A stretch of DNA of 54,640 bases, taken from NCBI GenBank assembly GCA_036795065.1, contig DAIRFN010000002.1:1-54640 (forward strand), given 5' to 3'. The DNA is from Vicinamibacterales bacterium. GTDB taxonomy: Bacteria; Acidobacteriota; Vicinamibacteria; Vicinamibacterales; UBA2999. Under the pieces are notes generated by a model. The model did no database searches, had not been told where the DNA came from, and worked only from the letters and a program-made list of their open reading frames with translations. Positions 1 to 54,640 of this stretch are shown piece after piece (positions within the stretch are counted from its first letter, which is position 1; each line of letters starts with the position of its first letter). Made by a program: the position numbers and the translations under genes.

Positions 1-1128
1 GAACTTCTGGATCTGCTCGATGGTCACCGCGCGGTCGTCGTGGTCCAGCACGTTCTTGAGCACGTCCTGCGCGAGCTCGATGGTGAGCGGGCGGCCGGTG
101 AGCGAGGCGTAGGCCAGCAATCGGATGAGAGATCCCTCCAACTCGCGGATGTTCGACTTGATGCGGCTGGCGATGTACATGGCAACGTTGTCGGGCAGCG
201 GCACCGCCTCGGTTTCGGCCTTCTTCTTCAGGATGGCCGTCTTCGTCTCGATATCCGGTGACTGGATGTCGGCGATGAGTCCCCACTCGAACCGCGAGCG
301 CAGGCGTTCTTCGAGCGCCGGGATCTCGTGAGGCGGACGATCGCTGCTGATCACGATCTGCTTCTGGGCGTCGTGCAGCGCATTGAACGTGTGGAAGAAC
401 TCGGTCTGCGTGCCTTCCTTGCCCGAGACGAACTGGATGTCATCCACCAGCAAAACGTCCACGCTGCGATACCGCGCGCGGAACTCGAGGATGCGATCGA
501 AACGCACGGCGTTGATCATCTCGTTCATGAAGCGCTCGGACGAGATGTAGGTGAGCGTCAGGGAGGGGTTGTGCTGAACGACGTAGTGCCCGATGGCGTG
601 CATCAAGTGCGTCTTGCCCAGCCCCACCCCACCATAGATGAACAGCGGGTTGTAGGACCGCGACGGCGCCTCGGCCACCGCGCGGCAGGCCGCATGCGCG
701 AACTGGTTCGACGGCCCGACGATGAAGGTGTCGAAGGTGTAGCGGGGATTGAGGCCACCGGGAATGACCGGGCCGGGTGTGGCCGGCTCGGTATCGGCCA
801 CGCGTTCCGGAAGGACCGGCAACGCCTCGGACGTCACGGCCGCGGCCAAGGGTGCAGGTGGAGCGGCAGCCGGTGCCCCCGGTGCCGCGCCCACCTGGAA
901 CACCAGCTGGGCCTGTGCCCGGCCAACCTCGGCCAGGGCCTCGGCGAGCACCACCGAGTAGTGGCGGGGAAGCCACTCCACGTAGAGCGGCGCTGGCACC
1001 CGGACCACGAGCGACCGGCCCTCGTCAACCTTGAGCGACGTCGGTTTGAACCAGGTCGAGAAGCTGTGGGGCCCCACCTTCCCCTCGATGATGGTCAGCA
1101 CCTGATCCCAGATGTTCGTCGTCGGCAT
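1..1128 (-). CDS. dnaA: Chromosomal replication initiator DnaA (partial; the C-terminal end lies beyond the window start)
   Basis: Absent from the ORF track because it has no stop in the window. The reverse complement is open from ATG (1128-1126): [29 protein letters not shown]... It contains Walker [19 protein letters not shown], Walker [12 protein letters not shown], and [21 protein letters not shown] near the window edge. 1128 nt is an exact multiple of 3. Confidence 0.93.
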
Positions 1129-1198
1129 TGGCACAGAAAGGAGAAAAAGCGGCGAAAGACCGGACTTCTGGAGGCGTTCAGGCCTGGATATTCGGGCC

Positions 1199-1230
1199 TT
1201 TTCCACAAGTTTTTCCACAGGTGTGGAAAA
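1199..1230. promoter_or_regulatory. Cluster of three DnaA-box-like 9-mers in the dnaA/rpmH divergent intergenic region
   Basis: TTTTCCACA at 1199-1207 and 1211-1219, and inverted TGTGGAAAA at 1222-1230. Each differs at one position from the TTATCCACA consensus. Confidence 0.7.
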
Positions 1231-1323
1231 CTCGGACAGGCGAACGCACACTCTAGCACGCCGATGGGCCTTTACAGGGCAGGACCGGGGGCATACAATC
1301 GGAGGTTCGTTCAGAGGGAAAAC

Positions 1324-1488
1324 ATGGCCAGATCCAAGAAGGGCAAGCGTACGTTCCAGCCGAATAACCGTCGGCGGGCGAAAACTCACGGGTTCCTGGT
1401 GCGGATGTCCACCAAGGACGGACGGCAGGTGCTCAAGAGGCGCCGCGCCAAGGGCCGCAAGCGCCTGACGGTGTCGGACGAAGCCTGA
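1324..1488 (+). CDS. rpmH: 50S ribosomal protein L34
   Basis: [54 protein letters not shown], the classic L34 basic sequence. It is the 3' end of the spurious 328-1488 ORF, and GGAGG lies upstream. Confidence 0.95.
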
Positions 1489-1489
1489 G

Positions 1490-1882
1490 ATGCCCGCCTT
1501 TCGCGCGGACGAGCACATCCGGAAGCGCGAAGAGTTCGAGCGGATTTACAACACCGGACATCGCCACTCAGGTCGCCTGATGACGATGTTCGTGATTCCC
1601 AATGGTCGGGCTGGCGCACGGCTCGGCATCGCCGCTACCCGGAAGATGGGCTCGGCTGTGGTCAGGAACCGAGCCAAACGCCTGGTCCGGGAGTTGTTCC
1701 GCCATCACAAACCTGAAGGCGGGTTCGACATCGTCGTCGTGCCCCGCCGCGAGATGCTCGATGCGTCCTATGTCACTCTCGAGGCCGAGTTCCGAGCACT
1801 TCTCGACCGGCGAAACCAGCCCGGACGCCCTCGCCACGTCCGTCCCGGCCCGAGTGGGCCTCGCCCTCATTCGCGCGTATAA
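1490..1882 (+). CDS. rnpA: Ribonuclease P protein component
   Basis: Lies immediately after rpmH. Has RnpA-like GRLGIAATRKMGSAVVRNRAKRLVRE (RNR motif) and conserved rpmH-rnpA-yidD-yidC synteny. Confidence 0.9.
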   Translation: MPAFRADEHIRKREEFERIYNTGHRHSGRLMTMFVIPNGRAGARLGIAATRKMGSAVVRNRAKRLVRELFRHHKPEGGFDIVVVPRREMLDASYVTLEAEFRALLDRRNQPGRPRHVRPGPSGPRPHSRV

Positions 1883-2069
1883 AGCCGTGTTTTCGCCATG
1901 GTTTGCGGGCAGCTGCCGCTTCGTCCCCGGCTGTGCCGATTACACAACCGAGGCCGTCGCGCGGTTCGGCCTCGTCCGGGGCAGCTGGCTGGGCGCCCGG
2001 CGGCTGTGCAGGTGCCACCCGCTTGGCGGCCACGGCTACGATCCGGTGCCCCAGCGGCACTCATATTAA
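1854..2069 (+). CDS. yidD: Membrane protein insertion efficiency factor YidD
   Basis: This is the tail of ORF 1602-2069: VGLALIRAYKAVFSPWFAGSCRFVPGCADYTTEAVARFGLVRGSWLGARRLCRCHPLGGHGYDPVP, matching the YidD Cys pattern. GTG at 1854 is chosen as the start, but the start is uncertain. It overlaps the rnpA 3' end. Confidence 0.8.
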   Translation: MGLALIRAYKAVFSPWFAGSCRFVPGCADYTTEAVARFGLVRGSWLGARRLCRCHPLGGHGYDPVPQRHSY

Positions 2070-2099
2070 GGTTTTCTGAGGTTTCGGCCCCCCTTCTCA

Positions 2100-3797
2100 A
2101 TGGAACGCCGCGTTCTCCTCGCCATCTCGCTCTCGTTTCTGGTGTTGTTCTTCTACCAGAGCTACTTCGCCCCACCCGCCCCGCCTCCGGCGACCCAGCC
2201 CGCCGGGGCAGGCGGAACGCCCTCCGCCGGGGCGCCCCTCACGCCGGCGCCCGGCAGCGCTCCTGCCGTGGCTCCTGTCCAACCTGCTGCCGTTGCGACG
2301 CCCGCTCCGGCCAGCACGGTCGTGACCGGTGAGGCCGACGAACGGGACATCACGGTCGAGACCACCTCGGTCCGGGCGGTCTTCACCAACCGTGGGGCCC
2401 GGCTGCGGCACTGGGTGCTGAAGCACTACCTGGACGATGCGGGCCAGCCGCTGGACCTGGTTCCGAGTGCCGACAGCGTCAACAACGCGCTCACCCCGTT
2501 CTCGCTCCGGATGGACGATCCCGCGCAGACCTCGCGCGTCAACGGCGCGCTCTTCCACAGCACCGCCCCGGCGAGCCTGGATGCGACCTCCGCACCCGTC
2601 ACGCTGTCGTTCGAGTGGCATGATGCGGACGGTCTCCGCGTGACCAAGGCGTTCACGCTCCAGCCGGACGGCTACGTCGTTTCGGTGGCGGTGACTGCGC
2701 AACTGGGCACGCAGGCGCTGAACCCGGCTATCGACTGGGGCCCCGGCCTCGGGGATGACATCGCGCACGCCGACCAGGGCAGCTTCCTCGCGCCCAGCTA
2801 CTCGACGCCCGCGCAGGCGCTGGTTCACCAGGACAACTCGGTAACGCGGCTGGGTGCCGCGCCCGGCACCCAGGACGGCCCCTTCCTGTATGCGGGCATC
2901 GACGACCACTACTTCGCCGCGCTCGTGCTGAATGACGGCGAGCAGCCGGCGCCGATGCGCTTCGACCACACGTCGTTCGTGGTGCCACCGAAGACCCCTG
3001 ACGCGCCGCCGGGGCGCTATGCCGCCTTCGGCGTGCGGTTCCAGTCGCCGCAGGCCACTCAGCGGTTCTACTTCGGTCCCAAGGCGTTCGACGACCTGCG
3101 CGCCATCAACACCGAGGTGGTGCGGGTCATCAACTTCGGCATCTTCTCGTGGCTGGCGGTGCCGCTGCTCGGGGCCCTGAAGTGGGTACACCAGTACGTC
3201 GGCAACTGGGGATGGGCGATCGTCGCGCTCACGGTGCTCATCAACCTCGCGATGTTCCCGCTTCGTCAGAAGTCTGTGAAATCCATGCGCAAGATGCAGG
3301 AGATCCAGCCTCAGATGAAGGCCATCCAGGCTCGCTACGCGCAGTACAAGATCACCGATCCCCAGCGCCAGAAGATGAACGAGGAAGTCATGGCGCTCTA
3401 CAAGGAGAAGGGCGTCAACCCGGCCAGCGGCTGCGTGCCGATGCTGCTCACCTTCCCCTTCCTGTTCGCGTTCTACGCGATGCTCTCGCAGGCCATCGAG
3501 ATCCGAGGGGCCGAGTTCCTCGGCTGGATCGTGGACCTGTCGCGGCCCGATCCGCTGTACATCACCCCGCTGCTGATGGGCGCCACGATGTTCTGGCAGC
3601 AGAAGATCATGCCGACCTCGGCCGACCCGGTGCAGCAGCGCGTGATGATGATCATGCCGATCATGTTCACGTTCATGTTCCTCGCCTACCCGAGCGGCTT
3701 GGTGATCTACTGGACAATCAGTAATCTGTGGGCCATCGGCCAGCAGTACCTGACCATGTCGATGATGCCCCCGACGCCCGCGAAGGCGAAAAATTGA
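2100..3797 (+). CDS. yidC: Membrane protein insertase YidC
   Basis: 565 aa with an N-terminal TM segment, a Pro/Ala-rich linker, a periplasmic domain, and a C-terminal 60-kDa insertase core (MRKMQEIQPQMKAIQARY..., GCVPMLLTFPFLFAFY). Confidence 0.95.
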   Translation: MERRVLLAISLSFLVLFFYQSYFAPPAPPPATQPAGAGGTPSAGAPLTPAPGSAPAVAPVQPAAVATPAPASTVVTGEADERDITVETTSVRAVFTNRGARLRHWVLKHYLDDAGQPLDLVPSADSVNNALTPFSLRMDDPAQTSRVNGALFHSTAPASLDATSAPVTLSFEWHDADGLRVTKAFTLQPDGYVVSVAVTAQLGTQALNPAIDWGPGLGDDIAHADQGSFLAPSYSTPAQALVHQDNSVTRLGAAPGTQDGPFLYAGIDDHYFAALVLNDGEQPAPMRFDHTSFVVPPKTPDAPPGRYAAFGVRFQSPQATQRFYFGPKAFDDLRAINTEVVRVINFGIFSWLAVPLLGALKWVHQYVGNWGWAIVALTVLINLAMFPLRQKSVKSMRKMQEIQPQMKAIQARYAQYKITDPQRQKMNEEVMALYKEKGVNPASGCVPMLLTFPFLFAFYAMLSQAIEIRGAEFLGWIVDLSRPDPLYITPLLMGATMFWQQKIMPTSADPVQQRVMMIMPIMFTFMFLAYPSGLVIYWTISNLWAIGQQYLTMSMMPPTPAKAKN

Positions 3798-3805
3798 GAG
3801 ACGCC

Positions 3806-4252
3806 ATGGCCAATACCAGCGAAATCACCGAGTTCGTCCAGACCGTGGCCCAGAAGATGGGTCTCCAGCTGACTGCGTCCGCCGAGGAGATGCCGGACGG
3901 GCTGCGCATCAACCTCGACGGCGAGGATGGCAATCTGCTGACGCGTCGCCAGGGCGAGGCGCTGGCGGCCTTGCAGCACGTGGTGTCGGCCATCTTCCGC
4001 AACGATGCCACCGAGGGGCGGCGGCTGGTGGTGGACTGCATGGGTTACCGGAAGGGCAAGGACGCGGAGCTCCGGCAGATGGCCCTGTTCCTGGGCGAGA
4101 AGGCCAGGACCACCGGGCTGGCGCAGGAGATCGGGCCGCTCAACCCATACGAACGCCGCATCGTTCACCTGGCGGTCTCCGAGATCGTGGGCGTCTCGTC
4201 GGAGAGCATCGGCGACGCGTTCGAGAAGACCGTCATCATCTCGGTCAATTAG
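3806..4252 (+). CDS. jag: Jag/KhpB-type RNA-binding protein (KH + R3H domains)
   Basis: The start is trimmed to MANTSEITEF (ATG 3806) within ORF 3728-4252. An R3H-like motif is present (NPYERRIVHLAV), and the gene sits in the conserved position after yidC. Confidence 0.85.
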   Translation: MANTSEITEFVQTVAQKMGLQLTASAEEMPDGLRINLDGEDGNLLTRRQGEALAALQHVVSAIFRNDATEGRRLVVDCMGYRKGKDAELRQMALFLGEKARTTGLAQEIGPLNPYERRIVHLAVSEIVGVSSESIGDAFEKTVIISVN

Positions 4253-4270
4253 CCCGCCGCAGGGGGGCCG

Positions 4271-5650
4271 ATGTTCTCCACCGCCGACACGATTGTTGCG
4301 GTGGCCACCCCGCCAGGGCGAGGCGGCCTTGGGGTGATCCGGCTGAGTGGCGCCGACGCCGTGCGCGTGGCCACCGCGCTCACCGGCCATACCGCACCGT
4401 TCGAGCCCCGGCGCGCCACCTTCTCGCGCCTCAGTACCAGAGCCATCGATCTCCATTCCGCTGTCGGCGACGAGGTGGTGGTCACCACCTTCCCGGCGCC
4501 GGCCTCCTACACCGGCGAGGACGTCGTGGAGATCTCCGCACACGGGAGCCCGGTGGTGCTGGCCGCCATCCTGCGCTCGGCCGTGGCGATGGGCGCGAGG
4601 CTGGCGGAGCCGGGAGAGTTCACCTTGCGCGCGTTCCTCAACGGCAAGCGCGATCTCGTGCAGGCGGAGGCGGTGGCCGACCTCATCGAAGCGGTGACGC
4701 CGCTGCAGGCGCGCGCGGCATTCGATCAACTGGAGGGGACGCTCACCGGCGCGATTGGGCGTATCGAGGCCGGCCTGTTCGATCTCGTGGCGCGGCTCGA
4801 GGCCTCACTCGACTTTCCGGACGAGGGCTATCACTTCATCGAAACGGGTGAGCTCGCTGGCGCGCTGGACCACGTGGTCGCGGAGTTCAACCGCGTGCTC
4901 AGGGATGCCGGCCGCGGCCGCCTGATTCGCGAGGGCGCGATGGTGACCATTGTCGGGGCGCCCAACGTGGGGAAGTCGAGCCTCTTCAACGCGCTGCTGA
5001 ACGCCAATCGCGCCATCGTGACCGCCGTGCCGGGCACCACACGTGACCTGCTGACCGAGCGTGCCGACATCGGCGGCCTGTCGCTGGCGCTCGTGGACAC
5101 GGCGGGCATGCGCGAGACCGAAGACGAGGTGGAGATCGAAGGCGTGCAGCGGGCGCACGGATCGCTCTCCGTGTCGGACCTGGCCATCGTGGTGCTCGAT
5201 CAATCGCGGCCCATTGGTGAAGAAGACCTGCGCGTGCTCGCGTCCTCCGAACCTCGCCCACGGCTCGTCGTCGCGAACAAGACGGATTTGCCATCGGCGT
5301 GGCCCGATGTGCTTCCGCCATGGGGGAACGATGCGCTTCGTGTCTCGGTGCGCACAGGCGCCGGCCTGGACGAACTCGCACGGCGCATTGGCCCGGCGCT
5401 GTCCGGAGCCACCGCGTGGCGCGATGCGCCGATCGTCACCAATCTCCGGCATGTCACGCTGTTCGAGGGCGCGCGCGCGGCTGTCCTGCGCGCGCGGCAG
5501 GCGCTGGACACCTCCGCGGGCACGCTGCCGGAGGAGTTCCTGCTGGCAGACCTCCAGGAGGCGCTGGACCGGCTGCAGGAAGTGACCGGCCGTCGCTCGT
5601 CGGACGAATTGTTGCGGCACATCTTCGAGCGTTTCTGCATCGGCAAGTAG
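4271..5650 (+). CDS. mnmE: tRNA modification GTPase MnmE (TrmE)
   Basis: 459 aa with a G domain (GAPNVGKSSLFNALL, DTAGMRET, NKTDL) and the C-terminal CIGK motif typical of MnmE. Confidence 0.95.
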   Translation: MFSTADTIVAVATPPGRGGLGVIRLSGADAVRVATALTGHTAPFEPRRATFSRLSTRAIDLHSAVGDEVVVTTFPAPASYTGEDVVEISAHGSPVVLAAILRSAVAMGARLAEPGEFTLRAFLNGKRDLVQAEAVADLIEAVTPLQARAAFDQLEGTLTGAIGRIEAGLFDLVARLEASLDFPDEGYHFIETGELAGALDHVVAEFNRVLRDAGRGRLIREGAMVTIVGAPNVGKSSLFNALLNANRAIVTAVPGTTRDLLTERADIGGLSLALVDTAGMRETEDEVEIEGVQRAHGSLSVSDLAIVVLDQSRPIGEEDLRVLASSEPRPRLVVANKTDLPSAWPDVLPPWGNDALRVSVRTGAGLDELARRIGPALSGATAWRDAPIVTNLRHVTLFEGARAAVLRARQALDTSAGTLPEEFLLADLQEALDRLQEVTGRRSSDELLRHIFERFCIGK

Positions 5651-5759
5651 TGGCGGCCGGGCGCCGTCCGCCCTGGCGCGGCGGTCCTTCCCCAGGGGGG
5701 TGTGGTAGCGTGTGGCAGGCTTTGATGGATTCCTTCTTGGAATCTCAACAAGCAAATAC

Positions 5760-7616
5760 ATGACCAATTTCGATGTGATTGTGGTTGGCGCCGGGCACGC
5801 CGGCGTGGAGGCCGCCTGGGCGGCGGCCAGCATGGGATGCCACGTCGCACTCTGCACGCTGTCCAGGGACACAGTTGGTCATATGCCCTGTAATCCGGCG
5901 ATTGGCGGGACGGCGAAGGGACATCTCGTACGAGAGATCGACGCGCTAGGCGGATTGATGGGCCGCGCCATAGACGCCACGGGCATCCAGTTCAAGTTGC
6001 TGAATCGGAGCCGAGGCCCGGCCGTCTGGTCTCCGCGAGCGCAAGCGGATAAAGTGGTTTACGGTCAATGGGTTAGGAACGAACTAGACGCCCGTCCAGG
6101 CATCGAATGGCTGGAGGGACGGGCGGGGTCCGTGCTCAGGTCAGCCGGCGAGGTGTGCGGCCTTACCCTCGAGGATGGTCGACGATTCTCCTGTAAGGCG
6201 TTAGTGGTCACCACCGGCACTTTTCTCAATGGCCTGGTCCATATTGGACCCGAGCAACGTCCGGCGGGCCGGGCCGGCGAACCTCCTACGCGAGATCTGG
6301 CCGAATCGCTCAGGGGCCTTGGCTTCGGTATCGGGCGGTTGAAAACCGGCACTCCTCCCCGCCTCGATTCAGGTTCAATCGACTTCGTCGCCGGAGAGCG
6401 CTCAGGCGTGTTCCACGTGGAACATGGAGACAGCGTTCCCGTACCGTTTTCCTACGCCACGAGCAAACCGCTGTCGAATCAGGTTCCGTGCTGGTTGCTC
6501 CACACCACTGGGGGCGTTCACGACCTGGTGCGGAAACATATTCACCTTTCTCCCCTCTTCAATGGACAGATAAAGGGCGTCGGCCCGCGGTACTGCCCGT
6601 CGTTAGAGGACAAGGTGATGCGCTTCCCGGATCGGGAGCGGCACCAGCTCTTCCTCGAGCCAGAAGGCGTGGGGTCTGACTCCATCTATGTGAACGGCTT
6701 CTCGATGAGTTTGCCGAGCGATGTGCAGGAGCGGCTGGTTCACGCGCTGCCAGGTTTGGAGGGCGCGCGGTTGCTTCGGCCCGGGTACGCCATCGAGTAC
6801 GACTTCATCCAGCCGACGGAGCTGTGCGCCTCCCTGGAGGCGAGGCGCGTGCCTGGGCTCTTCCTCGCTGGACAGATCAACGGCACGTCTGGCTACGAGG
6901 AGGCGGCTGGACAGGGGTTGATCGCCGGTGCGAACGCCGGCCGTCGGTCCAGGGGCCTCGAACCTTTCGTCCTCCGACGGGATCAGGCCTACATCGGGAT
7001 CATGATCGACGACCTGATCACGAAGGGTTGTCTCGAACCCTACCGGATGTTCACCTCTCGGGCCGAATTCCGCCTGATGCTGCGGATCGACAACGCGGAT
7101 CTCCGCCTGACGCCTGCGGGCCGGGAAGCGGGACTCGTGGGCGATGAGGACTGGGTGCGGTTCCGCGACCGAAGAGACCGATACGAGAGGAATCTGGCGT
7201 TCCTCAGGAACGCGACCGTGAAGCTGCCCTCGCAGGGGCGCATCCCGGCTGCCCAGGCATTACGGCAGCCAGAGGTGCGCCTGGAATCCTTGGTAAAACA
7301 CGGCGACGTGGCGCTCGAGACCTCGCCCGGTTCGTCGGCTGTCGATATCGCCTCGGTCGAGATTAGCCTGAAGTTCGAGGGCTATCTGGCTCGGCAGCAA
7401 CAGTCTGTGGAGCGGGCGAAGCGCCAGGAAGTCCGTCGCATCCCGGGAGGCTTCCCTTATCGCCGGGTTCCTGGCCTCTCGGCGGAGATGGTCCATCGCT
7501 TCGAGCAGGTGTGTCCGGCCACTCTCGGCCAGGCGCTTCGAATTCCGGGAGTAACCCCGGCTGCGGTGGCTGTTCTCGGCGCTTACGTCGCTCGGTACCC
7601 CGATGACCACGCGTGA
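5760..7616 (+). CDS. mnmG: tRNA uridine 5-carboxymethylaminomethyl modification enzyme MnmG (GidA)
   Basis: The start is trimmed to [19 protein letters not shown] (FAD-binding GxGxxG) inside ORF 5712-7616. The family is recognisable along the whole length. Confidence 0.95.
6409..6424. other. parS centromere-like site (perfect 16-bp palindrome) inside the mnmG coding sequence
   Basis: TGTTCCACGTGGAACA is read directly, within codons for GVFHVEH. It is identical to the site at 8284-8299 and matches the known ParB-binding consensus tGTTnCACGTGnAACa. Confidence 0.75.
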
Positions 7617-8265
7617 GTTTCGCGACCGCGTCAGGCGACGGGCGCGGCACGCAAATCTGGCCATAAGTCCCGAACTACTGGCGGGTCTGGAGCGCTACTA
7701 CGCGCTCCTCTCACGGTGGAACGCCAAGGTCAACCTCACAGCGTTCAAACTATCTCCCGGTGGCGAAGACGAGGCGATTGACCGCCTGCTTCTGGAACCA
7801 GTCGCGGCCGCCAGACACCTTCCGGCCGACGCTAGACAGGTGCTCGACGCAGGATCCGGTGGTGGTTCACCGGCCATCCCGTTGAAACTGGCCGCGCCCC
7901 ACCTCTATCTGCGGATGGTGGAGGTGAAGACGAGGAAGGCGGTCTTCCTGCGGGAAGCCGTCCGCGAGCTAGCTCTGGCCGACGCCGTTGTTGAGACCGC
8001 ACGTTTCGAAGAGCTGCTGTCCCGGCCAGAGCTGCACGAAGCTGTGGATGTCGTGACCATCCGGGCCGTGCGAATCGAACCACGGGTCTTGATGACACTA
8101 CAGGCGTTCCTTCGCCCTGGAGGTCAAATCTTCCTCTTCAGGGGACCCGGAGGTAGTCACGTCGCGGAGTCCATCGCGCCCCCCTTGGTCTGGAAGGCTA
8201 CGTTCCCCCTACTCGAATCGCTGCGCAGCCGATTAGTGGTGCTCGAAAAGGTCAGAATCGGGTGA
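7603..8265 (+). CDS. rsmG: 16S rRNA (guanine527-N7)-methyltransferase RsmG (GidB)
   Basis: 220 aa with SAM-binding [13 protein letters not shown]. Conserved position between mnmG and parA, overlapping the mnmG end by 14 nt. Confidence 0.9.
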
Positions 8266-8283
8266 AAATGATCTTGTGCGACC

Positions 8284-8299
8284 TGTTCCACGTGGAACA
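8284..8299. other. parS centromere-like site upstream of parAB
   Basis: Perfect palindrome TGTTCCACGTGGAACA in the rsmG-parA intergenic region, 33 nt upstream of the parA ATG. Confidence 0.85.
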
Positions 8300-8331
8300 C
8301 GAGTTAAAATAGGGCAAAACCCAGAAACAAG

Positions 8332-9111
8332 ATGAGCATCATCGCTGTCACCAACCAGAAAGGCGGGGTTGGAAAGACCACCACGGTCATCAATCTGGGC
8401 GCCAGCCTCGCGGCGGCCGGCCAACGCGTCCTCCTCGTCGACATGGACCCCCAGGCCAACGCCACCAGCGGTGTCGGCTGCAAGGGGATGTCCGCGGTGG
8501 CCGGGACGGTCTACGACGCTCTCACTCACACCGAACCCCCGATCCCGCCCTCCGACTTCATCGTCTCGACGTCCACGGAGCGCTTGTTCCTCATGCCGTC
8601 CTCGCGCGAGCTCGCCGGCGCCGAAATCGAGCTCATCTCGCTTCCCAACCGCGAACACCGCCTCCGCGAAGTGCTCGACCTCCTCCGCCACGAGTTCGAC
8701 ACCATCCTCGTCGACAGCCCCCCGTCGCTCGGGCTGCTGACGTTGAACGCGCTCGTCGCCGCGGACCGCGTGCTCATTCCGCTGCACTGCGAGTACTTCG
8801 CGCTCGAGGGACTGGCCGATCTCGTGGGCACGATGCGGCGCGTGCGTACCGGCCTCAACCCCTCGCTGGACATCGAGGGCGTGCTGCTGACGATGAGCGA
8901 CGAGCGCACGAACCTCGGACAGCAAGTCGCCCGCGACGTGCGTGAGTTCTTCAAGGAGAAGGTGTACGGGACCGTGATCCCGCGCAACGTGCGGCTGGCC
9001 GAGGCGCCCAGCCACGGCGTGCCGGTGATGGCGTACGATGCCAGGTCCCGCGGCGCAGAGGCCTACTCGGCGTTCGCCGAGGAATTCAGACAACGACAAC
9101 AGGCGGTGTGA
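8332..9111 (+). CDS. parA: Chromosome partitioning ATPase ParA (Soj)
   Basis: MSIIAVTNQKGGVGKTTT deviant Walker A; 259 aa; followed by parB with a 4-nt overlap. Confidence 0.95.
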   Translation: MSIIAVTNQKGGVGKTTTVINLGASLAAAGQRVLLVDMDPQANATSGVGCKGMSAVAGTVYDALTHTEPPIPPSDFIVSTSTERLFLMPSSRELAGAEIELISLPNREHRLREVLDLLRHEFDTILVDSPPSLGLLTLNALVAADRVLIPLHCEYFALEGLADLVGTMRRVRTGLNPSLDIEGVLLTMSDERTNLGQQVARDVREFFKEKVYGTVIPRNVRLAEAPSHGVPVMAYDARSRGAEAYSAFAEEFRQRQQAV

Positions 9112-10001
9112 AGGTGGAGAAGAAACCAGCCCTCGGCAAGGGCCTCAGCGCGCTCATTCCCGACGTGACGGCGGGGCTCGAGCCGCCGCGCACCTCGCTC
9201 GACGTGGACATCGACCTGCTCGAGGCCAACGAGTACCAGCCGCGCACGCAGTACGACGACACGCGGCTCGCCGAGCTCGCCCAGTCGATCGCCAGCAATG
9301 GCGTCATCCAGCCCATCATCGTCAGGCGGCTCCCGCCGGGCCCGGGCATGGAGCGACAGCGCTATCAGATCATCGCGGGCGAGAGGCGGTGGCGCGCCGC
9401 GCAGCGCGCCGGGCTGCTGCGCGTGCCCGTGGTCATCAAGGACGTGGCCGACAGTGACCATCGCCAGCAGCTCGAGATGGCGCTCATCGAGAACATCCAG
9501 CGGGAAAACCTGAACCCCATCGAAGAGGCCACGGCGTACCAGCGGCTCGTGGACGAGTTCGCGCTGCGCCAGGAAGACATCGCCGCGCGCGTCGGGAAGG
9601 ATCGCGCCACGGTGGCCAACGTGCTGCGGCTGCTGAAGCTGCCCGAGGAAGTCCGCGGCAATGTCGCGTCGGGCGAGCTCGCCATGGGTCACGCGCGCGC
9701 GCTGCTCGGCCTTGCCGCCGACACGGATCAGCGCCGCGTGGCGCGCGAGGTGATCTCGCGGGGTTTGTCGGTGCGCGAGACCGAGGCGCTCGTCAAGCGA
9801 GAGGCGAGCGCGCCGAAGCCGACGGCCGACCAGGCGCCGCAGAAGGACGTGCACACCCGCGCCGCCGAGGAGCAGCTGCGGCTCGCGCTCGGCACGCCCG
9901 TCCACATCCACCGCAAGCGCAAGGGCGGCACGCTGGAGATTGCGTTCGCCAACGAAGAAGAGCTGCAGCGCCTGTACGAATACCTGACCGAGCGGAAGTG
10001 A
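9108..10001 (+). CDS. parB: Chromosome partitioning protein ParB (Spo0J)
   Basis: ParB box IIAGERRWRAAQRAGL, an HTH region and a C-terminal dimerisation region; 297 aa. Confidence 0.95.
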   Translation: MKVEKKPALGKGLSALIPDVTAGLEPPRTSLDVDIDLLEANEYQPRTQYDDTRLAELAQSIASNGVIQPIIVRRLPPGPGMERQRYQIIAGERRWRAAQRAGLLRVPVVIKDVADSDHRQQLEMALIENIQRENLNPIEEATAYQRLVDEFALRQEDIAARVGKDRATVANVLRLLKLPEEVRGNVASGELAMGHARALLGLAADTDQRRVAREVISRGLSVRETEALVKREASAPKPTADQAPQKDVHTRAAEEQLRLALGTPVHIHRKRKGGTLEIAFANEEELQRLYEYLTERK

Positions 10002-10003
10002 CG

Positions 10004-10146
10004 ACGAAAACGACACCACGAAGATACGAAGACCACGAAGGCAGCACGAAGGGATCATCTCGACTGCGCGTGTCGACCGAAGAGGACCGGCGCAGATCTA
10101 TCATGATGAACTTCGTGATTCCCTTCGTGGCTTCGTGGTTTCTTGT
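10004..10146. repeat. Roughly 140-nt imperfect inverted repeat built from ACGAAG / CTTCGT hexamers
   Basis: Left arm: ACGAAG at 10018, 10026, 10035 and 10046. Right arm: CTTCGT at 10111, 10123 and 10131. Central stem: CTGCGC (10064-10069) pairs with GCGCAG (10090-10095). The element fills the parB-selD intergenic space. Confidence 0.6.
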
Positions 10147-10160
10147 CCCAGGAGCGATCG

Positions 10161-11213
10161 ATGAACCTGTTCGGAAAGAAGCGGCTGACCGAGATGGTCA
10201 GCTGCGCCGGTTGAGCCAGTAAACTCGCCGCTGGCGAGCTCGCTCAGGTCCTGAGCGGCATCCCTCCCTCGTCCGACCCCCGTGTCCTGGTCGACTTCAG
10301 GACGGCGGATGATGCCGGTGTGTACGTGTGGGAGGGCGGGCCGGCGCTGGTCCAGACGGTGGACTTCTTCACGCCCATCGTGGACGACCCGTATCTCTAC
10401 GGGCAGATTGCCGCGGCCAACGCGCTGAGCGACATCTACGCCATGGGCGGCCAGCCGCGAACCGCGCTGGCAATCGCCGCGTTTCCGAAAGACGGATTGG
10501 ATCCGGCCGACATCGCGGCCATCTTCCGTGGCGGGTACGAGAAGCTGCAGGAGGCCGGGACCGCACTGCTCGGCGGACACACCATCCAGGACCAGGAGAT
10601 CAAGTTCGGCTACGCCGTCACGGGCGCCGTGCACGCCGACCGCGTGTTGACCAACGGTGGCGCGCGGGTGGGCGACGTGCTGCTCCTGACCAAGCCCCTC
10701 GGCACCGGGGTGGTGGGCACGGCCATCAAGTCGGGCCGGGCGCCGGCCGACCTGGTGGACCGCGCCGTGGCGTCCATGACGATGCTCAACAAGGTGGCGG
10801 CGGAGACCATGCTGTCGGTCGGCGGCGTGCACGCGTGCACCGACATCACCGGGTTCGGCCTGCTGGGGCACGCCAGCGAGATGGCGGCCGCCAGCGAGGT
10901 GACCATTGAGATTGCCGCCGCGGGGATCCCCGTCCTGGAGGGTGTGCTGGCGTTGGTCTCGCGCAATCGGTCCGGCGGAATGGCGTCGAATCGGGCCTAT
11001 TTCGGAGATCGGGTCCGGATGACCGACGCGATTGGCCGGGACGTCCAGGACCTGTTGTTCGATCCTCAGACGTCCGGAGGGCTGCTGATATCGGTCGATC
11101 CGGCCGTGGCGGAGGTGCTGGCCCGTGCGCTCGAGACCGCGGGGGTGATGGGCAACGCGGTGGGGTTGGTCGGCTCCCGCGCTGAAGACAACCACCTTGT
11201 TTCTGTTATTTGA
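10161..11213 (+). CDS. selD: Selenide, water dikinase SelD with an in-frame UGA (selenocysteine) at 10212-10214
   Basis: ATG 10161 gives MNLFGKKRLTEMVSCAG-U-ASKLAAGELAQVLSG...DDAGVYVW, in frame with ORF 10320-11213. The N-terminus aligns with E. coli SelD [24 protein letters not shown], with the UGA at the Cys17 position. The rest is a typical PurM-like SelD. Confidence 0.85.
10224..10257 (+). promoter_or_regulatory. Candidate bacterial SECIS hairpin(s) downstream of the selD UGA
   Basis: Hairpin 1: CTCGCC-GCT-GGCGAG (10224-10238). Hairpin 2: CGCTCAG-GTC-CTGAGCG (10241-10257). The apical loops lie 16-36 nt after the UGA. The fold was not computed. Confidence 0.4.
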
Positions 11214-11294
11214 CCTACTCGACCCTCCGGGACTTACTCCCGCTCGGGTCTGGCCAGACCCCGACCTGACCCGTGATATCCTTAGTCGTTTGCC

Positions 11295-11717
11295 ATGATC
11301 CCGGATATCTCAACCCTGTGGGTCGTCGTCCTTCTGCTGCTCTGCACGGCCATTCTCAATGCCCTCGTCTTCAAGCCGATCCTGAAGGTTGTTGATCAGC
11401 GTACGGCTGCAGTGCGTGGCGCGCGAGAGCTGGCCGAGTCGGCGGCGACAAAGGCCGCGGCGGCGGCGGCGGAGTACGACCGGACGCTGAACGCTGCGCG
11501 CGCGGATGTGTACCAGCAGATCGACGACACGCGGCGCGCGGCGCTCGAACAACGCGCGGCGCTCCTGGCTGAGACGCGCGCGGCGGTCCAGCGCGAGGCG
11601 CAGTCGGCAACCGCGCGGGTGAGCCAGGAGTCGGCAGATGCACGTGCGGCACTCGATCGCGAGGCCGTGGGATTGGCGGACGCCATTGTCACGCGCGTGC
11701 TCGGTCGCGCGTCCTGA
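11295..11717 (+). CDS. F0F1 ATP synthase subunit b' (b-type paralogue)
   Basis: 140 aa with a single N-terminal TM segment (LWVVVLLLLCTAILNALVF) followed by a long Ala/Arg/Glu-rich helix. It is the first gene of the atp cluster. Confidence 0.8.
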   Translation: MIPDISTLWVVVLLLLCTAILNALVFKPILKVVDQRTAAVRGARELAESAATKAAAAAAEYDRTLNAARADVYQQIDDTRRAALEQRAALLAETRAAVQREAQSATARVSQESADARAALDREAVGLADAIVTRVLGRAS

Positions 11718-11735
11718 CCAGGGCGGATTCTCGAT

Positions 11736-12353
11736 GTGGAGAGAGATGTGTCGACACGCCGCATGACCGCTTGTGAATTTATGCACAGAGTGCGGTGCGC
11801 TGCTGCGTCCGTCGTCGCGGTCACGCTCGCCAGTGCGCCGGCGTTTGCCGCCGCGGCGCAGGAAGCCGAGCACCACGAAGCCAGCCTGATGGACTTCTTC
11901 TGGCCGGTGGTCAACTTCGCCATCCTGTGCGGGGTGCTCTACTACTTTCTCAAGACGCCGCTCAGCAGCTACCTGCAGGACCGCGGCGCGGGCATCCGCA
12001 GGGACCTGGTTGACGCGGCCGCCATCAAGAACGCGGCCACCGCGCAATTGGCAGAGATCGACCGCAAGCTGAAGGCCCTGCCCGGTGAAATCGACGCGCT
12101 GCGTGCCCGCGGCAAGGCGGAGGTCGCCGCCGAGGAGCAGCGCATCGCCCAGCAGGCCGCCACCGAGCGCGAGCGGCTGCTCGAGCAGGCGCGGCGGGAG
12201 ATCGACGTCCAGGTACGCCTGGCGAAGCGGGCGCTCACCGAGCACGCCGCCGACCTGGCGGTGCAGCTGGCCACCGAGCGCATTGCCACGGACATGACGG
12301 CCGCCGATCAGGCCCGCCTGGTGGACCGGTACCTGGAGCAGGTGAAGCACTGA
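11736..12353 (+). CDS. atpF: F0F1 ATP synthase subunit b
   Basis: TM segment FFWPVVNFAILCGVLYYFL followed by a long charged helix. The start is uncertain: GTG 11736 per the ORF track, but ATG 11763 or 11781 is more likely because third-position GC is low before about 11781. Confidence 0.8.
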   Translation: MERDVSTRRMTACEFMHRVRCAAASVVAVTLASAPAFAAAAQEAEHHEASLMDFFWPVVNFAILCGVLYYFLKTPLSSYLQDRGAGIRRDLVDAAAIKNAATAQLAEIDRKLKALPGEIDALRARGKAEVAAEEQRIAQQAATERERLLEQARREIDVQVRLAKRALTEHAADLAVQLATERIATDMTAADQARLVDRYLEQVKH

Positions 12354-12354
12354 C

Positions 12355-12900
12355 ATGTCGAACCGCCCCTCTGCTGCCCGCTACGCGCGCGCGCTGTTCG
12401 ACGTCGCGCAGAAGGAATCGGACGTGACGAAGGTCCAACTGGACCTCACCGCGGTCGTCTCCACCGTCGCCGAGAATGCCGAGCTCGCCCGCGTGCTGGC
12501 GAGCCACACCGTGCCCGAGCTGGCCCGACGCAACATCATCGTGTCGATCGGCGAGAAGCTTGGAGTCGCCGTCCCGGTGGGCAAGCTCCTCGGGCTGCTC
12601 GCCGAGCGCCGCCGGCTGGAGTTGCTGCCCGACATCGCGGCGGTCTACACCGAGCGGCTGCATGCCCATCGCAACGTGCTGCAGGCCGAGGTCTCAACCG
12701 CGGCGCCGCTGTCGGCCGAAGCCACCCAGTCGCTCGAGGCCAGCCTGTCCAGCGTCACCGGCAAGCAGGTCACCATGCGTGTCTCGGTCGACCCGACGCT
12801 GCTCGGTGGTGTGGTGGCGCGTGTCGGCAGCACCGTGTACGACGGCAGCGTCCGGACGCAACTGAAGAAGATGCGCGACCAGCTGGTCGCCCAGGGCTAA
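12355..12900 (+). CDS. atpH: F0F1 ATP synthase subunit delta (OSCP)
   Basis: The ARYARALFDVA N-terminus is typical of OSCP/delta; 181 aa; position between b and alpha. Confidence 0.9.
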   Translation: MSNRPSAARYARALFDVAQKESDVTKVQLDLTAVVSTVAENAELARVLASHTVPELARRNIIVSIGEKLGVAVPVGKLLGLLAERRRLELLPDIAAVYTERLHAHRNVLQAEVSTAAPLSAEATQSLEASLSSVTGKQVTMRVSVDPTLLGGVVARVGSTVYDGSVRTQLKKMRDQLVAQG

Positions 12901-12903
12901 ACC

Positions 12904-14436
12904 ATGAGCATTCGATCCGACGAGATTTCCAAGATCATCAAGGACCAGATCGGCAGCTTCGCCGTGGACGTGGACGTGGCCGAAGTGGGCACCGTCACGT
13001 CAATCGGCGACGGCATCGCCCGCCTGCACGGCTGCGAGCGCGCGATGGCCGGCGAGATGCTCGAGTTCCCGCACGGCGTGTTCGGCATCGCGCTGAATCT
13101 CGAAGAGGACAGCGTGGGCGCGGTGCTCCTGGGCGAGTACCGGGCCATCAGGGAAGGCGATCCGGTGAAGCGCACCGGGCGCATCATCTCGGTCCCGGTG
13201 GGCGAGGAACTGCTCGGCCGCGTGGTCAACGCGCTCGGCCAGCCCATCGACGGCAAGGGCCCGATCCTGACGACGCAGTTCGCGCCGATCGAGCGGCTGG
13301 CGCCGGGCGTCGTGGATCGGCAGCCGGTGCGCGAGCCCATGCAGACGGGCCTGAAGGCCATCGACGGCATGGTGCCCATCGGCCGCGGCCAGCGCGAGCT
13401 CATCATCGGCGACCGCCAGACCGGCAAGACCGCCGTGGCGCTGGACACGATCCTGAACCAGAAGGACACCGGCGTCATCTGCATCTACAACGCCATCGGG
13501 CAGAAGCAGTCCACCATTGCCCAGGTGGTGCGGACGCTCGAGGAAGCCGACGCCCTGCGCTATTGCATCATCGTGGCAGCGGCCGCCTCGGACCCGGCGC
13601 CGATGCTCTATATCAGCCCCTACTCCGCGACGACGATGGGCGAATACTTCCGCGACAGCGGGCGTCACGCGTTGCTCATCTACGACGACCTCTCGAAGCA
13701 CGCGCAGTCGTATCGCGAGATCTCGCTGCTGCTCCGTCGTCCCCCGGGCCGCGAGGCGTACCCCGGCGACGTCTTCTACCTGCACTCGCGCCTGCTGGAG
13801 CGCGCGGCGAAGCTGAACGACGCGCTCGGCGGCGGCTCGCTCACCTCGCTCCCGATCATCGAGACGCAGGCGGGCGACTTGTCGGCCTACATCCCGACCA
13901 ACGTGATCTCGATCACGGACGGCCAGATCTTCCTCGAGTCGGACCTCTTCAACCAGGGTGTCCGCCCGGCCATCAACGTGGGCAACTCGGTGTCGCGCGT
14001 GGGCGGCTCGGCGCAGATCAAGGCGATGCGCCAGGTGGCGGGCACGCTCCGCCTCGACCTCGCGCAGTACCGCGAGCTGGCGGCGTTCGCGCAGTTCGGC
14101 AGCAGCGACCTCGACAAGGCCACGCAGCAGCAGCTGAACCGAGGTGCGCGCCTCGTCGAGATCCTGAAGCAGCCGCAGTATCAGCCGCTTCCGGTCGAAC
14201 AGCAGGTGGTGGCGGTCTACGCGGGTACCAATGGCTACTTCGACAGCGTCGCGGTGGCGGATGTGCGCCGGGCCGAAGACGAGCTGCTGCGCTTCATGAC
14301 CACGCGCTTCAGCACGTTGCTGTCGACGATCCGGGAGAAGAAGAACCTGGACGATGCACTCAAGGGCGAGCTGAATGCGGCGCTGAAGGAGTTCACCGAG
14401 CAGTTCGCCGCCGCGCCGGCGGGCGCGCGCGCCTGA
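12904..14436 (+). CDS. atpA: F0F1 ATP synthase subunit alpha
   Basis: 510 aa with P-loop [18 protein letters not shown] and unmistakable alpha-subunit sequence. Confidence 0.97.
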
Positions 14437-14466
14437 GGGTCCCGCGGGGGTCTTGGATAGCCAGCC

Positions 14467-15336
14467 ATGCCGTCACTGATTGACATCCGTCGCCGGGTTC
14501 GGGCGACGAAGTCGACGCAGCAGATCACGAAGGCCATGAAGATGGTCTCGTCGTCGAAGCTGCGCCGCGCGCAGGAACGGATCGTGAACAGTCGTCCGTA
14601 CGCGCAGGAGATGCTCCGGGTCTTCAACAACCTGGCCACGCGCGTGGACCCGTCGGCGCACCCGCTGCTCAAGGACGACCCGACGCCGGGCCGCACGCTG
14701 CTCGTGGTGATCACGGCGGACCGCGGGCTGTGCGGCGGCTTCAACACGAACGTGATCAAGGGCGCGTCGCAGTTCCTCGCGGACCACACGGGCGACCCGG
14801 GCCGCGACGTGGCCCTCGCCCTCGTCGGCCGGAAGGGGCGCGATTTCTTCGTCCGACGCGGCTTCGACGTGAAATACGAGGAAGTGGGCCTGTTCCAGAA
14901 CGTGCAGTGGCCCCACGCCCGGGCCATCGCGAAGACGTGCATCGACGAGTTCCTCGCGCCCGACATCAGCTCGGTGTACCTCGTCTACAACGAGTTCCGC
15001 TCGATCATCTCGCAGCGGGTGGTGGTGGAGCGCCTGCTGCCCATCCCGAAGCTCGAGCCCGAATCGGCGGCCATCAACACGGTGGACTACCTGTTCGAGC
15101 CGGCGCCGGAGCAGCTGCTCAACCTGCTGCTGCCCTACCACGTGTCGGTGCAGGTGGCGCGGGCGCTGCTCGAGTCGTCGGCGGCCGAACACGCGGCGCG
15201 GATGACGGCGATGGACGCGGCCACGCGAAACGCGAAGGACATGGTGGATCGCCTCACGCTCTACATGAACAAGGTGCGGCAGGCGTCCATCACGCGCGAG
15301 ATCATCGAGATCGTCGCGGGCGCGCAGTCGGTGTAG
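14467..15336 (+). CDS. atpG: F0F1 ATP synthase subunit gamma
   Basis: N-terminal IRRRVRATKSTQQITKAMKMVSSSKLRRAQ and C-terminal NKVRQASITREIIEIVAGA. Confidence 0.95.
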   Translation: MPSLIDIRRRVRATKSTQQITKAMKMVSSSKLRRAQERIVNSRPYAQEMLRVFNNLATRVDPSAHPLLKDDPTPGRTLLVVITADRGLCGGFNTNVIKGASQFLADHTGDPGRDVALALVGRKGRDFFVRRGFDVKYEEVGLFQNVQWPHARAIAKTCIDEFLAPDISSVYLVYNEFRSIISQRVVVERLLPIPKLEPESAAINTVDYLFEPAPEQLLNLLLPYHVSVQVARALLESSAAEHAARMTAMDAATRNAKDMVDRLTLYMNKVRQASITREIIEIVAGAQSV

Positions 15337-15368
15337 GAAGGTCTTGGGGTCCAGCCTGCCCGCCGTAG

Positions 15369-16865
<1,497 letters not shown>

Positions 16866-16867
16866 CC

Positions 16868-17290
16868 ATGGCCCTTCCAACCAAGCTCACGCTCAGAGTC
16901 GTCACGCCCGACCACTCGTACACGCACGAGGTGGACGAGGTGTCGCTGCCCGGCAGTGAGGGCGACTTCGGGGTGTTGCCCGGCCACACGCCGTTCTTCG
17001 CGGCGCTGCGGACGGGGCTCATGACGTATCGCCAGGGGACGGAGAGCCATGTGCTGGCCGTCTCGATCGGGTTCGCGGAGGTGCTGCCGGACCAGGTGAG
17101 CGTGATTGCCCAGGTGGCCGAGACCGCCGAGGCGTTCGACGAGGCGCGCGCGCAGGCCGGCATGGCGCGGGCGGAAGAGATGATGGCCGCCTTGCCCAGC
17201 GAGATGCTCGACTTCGAGCGCGCGCGGGTGGCCCTGCTCCGCACGATGCAGCAACTGCAGGCCGAGTCGCGTCGCCATCCCGGCCACTGA
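16868..17290 (+). CDS. atpC: F0F1 ATP synthase subunit epsilon
   Basis: 140 aa; beta-sandwich N-terminus (LRVVTPD...SLPGSEGDFGVLPGH) followed by a helical hairpin. It is the last gene of the cluster. Confidence 0.9.
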   Translation: MALPTKLTLRVVTPDHSYTHEVDEVSLPGSEGDFGVLPGHTPFFAALRTGLMTYRQGTESHVLAVSIGFAEVLPDQVSVIAQVAETAEAFDEARAQAGMARAEEMMAALPSEMLDFERARVALLRTMQQLQAESRRHPGH

Positions 17291-17342
17291 CAGGCGCCGG
17301 GATCGTGGCGCCGGCCCCTGAAGCGCTGGCGCCCCACTACCC

Positions 17343-18137
17343 ATGCTGCAGAACCTCGCCAAGCTGTTCCGCTATCGCGGCCTCATCCGGATCCTGGTCG
17401 CCCGGGACCTGAAGGCGCGGTACCGCGGGTCGGTGCTGGGGTTCTTCTGGTCGTTCTTCAACCCGCTCCTGCTCCTCCTCGTCTACTCGTTCGTCTTCAC
17501 CGTGATCATGCCGGGCATGCACCCGGAGGAGATCCGGCCTTACGGCCTGTTCTTCTTCTGCGGGATCCTGCCGTGGACGTGGTTCTCCTCGTCCCTCTCC
17601 GAGTCGGCCAACGTCCTCATCGCGGGCGGCAACCTGATCAAGAAGGTGCTGTTTCCCGCCGAGGTGCTCCCCATCGTGGCCGTGCTGTCGAACCTGGTCC
17701 ACTTCTTCCTGGGCCTGCCGATCCTGGCGGCGTTCCTGATCTACTACCGCCGGCCCCTCGACCCGGTGGAGCTGCTCTGGTTCCCGGTGATCGTGCTGGT
17801 GCAGCTGCTCTTCACCACCGGCCTGGCGTTTCTCATCTCGGCGCTCACGGTGCACTTCCGCGACATCAAGGACCTGCTGGGCAACCTGCTGACGTTGTGG
17901 TTCTTCTCGACGCCCATCATCTACTCCATGCAGATGGCGCCCGAGAACTACCGCTGGGTGCTGAACCTGAATCCAATGACCCACCTGGCGATCTCCTACC
18001 AGGAGGTGCTGTTTCACGTCGGCCCGCACGGCCACTGGAAGTGGCTGATGGCGCTCGGCGTGCTGTCGGTGTTCGTGTTCCTGGCGGGGTACTTCGTGTT
18101 CGATCGCCTCCGGGACAGCTTCGCGGAAGAAGTATGA
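17343..18137 (+). CDS. wzm: ABC-2 type polysaccharide/O-antigen export permease (Wzm/TagG-like)
   Basis: 264 aa, about 6 TM segments, ABC-2 signature N-terminus (LIRILVARDLKARYRGSVLGFFWSFFNPLL). The ATGA overlap couples it to the following ATPase. Confidence 0.85.
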   Translation: MLQNLAKLFRYRGLIRILVARDLKARYRGSVLGFFWSFFNPLLLLLVYSFVFTVIMPGMHPEEIRPYGLFFFCGILPWTWFSSSLSESANVLIAGGNLIKKVLFPAEVLPIVAVLSNLVHFFLGLPILAAFLIYYRRPLDPVELLWFPVIVLVQLLFTTGLAFLISALTVHFRDIKDLLGNLLTLWFFSTPIIYSMQMAPENYRWVLNLNPMTHLAISYQEVLFHVGPHGHWKWLMALGVLSVFVFLAGYFVFDRLRDSFAEEV

Positions 18138-19495
18138 GCATTCCCGCGATTGACGTCGTCAACGTCTCGAAGGTCTACCGGCGCTTCGCGCGGCAGAAGC
18201 AGTTCGCCACGCTGAAGTCGGCGCTGCTCAAGGGCAGCCTCATCCGCGACCTGCAGCCGGACGAAACCTTCCCCGCCCTCCGGGGGGTGTCGTTCCAGGT
18301 GCCAAAGGGCTGCACCTACGGCGTGATCGGGCGGAACGGCTCCGGCAAGTCCACGCTGCTCAAGTGCGTGGCCGGCATCTCGCGGCCCAACAGCGGCACC
18401 ATCACCGTGGACGGCCGCATCTCGGCCCTCATCGAGCTCGGCGCGGGCTTCCACCCCGAGATTTCGGGGCGCGAGAACATCTTCATCAACGGGATCATGC
18501 TCGGGCTGACGAAGAAGGAGGTCCAGAAGCGGTTCGACGAGATCGTCGAGTTCGCCGAGCTGCAGGACTTCATCGACGCCCCCGTCAAGACCTACTCGTC
18601 CGGCATGTACATGCGGCTCGGGTTCGCCGTCGCCATCCACGTCGATCCCGAGGTGCTGCTCATCGACGAGGTGCTGGCCGTCGGCGACCAGGGCTTCACG
18701 CTGAAGTGCCTCGACAAGTTCGCGGAGTTCCGTCGCCGCAACAAGACCATCCTGCTCGTCACCCACTCGCTGGACCTGGTAGAAAAGTTCTGCGACCAGG
18801 CCCTGTGGCTCGACAAGGGCCAGACGAAGGCCGAGGGCGAGCCGAAGCGCGTCGTCGCTTCGTACATCATCGATGTCGAGAGGACCGAGGAGCAGGAGCT
18901 CTCGAAGGCCGAATCGGCGCGGCTGGCCGCGTCGGCGAAGGGCGGCACCGGTGACGGCGCGGGCGGCAAGCTGCCTGACAACCCCGTCGAGTCGGGCGAG
19001 GCGCCGGCCGACATGTTCAAGGCCACCGAAGGCCGCTGGGGGACACGGGAACTCGAGATCACCGGCGTGACGCTGCTCGGCGAGGACGGCCAGCCGGGCC
19101 ACGTCTTCCAGTACGGCGAGGCCGTGCGCGTGAAGATGAACGTGCGCGCGCATCACCCGCTGAAGGACTTCGTGTTCGGCTTCGGCATCTTCAACGCGGA
19201 CGGCGTGTGCTGCTACGGCACGAACACGAACCTGGAGGAGCTGCGGCCGGACGAGATTTCGGGCGAAGGTGAGGTCACCTTCGCGATCGACAGCCTCAAG
19301 CTCGTCGAGGGCACGTACCGCCTGGACCTGGCCGCGCACAAGCTGGACGGGTACCCGTACGATTACCACCGTCTGCTCTACTCGTTTCGCGTGAAGTCGC
19401 GGACGAAGGACGTCGGGATCTACCGGCCCGACCACCGCTGGCACTTCTCGCCCTCCATCCGCTTCAAGAGCGGATCGGGCCCTGGCGAGGGTTAA
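18134..19495 (+). CDS. wzt: ABC polysaccharide export ATP-binding protein with a Wzt-type C-terminal carbohydrate-binding domain
   Basis: The start is trimmed to MSIPAIDVVNVSKVY (ATG 18134) inside ORF 17573-19495. Walker A GRNGSGKSTLL, signature YSSGMYMRLGF, Walker B LLIDEVLAVGD, and a C-terminal beta-rich extension of about 190 aa. Confidence 0.85.
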   Translation: MSIPAIDVVNVSKVYRRFARQKQFATLKSALLKGSLIRDLQPDETFPALRGVSFQVPKGCTYGVIGRNGSGKSTLLKCVAGISRPNSGTITVDGRISALIELGAGFHPEISGRENIFINGIMLGLTKKEVQKRFDEIVEFAELQDFIDAPVKTYSSGMYMRLGFAVAIHVDPEVLLIDEVLAVGDQGFTLKCLDKFAEFRRRNKTILLVTHSLDLVEKFCDQALWLDKGQTKAEGEPKRVVASYIIDVERTEEQELSKAESARLAASAKGGTGDGAGGKLPDNPVESGEAPADMFKATEGRWGTRELEITGVTLLGEDGQPGHVFQYGEAVRVKMNVRAHHPLKDFVFGFGIFNADGVCCYGTNTNLEELRPDEISGEGEVTFAIDSLKLVEGTYRLDLAAHKLDGYPYDYHRLLYSFRVKSRTKDVGIYRPDHRWHFSPSIRFKSGSGPGEG

Positions 19496-19519
19496 GCGCG
19501 CCGTGGAAGCGAGGCCATC

Positions 19520-19993
19520 GTGAGCCGCATCCTCGCCCTGGACGACGCCGTCGCGCTGGTGGATCGGCTGCGCAGGCAGGGCCGGATCATCGTGTTCACC
19601 AACGGGGTCTTCGACATCCTTCACCCCGGCCACCTGCGCTATCTTTCCGAGGCACGCCGGCAGGGAGACGCGCTCATCGTCGGGTTGAACTCGGACGACT
19701 CGGTGCGCCGGTTGGCGAAAGGGCCGGGTCGGCCGGTCAACCCCGAAGCGGAACGCGCAGAGGTGCTCGCCGCGCTCCAGGCCGTGGACGCGGTCGTGAT
19801 CTTCGACGAGGACACGCCGTTCGAGATCGTGACGGCCCTGCAGCCCGACGTGCTGGTGAAAGGCGCAGATTGGGCGGCGGGCGCCATCGTGGGTCGCGAC
19901 GTGGTGGAGGCTCGCGGCGGGAAGGTGGTTCGCGTGCCGATGGCCGACGGCTATTCGACCTCATCCATTCTCGAACGCCTGCAGCGACGCTGA
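19520..19993 (+). CDS. hldC: D-glycero-beta-D-manno-heptose 1-phosphate adenylyltransferase (RfaE domain II type)
   Basis: 157 aa. Has the cytidylyltransferase-fold HxGH motif (FTNGVFDILHPGHLRYL), then LIVGLNSDDSVRRLKGPGRP...VLVKGADW, typical of HldC. Confidence 0.8.
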   Translation: MSRILALDDAVALVDRLRRQGRIIVFTNGVFDILHPGHLRYLSEARRQGDALIVGLNSDDSVRRLAKGPGRPVNPEAERAEVLAALQAVDAVVIFDEDTPFEIVTALQPDVLVKGADWAAGAIVGRDVVEARGGKVVRVPMADGYSTSSILERLQRR

Positions 19994-20095
19994 CCCCGCC
20001 CACTCCGCGCGGTACGGGGAGCATGGGACAATGGAAGTGACGCCGCGACACCCCGGCCCGTCTCGAACGGGCGCGGGGATACGTGTCTGTACTGA

Positions 20096-23000
20096 ATGAG
20101 CACGACCACCACGACTCCCTCCCTGGCCCTGCAGTCCCTGCTGCTCGACGCCACCAGCAAGAGCGGGCTCTCGCGTCCGACCGGCCGGTTCACCGGCCTC
20201 GGGGGCAGTGCGCGCGCGCTTGCCGTAGCCGCGATGACTCACCGCGTCCGGCCGGCGCCGGTCCTGTTCGTCCTGTCCACCGATGCCGCGCTCGACGACG
20301 CGGTGGACGACGTGCGCTTCATGTTGCGCGCGCTCGAAGGGCTGGCCGACACCGCCGTGGAACGGCTCGTGCTGCCCTTCCCGTCGCTCCAGGTGGATCC
20401 CTATCGCGGGCTGGCGCCGCACTTCCGGGCGACGTCGGCCCGCGCGCAGGCCCTTCACGCGCTGGCCTCGGGACAGGTGCGCGTGCTGGTGGCGTCGGCT
20501 CCGGCGCTCCTGCCACGGCTCGCGCCGCCGGACACCATTCGATCGCTCTCCGCGACCCTGCGAACCGGCCACGACAGTTCACCCGACGCCCTGGTGGCGA
20601 TGCTGGCCGAGGGCGGGTACGAGCGGCAGGACCCCGTGGACGAGCACGGTGAGTTCTGCCTGCGCGGCGGCATCCTGGACGTCTTCCCGGCGGGCGAGAC
20701 GATGCCGGTCCGCATCGAGTTCGTCGGCGACACGGTCGAATCCCTCCGGCGGTTCGATCCCTCGACGCAGCGATCCACGGACACCATCGATCAGTTCGCG
20801 GTGGTGCCGGTTCGCGATTTCGCGCTGTCGGCCTCATCGTCCGTGAGCGAGCCGGCCGCGTCGATCGTCGATTACCTCGGCTCGGCTCATGTCGTGATTG
20901 CGGAACCGGAGGATGTGCGCGCGCAGGTGGAGCAGGCGTGGTCTGGCGTGCGCGCGTCGTACGAGGAGCGCGTGCCCGGGGACCGCGCGGCCTCGACCCT
21001 GGCGCCCGGGCAGTTGATGCTCGGGTGGGATGAGGTCGAGCCGCTGGTCGCGCGCGGGACCGCTCTCGAGGAGCTGAGCCTCGAGCAGGATGAGCGCTCG
21101 GTGCACGTGTCGTATCAGCCACCCCAGGAGTTCAAGGGCCGCATCCCCGACTGGGTGGGCGACATCCGCCAGGCCCTGGAGCGCCAGGAGACCGTGCTCT
21201 TCGTTGCCGGATCCCGCGGCCGCGCGGAGCGCACCGTGGAACTGCTCCGCGACTACGACGTCCGCGCGTCCTGGGCCGGGCACGCGGACGAGCAGCGTGC
21301 CGCCGGCGCGGTGATTGTCGTTGACGGACAGCTGTCGCGGGGCTTCCGACTGCCCGAAGCCGGCCTGCTGGTGCACGCGGCAGGTGACGTCTTCGAGGAA
21401 GAGCGTCGCCGGGCCCAGCAACGCGCAGCGAAGCGATCCGCGGCCGCGACCTTCCTCTCGGATTTGCGCGATCTGAAGGTCGGCGACCTCATCGTTCACG
21501 TGGACCACGGCATCGGCCAGTTCGTCGGCCTGAAGCAGATCACCGTGGGCGACGACGTCAAGGAGTTCCTCGAGCTCCGGTACCACGGCGAAGACAAACT
21601 GTTCGTGCCCGTCGAACGGCTCGATCTGATCCAGAAGTACAGCGGCGGCACCCGGCCGCCGCTCGACCGCCTGGGCGGCACCACCTGGGAGCGTGCCAAG
21701 ACCAGGGTGAAGAAGGCCATGCGCGACATGGCCGAGGAGCTGCTGAAGCTCTACGCCGCCCGCCGGGCCGTGGCAGGCCACGCCTTCAGCGCTGACACGC
21801 ACTGGCAGGAGGAATTCGAGGGCGCGTTCCCGTACGAGCTCACCCCGGACCAGGCCGCGGCCGTGACGGACATCAAGCGCGACATGGAGTCGTCCACGCC
21901 GATGGACCGCCTGCTGTGCGGCGATGTGGGCTACGGCAAGACCGAGGTGGCCATGCGGGCGGCCTTCAAGGCGGTGATGGACGGCAAGCAGGTGGCCGTG
22001 CTGGCGCCGACCACCGTGCTGGCGTTCCAGCACCTGAAGACGCTGACTGAGCGGTTCGCGGCATTCCCGGCGCGCATCGACATGGTGAGCCGCTTCCGGA
22101 CGAAGCAGGAAATTGCCGAAACGCTGGAGGCCCTGGCCGCAGGCCGACTCGACATCATCGTCGGCACGCATCGCCTGCTGTCGAAGGACGTGCAGTTCAG
22201 GGACCTCGGCCTGCTCGTGGTGGACGAAGAGCAGCGCTTCGGCGTCACGCACAAGGAGCGCATCAAGCAGATGCGCAAGAAGGTGGACGTCCTGACGATG
22301 ACGGCGACGCCCATCCCGAGGACGCTCAACATGTCGCTGGTGGGGATCCGGGACATGTCGATCATCGAGACGCCGCCGCGCGACCGGCTGGCCATCCAGA
22401 CCAACGTCCTGAAGTTCGACCAGGACGTGATTACCCGCGCGATCCGCGCCGAGATGGCGCGCGGCGGGCAGGTGTTCTTCGTCCACAACCGCGTGGAGTC
22501 CATCTTCTCGATGGGCAACCTCATCCAGCGGCTGGTGCCGGAGGCGCGCGTGGTCATCGGCCACGGGCAGATGAACGAGGAGGTGCTCGAGCGGGCCATG
22601 CTCGACTTCATGGCGCACAAGTTCGACGTGCTGCTCGCCACCACCATCGTCGAGAACGGGCTCGATATCCCGAACGCGAACACGATCGTCATCAACCGCG
22701 CGGATCGGTACGGGCTCTCACAGCTGTACCAGCTGCGCGGGCGAGTGGGACGCAGCGATCGCGCGGCCTATGCCTACCTGCTGATTCCACCCGAGCAGTC
22801 GCTCTCGCCCGTCGCGCGCAAGCGCCTGGCTGCGATCAAGGAGTTCAGCGACCTGGGCAGCGGTTTCCGCGTGGCCGCCCTCGACCTGGAGATTCGCGGG
22901 GCGGGCAACCTGCTGGGCGGGCAGCAGAGCGGCCACATCGATGCCGTGGGCTTCGAGATGTACATGAAGCTGCTCGAGGACACCATCCGCGAGCTGAAGG

Positions 23001-23743
23001 GCGAGGACCTCGAGGACGACGTGCGGGCCGTGGTGAACCTGAAAGTGGACTTCAGGCTCCCCGAAGCCTACGTGCCGGACATGAACCAGCGCCTCACCAT
23101 CTACCGGCGCGTGGCCGGGGCGAGATCCGAGGAGGAGATCGCCGCAATCGTGGACGAGGTGCACGACCGCTACGGGGCTCCCCCGACGGCCCTGCTGAAC
23201 CTGGCCGATTACGCCCGCATCCGGGTGCTGGCCGACGGGCTGGGGCTTGAAACCCTCGACCGGGAAGGCTCGGCCGTCGTCTTGAAGTTCAGGGAGAGGA
23301 AGACGACGGTCGACCCGGTCCGCATCATCAACCTGGTCCGCGAGCGTGAGGACCTGCGGATCTTCCCGCCGGCGACGCTGAAACTGGACTTGTCCGTGGC
23401 CGGCCGGGAGTCGCCCCGCGACCATGCTCGGGGCGACCGTGAGCCAGTCGAACGGTCGGGAGTCGGGAGTCGGGAGTCGGGCAGAGCTTCGCAGCCGGGA
23501 GCCGGGGGTCGGAACGCAGGGCCGCTGGCCGACGCCTGGGCCAAGGCTGGAACGGGTCGTGCCGCCCGTCGGCCGGTGCGGAAGCCGGCCTGGTGGGCCG
23601 AGCGCGCCACGGCTGGGGCGGTCACGCCGGGCTTCTCGAAGGCCGAGATCCTCAAGGCGGCTCCGGAGGATCCGAGGGCGCCCGATGGGGTGCTGGACCG
23701 GGTGACCGGCCTGTTACTGGCCCTGTCGGACGCGGTAAACTAA
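20096..23743 (+). CDS. mfd: Transcription-repair coupling factor Mfd, with a low-complexity C-terminal extension of about 110 aa
   Basis: 1215 aa with a UvrB-homology N-terminus, the RNAP-interaction region (DLKVGDLIVHVDHGIGQF), and the superfamily-2 translocase (GDVGYGKTEVAMRAAF, DEEQRFGV, TRG motif). The D7 domain ends near LKLDLSVAG, after which a Gly/Arg/Ala-rich tail follows. Confidence 0.95.
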   Translation: MSTTTTTPSLALQSLLLDATSKSGLSRPTGRFTGLGGSARALAVAAMTHRVRPAPVLFVLSTDAALDDAVDDVRFMLRALEGLADTAVERLVLPFPSLQVDPYRGLAPHFRATSARAQALHALASGQVRVLVASAPALLPRLAPPDTIRSLSATLRTGHDSSPDALVAMLAEGGYERQDPVDEHGEFCLRGGILDVFPAGETMPVRIEFVGDTVESLRRFDPSTQRSTDTIDQFAVVPVRDFALSASSSVSEPAASIVDYLGSAHVVIAEPEDVRAQVEQAWSGVRASYEERVPGDRAASTLAPGQLMLGWDEVEPLVARGTALEELSLEQDERSVHVSYQPPQEFKGRIPDWVGDIRQALERQETVLFVAGSRGRAERTVELLRDYDVRASWAGHADEQRAAGAVIVVDGQLSRGFRLPEAGLLVHAAGDVFEEERRRAQQRAAKRSAAATFLSDLRDLKVGDLIVHVDHGIGQFVGLKQITVGDDVKEFLELRYHGEDKLFVPVERLDLIQKYSGGTRPPLDRLGGTTWERAKTRVKKAMRDMAEELLKLYAARRAVAGHAFSADTHWQEEFEGAFPYELTPDQAAAVTDIKRDMESSTPMDRLLCGDVGYGKTEVAMRAAFKAVMDGKQVAVLAPTTVLAFQHLKTLTERFAAFPARIDMVSRFRTKQEIAETLEALAAGRLDIIVGTHRLLSKDVQFRDLGLLVVDEEQRFGVTHKERIKQMRKKVDVLTMTATPIPRTLNMSLVGIRDMSIIETPPRDRLAIQTNVLKFDQDVITRAIRAEMARGGQVFFVHNRVESIFSMGNLIQRLVPEARVVIGHGQMNEEVLERAMLDFMAHKFDVLLATTIVENGLDIPNANTIVINRADRYGLSQLYQLRGRVGRSDRAAYAYLLIPPEQSLSPVARKRLAAIKEFSDLGSGFRVAALDLEIRGAGNLLGGQQSGHIDAVGFEMYMKLLEDTIRELKGEDLEDDVRAVVNLKVDFRLPEAYVPDMNQRLTIYRRVAGARSEEEIAAIVDEVHDRYGAPPTALLNLADYARIRVLADGLGLETLDREGSAVVLKFRERKTTVDPVRIINLVREREDLRIFPPATLKLDLSVAGRESPRDHARGDREPVERSGVGSRESGRASQPGAGGRNAGPLADAWAKAGTGRAARRPVRKPAWWAERATAGAVTPGFSKAEILKAAPEDPRAPDGVLDRVTGLLLALSDAVN
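23455..23482 (+). repeat. Tandem heptamer GTCGGGA x3 plus GTCGGGC inside the mfd 3' extension
   Basis: Read directly: GTCGGGA at 23455, 23462 and 23469, and GTCGGGC at 23476. The 7-nt unit is not a multiple of 3. Confidence 0.9.
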
Positions 23744-23747
23744 AGAA

Positions 23748-24818
23748 TTGCGGGGATTTACCCAAATGACAAGACGAACGGTGACGGTTTCGGCGGCGTT
23801 GATCGTCGCATTCCTGGCGGCGCCCCGGGCCGACATCCTCGAGCAGGTCCTGGTGAAGGTGAACGGCGACATCATCACCAAGACCGACCTCGAGCAGCGG
23901 CAGATCGCGACGCTCCGGCAGAAGGACCCCACCCTGCGCCCGGACGACGATGCCGCGCTCCAGAAGGCGCTGGCCGAGATCACGCCCGCGGTCATCGTGG
24001 ACGCGGTGGACGAACTGCTCATCCTCCAGCGTGGCCGCGAGCTGGGCTACGCGATGTCCAATGAGCAGTTCGACAGCATTGTCGACAACATCAAGAAAGA
24101 GAACAAGCTCGAAGACGAGGACCAGTTCCAGGCCGCGCTCAAGCAGGAAGGCATGACGATCGCCGACCTGCGGAAGCAGCTCGAGCGCACGATGATCGTG
24201 CAGCGCGTGCAGCAGACCGAGGTGATGAGCAAGCTGCAGGTCACCGACGCCGAGCTGAAGATGTACTACGACAGCCACAGGGAAACCTTCACGACGAAGC
24301 CGCAGATGACGCTGCGGGAGATCCTCGTTTCCGTACCGACCAGCGAGCGCGGCGTGAACGTGGGACTGGAGGAAGAGGCAAAGGCGAAGGCCGAGGACAT
24401 CCGCAAGCGGCTGGTGGCCGGAGAGCCGTTCGCGCGGCTGGCGGCCGACCTCTCCGACTCGCCCTCGAAGGCCAACGGCGGCCTGGTGGGGCCGATCACG
24501 ATGGACGTGCTCGCGCCCGAGTTCCAGCAGGCGCTCAAGGATCTGAAGGTGGGCGACCTGACCCCGGTCATGCGGACCGGCCGCGGCTTCCAGGTCGTCA
24601 AGCTCGAGACGATGGAGACGGCGACGGTGAAGCCGTTCGACGAATCGAAGGACGAGATTGCCGACCGCATCGCGAACGAGAAGCGGCGCGGCGAGTTCAC
24701 GAAGTTCCTCGAGAAGCTCCGCGGCCAGGCCATCATCGACTGGAAGAACGACGAGATCAAGAAGGCCTGGGAGGTCGGCCTGAAGCAGGCGGCCGAGGCC
24801 GTGCCGAGCGCGCGATGA
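23748..24818 (+). CDS. SurA/PrsA-like periplasmic chaperone with a parvulin PPIase domain
   Basis: Signal peptide (alternative start ATG 23766, MTRRTVTVSAALIVAFLAAPRA), a SurA N-domain-like region, and a parvulin segment (GGLVGPITMDVLAPEFQQAL..GDLTPVMRTGRGFQVVKL). Confidence 0.8.
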   Translation: MRGFTQMTRRTVTVSAALIVAFLAAPRADILEQVLVKVNGDIITKTDLEQRQIATLRQKDPTLRPDDDAALQKALAEITPAVIVDAVDELLILQRGRELGYAMSNEQFDSIVDNIKKENKLEDEDQFQAALKQEGMTIADLRKQLERTMIVQRVQQTEVMSKLQVTDAELKMYYDSHRETFTTKPQMTLREILVSVPTSERGVNVGLEEEAKAKAEDIRKRLVAGEPFARLAADLSDSPSKANGGLVGPITMDVLAPEFQQALKDLKVGDLTPVMRTGRGFQVVKLETMETATVKPFDESKDEIADRIANEKRRGEFTKFLEKLRGQAIIDWKNDEIKKAWEVGLKQAAEAVPSAR

Positions 24819-25327
24819 GCCCCGAGCCCGAGCCGCAGGAGCCCCAGTGGTACGCCATCTGGACGCGCTCCCGTCATGAAAAGGTGGTCCGCGATCAGCT
24901 CGAGCGCAAGGCGATCGAGGTGTTCCTGCCGACCATCGGCAAGTGGAGCCGCTGGAAGGACCGAAAGAAGAAGGTGGACTGGCCCCTCTTTCCGGGCTAC
25001 TGCTTCGCGCGCTTCGACGTGATGAATCGCCTGCCCGTGCTTACCTGTGACGGCGTCGTGCAGATTATCGGCACCGACGGTGTGCCGTCTCCCATTCCCG
25101 CCATCGAGGTGGAAGGCATCCGGCAGCTGGTCGAGAGCGAGCTCTCATACGACCCCTGCCCCCTCATAAAAGAGGGCGAAATGGTGAAAGTGGTTTCCGG
25201 CCCGTTGAAGGGCGTGGTGGGCCGCCTGCAGCGCAAGGGCGCTCACGCGCGGCTGGTGTTGTCGGTGGATCTCATCGGCCAGGCGGTGAGCGTCGAGGTC
25301 GACGCCGCGGACGTCCGCCCGTACTGA
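24815..25327 (+). CDS. NusG-paralogue transcription antiterminator (RfaH/UpxY-like: NGN + KOW)
   Basis: 170 aa. NGN-like WYAIWTRSRHEKVVRDQLERKAIEVFLP and KOW GEMVKVVSGPLKGVVGRLQRK. The start overlaps the preceding stop (ATGA). Confidence 0.8.
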   Translation: MSPEPEPQEPQWYAIWTRSRHEKVVRDQLERKAIEVFLPTIGKWSRWKDRKKKVDWPLFPGYCFARFDVMNRLPVLTCDGVVQIIGTDGVPSPIPAIEVEGIRQLVESELSYDPCPLIKEGEMVKVVSGPLKGVVGRLQRKGAHARLVLSVDLIGQAVSVEVDAADVRPY

Positions 25328-25328
25328 A

Positions 25329-25490
25329 TCACCCAATCAGAAATCCCCCAATCCCCCAATCCCCCAATCCCCCAATCACCTAATCCCCCAATCACCTAAT
25401 CCCCCAATCATCAATCACTCAATCACTCGTCCCAATCGCGCGATCATCAATCGTCAATAAATCGTCAATCTGCAATCACCAATCGTCAAT
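25329..25490 (+). repeat. G-depleted degenerate tandem array: (CCCCCAAT)4, (CACCTAATCCCCCAAT)2, then about 10 units of 7-13 nt (mostly 7-8 nt), most ending in CAAT
   Basis: Read directly. The units run from 25345 to 25490, and the last CAAT overlaps the dusB ATG. There are only two G residues between 25328 and 25430 in an otherwise GC-rich sequence. Confidence 0.95.
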
Positions 25491-26556
25491 GAAGATCGGC
25501 CCCGTCCCCCTCCCCTCCCCGTTCGTCGTCTCGCCCATGGCGGGGATGACGGACACGGCCTTCCGCCGCCTGGTGAAACGCCAGGGCGGCTGCGGGCTGG
25601 TGGTGTCCGAGATGGTGAGCAGCGAGGGGCTGGTGCGCGGCATCGATCGCACGCTCGAGTACGCCGAGTACACGGAGGAAGAACGTCCCGTGTCCATCCA
25701 GATCTTCGGCGGCGACCCCGAGCGCATGGCCGAGGCGGCACGCGTGGTCGAAGGCATGGGCGCCGACATCGTGGACGTGAACATGGGCTGCCCTGTCCCG
25801 AAGATCGCGAAGCACAACGCCGGCTGCAGCCTCATGCGCGAGCCCGAGCACGCAGCCAGCATCATCGGCGCGATGACGAAGGCGGTGCGCATCCCCGTCA
25901 CCGTGAAGATGCGGAAGGGCTGGGACGAGAGCGACTTGAGCGCGCCCGACGTGGCCCGCCGCGTCGAGGACGCCGGCGCTGCCGCCATCGCCATCCACGG
26001 CCGCACCGCGAAGCAGTCGTATACCGGCCACGCTGACTGGGACTTCGTGGCCGAGGTCGCGAAGGCGGTGCGCATCCCGGTGTTCGGCTCGGGCGACTGC
26101 GTCGAGCCCGAGCAGGTGGTCGAGCGCCTGCGGGCCGGCGTGAGCGGCGTCTTCGTCGGACGCGGCGTGCTGCGCAACCCGTGGATCCTGGCCCAGGCGC
26201 GCGACCTGATGGAAGGGCGCGCGCCGCGAACGGTTTCGAGGGAGGAACGCGCCCGCTTCCTGCTCGACTACATGCAGTTGCTGCTCGACGAGCGCGTGCA
26301 CGAACCGGAGGGGTTCCGGCACGTCGCCCCGAGCCAGGGCCCGGCGTCGTCGACGCCGGCGCGCGGTCGGGAGCGCTGGGTCATCAACAAGCTGCGAGCG
26401 CTCTGCACCTGGTACACCAAGGGAATGGAAGGCGGGTCGCAGCTGAGGACCTCGGTGAACGCGGCCGAGTCGCTGGGTCAGTTACGAGAGCAGATCGAGA
26501 TGTTCTTCCTGGCCGGCGCCCTGTCCAGCCATTCACCCGACCTGGTGCCGCGGTGA
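25489..26556 (+). CDS. dusB: tRNA-dihydrouridine synthase
   Basis: 355 aa TIM-barrel Dus family: SPMAGMTDTAFRRL, VDVNMGCPVPKI (catalytic Cys), IHGRTAKQSYTGHADWD. Confidence 0.88.
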   Translation: MKIGPVPLPSPFVVSPMAGMTDTAFRRLVKRQGGCGLVVSEMVSSEGLVRGIDRTLEYAEYTEEERPVSIQIFGGDPERMAEAARVVEGMGADIVDVNMGCPVPKIAKHNAGCSLMREPEHAASIIGAMTKAVRIPVTVKMRKGWDESDLSAPDVARRVEDAGAAAIAIHGRTAKQSYTGHADWDFVAEVAKAVRIPVFGSGDCVEPEQVVERLRAGVSGVFVGRGVLRNPWILAQARDLMEGRAPRTVSREERARFLLDYMQLLLDERVHEPEGFRHVAPSQGPASSTPARGRERWVINKLRALCTWYTKGMEGGSQLRTSVNAAESLGQLREQIEMFFLAGALSSHSPDLVPR

Positions 26557-27254
26557 GCCTGCGCGTGGCCTTCGACATGGACGGCACCGTGGCCGACATG
26601 TACGCGGTGTTGCGTAGGGAGACGGAGCAGCTCTTCGGCCCAGTGGCCACGAGCCCTGCGGCCGCAGGCGACGCGGACACATCGGGCGAGGGCTCGCCCC
26701 TGCCGGGCCCGGCGGTGGACGAGCTTCAACTGACGGCCGCACAGCAGCGGCAGCTGTGGGACCGGGTCAAGGGCATCGAGAACTTCTGGACGTCGCTCCC
26801 GGAGGCCGAGCCGGGCATCATCGCGCGCATCGCGGAGACGGCCCGGAAGCGCCGCTGGGAGGTGCTGTTCATCACCACGCGACCGCCGAGTGCCGGCGAC
26901 ACCACCCAGGCGCAGACCCAGCGATGGCTCGACGCCAACGGGTTCCACCTGCCCTCTGTCTTCGTGGTACCGCGATCGCGAGGCAAGCTGGCCGACGCCT
27001 TGCAGCTGGACGCCGTCGTGGACGACCGGCCCGAGAACTGCCTCGACGTCGCGATGGACAGCAAGGCAACACCCGTGCTGATCTGGCCCCCCACCGCTGG
27101 CGATGCGCCATCGGCGGCGCGCCACCTCGGCGTGCGGACTGTAGGCTCCATCTCGGAAGCGCTCGCGCTGCTCGAGCGCCTGGACGACGAGCAGCGGCAG
27201 CCGGCCGTGGTACGGCGGATCCGCCGCCTGCTCAAGCGCCAGTCGCGGGACTAG
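26553..27254 (+). CDS. HAD-superfamily hydrolase (5'-nucleotidase-like)
   Basis: GTG 26553 overlaps the dusB stop (GTGA). Has the DxDGT motif in VAFDMDGTVADMY. The upstream part of ORF 26181-27254 lies inside dusB and was discarded. Confidence 0.65.
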   Translation: MSLRVAFDMDGTVADMYAVLRRETEQLFGPVATSPAAAGDADTSGEGSPLPGPAVDELQLTAAQQRQLWDRVKGIENFWTSLPEAEPGIIARIAETARKRRWEVLFITTRPPSAGDTTQAQTQRWLDANGFHLPSVFVVPRSRGKLADALQLDAVVDDRPENCLDVAMDSKATPVLIWPPTAGDAPSAARHLGVRTVGSISEALALLERLDDEQRQPAVVRRIRRLLKRQSRD

Positions 27255-27279
27255 CGGCCTCGCGTTTCATTCTCTCGTT

Positions 27280-27666
27280 CTACTTTTCTCCCTCGACCTT
27301 CTCATCAGGCTGCTCCGCAACCTGATCGACCAGCGCTCGCAATCCCTCCGGCTGGACCATCTCGAAATCGTGGGCAATGGCCACGGCGGCTGAGGAGGTG
27401 AAGCGCTGCCCGAGCTCCGCGTGCGCCGGGTGCAGGAGGTAGGCGCGGAGGTCGGCCTCCGTGTCGAACTCGAGGATGGCCGCGTACTCGAAATGCACAG
27501 CTGAGATGGTGTCGTAGCCGAAGCCCAGGATCCGCCGGCGCCCGATGCGCACGCGGCGAATCTGGGGAATGTCGACGCACGCGCGCTCGAGAGCGCCGAC
27601 GAGGGCCTGCCGGGTCGCCGCATCGAGGTCGGCCCTGGGCGTGAACAGCACGACGTGCGCGATCAC
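27280..27666 (-). CDS. Dabb (stress-responsive A/B-barrel) domain protein
   Basis: The start is trimmed to GTG 27666: VIAHVVLFTPRADLDAATRQALVGALERACVDIPQIRRVRIGRR..., a Dabb-like ferredoxin fold. It is translationally coupled (GTGA) to the upstream ORF. Confidence 0.7.
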   Translation of the reverse strand: MIAHVVLFTPRADLDAATRQALVGALERACVDIPQIRRVRIGRRRILGFGYDTISAVHFEYAAILEFDTEADLRAYLLHPAHAELGQRFTSSAAVAIAHDFEMVQPEGLRALVDQVAEQPDEKVEGEK

Positions 27667-28049
27667 TCGTCCCCGCCGGTCTTGCGCCGCTTGCGTGCAA
27701 CGCCCTCCCGGACGCGCTCCTTGTAACGCGTCCACTTGGCTTTCTTCGCGTCGATGTACTTCTGGCGCGGATCGCGATGCGTGCCGCCCGGACGCCACTT
27801 GCGATCCCGGGGCGGGCTCTCGGCCGCCCGCTTCTTGCGCTCCTCGGCGCGCCGCGCCGCCGTGGCGGCATCCTGCGCCTCGAGGCGCGAGCCCCAGAGC
27901 TTTCCGCTCTGGAACCACATCATCACCGCCGAGGGGTGCTTCTCCTTCAGGCGGTTGAAGGTCGGCAGCAGCTCTTCGTGATCCGCGGCGCGGAACGCCG
28001 TGGGCTGGCCGTCGACGATGATCGTCCAGTACGCAAAACGCGGCGGCAC
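27663..28049 (-). CDS. Hypothetical protein with a highly basic Lys/Arg-rich C-terminal half
   Basis: GTG 28049 is preferred over ATG 28118 because third-position GC is low between them. Sequence: VPPRFAYWTIIVDGQPTAFRAADHEELLPTFNRLKEKHPSAVMMWFQSGKLW...WRPGGTHRDPRQKYIDAKKAKWTRYKERV. I do not recognise a family. Confidence 0.55.
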   Translation of the reverse strand: MPPRFAYWTIIVDGQPTAFRAADHEELLPTFNRLKEKHPSAVMMWFQSGKLWGSRLEAQDAATAARRAEERKKRAAESPPRDRKWRPGGTHRDPRQKYIDAKKAKWTRYKERVREGVARKRRKTGGDE

Positions 28050-28069
28050 GAAAGGTATCCTATCCCGAG

Positions 28070-28759
28070 ATGCAGCTGGTCGTCGCCACTCTCGAGGGTC
28101 TCCGGGCCGAACTGTCATCCGCGTTCGAACAGATGGTGGACGCCGGTCCGCTCTCGTGCGGCCTGTCGGGCGGCGCGACGGCGCTCATCTATCTCGGCGC
28201 GCTCCGCGGCGCCAGGGTGGACTGGAGCCGCGTGTCGCTCTTCTGGGTGGACGAGTGCGCGGTCCCGTTCACTGATCCGGAGTCGAGCGCCGGCCTGGCG
28301 CGCCAGATGCTGATCGACCCGATGAAGCACGAGCGCCCGCGCACGTTCCCCATGCACGCGGCCGGGCCGGACCTGGAAGAGGCCGCCCTCGACTACGACC
28401 ACGTCCTCGACCGCGAGCTCTCGGGTGAGCCGCTCGACCTGGCCATCGTGGGCGTGGGCGAGGATGGCCACGTGGGCGCGCTCTTCGCCGGCTCCCCCGC
28501 GCTGCAGGCACAGACGAGGGTCGTGGCCATTCACGATGCGCCGCGCGGCCCCCGCCGCCGGTTGACCCTCTCGCTGCCCTTCCTGATGAGCAGCCGCCGC
28601 ATCTGGGTGGTGGCCGTGGGCGCCCGCAAGCGCGCCATCGTCCAGGCGGTGGTGGGCCGAACGGGCGGCGAGACGCCCTTCGACTTGCTGGTGCGCTATG
28701 GGGAGGACGTCACCATCCTCACTGACCAGGCCGTCAGCCGGGGACCGGGCGGGCGCTGA
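28070..28759 (+). CDS. pgl: 6-phosphogluconolactonase
   Basis: 229 aa with SolA/Pgl motifs: GLSGGATA, WSRVSLFWVDECAV, VGVGEDGHVGALF. Confidence 0.8.
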   Translation: MQLVVATLEGLRAELSSAFEQMVDAGPLSCGLSGGATALIYLGALRGARVDWSRVSLFWVDECAVPFTDPESSAGLARQMLIDPMKHERPRTFPMHAAGPDLEEAALDYDHVLDRELSGEPLDLAIVGVGEDGHVGALFAGSPALQAQTRVVAIHDAPRGPRRRLTLSLPFLMSSRRIWVVAVGARKRAIVQAVVGRTGGETPFDLLVRYGEDVTILTDQAVSRGPGGR

Positions 28760-28797
28760 CACCCCCCGAAGTGAACAGCGAAAAGTGGGCGGCGGGT

Positions 28798-30171
<1,374 letters not shown>

Positions 30172-30180
30172 TTGCCGAGA

Positions 30181-30209
30181 TTGTCAAAGATTTGACAGCC
30201 GTTGTCAAG
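30181..30209. promoter_or_regulatory. Candidate operator: TTGTCAAA / TTTGACA / TTGTCAAG repeats in the divergent promoter region
   Basis: TTGTCAAA 30181-30188, inverted TTTGACA 30191-30197, TTGTCAAG 30202-30209. They start 10 nt upstream of the enhancer-binding-protein (EBP) gene start codon. Confidence 0.4.
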
Positions 30210-30354
30210 GCTGCACGCCTAATCCCACGGTGGCAGGAACCGATAGTTGAACTTGAGCGCGCACCGGCCCGACAGGACAGGTGACGCGCGAGACATCAAC
30301 GCCGGCGGCTACGGCCAGGAGGCAGGACACGTGGAACGTCAAACTGTGAGCATC

Positions 30355-30525
30355 ATGAAAGCGTGCGAGCTCGTGGGCGTCAGCCGACGCACGATCTACA
30401 ACTGGATCGCGGCCGGCAAGGTCGAGTACGTGCGGACGGCTGGCGGCAGCATCCGGATCTTCGTCGACACGCTGTGGCGGCAGCCCGACGGCTCGGCTCC
30501 GACGGCTCCGAACGCGGCGGTCTAA
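30355..30525 (+). CDS. Small excisionase/MerR-like helix-turn-helix DNA-binding protein
   Basis: MKACELVGVSRRTIYNWIAAGKVEYVRTAGGSIRIFVDTLW matches the HTH_17 / excisionase-family pattern. The start is trimmed from TTG 30247; GTG 30346 is also possible. Confidence 0.7.
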   Translation: MKACELVGVSRRTIYNWIAAGKVEYVRTAGGSIRIFVDTLWRQPDGSAPTAPNAAV

Positions 30526-30529
30526 GCAC

Positions 30530-30784
30530 GTGCTGACTGGACCGCAGGCGCCCATCGGGACAAGCATGGAAGGCTCCGTGTCGGGATTCGACGCCGACAA
30601 CCTGCGGTCGCTCATCCACCGCCTGAACAACCAGCTCGGTGTCATCCTCGCGCACGCCGAGCTGCTCGAGGCCAAGGCGCCAGACGAAGGCCAGCGCGCG
30701 CGCGCCACCCAGGTGGTCTCGGCCGCGTTGCAGGCGATGAGCCTGGCGCGCGAGATCCGCACGACGATGGCCCGGTCCGACTAG
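30530..30784 (+). CDS. Stand-alone histidine-kinase DHp (H-box) mini-protein with no catalytic ATPase domain
   Basis: 84 aa (72 aa if it starts at ATG 30566). LIHRLNNQLGVILAHAELLEAK...RATQVVSAALQAMSLAREI forms a two-helix pattern. It parallels the H-box of the neighbouring kinase (VAHELNNPLATILSWAERL). Third-position GC is high. Confidence 0.55.
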   Translation: MLTGPQAPIGTSMEGSVSGFDADNLRSLIHRLNNQLGVILAHAELLEAKAPDEGQRARATQVVSAALQAMSLAREIRTTMARSD

Positions 30785-30805
30785 GGCGTTTTCGTTCGTG
30801 CCTGG

Positions 30806-30824
30806 GGTCGGCGCCCTGCCGACC
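30806..30824 (+). terminator. Candidate hairpin terminator after the HTH/DHp gene pair
   Basis: GGTCGGC-GCCCT-GCCGACC, 22 nt after the stop. It is followed by a comparatively A/T-rich stretch, but there is no clean U-tract. Confidence 0.35.
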
Positions 30825-30930
30825 ACTCTACAATTTCGCAATTTGCTTACGGATTTGTGATCGGGCCACGCTCGTGGCTCGATCGGGGTCCCTTTCTGCG
30901 CATTCCTGCATGAAAAAGCCCGCCGAAACA

Positions 30931-30978
30931 CGTCAAATGGTTGACGAAATCCTCGTCAAAATCGTCAAAGCCGTGACG
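30931..30978. promoter_or_regulatory. Candidate upstream activator sites (CGTCAA repeats) for the -24/-12 promoter
   Basis: Perfect inverted repeat CGTCAA-ATGG-TTGACG (30931-30946), CGTCAAA at 30954 and 30963, and GTGACG at 30973. They lie 120-170 nt upstream of the -24 element, the usual distance for enhancer-binding-protein sites. Confidence 0.4.
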
Positions 30979-31098
30979 GCAGAGCCGGATCGCGGCCGAT
31001 CGACGCGCTCGAAAACGAATCTGCTAAGCGCTTTTATTTCAGTAGCTTACAGTCTTGGTCCGGGTTTGTGCCCGTCGCTCCACGCTCCTGCACAATCT

Positions 31099-31114
31099 TG
31101 GCATCGAGGTTGCC
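31099..31114 (+). promoter_or_regulatory. Sigma-54 (-24/-12) promoter candidate
   Basis: TGGCAT-CGAGG-TTGCC, with GG at 31100-31101 and GC at 31112-31113. The spacing matches the consensus TGGCAC-N5-TTGC exactly. It lies 37 nt upstream of ATG 31151, with GGAGG in between. Confidence 0.6.
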
Positions 31115-31150
31115 TCTATGGGGGTCGGGACCTAACCCTGGGTCCGGAGG

Positions 31151-32188
31151 ATGAGCGAACGAATGACTGTCGAAGCCAGCGCCGCAACCAACCGCGTCGA
31201 AGCCGGATTGCCCTTCGTCGAAGCCCTCGCACGTCGGATGGCGGCCACCATGCCGCACTCGATTGACCTCGGTGACCTCGTCCAGGACGGGGTGATCGGG
31301 CTCATCGACGCGGCCCAGCGGTTCGATGGGAGCCGCGGGATCAAGTTCGAGACGTTTGCCGAGCGTCGCATCCGCGGGGCGATGATCGATGCGCTGCGCA
31401 AGGATGCCTGGCCCCGCGGCGTGCGCCGCGTGCGTCGCGAGCTCGAGGCGGCTCGCGAGAAGCTGCGCGCCCAGCTCGGGCACGAGCCGTCGCTGGCCGA
31501 CCTTGCCGCCGCCGTCGGTTCCGACGAGAAGCGGCTGGGAAAGACCATCGTCCGCATCAACACCATCGAGTCCACGTCGCCTTACTCGACCGCCGAGCAG
31601 GTGGACGAGCAGCAGCTGCCGGCCGTGCTGATGCCGGCCGAGCCCGAGCGGCCCGATGCGCTCTACGAACAGGGCGAGGTGCGCGAACGCGTCCGCCGCG
31701 CGCTGGCCACGCTGCCGGCCCGGGAGCAGCGGGTGGTCTCGCTCTACTACTACGGCGAAGTGACGATGAAGGAGATCGGCAGCGAGCTAGGGGTGAACGA
31801 GTCGCGCGTGTCGCAGCTGCACGCGCGGGCGCTGAGGCGCCTGCGCGAGGCGCTCGGCGCGGATGCGACCCCGGCGGTTGCCGCGAAGTCGCTGCGCGCG
31901 GCCATTCTGGCCTTCCAGGTGAAGCCGGTGATGGCCAAGGCCTCGCTGCCCATGTCCGACACGCGCGTGGCCGCGCACGCCGAGCGGCGTGCCACCTCCG
32001 CGGTGGTGGTGCCCTACGACAGGGTGTCGCGTGCCGCCCGCAGCAAGTCGCCGAGTCTGAACGGCTTGGACAGCCAGCGGCAGCCGGTTTCTTCGAGAAA
32101 CCGCTCGGCGTCGGTGCCCGCCACGTCGCCCGTGACGAAGATCACTCGGCGCGCCAGGGCCGGTGTCGCCGCGGCCATCGCGCGGTAG
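31151..32188 (+). CDS. FliA/WhiG (sigma-28) family RNA polymerase sigma factor with a C-terminal tail of about 110 aa
   Basis: Region 2: DLVQDGVIGLIDAAQRFDGSRGIKFETFAERRIRGAMIDALRK. Region 4: REQRVVSLYYYGEVTMKEIGSELGVNESRVSQLHARALRRLREAL. The ORF then continues to 32188 and overlaps the convergent kinase gene. Confidence 0.85.
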   Translation: MSERMTVEASAATNRVEAGLPFVEALARRMAATMPHSIDLGDLVQDGVIGLIDAAQRFDGSRGIKFETFAERRIRGAMIDALRKDAWPRGVRRVRRELEAAREKLRAQLGHEPSLADLAAAVGSDEKRLGKTIVRINTIESTSPYSTAEQVDEQQLPAVLMPAEPERPDALYEQGEVRERVRRALATLPAREQRVVSLYYYGEVTMKEIGSELGVNESRVSQLHARALRRLREALGADATPAVAAKSLRAAILAFQVKPVMAKASLPMSDTRVAAHAERRATSAVVVPYDRVSRAARSKSPSLNGLDSQRQPVSSRNRSASVPATSPVTKITRRARAGVAAAIAR

Positions 32189-33534
32189 AACTGCATGCCA
32201 TCGATCCGCGGCATCTTCAGGTCGCAGACGATCAGCTCGTAGGACTGTTCGGCGAGGCGGGTCAGGCCCTCCTCGCCGTCACCCGCCCGATCCACGACGA
32301 AGCCGGCGTCGCCGAGCGCCTCGGACACGGCCACGGCCAGCGCCGGCTCGTCTTCCACCAGCAGCACGCGCGCGCCCTTGAACTGGTCCAGCGAGACCGA
32401 TCCGGTCTGCGGCGCGGCGGCGCCTGCCGGCGCCGGGCGCATGGCAACGGGAAGCTCCACGCAGAACGAGGCCCCGGTCTTCCCTTCCGACCTGACCCAG
32501 ATGCGCCCGCCGTGCTCCTGCACCAGCGCATAGGCCACGCTCAGCCCGAGACCGGTGCCCTTCCCCACTTCCTTCGTGGTGAAGAACGGGTCGAAGATCC
32601 GCGACTGCACCTCGGGCGGTACCCCCGGCCCGTCGTCGTTGATCTCGAGCAGCACGCTGCCCTTCTCGGGGTCGTGCCACGTGCGGACGACGAGCGTGCC
32701 ACGGCCGTGCGTGGTGAGCATGGCCTGCTCGGCGTTGATGACGAGGTTGAGCAGCACCTGCTTGATCTGGTGCGCGTCGGCAAAAACCTGCGGCAGCCCC
32801 GACGCGAGCGCCTCGATGAGGGTGATGTTCGAGACGCGCTGCTCGTAGGTGCGCAGCGCCAGCGTCTCCTTCACCACCTGGTTCACGTCCACCATCGCCC
32901 GTGTGCTCTGGCGCTTGCGCGCGAAGGTGAGCAGGTTGCGGACGATGCGCGCGGCGCGCTCGGCCTCGCCGAGGATGACGGCCAGCCCGCGCCGCGTCTT
33001 CTCGTCGGGGGGTTGGTCCGACAGCCGCTCGGCCCACGAGAGAATCGTCGCGAGCGGGTTGTTCAGCTCGTGGGCGACGCCGGAGATGGTGTGTCCGAGG
33101 GCGGCCATCTTCTCGGCCTGCAGGAGCTGGGCCTGGATGTCGCGCGACTGGTCGTCGAGCTTGCGCCGCTCGCCGACGTCGCGGAGCACGGCCTCGACAC
33201 GAAGGCCTTCCCCGGGAGCCCCCGGCTCCGCCGTGGCGGTCACCTCGACCCACGCGATCGAGTTGTCGAGCCGGCGGAGCCGCACCAGGTGATCGGAGAC
33301 GGCACCGGCCTTGCGAAGGCGGTCGAGGAGAGAGGCGCGCGCTTCGGGGTCCACGAAGCGGGGCGAATCGAACGGGCGCACCTGATCCCCGGCGTGCTCC
33401 GGGGGATAGCCGAGGATGAGCTTGAGGTGCGCGTTGACCGCGAGGGTGGTGGACGCGGCCGCGTCCAGGGTGCCGATGTAGAAGCCTTCGTGGGCCCCCT
33501 CGAAGAAGCGCGCGAAGCGCGCGACGTCCGTCAC
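32014..33534 (-). CDS. Cytoplasmic hybrid sensor histidine kinase (PAS-HisKA-HATPase_c-REC; no HPt domain)
   Basis: 506 aa. H-box GVAHELNNPLATI, N/G boxes (NLVINAEQAM, DDGPGVPPE, GTGLGLSV), and a C-terminal receiver (VLLVEDEPALA...ELIVCDLKMPRIDG...LSKPF). No TM segments. Confidence 0.9.
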   Translation of the reverse strand: MTDVARFARFFEGAHEGFYIGTLDAAASTTLAVNAHLKLILGYPPEHAGDQVRPFDSPRFVDPEARASLLDRLRKAGAVSDHLVRLRRLDNSIAWVEVTATAEPGAPGEGLRVEAVLRDVGERRKLDDQSRDIQAQLLQAEKMAALGHTISGVAHELNNPLATILSWAERLSDQPPDEKTRRGLAVILGEAERAARIVRNLLTFARKRQSTRAMVDVNQVVKETLALRTYEQRVSNITLIEALASGLPQVFADAHQIKQVLLNLVINAEQAMLTTHGRGTLVVRTWHDPEKGSVLLEINDDGPGVPPEVQSRIFDPFFTTKEVGKGTGLGLSVAYALVQEHGGRIWVRSEGKTGASFCVELPVAMRPAPAGAAAPQTGSVSLDQFKGARVLLVEDEPALAVAVSEALGDAGFVVDRAGDGEEGLTRLAEQSYELIVCDLKMPRIDGMQFYRAMAAATPALARRVIFVTGDVAGTDAERFLEETGCRWLSKPFRLGDLLRAARDTLS

Positions 33535-33601
33535 TACCCATCAATTTAGCGCATCTCCGGGTTTGACACGCTCCGGGTGTGCAGCTAGGCTCAGCTAGCG
33601 C

Positions 33602-34816
33602 ATGAAGATATTCGGCCGCCAGGACCTTCTGCCGCTCGTCGGACTCGCGGCAGCCATCGTGGTCCTGTTCTCGGCACCCATTTCACGCCTCTTTTCCTTT
33701 GCCCGCCAGGTCGAGGAACAAAGCGGGTTGGCGCTCGTGCCGGCACTCGTCATGCTGGCGGTGGTCCTCATCGTCCACGAGGTACGCAAGCGTTACCAGG
33801 CCCAGACCGACGCCGCAGTGGCCGCCACCATGCGGCGCGAGGCGGACATCCGCACCGAGGAGACGGAGCGGCTCGTCTCGTTCGGCCAGGCGCTTGGCCG
33901 CTCGAGTGACTTCGACGCCATCCGCGTCAGCATCGCGCGCTACCTGCCGGCGATTGCGGGCACCGAGCGGATATGGGTGCTCGTGCGGGAGGGCACGCAG
34001 TGGGAGGCGCTGGCCGGCGACACCCGCGGGAGCGAGGAGACGCTCAGATGGGGTGATCTCGCGGAGCAGCTGCTGGCCGGCCAGGCCGGCGATGGCGACG
34101 ACGCGCACGCGGTTGGCTTTCCGCTGATGGCGGGTTCGTCCGCGATCGGCGTACTCGGCGTCCGCATGACGGACGGCCCCTTGTTGCCGGAGCGCCGCCG
34201 GGCCGTGGAGGCCGCGGCGCCGCTGCTGGCCCTCTCTATCAGGCATGCGCAGCTCGCGCGCGAGGTGCGCGAGAACAGCGTGCGCGATGCGCTGACCGGC
34301 TGCTTCACGCGCGGACACGCCATGGAGGTGATCGACGCCGAGCTTCGGCGCGCGCGACGCAGCCAGGAGCCCGTGTCGCTGATTGTGTTCGACGTTGATC
34401 GTCTGAAGGACGTCAACGACCGCCACGGCCATCTCTGTGGCGACGCGGTGCTCGCCGTCATCGGCAAGCGCATGCGCGAGGTGCTGCGAGGCTCGGACCT
34501 GAAGTGCCGGTATTCGGGCGAGCAGTTCCTCGTGCTGCTGCCCGAGACGCCGGTGCCGGGCGCTCGGCGCGTGGCCGAGACGCTGAGGCGCGAGGTGGCC
34601 GACCGGCCGGTGCCATGGGCGGGCGAGGACCTGCGCATCACCGCGAGTTTCGGCCTGGCCCACGCGCTCCCCGGCGAGGTGAACGTCCAGGCGCTCATCG
34701 CCCGCGCTGACCATGCGCAGTACCGGGCCAAGGAAGAAGGCGGCAACTGCGTCCGCATTGCCGCCGACACGACACCGGTGGCCGCCGACGGCGACTCCCG
34801 TCACCACGCCCAGTGA
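33602..34816 (+). CDS. Membrane-anchored GGDEF-domain protein with a degenerate active site (SGEQF) and an intact RxxD I-site
   Basis: 404 aa with two N-terminal TM segments and a GAF-like middle region. The GGDEF domain has FDVDRLKDVNDRHGHLCGD, RGSD (34487-34498) and RYSGEQF (SGEQF at 34514-34528). Confidence 0.85.
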   Translation: MKIFGRQDLLPLVGLAAAIVVLFSAPISRLFSFARQVEEQSGLALVPALVMLAVVLIVHEVRKRYQAQTDAAVAATMRREADIRTEETERLVSFGQALGRSSDFDAIRVSIARYLPAIAGTERIWVLVREGTQWEALAGDTRGSEETLRWGDLAEQLLAGQAGDGDDAHAVGFPLMAGSSAIGVLGVRMTDGPLLPERRRAVEAAAPLLALSIRHAQLAREVRENSVRDALTGCFTRGHAMEVIDAELRRARRSQEPVSLIVFDVDRLKDVNDRHGHLCGDAVLAVIGKRMREVLRGSDLKCRYSGEQFLVLLPETPVPGARRVAETLRREVADRPVPWAGEDLRITASFGLAHALPGEVNVQALIARADHAQYRAKEEGGNCVRIAADTTPVAADGDSRHHAQ

Positions 34817-34847
34817 CCTCCCCGGACTCCGGGGACCATCCATCCCG

Positions 34848-35774
34848 ATGACGCGGGAACAGAAGCTGGCCTGGCTGGCCTGGGTGACCATCTGCGTCGT
34901 CTGGGGCACCACCTACCTGGCCATCCGCGTGGCCCTCGAGACGGTCCCCGTGTTCCTGGTGGCCGGTCTCCGGTGGATGGCAGCCGGCGTGGTGCTCGCG
35001 CTCATCGCGCTGGCCATGGGCCGGCGGCTGCCATCTTCGCGCACGTGGGCGAGCCTCGCGCTGCTCGGCTTCCTGATGAATGTCGTGGGCAACGGCTTCG
35101 TCGTCTGGGCCGAGCAGTACGTCGCCAGCGGCCTGACAGCCGTGGTCGTGGCGTCGGTGCCGTTCTGGTCGGTGGGCATCGAAGCGCTGCTGCCGGAAGG
35201 CGAGCGACTCCGGTGGCCGACGGTGGTGGGACTCATGCTGGGGTTCGCGGGCATCGTCGTCCTGGTCTTCCCGCAGATCTCGATGGGAAGCAGCGAAGGG
35301 CGTGCCGTGCTCGGGGGCGTGATGGCCCTGCAGGTGGCCTGCCTGGGATGGGCGCTCGGCACGTCGTACACGAAGCGCCACGCTTCGTCCGGCGACGCGA
35401 TGACCGCTTCCGCGGTGCAGATGCTCTTCAGCGGCGTGATGCTGCTGGGCCTGGCCACCGCGTCTGGTGAGTGGGCCTCACTCCACTTCACCCCCCGAAG
35501 CCTGGGCGCGATGATCTACCTCGCGCTCGCCGGATCGGCGCTCGCCTACACCGCCTACGTCTACGCCGTGGCACACCTTCCCATCTCCACGGTGTCGCTC
35601 TACGCGTATGTGAACCCGCTGATCGCAGTCGTGCTGGGATCGCTGCTGCTCGACGAGCCATTCTCGATGCGCATCGTCGTGGCGGCAACGCTGGTGATGG
35701 CCGGCATCGCGGTGGTGCGAGGAGTACAATCGTCCGGTGCCTCGCCTGCCTCGCCTCGCCGCGCTCGCCCCTGA
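34848..35774 (+). CDS. EamA/DMT-family transporter
   Basis: The start is trimmed to MTREQKLAWLAWVTICVVWGTTYLAIR inside ORF 34713-35774. About 10 TM segments with two EamA repeats. Confidence 0.85.
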   Translation: MTREQKLAWLAWVTICVVWGTTYLAIRVALETVPVFLVAGLRWMAAGVVLALIALAMGRRLPSSRTWASLALLGFLMNVVGNGFVVWAEQYVASGLTAVVVASVPFWSVGIEALLPEGERLRWPTVVGLMLGFAGIVVLVFPQISMGSSEGRAVLGGVMALQVACLGWALGTSYTKRHASSGDAMTASAVQMLFSGVMLLGLATASGEWASLHFTPRSLGAMIYLALAGSALAYTAYVYAVAHLPISTVSLYAYVNPLIAVVLGSLLLDEPFSMRIVVAATLVMAGIAVVRGVQSSGASPASPRRARP

Positions 35775-36696
35775 CTCGGCCGGCTGGGGCTTCTTCCTCT
35801 GCACGTCGAAGGAAGTGCGGACGGGTCGCAGCGGCTCCGACTTCCTGATCCTGACGCTGCAGGACGTGTCGGCGCAGATCACCGCGAAGATCTTCGACGA
35901 CGTTCCGCGGTTCGGCGCCGAGTTCGACGCGGGCGAGTTCGTGCGCGTCGAAGGCAAGGCCAGCGTCTTCAACGGGCAGCTGCAGCTGATCGTGTCGTCG
36001 ATCCGGCGGGTGCACGTCGAGCAGGACCGGCGCGAGGGGTTCCGCGAGGACGAATGCGTGCTGAGCGCGCCGCGCCCCATCGACGAGATGTGGGCCGAGC
36101 TCACCGCGCGGGTCGGCGCGATGCAGGAAGGCCACCTGCGGGTGCTGGTCAGGCGCATCCTGGCCGATCACGAGGCCGAGCTGCGCGAGTGGCCGGCGGC
36201 GCAGGCCATCCACCACGCCTACCGCGGGGGGTTTCTCGAGCACATCGTGAAGATGGCGGAGGTGAGTGAGGGCGTGTCACGGGCCTACGGCGCGGACGCG
36301 GACCTGGTGCTGGCGGGCGTGGTGCTGCACGACATTGGCAAGCTGCAGGAGCTGGCCTACGAAGCTGGCAGTGCCAGCTACACGCGCGACGGCAATCTGA
36401 TCGGCCACATCGCGCTCGGGCTCATCCTGGTGCGCGAGGCCGCGGCCGGGATCTCGGGGTTCCCGATCGAGCTGCGCTCGAAGCTCGAGCACCTCGTGCT
36501 CTCGCATCACGGCTCTCGCGAGCACGGCTCGCCGGTGGAACCGAAGACCATCGAGGCGTTCATCCTGGCGACGGTGGACGAGCTGGACGCGAAGATCAAC
36601 CAGGTGAGACGGGCCGTGCGCGAGGACGTGGGAGAGCGGGAGTTCACCGGCTGGCACAAGCGGCTGGGCCGCGTGCTCTACAAAGGCGGAATATGA
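35737..36696 (+). CDS. yhaM: YhaM-like 3'-5' exoribonuclease (OB-fold + HD domain)
   Basis: 319 aa. N-terminal OB-fold (FLILTLQDVSAQITAKIFD...FVRVEGKASVFNGQLQL) and an HD domain (GGFLEHIVKM...VLHDIGK...SHHG). GTG start, overlapping the EamA gene end by 38 nt. Confidence 0.78.
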   Translation: MPRLPRLAALAPDSAGWGFFLCTSKEVRTGRSGSDFLILTLQDVSAQITAKIFDDVPRFGAEFDAGEFVRVEGKASVFNGQLQLIVSSIRRVHVEQDRREGFREDECVLSAPRPIDEMWAELTARVGAMQEGHLRVLVRRILADHEAELREWPAAQAIHHAYRGGFLEHIVKMAEVSEGVSRAYGADADLVLAGVVLHDIGKLQELAYEAGSASYTRDGNLIGHIALGLILVREAAAGISGFPIELRSKLEHLVLSHHGSREHGSPVEPKTIEAFILATVDELDAKINQVRRAVREDVGEREFTGWHKRLGRVLYKGGI

Positions 36697-36700
36697 AGGG

Positions 36701-37189
36701 TCAGCCGGTCGCCTGATCGCCCGGTTCGCCGTCGCGGGTGCCGAGGGCGAAGGTCATGGTGCCGTTGGCGACGATGCGGTCGCCGACCTTGGCGCGGCCT
36801 TCGAGGACGCCCATGCGATTGCGGAGGCGCTTGACGCGCGCCTCCACCACCAGCACATCGCCCGCGCACACCGGGCCTCGGTAGCGCACGCGCTCGATGC
36901 CGCGGAAGAAGATGAGCAGATCGCGGTACTCGGGCTTCGCCAGGATCAGGATGGCCCCGACCTGCGCCACGACCTCGGTGAGGATGGTTGGCGGAAGCGC
37001 CGGTCGCCCGTCCGGCGATGAGGTCGAGAGATAGCGCTCGTTGAGCGACACGTTCTTGATGCCGACGATGCGCTTGTCGGGTTCGAACTCGGTGATCCGA
37101 TCGACCAGCAGGAACGGGTAGCGGTGGGGAAGAATGCGCTCGATGGCCGAGTAGTCGAACGGCAACGTCAGGGCGAGGTCTTTCTCCAT
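36701..37189 (-). CDS. fabZ: 3-hydroxyacyl-ACP dehydratase FabZ
   Basis: The start is trimmed to MEKDLALTLPFDYSAIERILPHRYPFLLVDRI, the canonical FabZ N-terminus, within ORF 36701-37411. Hot-dog fold; 162 aa. Confidence 0.9.
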   Translation of the reverse strand: MEKDLALTLPFDYSAIERILPHRYPFLLVDRITEFEPDKRIVGIKNVSLNERYLSTSSPDGRPALPPTILTEVVAQVGAILILAKPEYRDLLIFFRGIERVRYRGPVCAGDVLVVEARVKRLRNRMGVLEGRAKVGDRIVANGTMTFALGTRDGEPGDQATG

Positions 37190-37214
37190 TCGTGATTCCC
37201 TCAGTATACTGCTC

Positions 37215-39035
37215 GTGAACCCCATGACCGACCCGACCGGCAGGGCCGTGCACGCCGGGACGAACGAATCCCCCGCGGACCTGCCTTCCATCCGAAACGC
37301 CGCCGAACTGGCCGTCCTCACCGAGCTGGGCCGCGAGGTCACCTCGGTGCTCGACTTGAACGAGCTGCTCGAGAAGATCCCGCAGCTCATCTCGCGCCTC
37401 ACCTCGTTCACGGTGTTCTCGGTCTACCTGCTGGACGAGCGCCGCCACGACCTGCACATCGCCTACGCGGTGGGCTACCCGGAAGACGTGGTCCGCAACT
37501 TCCGCCTGAAGGTCGGCGAAGGCACGGTGGGCGCCGCGGTGGCCGAGAAGCGGCCCATCCTGCTCGACGACGTGGACAGCGACCCGCGCTATCACGCGGT
37601 GGTCCCGGGCGTGAAGTCGCAGCTGGCCGTGCCGATGCGGCACAAGGGCCAGGTGATTGGGGCGCTGAACCTGCTCAGCGACAAGGCCGCCGCGTTCACG
37701 GAGCGCGACGAGGTGATCCTGCGCCAGTTCGCGGTCCATGTCGCGCAGGCCATCGTCAACGCACGGCTGTTCGAGTCGGAGCGCGAGTACGCCGACACGC
37801 TCGAGACGCTGGCCGAGATTGGCCGGGAGATGAGCGCGATTCTCGACCTCGACGAGTTGCTCACGCGGCTCGCCCACCTCGTGAAGCGCATCATCAACTA
37901 CCGCATCTTCGGCATCGCGCTCCTGGACGAGCCCTCCCAGATGCTCGAGATGAAGCTCGCCATCCAGTACGGCGACAACCCGCGCGCGCTCGAGCCCGTC
38001 AAGCTGGGCGAAGGGCTGGTCGGGTACGCGGCGCTGCACCGCGAGCCCGTGCTCGTGGACGACGTGACGATGGACTCGCGCTACATCGCCGCCGTCGAGC
38101 ACGTGCGGTCCGAGATGGTGGTTCCGCTGATGCTGAAGGATCGCTGCATCGGCGTCTTCGACCTCGAGAGCCCCGAGCTGGCGGCCTTCAGCAAGAAGCA
38201 TGTGGAGCTGCTCACGCTGCTGGCCTCGCAGGCGGCGGTGGCCATCGAGAACGCCCGCCTCTACGAGTCGATTCGTGAGAACGAGCTCAGGATGGAGAAG
38301 GAGCTGCGCTTCGCGCAGCGCGTGCAGATGGCGCTCCTGCCGCAGGAGCTGCCGAAGCGCCTGCGTGGCGTGGAGGTGGCCTGGCACTTCGACGCGGCGC
38401 GCGAGCTGGGCGGCGACATCTACGATTTCCTCTCGCCCGAGCCGCAGACGCTGGTGGTGTCGGTGGGCGACGTTTCAGGCAAGGGCGTGCCCGCTGCGCT
38501 GTACAGCGCGTTCGTGGGCGAGCTGGTGCGCGGCCGCACCTTCCGCCGCCGCCTCGAGACCAGGCGCAGCAGCCCGGCAGTGGTGCTGAACGCCATGAAC
38601 CGCATCCTCAACGAGCGGCAGCTGGAGGAGTACTACTGCACGCTGTGCTATGCCATGTTCGACCTGCGGCGCCGCCAGGTGACGTTCGCCAACTCCGGCC
38701 TGCCGTTCCCGGTGCGCTACCACGCCGGCAAGGCGCGGCAGATTCCCATGCCCGGCGTACCCCTGGGCTCGTTTGCGGGCTCCACTTACGACGAGATCAC
38801 GCTCGACCTCGAAACGGGCGACGTGTTCGTGTTCTGCTCGGACGGCATCTTCGAAGCCTTCAACGAGGGGGGCGCAGAGTTCGGCGCGGGCCGCGTCATC
38901 GAGGTGGTGGAGCGCACCCATGCCCAGCCCGCTGAGGACATCGTCCGCGCGATCTTCGACGCCATGCAGGCGTTTCGGGGAGATGCGGAGCAGACCGACG
39001 ACCAGACGGTCGTGGTGGTGAAGATTACCGCGTAG
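37215..39035 (+). CDS. GAF-GAF-PP2C (SpoIIE/RsbU-type) serine phosphatase
   Basis: 606 aa. Two GAF domains (GEGTVGAAVAEKRPILLDDV; GEGLVGYAALHREPVLVDDV) and a PP2C domain (ELGGDIYDF, VGDVSGKGVPAAL, FCSDGIFEA, TDDQTVVVVK). Confidence 0.85.
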   Translation: MNPMTDPTGRAVHAGTNESPADLPSIRNAAELAVLTELGREVTSVLDLNELLEKIPQLISRLTSFTVFSVYLLDERRHDLHIAYAVGYPEDVVRNFRLKVGEGTVGAAVAEKRPILLDDVDSDPRYHAVVPGVKSQLAVPMRHKGQVIGALNLLSDKAAAFTERDEVILRQFAVHVAQAIVNARLFESEREYADTLETLAEIGREMSAILDLDELLTRLAHLVKRIINYRIFGIALLDEPSQMLEMKLAIQYGDNPRALEPVKLGEGLVGYAALHREPVLVDDVTMDSRYIAAVEHVRSEMVVPLMLKDRCIGVFDLESPELAAFSKKHVELLTLLASQAAVAIENARLYESIRENELRMEKELRFAQRVQMALLPQELPKRLRGVEVAWHFDAARELGGDIYDFLSPEPQTLVVSVGDVSGKGVPAALYSAFVGELVRGRTFRRRLETRRSSPAVVLNAMNRILNERQLEEYYCTLCYAMFDLRRRQVTFANSGLPFPVRYHAGKARQIPMPGVPLGSFAGSTYDEITLDLETGDVFVFCSDGIFEAFNEGGAEFGAGRVIEVVERTHAQPAEDIVRAIFDAMQAFRGDAEQTDDQTVVVVKITA

Positions 39036-39119
39036 CGAAGAAGCAGAAGTGGGTCCCCACCGGCGCTCCCGCGCCGGCCCTACCAGGGGGCCCCACCGGC
39101 CTACCCGAAGGGCCTTCGT

Positions 39120-39833
39120 CTAGTGGTGTTCGTCCACCGCGACGGCGGCGCTCAGGTAGATGGCGCCCAGCGTCAGGAAGATGAACGCCTGGAGGGTGCC
39201 GACGACGAGCCCGAGGAACTGGATGGGCAGCGGCATCAGGAATGGCACGATGCTGGCGATGATGAGCACGACGAGGTGCTCGCCGAAGATGTTGCCGAAG
39301 AGGCGCAGCGTGAGCGAGAGCACGCGCGAGAGATGGCTGATGATCTCGATGACGAAGATCACCGGCGCCATTACGATGGGCACGCCCGGCATGATGGCGA
39401 AGTGCTTGATGTAGGAAATCGGCCCCTGCGTGCGGATGCCCTGGAAGTGGTAGTAGAGCCAGAGGGTGATGGCGCACGCGAACGGCACGTTGATGTTGCT
39501 CGTGGGCGCCCCCAACCCGGGGATCTGGCCCATCATGTTGCCGATCCAGATGAACACGAACAGGCCGCCGAGCAGCGGCAGGAACTGGCGGCCCTTGGGG
39601 CCGATGGTGTTCTCGAGCTGCGACACGAAGAAGCTGACCACGTCCTCGAGAATGATCTGCAGCTTGCCAGGATTGTCCACGCTCAGCCTGGAGCGGAGCA
39701 TCAGGCCCAGCACGAGGACGATGAGGCAGATGAGGGCCGAGAACACCACGTGGTCGGGGACGTGGATGTGCAACGGCGCCAGCAGGGCATTGATCAGTTG
39801 AACAAGCGGTGAGGGGTGTTCAAGGGCTTCCAC
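39120..39833 (-). CDS. atpB: F0F1 ATP synthase subunit a (orphan; no adjacent c subunit)
   Basis: 237 aa polytopic protein with the conserved LSLTLRLFGNIFGEHLV (essential Arg) and LQAFIFLTLGAIYL motifs. GTG start at 39833. Confidence 0.9.
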   Translation of the reverse strand: MEALEHPSPLVQLINALLAPLHIHVPDHVVFSALICLIVLVLGLMLRSRLSVDNPGKLQIILEDVVSFFVSQLENTIGPKGRQFLPLLGGLFVFIWIGNMMGQIPGLGAPTSNINVPFACAITLWLYYHFQGIRTQGPISYIKHFAIMPGVPIVMAPVIFVIEIISHLSRVLSLTLRLFGNIFGEHLVVLIIASIVPFLMPLPIQFLGLVVGTLQAFIFLTLGAIYLSAAVAVDEHH

Positions 39834-39883
39834 AACCCACGGATTGTACTACTTTTTCACAAACGTCGATTGACCCGGGATGC

Positions 39884-39983
39884 CAGACACGGAGGGTCAC
39901 AGACACGGACGGGCCGCAGATGGCGCAGACACGGACGGGCCGCAGATGACGCAGATCGGACGGGCCGCAGATGCGCAGATAGG
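39884..39983. repeat. Tandem repeat of about 26 nt (CAGACACGGACGGGCCGCAGATGGCG), 3 full and 2 partial units
   Basis: Units at 39884-39899 (diverged), 39900-39925, 39926-39951, 39952-39975 (24 nt) and 39976-39983 (partial). The array lies 51 nt upstream of the atpB start and just after the lipoprotein gene stop. Confidence 0.9.
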
Positions 39984-39991
39984 TCCTTTAT

Positions 39992-40357
39992 TTACAATAC
40001 CTTAAGGCTGCGCTCCCTCAGGTGCAGGCCCACGGAACGGCCACCCAGGACCGCGAATTCCTCCACCTCGCCTCTTACGCGAACGCGGGCCCCCCTGGTG
40101 GGCGTGCGACGGCCGTCGGACAGCACCATGATCTCGGCGCCGCCGTCGCTGACGCGGTAGATGCGGTAGGGGACGAGCGGGATGCCCCAGGACGAGGTGA
40201 CCACGCCGGTCACGTTGACCGTGCGATCCACGTAGTGACCCGGATTCGATTGCACCTCGGCGATCGAGGTCGTACCGCCAAACGTCGCGCACGCTCCCAA
40301 GAGGCCGGCGGCGAGCAGGATCGCGACGAACAGTGAATGGTGGCGACGAGTCGTCAT
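39992..40357 (-). CDS. Small putative lipoprotein (hypothetical)
   Basis: The start is trimmed to ATG 40357, with GGGAGG 6 nt upstream. MTTRRHHSLFVAILLAAGLLGAC carries a lipobox Cys; the rest of the 121 aa is beta-rich. Confidence 0.6.
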   Translation of the reverse strand: MTTRRHHSLFVAILLAAGLLGACATFGGTTSIAEVQSNPGHYVDRTVNVTGVVTSSWGIPLVPYRIYRVSDGGAEIMVLSDGRRTPTRGARVRVRGEVEEFAVLGGRSVGLHLRERSLKVL

Positions 40358-40610
40358 GGCCGTTCCTCCCGTAAACGCGACAGCCGCGGACGGATCGTGA
40401 GTGACGCACCCGGGGCGCACGATGCCAGCGCCTGCCTGATAGTGGCACCCCGGTGATCCGCCGCGGCTACGCGCTGTCAATACAACCTGCATGCCAAAGC
40501 GGGAACGCACGAAAACCTTCGTAAAACAGCCGAGCAGCGGTCGCCGCCACGAGAGCGCGCGGGTCGTCGTCCTGAGGCGGGGACGCGGAGACGACCCCGG
40601 CAGACGACAG

Positions 40611-40690
40611 TTAGACAGGTGACGACAGGTGCGCACAGGTGCGGTCAGGCGCGGGCGGGTCCGAACCGGGGCGGATGGGTGCAGGCGGGC
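40611..40690. repeat. Decaying 10-nt periodic repeat (TTAGACAGGT GACGACAGGT GCGCACAGGT GCGGTCAGGC GCGGGCGGGT ...)
   Basis: Read directly. The units are phase-locked at 10 nt from 40611 and degrade toward 40690. They sit in the 432-nt non-coding gap between glnA and the lipoprotein gene. Confidence 0.7.
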
Positions 40691-40789
40691 CGGCCCACCG
40701 TAGCTCGCGGGCGAAGGATCGGGCGAACGCGAATGCAGTCGGGCCCGCGCTTGCAGCTCGCGGGGCGATGTCTCGCGGGCGAAGGTAGG

Positions 40790-42139
40790 TCAGTACACCC
40801 CCAGATAGCGGTCCATCTCCCACGGCGAGACGTGGCGGATGTAGTCGGCCCACTCCTCGCGCTTCGCCTCGAGGAAGTGGTGGAAGATGTGCTCGCCCAG
40901 CGTGTCGCGCACAAGGTCGTCCTTCTCGAACTCGTCCAGCGCCTCGGAGAGGTTGGCGGGGAGGTCGTCGATGCGCAGGTGTCGCCGCTCGCGGTGGCTC
41001 ATCTTGTAGATGTTCTTGTTCACCGGGGGACCGGGGTCGATCTGCTGATCGATGCCCTCCAGGCCCGCGCGGAGCATCACGGCCAGCGCCAGGTAGGGAT
41101 TGCAGGAAGGGTCGGGCAAGCGCAGCTCGATGCGCGTGGACGTCCCGCGCGCTGCCGGGACGCGGACGAGCGGGCTGCGGTTCTTGCCGGACCAGGCGAT
41201 GGCCGTCGGCGCCTCGTATCCCGGGACCAGCCGCTTGTACGAGTTCACCAGCGGATTGGTGATGGCGCAACAGCCCTTCGCGCGCCGCAGCAGCCCGCCG
41301 ATGTAGTGCAGGCACGTCGTGCTCAACTGCCCCTCGGCCTGCTCGTCGAAAAAGGCGTTGAGGCCCTCTCGGAAGAGCGACTGGTGCGTGTGCATGCCCG
41401 ATCCGTTCACGCCGAAGATCGGCTTCGGCATGAAGGTGGCGTGCAGGTTGTTCCTGAGCGCCACGTTCTTCACGATGAAGCGGCAGGTGCTCACGTTGTC
41501 GGCCGTGGCCAGGACATCGTCGTAATGGAAGTCGATTTCATGCTGGCCCGGCGCTACCTCGTGGTGCGCGGCCTCGACGTGCATGCCCATCTGCTCGAGG
41601 GCGAGGACGATCTCGCGGCGCACGTCCTCGCCGAGGTCCACGGGGGCGAGGTCGAAGTAGCTGGCCGAGTCGTGTGTTTCGGTAGTGGGACGGCCGTCGC
41701 GGCGCTGGAAGAGGAAGAACTCGGTCTCGGGGCCAGCCTTCATGGTGAAGCCCCGGTCGGCGGCCATCGCGATCACGCGCTTCAGCGTGCCCCTCGGGCA
41801 ACCCGCAAACGGACTGCCGTCGGGATTGGCGATGTCACAGATGAGGCGCCCGACCCGGGCGCCGCTCGGGTCGGTCCAGGGAAACACCTGAAACGTCGAG
41901 AGATCGGGCTTGAGGTACATGTCCGATTCCTCGATGCGGACGAAGCCCTCGATGGACGAGCCGTCGAACATGATCCCGCCGTCCAGTGCCTCGCCGAACT
42001 GGCGGTCCGGCACCTCGACGTTCTTGATCACGCCCAGGATGTCGGTGAACTGGAGCCGCAGGAACTTCACCCGCTGTTTCTCGGCCCGCTCCATGATGGC
42101 CCGCCGGAGCTCGGCGTGACTCGTCCCGCCTTTTCCCAT
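40790..42139 (-). CDS. glnA: Glutamine synthetase, type I
   Basis: 449 aa with VKFLRLQFTDILG, GSSIEGF, KPIFGVNGSGMHTHQSL and NPYLALAVMLRAGLEGI; the family is clear over the full length. Confidence 0.95.
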   Translation of the reverse strand: MGKGGTSHAELRRAIMERAEKQRVKFLRLQFTDILGVIKNVEVPDRQFGEALDGGIMFDGSSIEGFVRIEESDMYLKPDLSTFQVFPWTDPSGARVGRLICDIANPDGSPFAGCPRGTLKRVIAMAADRGFTMKAGPETEFFLFQRRDGRPTTETHDSASYFDLAPVDLGEDVRREIVLALEQMGMHVEAAHHEVAPGQHEIDFHYDDVLATADNVSTCRFIVKNVALRNNLHATFMPKPIFGVNGSGMHTHQSLFREGLNAFFDEQAEGQLSTTCLHYIGGLLRRAKGCCAITNPLVNSYKRLVPGYEAPTAIAWSGKNRSPLVRVPAARGTSTRIELRLPDPSCNPYLALAVMLRAGLEGIDQQIDPGPPVNKNIYKMSHRERRHLRIDDLPANLSEALDEFEKDDLVRDTLGEHIFHHFLEAKREEWADYIRHVSPWEMDRYLGVY

Positions 42140-42183
42140 ACCCGGATTCTAGTGCGCCCAACCGCGGACGGGGCACGAACGTC

Positions 42184-42243
42184 TCAAATCACGGAGGCTC
42201 AAAGCCCGGAGGTTCACAGCACGGGAGTTCAAGGCACGGAGGT
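42184..42243 (+). repeat. 4 x 15-nt tandem repeat, each unit carrying a GGAG(G) core
   Basis: TCAAATCACGGAGGC / TCAAAGCCCGGAGGT / TCACAGCACGGGAGT / TCAAGGCACGGAGGT at 42184, 42199, 42214 and 42229. The array ends 4 nt before ATG 42248. Confidence 0.9.
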
Positions 42244-42247
42244 CCAG

Positions 42248-43162
42248 ATGTCAGCGAAGGTTCGGTTCTGGTCGTTGGGCGCGGCGCTTGGAATGGGGCT
42301 GGCCGTGGCCGTGGCGTCGCTCGTGGCGCAGGATCGCGGGCCGGAGAGGCCGGAACCCGGCATGCGGCGCGAGATGATGGTGCTCGACGGGCGCGGCAGC
42401 CGGCTGGGCGTGATGGTCCGCGACCTCGAAGCCGCCGAGGTGACGTCCACCGTTCCCGGCGGCGTGAAGATCGACGATGTGGACCGCGACAGCCCGGCCG
42501 AGAAGGCGGGGCTCAAGACCGGTGACATCGTGGTCGAATACGACGGGGAACGGGTGCGCAGCGCGCGGCAGTTCACGCGGCTGGTGCAGGAGACGCCCGA
42601 GGGCCGCCAGGTCACCATGGCGGTGCTGCGCGACGGCACGCGCCAGACCGTCCGCGCCACGCCCGAAGCCCGCACGTTCTCGTGGAACATGGACATCGAC
42701 GGTGACCGTATCAGGCGCGAGGTCGAGCGCGGCATGCGGGGCCTCGACGGCCTTCGCGAGTTCCACGTTGATCCGCCGGCATTCAATTTCCGGTTCGATC
42801 CCGGCCGGATGGGCCGCGGACGCCTGGGTGTCACGATCGATTCGCTCACCGATCAGCTTGCGCAGTACTTCGGCGCCGCCGACGGGGGCGCGCTGGTGAC
42901 CGGTGTCCGCGACGGATCGCCGGCCGAGAAGGCCGGGCTCAAGGCGGGCGATGTCATCACGTCCATCAACGGCGAAGCGGTGCGTGACGCGGGCCGGGTG
43001 GCTTCCGAGCTGGCGCGGGCGCCCGGTGATGAGGTGACGATCGGATACCTGCGCGACCGTAAGGCCGGGACGGCCAAGGTCACGCTCGAGCCGCGCGACT
43101 CCTCACGCGGTGAGCGCGGGAGACGTCAGGTGCGGCCCGCGGCGTACACCCGGCCGGCCTGA
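42248..43162 (+). CDS. Secreted double-PDZ-domain protein (no protease domain)
   Basis: The start is trimmed to MSAKVRFWSLGAALGMGLAVAVASLVAQ (signal peptide) at the end of the 847-aa ORF 40619-43162. Two PDZ cores are present (DSPAEKAGLKTGDIVVEYDG; GSPAEKAGLKAGDVITSING). Confidence 0.8.
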   Translation: MSAKVRFWSLGAALGMGLAVAVASLVAQDRGPERPEPGMRREMMVLDGRGSRLGVMVRDLEAAEVTSTVPGGVKIDDVDRDSPAEKAGLKTGDIVVEYDGERVRSARQFTRLVQETPEGRQVTMAVLRDGTRQTVRATPEARTFSWNMDIDGDRIRREVERGMRGLDGLREFHVDPPAFNFRFDPGRMGRGRLGVTIDSLTDQLAQYFGAADGGALVTGVRDGSPAEKAGLKAGDVITSINGEAVRDAGRVASELARAPGDEVTIGYLRDRKAGTAKVTLEPRDSSRGERGRRQVRPAAYTRPA

Positions 43163-43217
43163 GAGAGCGCGCCAGTTGGGCGACTGAAAAGGAAACCCAC
43201 GGCCGCGTGTCTGTCGC

Positions 43218-44411
43218 TTAGCTCAGGTCGCCGATCCGTTCCGCCACGTGTTCGGGCGCGGGAAACAGGTTCGCCAACTGTGCGGCCACGACGGCGGCCA
43301 GGGCCGCGACCTGATCGATGTCGCCGGCCTCCTGCACCTCCGCGGCCAGCACACCACTCGGCCCGGTGGCCGAGACGATGGGCACGGCCACGGCTGCCGG
43401 TCGATCCTGGGCGGCGGCGCTCGTGGCGGGCGTCCGCGACCGGAACGCCGAGACCGTGAGGTTGTCGGCCGTCAGAGGCACGGTACCCATCCGCGCCAGC
43501 ACGTTCGGGTCGTATCCATGCGCGGCAGCGGGCGAGAGCGACTGCCCGTCGTCCGCGAGCAGCCACACGACCAGGCCCTTCGCACCAAGCAGGCCTGCGG
43601 CACGCGGCAGCAGCGAATCGAGATCGCTCGCGCTCGACACGCGGCCGAGGTCGCCGCAGAGGTCGGCCAGCGCGCGGAACACCGGCGTCGGTGAGGGCGC
43701 GACCGCCGCGGGTTCGGGCGCGGGCGTCTCGGCCTCGATTACCGTGGGCGCCGGCGGCGGGTCTGGGGGCCTGACCTCCGCAGTCGACAGAGTGGTGACG
43801 CCCGGCGGAGGTGCAGCCTCCGGCGTCCGGGGCACCGGCACCAGCAGGATCAACGCGACAATCCACACCGACATCACCGCGCCGGCCACGAGCGACTGCT
43901 CGTTGGCCATGGCGGCCTCGCTGGCCGACGACGCGCGGGCCATGGCCTGTCGGGCCGCGGACAACTCGCCGGATACGGCGTCGATGAGGTCGCGCGACTC
44001 GGTGAAGATGATGTCGCCGGCCGCCCTCGGCTGCCCCGTCCTGGCGTACTCGCGGGCGCGCACCTCGGACGCGGCGAGGCGGTCCATGCCGTCGAGGGCC
44101 CTGGCCATGGGATGGCCGGCCGCGCTGGACGCGGCATCGATTTCGAGCACTCTGGCGCGGATCGCGTCGAGGAGCGCCGCGGCGCGAGCCGACCAGAAGG
44201 CCTCGCTCTGTCCGGGTGCGATGTAGGCGTGAAGGCTGGAGCGCAGGTCGGCCAGCAGGTAGGTGGCGTCCGCGGCGGTGGCATCCACGTACTGCGATGC
44301 CATGCGCGCGCGGCCCCGCTCCTGCTCGTTCGTGGTCACTCGCCAGACGGCCCCCGCCGTGAGGGCCGTCGTCAGCAACAGGACGAGGACGCGCACCGAG
44401 CGTCGGAGCAT
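43218..44411 (-). CDS. Membrane protein: N-terminal TM segment, periplasmic helical domain, second TM segment, Pro-rich linker, C-terminal GAF-like domain
   Basis: 397 aa. VRVLVLLLTTALTAGAVW and AGAVMSVWIVALILLV are TM segments, the PPPGV..PPDPPPAP linker follows, and the C-terminal fold looks GAF-like. Function unknown. Confidence 0.6.
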   Translation of the reverse strand: MLRRSVRVLVLLLTTALTAGAVWRVTTNEQERGRARMASQYVDATAADATYLLADLRSSLHAYIAPGQSEAFWSARAAALLDAIRARVLEIDAASSAAGHPMARALDGMDRLAASEVRAREYARTGQPRAAGDIIFTESRDLIDAVSGELSAARQAMARASSASEAAMANEQSLVAGAVMSVWIVALILLVPVPRTPEAAPPPGVTTLSTAEVRPPDPPPAPTVIEAETPAPEPAAVAPSPTPVFRALADLCGDLGRVSSASDLDSLLPRAAGLLGAKGLVVWLLADDGQSLSPAAAHGYDPNVLARMGTVPLTADNLTVSAFRSRTPATSAAAQDRPAAVAVPIVSATGPSGVLAAEVQEAGDIDQVAALAAVVAAQLANLFPAPEHVAERIGDLS

Positions 44412-44436
44412 GGCGGCTCAGGATACCCCGACCGGC

Positions 44437-46269
44437 CTACTCAGTTGCGCGCGAGATCTCGTCGGTCACCAGCTTCAGCGGAATGACCGTGGCCAGGGGC
44501 TCGCGCTCCATCTGCACGTTGTGCCCCTTCACGGGCGGCAGGTCCTCGAACATGTCGTGCCACTTCATCCGTTCCATCGGGTTGCTGGCCTGGAGCCAGG
44601 TCTCCGCGGTCATGGGCCGGTTGAAGACGTGTTCGGCCAGGCCGGCATACGCGGGCTGGCCGGCGAGGGCGGTGGCCACGTCGGCGCGCACCTGCTGCGA
44701 GGTCGTGTATGTGTACGGCAGTCCCAGCGCCGCCGCGACGGAGGTGAGGATCTGCCAGTCGTCCACGGCTTCGCCCGGCGGGTTGATGGCCCGCGACGCC
44801 GCCTGCACGCGGCCCTGATCGTTGGTGTAGGTGGCGTCCTTCTCCACCCATGCCGAGCCCGGCAGCACCACGTCGGCCACCTTCGCGACGGCCGTCGCCA
44901 GGACGCCCTGGTAGATGAGCACGGGGAGGCGTCCGCTCTTGCGCGCGTCGGCCAGCCACTGCAGGTCGCCCATGGAGCCGTCGGGCCCGGGGTCGAGCAC
45001 GTAGAGCACCGACACCCGTCCCTGCTCGACCGCCGACTTCAGGCCCGACAGGTCGGCCTCGCCCTCGAGGCCCGCGCCCACGTGCAATCCCAGCGCGCGC
45101 GCGCCCGAGACGTTCGGCGCGTCGGTGGCGGGGACGGGGAATTTCGTCTCGGCCGGCTGCTGCTTCTCGGTCCGCTTCCACGCCACGTGCACGTGGGAGA
45201 CGCCCTCGTCTCCCTTCATGTCCACGGCCAGGCGCTTCAGGAGGAACAGCTCCTCGAGCGAGGCGTGCGCCGATGCCAGCATGCGGACCGATCCCGCATC
45301 CTTGCGCCCGGCGTCGTTCAGCAGGTCGCGCACCTTCAGCAGCGCGTCCTTCCAGGTGACGGCCTGTTGCTGGCCATCCTTCGACAGGAGCTGCGGCCGG
45401 CGCAGGCGCTGGTCGCCCTCGACCCAGAGGTACTGGAACCGACCGATGTCGCACATCCAGTAGTCGTTGACGGCGGGGTTGTAGCGCGGCGTGATGCGCA
45501 CGAGGCGCGAGCCCTTCGCCCACTCGGGCTTGGCCTTCAGCCACGCCGTGGTGCTGCAGCCCTTCGAGCACAGCGTGCACGTGGTGGCCACCGCGTGCGG
45601 GTTGTCCCACGGCCGCGACCGGAAGCGGTACTGCTTCGTGGTGATCGCGCCCACCGGGCAGACGTCCATGAGGTTGCCCGAGAGCAGCGAGTGGATGCCC
45701 TGGTCGCCGAAGGTGGCAATCTCGGTGCCGTTACCGCGGTTGATGATTCCGATCTGCGCGTCACCGTCCACCTCGCGCATGAAGCGCTCGCACCGCGTGC
45801 ACATGATGCAGCGGTTACGGTTCAGCATCAGCGTCGGGCCGAAGTCCACGTCGGCCTTCACGCCCTCACCGTCGAAGGTGCGCCGCGGGAAGTCCATGCG
45901 GCTCTGGGCGTTCCCGAACTTGTAGGAGAAGTCCTGCAGCGGGCACTCGCCGCCCTTGTCGCAGACCGGGCAGTCGAGCGGGTGATTGATCAGCAGGAAC
46001 TCGAACACGCCCGCGCGGCCTTCCACGGCCTCGGGGTCCTTCGTGTGCACCACCATGCCCTCCGCCACAGGCGTCGAGCACGACGTCTGCAGTTTCGGCA
46101 TCTTCTCGATCTTCACGAGGCAGACGCGGCACGACGCGTCGATGCCGAGACCGGGGTGATAGCAGTAGAAGGGAATCTGGATTCCGGCTTCGATGGCGGC
46201 CTGCAGCACGGTGGTGCCCTTGGGCACCGAGAGTTGCTGCCCATCGATGGTCAACGTGACTTTTTCCAC
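44437..46269 (-). CDS. nuoG: NuoG-like NADH dehydrogenase 75-kDa subunit homologue (2Fe-2S + 4Fe-4S + molybdopterin-oxidoreductase fold), isolated from any nuo operon
   Basis: 610 aa. N-terminal ferredoxin-like region (CYHPGLGIDASCRVCLVKIE), HPLDCPVCDKGGECPLQD, and CIMCTRCERF...DVCPVGA. GTG start at 46269. Confidence 0.82.
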   Translation of the reverse strand: MEKVTLTIDGQQLSVPKGTTVLQAAIEAGIQIPFYCYHPGLGIDASCRVCLVKIEKMPKLQTSCSTPVAEGMVVHTKDPEAVEGRAGVFEFLLINHPLDCPVCDKGGECPLQDFSYKFGNAQSRMDFPRRTFDGEGVKADVDFGPTLMLNRNRCIMCTRCERFMREVDGDAQIGIINRGNGTEIATFGDQGIHSLLSGNLMDVCPVGAITTKQYRFRSRPWDNPHAVATTCTLCSKGCSTTAWLKAKPEWAKGSRLVRITPRYNPAVNDYWMCDIGRFQYLWVEGDQRLRRPQLLSKDGQQQAVTWKDALLKVRDLLNDAGRKDAGSVRMLASAHASLEELFLLKRLAVDMKGDEGVSHVHVAWKRTEKQQPAETKFPVPATDAPNVSGARALGLHVGAGLEGEADLSGLKSAVEQGRVSVLYVLDPGPDGSMGDLQWLADARKSGRLPVLIYQGVLATAVAKVADVVLPGSAWVEKDATYTNDQGRVQAASRAINPPGEAVDDWQILTSVAAALGLPYTYTTSQQVRADVATALAGQPAYAGLAEHVFNRPMTAETWLQASNPMERMKWHDMFEDLPPVKGHNVQMEREPLATVIPLKLVTDEISRATE

Positions 46270-46275
46270 TCAGAA

Positions 46276-46716
46276 ATGATACTTCAGGGGCGACATGGCG
46301 CGCAGGGAGGCCCGCTGAGGTCCGTCGCTGAATGGCTGTTCGCGCTCGGCATCCTGGGTGCCGTGGCCTGGGTGGGAGCCCCGCTCATCCTGCAGTGGAT
46401 CCCGCAGATGTCGTCGACTGTCACGCTGGTCGAGTCGGCGCTGCCCGCCCTGCCGCTGGGGGTGCCCCCGGGCGCCGAGAGCGTGCCCTTCCTGGTGCTG
46501 GTCGACGGCGCCGAGATCCGGCGGGGCATGGCCGAAAACGAGCTCAGGGACAGCGGCGTGTCGCGGTGGGCCGTCGGATCCGCCACCACCGAGCCCGGGG
46601 TGATTGACGAGCGGCTCATCTTCCCGTACCGCGCCGCCGGCACCCGCTTCTGGGTGGTGCTCGATCGGATCGAGGCGGGGAAGCAACGGCAGGTGACGGC
46701 GATCTATCTGCCGTAG
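46276..46716 (+). CDS. Hypothetical membrane-anchored protein
   Basis: This is the 3' part of the otherwise antisense 817-aa ORF 44263-46716. From ATG 46276: MILQGRHGAQGGPLRSVAEWLFALGILGAVAWVGAPLILQW (TM segment) followed by a domain of about 100 aa. Third-position GC is strongly high. Confidence 0.55.
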   Translation: MILQGRHGAQGGPLRSVAEWLFALGILGAVAWVGAPLILQWIPQMSSTVTLVESALPALPLGVPPGAESVPFLVLVDGAEIRRGMAENELRDSGVSRWAVGSATTEPGVIDERLIFPYRAAGTRFWVVLDRIEAGKQRQVTAIYLP

Positions 46717-46756
46717 GGGAACGGGGTCCGGTACCCGGGTTCCGCGCCGGAGGCGG

Positions 46757-49531
46757 CTACCGCACCCGATCGAAATGGGCGAGGGCGGCGTCGTCCTGGT
46801 TCAACTCAACCGTCCGGACACTTCCGTTCACAGGGATGCGGGCTTCGGTGACGGGCTCTGTTGCCAGCACCACCTGCTCGGTGACCCGGCCATCCGAGTG
46901 CTGAATCGTGACCGTCACCGGCACGTCGAAGATGTCGCCCGACTGCTCGATGCGCACGGTCACCTCCTCTGCCGAGACGGCGGTGGCGTAGCGCAGGTGG
47001 GGAATGCCCGAGTCGAAGATCCACCGGTCGAAGAACCGCGAGAGGTCGCGCCCGCTTTCCGCTTCCATGGCCTTCCGCAGGTCTTCGGTTCCAGCCTTGC
47101 GGAAGCGGTTCTCGCGGTAATAGCGCTGCACGCCCCTGAAGAACGCCTCGTCGCCCACGAACCGGCGCAGCATGTGCAGCACCGCGGCGCCCTTGTTGTA
47201 GACCAGCGCCCGGAAGATGCGCGATTCGCCCTTGATGTGCCCGAGGCGATAGCCGAGATAGACGGGGCCCTCGTCCGACATCTCGAGGCTCCAGCGCCGG
47301 AACTGCTTGAGGATGTCGCGGAACGTGCCCTCGCCGCGCCGCTCGCGGGCAAAGAGCGCGGCCATGTATTGGGCGAAGCCCTCGCTCAGCCACTGCTCGT
47401 GGTAGTTCTTCCAGCCCACCGCTTGACCGAACCACTGGTGCGCGAGCTCGTGCGCGAGGAAGAACTCGGGGAACCCCGAGAAGTGCGCCGGATCGTTTCT
47501 CCACGAGAAGGGGGTGGTTGGCAACGGATTGTTGATGACCGCGACATACGCGGGCGCATGGCCCCCCGGCAGTTTGTGCTCGACCATGGCGACCGTCAGC
47601 GAGTCGTACGGCACGTCGCCGACGATGGCGGCATAGAACCGGAGGCCTTCCGCAATGGTCGGCAGCGCGCTGCGGCCGCGGCCCTCCTGCCGCCGGTTGG
47701 CTTCGACCGCCAGCTCCACCGTGTTGCGCGAGCCCACGGGCGGAATGGCCGGCGCCCCCTGCGACGCGCCGCCGTTGGTGCCAGCCGGCCGCAGATCCTT
47801 GGGTGGGATGATGTCAAGGGCGACCGTCGCCGCGTCCGCCCGCGACAGGCGGCTCACGACCATGCTGAGGTACCGCACCGGCTGGTCGGCGGTGAACGCA
47901 TAGAGTGATTGGCCGCCCTGGCCGTCGGCCTGGGCGCCGGTGGTGACCGGTGAGCCGGACGCATGCAACCCGCTGGCGACCACCGTGTACTCCGACGGGA
48001 CGGTGATGCGCATCGTCGCCATCGCGTAGTCGGTGACCGACGCCTGCGGATACCACTGGGCGCGGTTGCTGAACAGCCAGTTCGGCTCGGGAGCGACGAT
48101 GGGACCCTCCTCCGGTTGGTCGAACGATCGTGTGCGTCCCGCGCTCTGCTCGTCCGGCGACACGTCTACCGAGTCGTCGTTGATGCCCTGTTGGGGCATC
48201 CTGCCCTGATAGCTGACGGTCAGCACGAGTTGAAAATCGCGGCCGACCGGCGAGGGCAGGTTGATGACGATGCCGTTCTGGTTCCTGACGCGCAGGAAGA
48301 GCAGGCGGCCGAACTGGTCGCTCACCACCGAGTTCACCGTGAGCGCATCGGCGAGCTTCAGCTGAATGACGGAGAGGGCGAAGGCCTTTACGCGGAGGCG
48401 CAGGCGCGTGCTGCCCTCCAACCAGTCGCGCCCGGGTGAAAACGTGCTGTCCACGGTGTAGTCGAGCACGTCGTACTCGACCAGGTCGTCCTCGTTGTAG
48501 TACTCGCCGCGGCTCGCCAGCTTTGCCTCGGAGGCGTAGACGGAGATGTTGCGCTTCCGCGCGCGCTGGAACAGCGAGACGTCCTCGGGCTCGCCGGTGG
48601 AGCGCGCGAAGGTGAGCTTGTCGAAGCGGCGCGTGCGCACCTCGGCGACGAAATCGCCCGGCTGCGGCAGCAGCGACCAGGTGTCGCGGCTGAGATCACT
48701 CAAGTCGAGCGTGAACGAGTTCGCGACATCGTCCTCGAACACCTGCTGCGCGCGCCGGAAGGCGCGGTTGTCCACCGCCTCCACGGGCGCGAGCGACGAC
48801 TCGGCCACCAGGGTGCGGTACTCGAACGGGCTGATCCGCAGGAGCGCCGTGGTGAACGCCGCGTCGAGTTCCTCGGTGCCGGCGAAGATGCGTACCTGTC
48901 CGCGCTCCACCTTCGGCGTGGGCGAAAAGACGATGTTCCCGTCGCCCAGCAGAACGAGCGCGGTGACGCCTTCGGGCGTTTCGGCCACGAACACCTGGCC
49001 GGCGGGCAGGTGCACCTGGAAATCCACCGACTTGATCACCAGGTTCTGTGCCGCGAACTGCTTGTCGGGATGGAGCACCAGACGGTGCAGCCCTTCGATG
49101 GACGACAGCCGATCCTGCGCCACGATCCGCCAGGGTTGCCGGTCTTCGGTCTCGCCCCGCGGCTTGCGGATGTCGAGGTTCCAGGTGGCAATGCGGCCGC
49201 GCGGGCCGGTTTCGAGGAACACCTCGGTGACGAGGCTGTAACCGTCCCCGGGCAGGGCGCCGAGCAGCGGCGCGCGGGCCCGCTCTTTCACGACCACGCG
49301 CGTGATGCCCTGCGGCACCATCGCATCGAAGAACTCCAGCGCCTGCTCGCGGTCGGCATTGGCCGACAACAGGTCGGTCCAGCGCTGCCGGTCCATCGTC
49401 GAGATGGCGGTCTCGACGGCCTGCAGGAAGAACTGGATGGACAGATCTTCAGCGCTCAGCGGCTCGGTCTGGGCCGCCGCTGGCCGGGTGAACAGCAGGA
49501 GAGCGAGGCAGAAGAAGAGCAGCCCTCGCAT
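46757..49531 (-). CDS. Secreted M1-family (gluzincin) metallopeptidase
   Basis: 924 aa. Signal peptide MRGLLFFCLALLLFTRPAAAQ, zinc site HELAHQWFG...(18 aa)...WLSEGFAQY (HExxH-x18-E), and a large N-terminal extension. Confidence 0.85.
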   Translation of the reverse strand: MRGLLFFCLALLLFTRPAAAQTEPLSAEDLSIQFFLQAVETAISTMDRQRWTDLLSANADREQALEFFDAMVPQGITRVVVKERARAPLLGALPGDGYSLVTEVFLETGPRGRIATWNLDIRKPRGETEDRQPWRIVAQDRLSSIEGLHRLVLHPDKQFAAQNLVIKSVDFQVHLPAGQVFVAETPEGVTALVLLGDGNIVFSPTPKVERGQVRIFAGTEELDAAFTTALLRISPFEYRTLVAESSLAPVEAVDNRAFRRAQQVFEDDVANSFTLDLSDLSRDTWSLLPQPGDFVAEVRTRRFDKLTFARSTGEPEDVSLFQRARKRNISVYASEAKLASRGEYYNEDDLVEYDVLDYTVDSTFSPGRDWLEGSTRLRLRVKAFALSVIQLKLADALTVNSVVSDQFGRLLFLRVRNQNGIVINLPSPVGRDFQLVLTVSYQGRMPQQGINDDSVDVSPDEQSAGRTRSFDQPEEGPIVAPEPNWLFSNRAQWYPQASVTDYAMATMRITVPSEYTVVASGLHASGSPVTTGAQADGQGGQSLYAFTADQPVRYLSMVVSRLSRADAATVALDIIPPKDLRPAGTNGGASQGAPAIPPVGSRNTVELAVEANRRQEGRGRSALPTIAEGLRFYAAIVGDVPYDSLTVAMVEHKLPGGHAPAYVAVINNPLPTTPFSWRNDPAHFSGFPEFFLAHELAHQWFGQAVGWKNYHEQWLSEGFAQYMAALFARERRGEGTFRDILKQFRRWSLEMSDEGPVYLGYRLGHIKGESRIFRALVYNKGAAVLHMLRRFVGDEAFFRGVQRYYRENRFRKAGTEDLRKAMEAESGRDLSRFFDRWIFDSGIPHLRYATAVSAEEVTVRIEQSGDIFDVPVTVTIQHSDGRVTEQVVLATEPVTEARIPVNGSVRTVELNQDDAALAHFDRVR

Positions 49532-49556
49532 AATGGCAATTAGACGCCCCTGGCGG

Positions 49557-50750
49557 CTAAGTGGCTACCGAATTCGTCACACGACTCAACACAAGTACGG
49601 TCAGGTCGTCCGAGAGGCGCTGGTCGCGGCGGTGGCGCTCCACGGCACCGAAGATCGCTCGACCCAGCTCGGCTGCAGCCGAGGTGCCGTAGGCCCCGGC
49701 GTGCAGCGCGAGGGTGCGCTCGAGGCCGGCCTCGTCGAAGGGGGTGCCGTCGGGGCTCTCGGCCTCGGTGATGCCATCGCTGTACATGATGAGGGCGTCG
49801 CCTGGCCCGAGGTCGATATGTCCCTGTTCGTACTCGGAGCCCTCGAACATCCCCAGCGCCACGCCGCCTGTGCTGAGGCGCACGATGCTGCCGTCCTGCC
49901 GGCGCAGCAGGGGCGGGGTCTGCCCGGCGTTGACGAAGTGGAGGTGGCCGGTGGCAGGGTTGTACGAGGCGAGAAACAGCGTGATGAACCGTGAGGCCGG
50001 CGCGTGCCTGGCGACCTGGACGTTCAGCCGGCGTGCCAGGGCCGGCAAGGGCAGGTTGTCGTCCACGAGCGTCCGGAGCATGGCCAGCAGCAGCGCCATC
50101 AGGAGGGCGGCCGGGCTGGCCTTCCCCGCGACGTCGCCCAGGGCGATGATGACCGTGCCGTCGGGTCTGGGCAGGATGTCGTAGAAGTCGCCGCCCACCG
50201 TGTTGGCCGGCTGGGTGAGGCCAAAGGCCTCGACGTCGGGGCCCGACCACGTGCCTTCGGGCAACATCGCTCTCTGGATTTCGCGCGCCACCTCGAGGTC
50301 GCGCTTCAGCGACAGGCGGTCGGCCACCTCGAGCAGCACGAGGAGGTTCAGCAGCAGGAAGCCGGAGAGCAGCCAGAGCGTGCCGTCGGCGAACACGGGC
50401 CCCGGCACGCCGAAGCGCACGAAGAACAGCGCGATGGGCAACCGGAAGCTCATGACGCCGAAGCCCTGGAACAGCTCGAAGAGGCCGATCACCGAGGTGA
50501 ACAGCGCCGCGCCGTAGATGGCTCGCCGAGCCGGCGACAGGCGCATGGTGAAGGCCAGGAAGAAGGCCTGGACGTACTTCACCGCCCGACGGTGCCACGA
50601 CAGGCCTTCGAGCTCCGCGGTGTTCACGCCGCGGGCAAAGAACCGGTAGGCCTCGGGCGTTTCGCGCGTGAAGAGCCTGCCCAGGTCCTCGGCGTTGAGG
50701 TCCTGAGTGTAGGTGGAGAGGAAATCCCGCGCCTTCGACCCGGGCGGCAT
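49557..50750 (-). CDS. Membrane-bound PP2C/SpoIIE-family serine phosphatase
   Basis: 397 aa with about 4 TM segments and then PP2C motifs (VGGDFYDI, LGDVAGKASPAAL, MYSDGITEA, SDDLTVLVL). Confidence 0.85.
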   Translation of the reverse strand: MPPGSKARDFLSTYTQDLNAEDLGRLFTRETPEAYRFFARGVNTAELEGLSWHRRAVKYVQAFFLAFTMRLSPARRAIYGAALFTSVIGLFELFQGFGVMSFRLPIALFFVRFGVPGPVFADGTLWLLSGFLLLNLLVLLEVADRLSLKRDLEVAREIQRAMLPEGTWSGPDVEAFGLTQPANTVGGDFYDILPRPDGTVIIALGDVAGKASPAALLMALLLAMLRTLVDDNLPLPALARRLNVQVARHAPASRFITLFLASYNPATGHLHFVNAGQTPPLLRRQDGSIVRLSTGGVALGMFEGSEYEQGHIDLGPGDALIMYSDGITEAESPDGTPFDEAGLERTLALHAGAYGTSAAAELGRAIFGAVERHRRDQRLSDDLTVLVLSRVTNSVAT

Positions 50751-50831
50751 GAGGAGTACTACGACCCTATCTGACGCCCGGTTCCCGCGAGAAGCGGCCA
50801 GGCCCGTCGAACCGAGTATACGGCCGTTCCC

Positions 50832-52799
50832 CTACCGCGGCAGCTCGTACAGCGCATCCCCGTCGGCGAAGCGCTCGAGGAGCCGCGCGCCGCGCGACTC
50901 GAGCCACGCCATCAGCGCCGTGGGTGCTCCCGCGTCGGCATACGCGGAGGGGTGCACCGCGACGTGGGTCGTGCGCGCGTCGAGGAGCGTCTGCCATGCG
51001 GCGTCGCCCTCCGACGAGAAGCGCCGGAGCCTGGCGACCCGGGCGAGGTATCCCGGGGGAACGCTACCGCTGTACCCGTTCAGAATCGGCTGCCGGTGCG
51101 CGGCGGCGTAGTACACGTAGCGAATCTCCCACGCGTCGTCGCCGAACGGGAACTCGCCCACGACGGTGCCCGGCGGCAGGCCGCGCAGCCGCTGGTAGAT
51201 CGGCGGAGCGTCCGCGGCTGGAAACACGCGACCGGGGGGAGTGGCCTCGTTGGTGCCCCACGTGCCGTTGACGGGCAGTGGGATGGCGATCCCGTCGGCG
51301 ACCACCAGCAACGCGACGACACCGAGGACGGCGGGCGCGCGGCGCACGCGCGCGACCGCGGCCGTGCCGTAGCCAGCCATGACGGACAGGAACAGCCCGG
51401 CGACCATCGCGTAGCGCGCCGGCACGCGCACCCCGGTGAACCCGGGCACGTGCTCGTACAAGACGCCGTATAGGCCCAGCCCCGGCAGACGTTGTGTGCC
51501 GGCGAAGGGCATCGGGCCGAGCGACAGCCAGACGGCAAGCGCGGTGAGGCCGCCCATGAACACAGCCGGCGATGCGATGACGCGCCGCGCGACGGCGCGC
51601 GCGCGCGGCGATGCGATGAGCAGCGCCACCAGGAAGACCACGGCCTGTGCCAGCGCGCGAAGTGGCCGCGAGGCGCGGATGGACAAGCCCGCCCCGGCGA
51701 GCCTGAAACCGCCGACCATGAGCGTGCTGAGCAGCACCAGCGTCTGCACGGTCACCGCGAGAGCCAGCACGATGGCGACGGCACGCCGCGGGGCCGACAG
51801 CGGGGGCAGGTCGCGGGCGCCGCGGTACGCGTCCCTCGCCACGGCTCCCACGGCAAGGGCGGCCAGGACCAGGACGGTGACGCCGAGGAACGTAGCGCCC
51901 TCGGGCCCCGCGTGCAGTCTGAGGAGCCGTCCCCACACGAGGAGCGACTCAGAGGCGGTCGCGTACGACCAGACATTCGCCGAGAACGCGCGCACCTCGT
52001 CGAGCGACCGCGCGAAACCGTAGAGCCGTTGCACCTCGATGTAGGGCAGCAGGAACGGCACGGTGACCGCGGCGGCGACAACGCCAGCGGCGGACAAGGC
52101 CAGCCACGCGCGCAGGTCTTTCAGTCGACGGGCCGCCCACAGCTGCTGGACGACGAAGAGCGGCACGAAGGGCGCGAAGTAGAGGAGGTAGTAGCCGCAC
52201 GACAGGTTCTGCATGACGAGCGCCGCGGCGCCACCAACGAGCCCGCGTGCGGAACGGTGCGCGATGTAGCGGTGGAACCCCCACAACGACAGCGGCATCC
52301 ACTGCGCGCTCAGAATCTGCAGGTGCGGCACCTGCGCGATGCGGTAGGGCAGGAAGCCGAACGCGAGGCCGGCAACGGCGCCGGCCCGCCAGTCGCCGGT
52401 GAGATCCCGGACCAGCAGGTACATGCCGGTCGCCGAGAGGACGAACGTCGAGAGGAAGATCAGGTTGTAGCCGAGGATGATGTTGCCGGTGAGCGCGTAG
52501 ACGGGCGCCACCTGGAGGACCTGGGCGAGGAGGTGCTCCGAGAGTGCGAGGCTGTAGGGCTCGGGGTGGAAGATGCCGGCGTTCCAGAATCCCTGCCACG
52601 ACGTGGCGCCGGTGAGGAGGCCGGGAGCGTGGTCGGCTCCCCACGCCAGGATCCACATGTTCAGCAGCGAGTCACCGAGGTCGCCCGGGACATCGCGGCC
52701 GAGCCCGAGCGCGAGCGGCCAGGTGACCACGATGGTGAGGGCGATGTAGCCCAGCACCACCAGCGGTAGCCGCGAGTCTCGCGCGGCTGGTGCGCTCAC
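50832..52799 (-). CDS. Large polytopic membrane protein (possibly a GT-C-like glycosyltransferase) with a C-terminal soluble domain
   Basis: The start is trimmed to GTG 52799, which overlaps the aminotransferase stop (GTGA). About 13-15 hydrophobic segments, then a C-terminal domain of about 180 aa. The upstream 243 codons of ORF 50832-53528 lie inside the aminotransferase gene and were discarded. Confidence 0.6.
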   Translation of the reverse strand: MSAPAARDSRLPLVVLGYIALTIVVTWPLALGLGRDVPGDLGDSLLNMWILAWGADHAPGLLTGATSWQGFWNAGIFHPEPYSLALSEHLLAQVLQVAPVYALTGNIILGYNLIFLSTFVLSATGMYLLVRDLTGDWRAGAVAGLAFGFLPYRIAQVPHLQILSAQWMPLSLWGFHRYIAHRSARGLVGGAAALVMQNLSCGYYLLYFAPFVPLFVVQQLWAARRLKDLRAWLALSAAGVVAAAVTVPFLLPYIEVQRLYGFARSLDEVRAFSANVWSYATASESLLVWGRLLRLHAGPEGATFLGVTVLVLAALAVGAVARDAYRGARDLPPLSAPRRAVAIVLALAVTVQTLVLLSTLMVGGFRLAGAGLSIRASRPLRALAQAVVFLVALLIASPRARAVARRVIASPAVFMGGLTALAVWLSLGPMPFAGTQRLPGLGLYGVLYEHVPGFTGVRVPARYAMVAGLFLSVMAGYGTAAVARVRRAPAVLGVVALLVVADGIAIPLPVNGTWGTNEATPPGRVFPAADAPPIYQRLRGLPPGTVVGEFPFGDDAWEIRYVYYAAAHRQPILNGYSGSVPPGYLARVARLRRFSSEGDAAWQTLLDARTTHVAVHPSAYADAGAPTALMAWLESRGARLLERFADGDALYELPR

Positions 52800-53998
52800 G
52801 CGAAAGCGTACGCCGCCATCTCGTCGTAGATCTCGCCGAGCTCCTGGGGCGAGGCCAGGAAGACGACGCGGAAGAAGCCGTCGGCCGCGTCGGTGCCGAA
52901 GCCCGAGCCGTAGACCACGAGAATGCCGGTGGCTTTGAGCAGGCCCAACACGTAGTCCTTGTCGGTCTTGCCAGGCGGCAGTGTCATCTTCGGCATCGCG
53001 TAGAACGCGCCCTTCGGCTTCACGCACGACATCCCGGGAATACTGTTCAACCGCTCGGTCGTGAGCTCGGCGCGCAGGCGCAGCTCGCGGCGGAAGCCGT
53101 CCTGGTGCGAGCGGTCGCCCGTGAGCGCCGCGGTGACCGCGTACTGCATGGGTCCCGGGCTGCAGAGGCGTCCATCCGCGAGCTTCTTGATGGCGGCCAG
53201 TGCCGGATCGAGGCGCGGGGTGCGACCCACGGCCATCCAGCCCGCGCGCCAGCCGGGCGCGAGGTAGGCCTTCGAGAGGCTGGAGTAGGAAATGATGGCC
53301 GCGTCGGGCGCGAGCAGCGCCATCGGCGGCACCGGCCCGTCGTAGGCCAGGTCTCCGTACACCTCGTCTGCGAGGATGACCAGTCCGTGCTGCTCGGCGA
53401 TGTCGATGAGGGCGCGCCGCATGTCGTCCGAGTAGATGGCGCCGGTCGGATTGTTCGGATCGATCACCACCAGCGCGCGCGTCTTCGGCGTGATGGCCTT
53501 CTTGATGTGATCCAGATCGGGCTGCCACCCGTGGGTGTGGTCGGTGCGGTAGTACACCGGCGTCGCGCCGATCTTCGCGAGCACGGCGGTGTAGAGCGGA
53601 TACGTGGGCGAGGGTACCAGCACCTCTTCGCCGTCGTCCACGATGCCGGTGAGCGCCAGCTCGATGCCCTCGGAGGTGCCTGAGGTGATGAGGACGCGGT
53701 CGGGCGAGGTCTCGACCCCACGCCTGGTGAAGTCGGCCGCCACCGCCTCGCGCGCGTCAACGATACCCGGCGAGGCCGTGTAGCCGTTGTGGCCGTCGCG
53801 CATGGCCTTGGCCACGGCTTCGATGAGGTGCGGGGGGGTGACGAACCCGAACTGGATCGGGTCCCCGATGTTCAGGTACCGGACCTTCTTGCCAGCAGCC
53901 TCGACCTTTTTCGCCTCGGCAACGATATTGCGAATGGCGTAGGTGAAGCGGTCAACGCGCTTGGCGGTGCGGATGGCGGCGGTGGTGGCGGTGGACAC
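52796..53998 (-). CDS. alaA: PLP-dependent class I aminotransferase, AlaA (glutamate-pyruvate) type
   Basis: 400 aa. YAIRNIVAEAKKVEAAGKKVRYLNIGDP, NPNNPTGA, and SLSKAYLAPGWRAGW (PLP Lys). Collinear with E. coli AlaA by eye. Confidence 0.85.
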   Translation of the reverse strand: MSTATTAAIRTAKRVDRFTYAIRNIVAEAKKVEAAGKKVRYLNIGDPIQFGFVTPPHLIEAVAKAMRDGHNGYTASPGIVDAREAVAADFTRRGVETSPDRVLITSGTSEGIELALTGIVDDGEEVLVPSPTYPLYTAVLAKIGATPVYYRTDHTHGWQPDLDHIKKAITPKTRALVVIDPNNPTGAIYSDDMRRALIDIAEQHGLVILADEVYGDLAYDGPVPPMALLAPDAAIISYSSLSKAYLAPGWRAGWMAVGRTPRLDPALAAIKKLADGRLCSPGPMQYAVTAALTGDRSHQDGFRRELRLRAELTTERLNSIPGMSCVKPKGAFYAMPKMTLPPGKTDKDYVLGLLKATGILVVYGSGFGTDAADGFFRVVFLASPQELGEIYDEMAAYAFA

Positions 53999-54012
53999 GG
54001 AGAGACATGGTA

Positions 54013-54071
54013 GCAGGGTGCAGAGTGCGGGGTGCAGGGTGCGAGTGCGGGTGCAGGGTGCGGAGTGCCGG
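54013..54071. repeat. G-rich degenerate tandem repeat (about 19-nt unit GTGCAGGGTGCGAGTGCGG, x3; GTGC every 6-8 nt)
   Basis: Read directly at 54013-54031, 54032-54050 and 54051-54071. It lies 15 nt upstream of the aminotransferase GTG (53998, minus strand), so it is C-rich in that transcript. Confidence 0.85.
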
Positions 54072-54269
54072 ACTGGACAGCGGATTCGCGCGGGGTGCCC
54101 CAGAATCGAAGGTGACGTGCCGATATAGGCGTCAGGGAACCGGCAGGCCTCGTGTAAAAGCTACACGCTTACATGAGGTCGGGGACGCAATCGGCGCCGT
54201 GAAATGTGGCTTAACTCAATGTTTTCAATACCTTACTCACTTGGTACGGTTCGTGGATATAGGAGGGGC

Positions 54270-54640
54270 ATGCAGCGGCGCCTCCTCGCCGGAAGCATTC
54301 TGGGTCTAGGGCTGCTCCTGATGCCCACCCCGGTGCCGGCGCAAGAACCGGAGGGAGGCCAGGCGGTTTTCAAGTCGGGCGTCGACCTCGTGACGGTGAG
54401 TGCGACGGTGCGCGACAGAAAGGGGCGGCTCGTGACTGGCCTTCAAGCCCGGGACTTCGAGGTGATCGATCGTGGCGAACGCCGCGTCATCAGCCAGTTC
54501 CGCACGGATCGCGCCCCGATCAGCCTGGCGATTCTGTTCGATATCAGCGGCAGCATGGACGTCGCCGCTCGATTCACTGCTGCAAAATTTGCGGCCCATC
54601 ACCTCCTGTCTTGGCTGGAGCCGGGCCGCGACGAAGCCGC
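54270..54640 (+). CDS. VWA-domain protein of the acidobacterial VWFA-related type (partial; continues past the window end)
   Basis: Not in the ORF track because it has no stop. AGGAGG lies 3 nt upstream of ATG 54270. MQRRLLAGSILGLGLLLMPTPVPAQ (signal peptide), then FKSGVDLVTVSATVRDRKGRLVTGLQARDFEVIDRGERRVISQF and ISLAILFDISGSM (MIDAS DxSxS). Confidence 0.75.
   Translation, partial: MQRRLLAGSILGLGLLLMPTPVPAQEPEGGQAVFKSGVDLVTVSATVRDRKGRLVTGLQARDFEVIDRGERRVISQFRTDRAPISLAILFDISGSMDVAARFTAAKFAAHHLLSWLEPGRDEA

Follow-up and report, generated by a model that had tools for sequence, protein, structure and literature searches.

Among the closest described relatives of the sequence studied here are the STRR1 repeats of heterocystous cyanobacteria, CCCCA(A/G)T, which Mazel et al. 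are said to have reported in 1990 and whose unit is that of the Nostoc arrays. For Xanthomonas, Rehm et al. (2015) described arrays of the unit GGGAATC, and for Nostoc arrays of GGGGA(C/T)T, at 89-186 per genome (PMC4692102). These arrays are dispersed, mostly intergenic, often arranged as inverted pairs, and show no link to IS elements; they lie within about 50 nt of ORF ends, with the G-rich strand on the non-coding strand upstream of genes and on the coding strand downstream, their length varies between related genomes, and they have no established function (PMC4692102). Two further sets of heptamers are found at start codons: TAACTGA repeats of Beggiatoaceae form arrays directly upstream of start codons (MacGregor 2015, PMC4679880), and GAC(C/T)AAT and TTTTGAA heptamers of Nostoc PCC 7120 overlap them (bioRxiv 10.1101/2022.06.06.494920). 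Our literature search on Acidobacteria repeats and on the unit strings returned nothing beyond PMC4692102.

The locus analysed here is the spacer in front of dusB, the gene for tRNA dihydrouridine synthase B, in a 54,640-nt window, by which we mean the whole stretch of DNA that was analysed. The genome under study, G000, is that of a soil bacterium, a metagenome-assembled genome (MAG) of 5.17 Mb in 419 contigs, 87% complete, with 69% GC. Its DusB shares 69-70% identity with those of MAGs that bear the name Vicinamibacterales, a value seen among the kin genomes for members of the same order; labels G001 to G036 denote the related genomes compared, and L218 and L219 are further compared sequences. 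The features of the locus are as follows.

24815 to 25327, forward strand: gene for a NusG paralogue of the UpxY family (Pfam NusG, 2.7e-20; NCBIfam NF033644 UpxY, 113 bits against a cut-off of 100), with synteny to dusB kept in the order.
25327 to 25428, forward strand: inner, variable part of the arm, made of tandem 7-8-nt AATC units and containing one G.
25345 to 25408, reverse strand: canonical G-quadruplex (G4) motif with six G5 runs, (GGGGGATT)4 plus two more, as read from the sequence only.
25429 to 25491, forward strand: conserved outer module of the arm (...CAATCGTCAATAAATCGTCAATCTGCAATCACCAATCGTCAATG), matched by the nhmmer family model at 25431-25494 (E 3.3e-13).
25489 to 26556, forward strand: dusB (Pfam Dus, 4.5e-78; TIGR00737, 318 bits, over the cut-off), with orthologues 64-91% identical.

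The tract (25327-25490) fills the about 161-162 nt between the TGA of the NusG paralogue and the dusB ATG at 25489. Its coordinates and composition agree with the preliminary description of a G-depleted tract occupying this spacer: positions 25329-25490 contain 52 A, 68 C, 9 G and 33 T. The extreme poverty in G stands, with a correction to the count, since the first 100 nt hold a single G (at 25340) rather than two and the next G follows at 25429. Windows of 100 nt with two or fewer G, or two or fewer C, occur at three places in the 5.17-Mb genome, and all three are CAATC arrays. The tract contains six C5 runs, starting at 25345, 25353, 25361, 25369, 25385 and 25401, together with six copies of CCCCCAAT, two of CACCTAATCCCCCAAT, 20 of AAT and 18 of AATC. 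In Tandem Repeats Finder the tract gives arrays of period 8/16 that score 102-116, among the highest values in the window; the sole higher-scoring repeat is a 26-nt array at 39900-39979 (score 132).

The tract has two parts. The inner part begins at the stop codon of the paralogue, whose TGA overlaps the first AATC (TGAATC), and continues as AATCACCC, AATCAGA, four AATCCCCC and two AATCACCT+AATCCCCC, followed by AATCATC and AATCACTC units. The outer module contains a genome-specific 19-mer, CAATCTGCAATCACCAATC, at 25466-25484, ends in ...AATAAATCGTCAATCTGCAATCACCAATCGTCAATG, and provides the dusB start codon as its last three bases. Specifically, the ATG is formed by the terminal CAATG; orthologues begin at the same residue (MKIG), and TIGR00737 aligns from residue 3, which confirms this start. 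The preliminary description had the last repeat unit supply its A and T. Rfam matched no family to the tract or to five loci that bear pairs of related arms.

The tract is not particular to dusB. The preliminary description had treated it as a dusB-specific leader, a view that does not hold, and had suggested searching the genome for other such tracts, a search that returned about 200 related arms. In all, G000 contains about 155-210 homologous arms at 94 intergenic loci. An nhmmer profile of the outer module, run over G000, gives 210 matches, of which 162 reach the outer end, and the exact 11-mer AATCTGCAATC occurs 109 times. Clusters of at least five AATC number 162 in G000, compared with 0 for most composition-matched control 4-mers; the controls that do form clusters, CAAT (151), ATCA (52) and TCAA (23), are overlapping frames of the CAATC unit. 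The assembly tends to break in CAATC repeats, as 20 of the 210 profile matches lie within 300 nt of a contig end, a zone that holds 4.9% of bases; arm matches thus occur there at twice the expected frequency, and the true number of arms is probably higher.

All arms share one architecture, in which an inner variable run of AATCNNN(N) units, for example tandem AATCACCC, AATCGCTC, AATCGCCC or AATCCCCC, is joined to an outer module, some 60 nt long, that is conserved and terminates in CAATG(GAC), with the outer-end consensus ...CCCCAATCAATCGCTCAATCTGCAATCGCCAATCGCTCAATGGAC. Fifty-two of the 94 loci are inverted pairs in which the G-rich arm comes first ('-+') and none has the opposite arrangement ('+-'); solo arms make up 37 loci (23 + 14), and the remaining five are three '--+', one '--' and one '-++'. 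Because pairs always present the G-rich arm first, the conserved end always faces the flanking gene, and the C-rich strand of every arm reads toward the adjoining gene.

The position of the arms relative to genes, determined with a crude GC-frame ORF caller, follows the same rule throughout. Among 116 non-redundant outer ends, 79 face the 3' end of a gene, with the stop codon mostly 0-20 nt away, and 35 face a 5' end. In 14 of the 3' cases the stop of the ORF is the TCA (TGA on the other strand) inside the terminal CTCAATG, and in 14 of the 35 arms facing 5' ends the ATG of the terminal CAATG is the first possible start codon. In genes starting at arms that encode ThiI, isocitrate/isopropylmalate dehydrogenase (Iso_dh), Maf, a DAO oxidoreductase and YCII, Pfam domains begin at residues 2-6, verifying that these arm-derived starts are real and leave no room for a Shine-Dalgarno sequence. 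Of the pairs, 46 could be classified by their flanking genes as convergent (27), tandem (16) or divergent (3). The dusB copy is a solo arm between tandem genes with the C-rich strand as sense, a minority arrangement (6 versus 12 of opposite sense).

Comparison of orthologous intergenic regions, a check that the preliminary description had called for, places the arm in a series of occupied and empty sites. Throughout the order, the UpxY-like gene is the immediate neighbour of dusB. In the more distant G001, G013, G015, G003, G022 and G024 the gap between the paralogue stop and the dusB start is only 3-10 nt, with junctions such as TACTGATGAAG and CACTGACATGAAG, and two metagenome contigs read TGAATCATG. 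A homologous arm is present at the same site in G006 (114 nt), G018 (98 nt), G017 (90 nt) and G009 (122 nt). The outer parts of these four arms are nearly identical, and the inner runs differ: (AATCACCC)5 in G006, (AATCACCC)3 in G018, (AATCCCCC)3 in G017 and (AATCACCC)3(AATGACCC)4 in G009. Unit type and number at the dusB site also differ in L219 and L218, and at a different arm site AATCACCC occurs one or two times in G018 versus seven in G006.

The variation in repeat number predicted earlier is therefore present, as lengths of 90, 98, 114 and 122 nt in relatives stand against about 161-162 nt here, and it extends to a much closer sequence. A metagenome contig 99.77% identical over 2180 nt carries a C5-to-C4 change in one run and a T-to-C change inside the tract; two of its five differences lie within the last 70 nt, and the contig ends inside the array, so that sequence error is possible.

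Over the outer 62 nt, G000 is 79-84% identical to the four relatives, compared with 63-70% at third codon positions of the genes on either side, and the four relatives are 95-100% identical to each other, compared with 78-91%. The outer module is thus better conserved than codon position 3, indicating that it is constrained or homogenised and does not drift freely. The same codon-position-3 values (63-70% versus 78-91%) place G000 as the outgroup to G006, G018, G017 and G009, which shows that the arm predates their common ancestor and has been inherited vertically at this site.

Beyond this locus, the distribution of the family is patchy. CAATC pattern matches number 492 in G000, 326 in G006, 255 in G018, 173 in G009, 171 in G036, which belongs to another family, and 104 in G001. 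Seven congeners and the majority of the order's other families have no CAATC arrays, and controls with the pattern reversed yield close to zero. The 19-mer CAATCTGCAATCNCCAATC has 52 copies in G000 and none in 19 congeners. We also scanned one genome per species across phyla (596 Gb) with a 19-mer; about 17 matches are expected by chance, so a single match was accepted only if arrays were visible around it. Bacteroidota, Chloroflexota, Planctomycetota, Cyanobacteria, Desulfobacterota and others contain heptamer runs of CAATC type, often accompanied by an inverted GATTG partner.

Arms occupy orthologous sites in G000 and G006/G018 at dusB and at the C46, C252, C269, C101, C418 and C24 sites. 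Eight of nine orthologous arms in G000 read ...CAATCTGCAATC(G/A)CC... (CTGC), compared with ...CAATC(AC/GT/GC/AG)CAATC(G/A)GC... in the relatives. The TG signature of G000 is in 0 of 20 sampled arms of G006 and G018, nor is it in the sampled arm of G001. Independent point mutation at each locus cannot yield such a shared signature, indicating that the family evolves in concert within a genome. Gene conversion would be the ordinary candidate for this process.

The known repeats nearest to the CAATC arms are the GGGNATC/GGGGAYT arrays of STRR type. Both combine a G/C run with an ATC/ATT core (here AATCCCCC, AATCACCC, AATCGCTC and AATCNCC), and the Nostoc unit AATCCCC has its counterpart in AATCCCCC. 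As in those arrays, the CAATC arms (155-210 at 94 loci, with 52 inverted pairs) are dispersed and intergenic, follow the same rule of position and orientation (79 ends by stops and 35 by starts, mostly at 0-30 nt), show no link to IS elements, and differ in unit number at the same locus between related genomes. They are distinct in that the unit length is 7-8 nt and not always 7 nt, the CAATC core being fixed and the rest of the unit variable, in that only 9% of arms are G4-capable and four units are not preferred, and in that the arms have an outer module, about 60 nt long, whose consensus is species-specific, in a lineage of Acidobacteriota. With the TAACTGA and Nostoc PCC 7120 heptamers the arms share an array that takes the place of the ribosome-binding site up to the start codon, in front of many unrelated housekeeping genes. 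Unlike in those cases, only 35 of 116 ends are directed at a gene start, the majority being located after stop codons; the unit sequence also differs, and the arms are long (90-195 nt) and have a conserved end module. Like the REP, BIME and REPIN elements of Proteobacteria, CAATC arms occur in hundreds of intergenic copies, form inverted pairs able to fold into hairpins, are enriched after genes and between convergent genes, and show a species-specific consensus at shared loci, a property that Gilson et al. reportedly noted for REP in 1987. In contrast to REP and REPIN sequences, a single CAATC arm is unstructured, is not a palindrome, consists of tandem 7-8-nt units and has no associated RAYT gene. 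Apparently novel features are the lineage, probably Vicinamibacterales, the conserved end module, a consensus that differs by species even at orthologous sites, and the fact that neighbouring genes use the terminal ATG or TGA.

Taken together, the observations make it quite probable, in our judgement, that the tract belongs, as a solo arm, to a genome-wide, non-coding CAATC family, has been inherited vertically, with its end module homogenised together with the other copies, and is not a regulator built for dusB. In the ancestral state, the UpxY-like gene and dusB would have lain 3-10 nt apart and were probably translationally coupled. An arm was in place between the UpxY-like stop and the dusB start before G000 split from the four sampled relatives, and has been passed on vertically since. 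The inner AATCNNN(N) run may grow and shrink, most likely by replication slippage, and concerted evolution, probably gene conversion, would keep the outer module like its counterparts elsewhere in the genome. The constraint on the outer module argues that the arm is not plain junk, and it may have a sequence-specific function or be recognised by a binding factor.

The effects on dusB would then be passive. The arm would uncouple dusB from the upstream gene and give it an unstructured, C-rich leader that lacks a Shine-Dalgarno sequence and upstream start codons, so that the first AUG would be used. Consistent with this, the sense RNA of the tract has a minimum free energy of -9.1 kcal/mol over 196 nt (z -0.5), with the first 113 nt unpaired. 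Owing to its low G content the tract offers no in-frame start codon (ATG, GTG or TTG) ahead of dusB, whose ATG is the first to follow the in-frame stop. The earlier statement that the tract forms the entire spacer and contains no Shine-Dalgarno sequence proved correct, and a start that abuts an arm and lacks this sequence is also found ahead of at least five other housekeeping genes. Initiation independent of a Shine-Dalgarno sequence in a structure-free leader would be the most economical reading for dusB. In addition, a consensus scan of 23600-26700 gave no promoter-like or terminator-like site, which is consistent with a putative mfd-surA-like-upxY-like-dusB operon.

A consensus particular to each species, even at orthologous sites, requires some agent that homogenises the copies, and the genome contains one possible candidate. 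The arm may be the gene-less form of a cassette enclosing a PF05635 (23S_rRNA_IVP/Avd-like) four-helix-bundle gene, whose protein or a partner would bind, copy or homogenise the arrays. G000 has three such genes.

C132: PF05635 gene, 95 bits.
C64: PF05635 gene, truncated.
C355: PF05635 gene.

Each is enclosed by mirror-image short-unit arrays with the G-rich arm first, a polarity common to the CAATC pairs; the unit families are GGTCTTG/CCCAAGA, AGGAATC/GATTCCT and GTGTAGC/GCTACAC. A PF05635 gene at an Anaerolineae locus is likewise enclosed by mirror-image short-unit arrays of the same polarity. However, none of the genes found is flanked by CAATC units, no PF05635 gene lies between CAATC arms, and the largest gap inside a CAATC pair of G000 is 187 nt, with no enclosed gene. 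We know of no activity of PF05635 proteins on such arrays. The link between PF05635 and mirror arrays is thus real in G000 and unproven for the CAATC family. We regard a cassette origin as unlikely, if still worth entertaining; it is not exclusive of a solo arm of a dispersed family and would refine the origin of that arm.

Rho prefers C-rich, G-poor RNA. The arm could thus be a Rho-loading (rut-like) attenuator and the family a barrier that keeps read-through or antisense transcription from running into genes at the 3' end, a function that we consider decidedly unlikely. The C:G ratio of 68:9 in unstructured RNA fits it, as does orientation, in that the C-rich strand points into the adjoining gene and the C-rich RNA is therefore antisense at the 79 arms by gene 3' ends; pairs are likewise enriched between convergent genes (27 of the 46 classified) and rare between divergent ones (3). 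Against this, the C-rich arm of a pair would be base-paired to the G-rich arm, a rut site inside the dusB operon would be deleterious unless the RNA were translated or protected, and the argument is purely inferential. Loading of Rho by this very C-rich, G-poor stretch of RNA could nevertheless be one more passive effect of the arm on dusB.

Transposition into the spacer of a non-autonomous MITE-type or REPIN-type mobile element would account for the conserved, outward-facing termini, for the 52 inverted pairs of a single polarity, one of which folds into a hairpin of about 110 bp (-205.8 kcal/mol, z -23), and for a high-copy presence that is patchy among congeners, with empty sites in relatives. 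With regard to terminal inverted repeats, the arms of pairs are inverted, and 37 loci, including dusB, have a solo arm. Direct repeats resembling target-site duplications at 49 pairs match the permuted expectation. No PF01797 (Y1/RAYT) gene was found in G000 (87% complete), G001, G009 or G029, no arms surround the RAYT-like genes of G006, G017 and G036, and RAYT presence does not track the arrays, being found in many array-less genomes. With no target-site duplication, transposase or RAYT detected, 'dispersed repeat' describes a pattern, not a process.

The arms are also stably orthologous across species, and partner arms are hardly more alike than other arms (78.7% versus 77.1% identity for non-partners), with an arm resembling its partner most closely in only 5 of 52 pairs. 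Moreover, a pair can arise from two solo arms by decay of what lies between them, as the C46 site shows: the arms flank two intact membrane-protein genes in G018, and the remnant of these shrinks to about 0.75 kb in G009 and G017, about 100 nt in G006 and 45 nt in G000. A mobile element of this kind therefore appears improbable. As a separate matter, selection for complementarity within pairs was considered and is not claimed, the co-evolution of partner arms being weak at 78.7% versus 77.1%.

A gene-specific, phase-variable leader, in which slippage of (CCCCCAAT)n or a G4/i-motif tunes dusB transcription or translation, is very improbable. The number of units does differ between species, and the tract differs between near-identical strains; the canonical G4 motif lies on the template strand, and its complement on the sense strand is, by sequence, i-motif-capable. 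GGGGATT/GGGAATC oligonucleotides, whose units are related to those of the tract, GGGGATT being near-identical, fold into both G4 and i-motif in vitro (PMC4692102). The G4/i-motif potential noted earlier is thus present in the dusB copy on the minus strand, but it is not a property of the family, as a canonical motif is found in only 14 of 155 arms (9%), the dusB copy among them, and the arms show no preference for four units. Furthermore, the roughly 200 copies lie beside unrelated housekeeping genes, two thirds of them facing gene 3' ends, and the gene pair is kept in relatives with a gap of 3-10 nt. Since the array is non-coding, a change in its length shifts no reading frame, and because no promoter-like site was found whose spacing could change, the earlier suggestion that slippage varies promoter spacing has no basis.

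RfaH/UpxY-type factors read non-template-strand signals in leaders, and the upstream protein belongs to the UpxY family. That the tract is the recruitment or target element of this paralogue, as had been proposed, is nevertheless scarcely credible, even if C-rich, G-poor RNA is what an anti-Rho factor would, by inference, need to protect: the paralogue-dusB pair is adjacent throughout the order, with a 3-10-nt gap in many genomes, and is present in congeners with no CAATC arrays (G004, G007, G015, G019), the tract contains no ops-like motif and lies downstream of the paralogue gene rather than in the leader of a long target operon, and the family, with its roughly 200 copies, is genome-wide and mostly follows stop codons.

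For dusB, the reading as a solo arm of a dispersed family is deflationary, in that the tract is no bespoke regulator. Its wider interest lies in the family. For decades, dispersed arrays of heptamer type (STRR, GGGNATC, TAACTGA) have lacked both an explanation of how they spread and a function. The CAATC arms provide a clean comparative series, in which five species share an arm at one site that is clearly empty in others, and the repeat supplies the start or stop codon of essential genes. This series makes two questions testable, namely how the copies of an arm are kept alike, and how genes without a Shine-Dalgarno sequence are translated behind an unstructured leader of 100-160 nt. More speculatively, and with a probability that we put as low, the CAATC arms and the other arm families of G000 may, rather than being passive microsatellites, be acted on by a dedicated system, other than a transposase, that copies or homogenises them, possibly involves PF05635 proteins, and operates in many phyla. 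If so, such a system would install arms at gene boundaries, match about 200 copies to a species-specific master sequence, and account for the long-noted excess of heptamer repeats in bacteria.

Besides the CAATC arm, the dispersed intergenic repeat built from an inner run of AATC units and a conserved outer module, a genome-wide census of 5-mer cores revealed several further unit-periodic array families in the source genome (G000), with CACGA/CGAAG (about 70–94 clusters), GAACC (65 clusters), CCGAC/CGGGA (about 57 clusters) and CCAAG/AAGAC (about 45–52 clusters) cores. The sites listed for these non-CAATC families in the window are:

10004-10146, upstream of selD: inverted CACGAAG...CTTCGTG pair, a member of one such family
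23455-23481: non-CAATC array site
54013-54068: non-CAATC array site

In window 23404-23743, the C-terminal tail of mfd contains a heptamer run, (GTCGGGA)3.9, of the CGGGA/CCGAC core family counted across the genome.

Mirror-image short-unit arrays, G-rich arm first, enclose each gene for PF05635 (23S_rRNA_IVP, a four-helix bundle) on three G000 contigs and at an Anaerolineae locus (L100), with unit pairs GGTCTTG/CCCAAGA, AGGAATC/GATTCCT, GTGTAGC/GCTACAC and TAGTCGN/CGACTAN:

G000 C132, 3759-4251, reverse complement: gene and arrays
G000 C64, 1239-1701, reverse complement: truncated gene copy and arrays
G000 C355:5798-6070: gene and arrays
L100, 6635-7025, reverse complement: gene and arrays

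Two orthologous sites at which CAATC arms differ between G000 and its relatives are:

G000 C46:2575-2827 (L006:1494-1746): CAATC arm pair; orthologous sites in G018, G009, G017 and G006
G000 C279:6670-6840: orthologous to G018 L205 and G006 L214

At the C46 site, two solo arms flank two membrane-protein genes in G018, and both genes are deleted stepwise, leaving ~0.75 kb in G009 and G017, ~100 nt in G006 and 45 nt in G000; the outcome is a pair of arms forming a 110-bp hairpin that is nearly perfect (−205.8 kcal/mol). At the C279 site, both G006 and G018 carry a full 300-nt CAATC pair. In G000, 136 nt of largely unrelated sequence stand in its place, holding GATTG/CAATC only as short fragments, which represents either loss or a stage preceding expansion.

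The spacer between the UpxY-family NusG paralogue gene and dusB, a CAATC arm in G000, is occupied in two further relatives by unrelated unit-periodic tracts, namely a CTGCTWC-type run in G016 (L018) and an inverted CACGAAA...TTTCGTG pair in G021 (L028), so this junction repeatedly attracts or tolerates such arrays.

Follow-up and report, generated by a model that had tools for sequence, protein, structure and literature searches.

The window analysed here is a 54,640-nucleotide stretch of contig DAIRFN010000002.1 (assembly GCA_036795065.1) from a Vicinamibacterales bacterium. At positions 30530..30784 on the + strand it carries an open reading frame, present exactly as an earlier note on this DNA had quoted it, that encodes 84 amino acids if read from GTG 30530 or 72 amino acids if read from an alternative ATG at 30566. 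We refer to its product, a DHp hairpin lacking a CA domain, as the mini-protein. Immediately upstream lies the gene for an HTH_17 / excisionase-type DNA-binding protein (30331..30525, + strand; 64 amino acids from GTG 30331, with AGGAGG at 30317-30322), which matches Pfam HTH_17 (1.4e-8) and the NCBIfam excisionase family (2.7e-9) and has the conserved N-terminus MERQTVSIMKAC. Divergent from this HTH-mini operon is the gene for a sigma54-dependent response regulator (28798..30171, - strand) made up of a receiver domain (REC, Asp56), an AAA+ sigma54-interaction domain and a Fis-type HTH. This activator matches Pfam Sigma54_activat (5e-73), Response_reg (1.7e-24) and HTH_8, is AtoC/NtrC-like by NCBIfam, and is found in 80/80 loci.

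Downstream of the mini-protein gene is a gene for a FliA/WhiG-family sigma factor (31151..32188, + strand) whose sigma factor domain spans residues 1-238 and is followed by a C-terminal tail (NCBIfam FliA_WhiG 8.7e-61, above the cut-off; Pfam r2, r3 and r4). The end of this reading frame overlaps by 175 nt the convergent gene for a hybrid histidine kinase (32014..33534, - strand), an overlap that is kept in 56/81 loci. The kinase has a PAS-like N-terminus, a HisKA domain (His155, within HELNN; Pfam 2.9e-14), an HATPase_c domain (2.6e-26) and a C-terminal receiver (Asp438; Response_reg 3.5e-20), is CckA/EspC-like by NCBIfam, and has no HPt domain. Both receivers, that of the kinase and that of the activator, retain the acidic pocket, Asp, Thr and Lys. 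The kinase had been placed 1.2 kb from the mini-protein gene; this distance is correct for the nearest gene end, but the H-box codon (about 33070-33072) is 2.3 kb off. A GGDEF diguanylate cyclase gene (33602..34816, + strand; Pfam GGDEF 1.4e-38) follows and stands beside the module, with good coverage, in 48/89 loci, making it a frequent but not universal neighbor. No flagellar or HPt gene was found among the window genes scanned, and the module contains no stand-alone HATPase_c gene.

The gene order sigma54-activator response regulator (-), HTH_17 (+), mini-protein (+), FliA/WhiG-family sigma (+) and hybrid kinase (-) is shared by 80/80 species loci and is retained around divergent mini-protein members of 42-50% identity. 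It differs in a subfamily with N-terminally extended mini-proteins, where (as at locus L085) sigma, HTH and mini-protein genes (+) are followed by the activator and hybrid kinase genes as a convergent operon. The HTH gene precedes the mini-protein gene in every locus examined, and the hybrid kinase belongs to the module in all arrangements seen. Since the five genes stay together despite this rearrangement, we argue that they form a functional unit.

The mini-protein gene and its family

Judged by its substitution pattern, the reading frame is a real gene whose 84-residue product is under purifying selection. Across 54 core codons in 73 loci dN/dS is ~0.18, and the entropy at the three codon positions (32.8/20.6/65.7) places the variation mostly at the third. 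The GC content per codon position, 0.70/0.49/0.90, matches the codon bias of the local genes, so that the coding potential previously read from third-position GC is upheld both by the GC3 value itself and by dN/dS.

The HTH gene ends in a TAA stop codon at 30523-30525 and GTG 30530 follows after a gap of 4 nt, as had been described. For the mini-protein gene, the first in-frame start codon falls -8..+12 nt from the HTH stop in ~55/86 related loci, and stop and start overlap as GTGA in 25 and as TGATG in 9 of the same 86 loci. The stop and start positions in these relatives favor GTG 30530 over ATG 30566, and the longer form is also preferred because the upstream residues are conserved (SVEELLxRG motif). 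Two loci (L007 and L008) lack an internal ATG, which makes a start near the HTH stop obligatory there. The uncertainty expressed earlier between the two start codons is thus narrowed rather than removed: ATG 30566 is the less probable start, and the core of the protein is identical with either. ATG codons found 10-11 codons 5' of the histidine, after GAGGAG, in distant relatives were considered and rejected as true starts. The arrangement of the two genes suggests that they are probably translationally coupled. The Shine-Dalgarno sequence of the mini-protein gene is weak in the window. A terminator scan 3' of the gene found none, and an Rfam scan of 30100-31200 returned no RNA family.

Relatives of the mini-protein are encoded on 445 stretches among GTDB contigs representing one genome per species. 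The 80 of these that were retrieved come from Vicinamibacterales/Acidobacteriota MAGs, a few of which carry implausible bin labels. A word-indexed search of 5.8 billion proteins gave 2542 matches, the best 120 of which are 56-111 residues long and 62-93% identical to the mini-protein, with no precomputed Pfam domain on any of them. An exhaustive HMMER scan of 1.84 billion cluster representatives, cut at E <= 0.001, yielded 263 relatives; the best 150 have lengths of 66-182 residues and include no full-length kinase. Among the matches listed, the homologs are all short (56-182 residues). Family members are labeled 'hypothetical protein' at NCBI and, in some cases, 'two-component sensor histidine kinase' at JGI.

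Part of the longer homologs (135-182 residues) constitute a genuine subfamily with an N-terminal extension, characterized by the motif DLSRWIGPLSPAF and the H-box HTLNN. Two others (P0145 and P0180) are in-frame HTH-mini fusions of uncertain reality, and still others (such as P0171) were rejected as wrong-frame gene calls across the HTH gene. A literature search for stand-alone DHp-type proteins found no such protein described. 'Incomplete kinases' without a catalytic domain have been catalogued, but left unexplained, in a genome census (PMC5847659), which comes closest with its remark that proteins resembling kinases but without HATPase_c might still take up phosphate or pass it on.

The mini-protein is a stand-alone DHp hairpin

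Sequence and profile comparisons indicate that the mini-protein is a DHp/H-box hairpin and nothing else, with the DHp domain of the neighboring hybrid kinase as its homolog. In a direct BLASTP comparison the two proteins are 37% identical over 49 residues without gaps (E 6e-7), with His30 of the mini-protein aligned on His155 of the kinase. Profile-profile alignment with hhalign of the mini-protein family against 75 orthologs of the kinase DHp domain likewise pairs His with His (probability 95.3%, E 2.4e-8). The H-box alignment on which the earlier note had based its assignment therefore holds at both levels.

Against general domain collections the similarity is much fainter. The sole Pfam match of the mini-protein is HisKA (PF00512), scoring 16.1 bits where the gathering threshold is 26.9, and 24/79 family members reach E < 0.1 with this profile (best 0.0035). 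Of the profile families proposed at the outset, HisKA is thus recovered below threshold, HisKA_2 and HWE, like HisKA_3, give only scattered weak matches within the family, and no Spo0B-like match is found at E <= 1. HPt (PF01627), FlgM and Spo0E-like families are also without a match to the mini-protein (Pfam, E <= 1). Reading the sequence by eye for the RsiG c-di-GMP motif E-x3-S-x2-R-x3-Q-x3-D and the Spo0E SQELD motif revealed neither.

AlphaFold2, supplied with a 79-sequence alignment, predicts for the 72-residue form a two-helix hairpin with helices at 5-37 and 41-71 (pLDDT 90.5). This model and the hhalign result agree with the previous view that only a two-helix DHp unit is encoded. The 84-residue protein has no HATPase_c match and no CA-like remnant, and its C-terminus lies 12 residues past helix 2, in line with the absence of a CA domain claimed before. 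The top Foldseek hits of the model in the PDB are the DHp domains of GacS, RetS, ERS1, ZraS and ShkA, with the RetS-GacS DHp co-complex 7n0e the best; since two-helix hairpins are generic and all E-values are at least 0.17, these hits add weak support only. The modeled hairpin presumably dimerizes into a four-helix bundle with His30 exposed on helix 1. Matches between the family profile and PDB sequences (best E 0.16) were rejected as chance because they aligned to the C-terminal helices of GAF domains and not to H-boxes.

Conservation of the H-box and of helix 1

The candidate phospho-acceptor His30 (codon 30617..30619, + strand) lies in the H-box HRLNN, with Arg at H+1 and Asn at H+4. Homologs with this histidine do occur in other genomes, as the DHp assignment had implied: relatives are present in 445 species genomes, and the histidine is kept in 256/258 small family members. 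Asn occupies position H+4 in 256/258 and H+3 in 248/258. The motif originally quoted contains two histidines, of which only His30 is conserved, position 42 varying between H, N, Q and Y.

The core LxHRLNNQLG[VI]ILAxAELLEAKA...RARAxQVV is almost invariant in loci whose genomic neighbors are only 62-75% identical, and so is more conserved than the neighboring genes. Following the histidine, helix 1 is near-invariant on all of its faces, the solvent-exposed residues being as conserved as the core. This includes positions H+7, H+8 and H+11, which we take to be receiver-contact positions in HK853/EnvZ (Skerker 2008, Casino 2009).

Set against the standard H-box, H-[E/D]-x-x-[T/N], the family retains the His and the H+4 Asn and replaces the acidic H+1: among 258 members this position is Arg in 221, Gln in 13, Thr in 10 and Lys in 9, and is acidic once (Glu). 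Working with four HisKA kinases, Willett and Kirby found that the H+1 acid is needed for kinase activity only, and the H+4 Thr/Asn for phosphatase activity only (PMC3510030). With no ATP-binding domain and no acidic residue beside its histidine, the mini-protein cannot autophosphorylate. Read in the light of that study, a non-acidic H+1 together with a retained His and H+4 Asn is the combination expected of a DHp domain that no longer autophosphorylates and would still act on receivers.

Promoters and candidate operators

The HTH-mini operon is preceded by a sigma28/FliA/WhiG-type promoter candidate (30219..30245, + strand) of the form TAAT-N15-ACCGATAG within CTAATCCCACGGTGGCAGGAACCGATA. It fits the FliA/WhiG consensus, TAAA-N15-GCCGATAA, with canonical spacing, and the window has a single match to the pattern where 0.03 would be expected. 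Upstream of the HTH gene, CTAA-N17-CCGATA stands alone as a conserved intergenic block. The strict pattern is present in 61/80 loci, and most of the remaining loci have a -10 element resembling CCGATA. We infer that the sigma factor of the module itself recognizes this promoter. A TGGCAG... sequence upstream of the HTH gene was rejected as a sigma54 motif, its spacing being off by one and the GC dinucleotide missing.

A sigma54 (-24/-12) promoter candidate for the sigma gene, TGGCAT-N5-TTGC (31099..31114, + strand), lies ~50 nt upstream of that gene. A GG/GC element matching at least 8/11 consensus positions is found upstream of the sigma gene in 79/81 loci, and the rearranged locus L085 also has a sigma54 element (TGGCACCCCCGTTGC). 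Two tandem palindromes of the CGTCAA-N4-TTGACG type, 32 nt apart (30926..30978, + strand; direct-repeat family D1), precede the sigma54 promoter by about 120-170 nt. The strict form GTCAA-N4-TTGAC is present at a similar distance from the sigma54 promoter in 41/80 loci. These palindromes are candidate binding sites for the activator. A conserved GTCAA-N4-TTGAC palindrome at 30177-30192 overlaps a sigma70-like promoter candidate for the activator gene (TTGACA-17-GACAAT; 30180..30208, - strand; one found by consensus scan against 0.2 expected), and TTGAC/GTCAA half-sites are ~7-fold enriched across loci in the intergenic region between the activator and HTH genes. The mini-protein gene stands behind the sigma28-type promoter in loci of the window type, as against within the sigma operon behind the sigma54 promoter in loci of the L085 type.

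A possible role as the second histidine of a phosphorelay

The explanation we prefer, to which we assign a probability of roughly 0.4, is that the mini-protein is the second histidine of a reversible phosphorelay leading from the receiver of the hybrid kinase to the activator. The mini-protein dimer would use the invariant face of helix 1 to dock receiver domains, and phosphate would pass from kinase His155 to Asp438 of the kinase receiver, from there to His30 of the mini-protein, and on to Asp56 of the activator. The phosphorylated activator would fire the sigma54 promoter of the FliA/WhiG-like sigma gene, whose product would in turn drive expression of the HTH-mini operon from its sigma28-type promoter. 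The relay would be reversible, such that with the kinase off the mini-protein would drain phosphate from the activator.

Several features point to this arrangement. The module provides H1 and D1 in the hybrid kinase, a histidine protein, and D2 in the sigma54 activator, without any HPt domain, and it remains intact across two gene orders and down to 42% identity. The near-complete retention of the histidine (256/258), the near-invariance of helix 1 including H+7, H+8 and H+11, and the intact acidic pocket, Asp, Thr and Lys of both receivers are as a relay would have them. There are also precedents for such circuits: LuxQ-LuxU-LuxO consists of a hybrid kinase, a small histidine protein and a sigma54 activator, and in CckA-ChpT-CtrA a CckA kinase, which the kinase of the module resembles by score, is combined with a DHp-type transferase.

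Other observations sit less comfortably with a relay. The mini-protein would be made downstream of the activator that it must phosphorylate, so a relay needs basal expression and a feedback role fits this promoter layout better. At L085 the kinase and activator share an operon of their own, like an ordinary cognate pair. The invariant H+4 Asn serves phosphatase activity and not transfer (PMC3510030), and these genomes might encode an HPt protein elsewhere. Covariation between the mini-protein and its potential partners (weighted mutual information, 72 modules, Neff 52) has a mean of 0.28-0.33 for activator, HTH protein, sigma factor and kinase alike; because the distribution is the same for all partners and the top pairs are scattered clade markers, it is uninformative. 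A sorted table of helix-1 segments similarly displays only clade-level co-changes.

Alternative functions

The main alternative, only somewhat less probable than the relay, is a feedback phosphatase. Here the hairpin dimer would dock on the phosphorylated activator (or on the kinase receiver), and the H+4 Asn and His30 would position a water molecule. The family pattern, with H+1 non-acidic in 257/258 and H+4 Asn in 256/258, is what this activity calls for given that in HisKA kinases the H+1 acid is kinase-only and the H+4 Thr/Asn phosphatase-only (PMC3510030). According to the same paper, isolated NtrB and EnvZ DHp domains suffice as phosphatases and make the phosphatase phenotype constitutive in vivo, and the isolated domains (EnvZ 'domain A' and its NtrB equivalent) are, at ~67 residues, similar in size to the mini-protein and have the same fold (PMC3510030). 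Those pieces are engineered kinase fragments, whereas the mini-protein is a natural, independently evolving family that is served by its own promoter and has a non-acidic H+1. Should it prove to be a feedback phosphatase, it would be their natural counterpart. NtrC, the partner of NtrB, belongs to the same class as the activator of the module.

The promoter layout, in which the mini-protein gene lies downstream of the activator, and the co-operonic kinase and activator of L085 also favor a phosphatase. Production of the mini-protein would have to await firing of the sigma54-to-sigma28 cascade, and as a phosphatase the protein would thereby close a delayed negative feedback loop. The logic of such a loop resembles that of FlgM and sigma28, in which a small helical protein is likewise under the control of the pathway that it may restrain, with the difference that the chemistry would be that of a kinase-off, phosphatase-on DHp domain. 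Dephosphorylation of a response regulator by a helical hairpin is also known from Spo0E proteins. The mini-protein has no sequence match to the FlgM or Spo0E-like families, its conserved motif being instead the kinase H-box. What a phosphatase leaves without a reason is the intact kinase receiver in every module, and it leaves the relay without a second histidine. The H+4 Asn does not discriminate between a phosphatase and a transferase, as Spo0B also keeps Asn at H+4. The two roles are compatible, in that a reversible relay also drains phosphate.

It is improbable that the mini-protein is a decoy which, by analogy with the action of RetS on GacS, pairs with the kinase DHp domain in a mixed four-helix bundle and so blocks autophosphorylation. 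Homology to that domain with equal helix and loop lengths (49 residues ungapped) would permit such a bundle, the RetS-GacS co-complex 7n0e is the top Foldseek match, and expression downstream of the cascade would again give negative feedback. The Pseudomonas RetS-GacS pair does provide a case in which one DHp domain acts on another kinase through a mixed helical bundle, although RetS, unlike the mini-protein, is a full-size hybrid kinase-like protein. A pure decoy needs neither the His nor the H+4 Asn, yet each is kept in 256/258 members, and this conservation argues for chemistry at the histidine and not for mere blocking. The loss of the acid at H+1 likewise speaks against a pure decoy. Exposed helix-1 residues as conserved as the core weigh against a decoy too, and the structural match is generic (all Foldseek E-values at least 0.17).

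An interaction with the transcription machinery, either as an anti-sigma factor of the FlgM/RsiG kind for the FliA/WhiG-like sigma or as a stoichiometric partner of the HTH_17 protein, is about as improbable as a decoy. It draws on the HTH-mini pair being the most constant of the gene adjacencies, its stop and start codons frequently overlapping, on the rare in-frame fusions P0145 and P0180, on the presence of sigma, HTH and mini-protein genes in one operon in the distant subfamily, on a sigma28-type promoter control that mirrors flgM, and on the frequent GGDEF neighbor. However, no FlgM or other anti-sigma family is matched (Pfam, E <= 1), the RsiG motif is absent, the conserved residues are precisely those of the H-box, and the fusions may be frameshift or gene-calling artefacts, as P0171 clearly is. 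In a variant that we regard as similarly improbable, and which draws on the overlapping stop/start codons and occasional fusions, the hairpin would bind the HTH_17 protein at a fixed ratio and phosphorylation of His30 by the kinase receiver would switch the DNA-binding complex. Were it true, this would be a transcription factor switched by phospho-histidine on a detachable DHp subunit and not by a receiver aspartate.

That the gene is a spurious or decaying, functionless kinase fragment, as its small size, sub-threshold Pfam score and weak Shine-Dalgarno sequence might suggest, has a negligible likelihood in view of a dN/dS of ~0.18 with dominant third-position variation, relatives in 445 species genomes that are always short among the matches listed, and a core more conserved than the neighboring genes.

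Relation to known signaling proteins

Two-component signaling is usually described in terms of kinases, receivers and two kinds of histidine phosphotransferase, namely HPt bundles and the Spo0B/ChpT proteins in which a dead catalytic domain is kept. Spo0B from Bacillus and ChpT from Caulobacter derive from kinase DHp domains and carry their histidine on helix 1 of a dimeric four-helix bundle, as the mini-protein would in its presumed dimer. The CA-like alpha/beta domain that both retain at the C-terminus, and their acidic H+1, are missing from the mini-protein, which also has no Pfam match to their families (E <= 1). They shuttle phosphate between two receivers, which for the mini-protein is a proposal from context, and the partner of ChpT is a CckA-type hybrid kinase, the kinase next to the mini-protein being CckA-like by score.

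The LuxU relay of Vibrio (LuxQ/LuxN-LuxU-LuxO) has the same circuit of hybrid kinase, small histidine protein, NtrC-type activator and sigma54 promoter. LuxU, whose gene is co-transcribed with luxO, is an HPt protein that folds as a monomeric four-helix bundle, whereas the mini-protein is a DHp hairpin without an HPt match, encoded with an HTH gene behind a sigma28-type promoter.

The fold of the mini-protein and its likely chemistry are thus already known; it is the bare two-helix architecture and the circuit that are new. Here the bare DHp hairpin makes up a separate protein family, which is strongly selected across hundreds of species and tied to one defined circuit. If it is the second histidine of the relay, it would be a minimal natural phosphotransferase and a candidate partner for hybrid kinases without a known HPt protein. 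From this standpoint histidine phosphotransferases may have a third structural class, represented by the mini-protein with its two-helix subunits, and this could help explain hybrid-kinase signaling in HPt-poor genomes. The module offers a small system that lends itself to testing in the Vicinamibacteria, a poorly studied group, and displays an apparent sigma54-to-sigma28 cascade, as deduced for the use of the two factors, outside a flagellar setting.

Transcriptional organization of the module

The FliA/WhiG-family sigma gene of the module is preceded by a predicted sigma54 promoter (31099-31114), and the operon made up of the HTH_17 gene and the mini-gene, which encodes the CA-less DHp hairpin, lies behind a sigma28-type promoter candidate (30219-30245). 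As read from these promoter sequences, the arrangement is a putative two-sigma cascade, in which a sigma54 promoter would serve the gene for the FliA/WhiG-family sigma factor and a sigma28-type promoter would in turn serve the HTH-mini operon. No flagellar gene is present among the scanned genes of the 54-kb window that holds this cascade.

The sigma54-activator gene has a promoter candidate of its own. Within 30177-30208, the palindrome TGTCAAAGATTTGACA and an extra TGTCAA half-site overlap a minus-strand sigma70-like promoter candidate, TTGACA-17-GACAAT. Since just 9 nt separate the end of the -10 element from the activator ATG, the sequence suggests a nearly leaderless, possibly autoregulated, activator transcript.

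The sigma-factor ORF (31151..32188) has its first stop 175 nt within the convergent hybrid-kinase gene (32014..33534), giving an overlap at 32014-32188 that is identical in length in 56 of the 81 loci. The overlapping portion of the ORF runs antisense to the kinase-gene segment that encodes the receiver's conserved end, and the sigma tail ahead of that portion carries the conserved motif LRxAxLAFQxKPxMxKAxL.

Around the mini-gene itself, the spacer that separates its start from the HTH stop codon is taken up by short tandem repeats in seven related loci (L015, L026, L040, L043, L054, L063 and L065), with units such as GCCAGTA x5, GGGTGCCCTACGCT x5 and GGCAGTTG-like sequences, which lengthen it to 36-114 nt. 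Downstream, 75 nt 3' of the mini-gene stop, lies a 12-nt inverted repeat (GATCGGGCCACG / CGTGGCTCGATC, 2-nt gap; 30859-30884), at which the terminator scan made no call.

Variation and neighborhood of the module

Eight contigs (L002, L010, L012, L014, L017, L042, L055 and L074) carry a Vicinamibacterales-type module with high identity and full synteny, and their bins, deposited as Bifidobacteriaceae, Acidimicrobiia, Gemmatimonadaceae or Cyanobacteriota, are probably wrongly labelled or contaminated. A distant mini-protein subfamily of 135-174 residues is found in L081-L088 (for example L085:10001-10420), with a conserved N-terminal peptide, MFAHD...DLSRWIGPLSPAF, connected by a low-complexity linker to the HTLNN H-box. 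The module order is rearranged here to sigma-HTH-mini, followed by a convergent kinase-activator operon.

A GGDEF diguanylate cyclase gene (33602-34816) comes next after the kinase gene, a position it takes in about half of the loci. Its proximity to a WhiG-like sigma is reminiscent of the Streptomyces c-di-GMP/RsiG/WhiG switch, but the RsiG motif is absent from the mini-protein.

The wider conserved chromosomal neighborhood includes a short NusG-domain paralogue (24815-25327), which adjoins a SurA-like gene and Mfd, and two SpoIIE/PP2C phosphatases (37215-39035 and 49557-50750), of which one has a pair of GAF domains. In L085 and L089, these neighbors also flank the module in its rearranged form.
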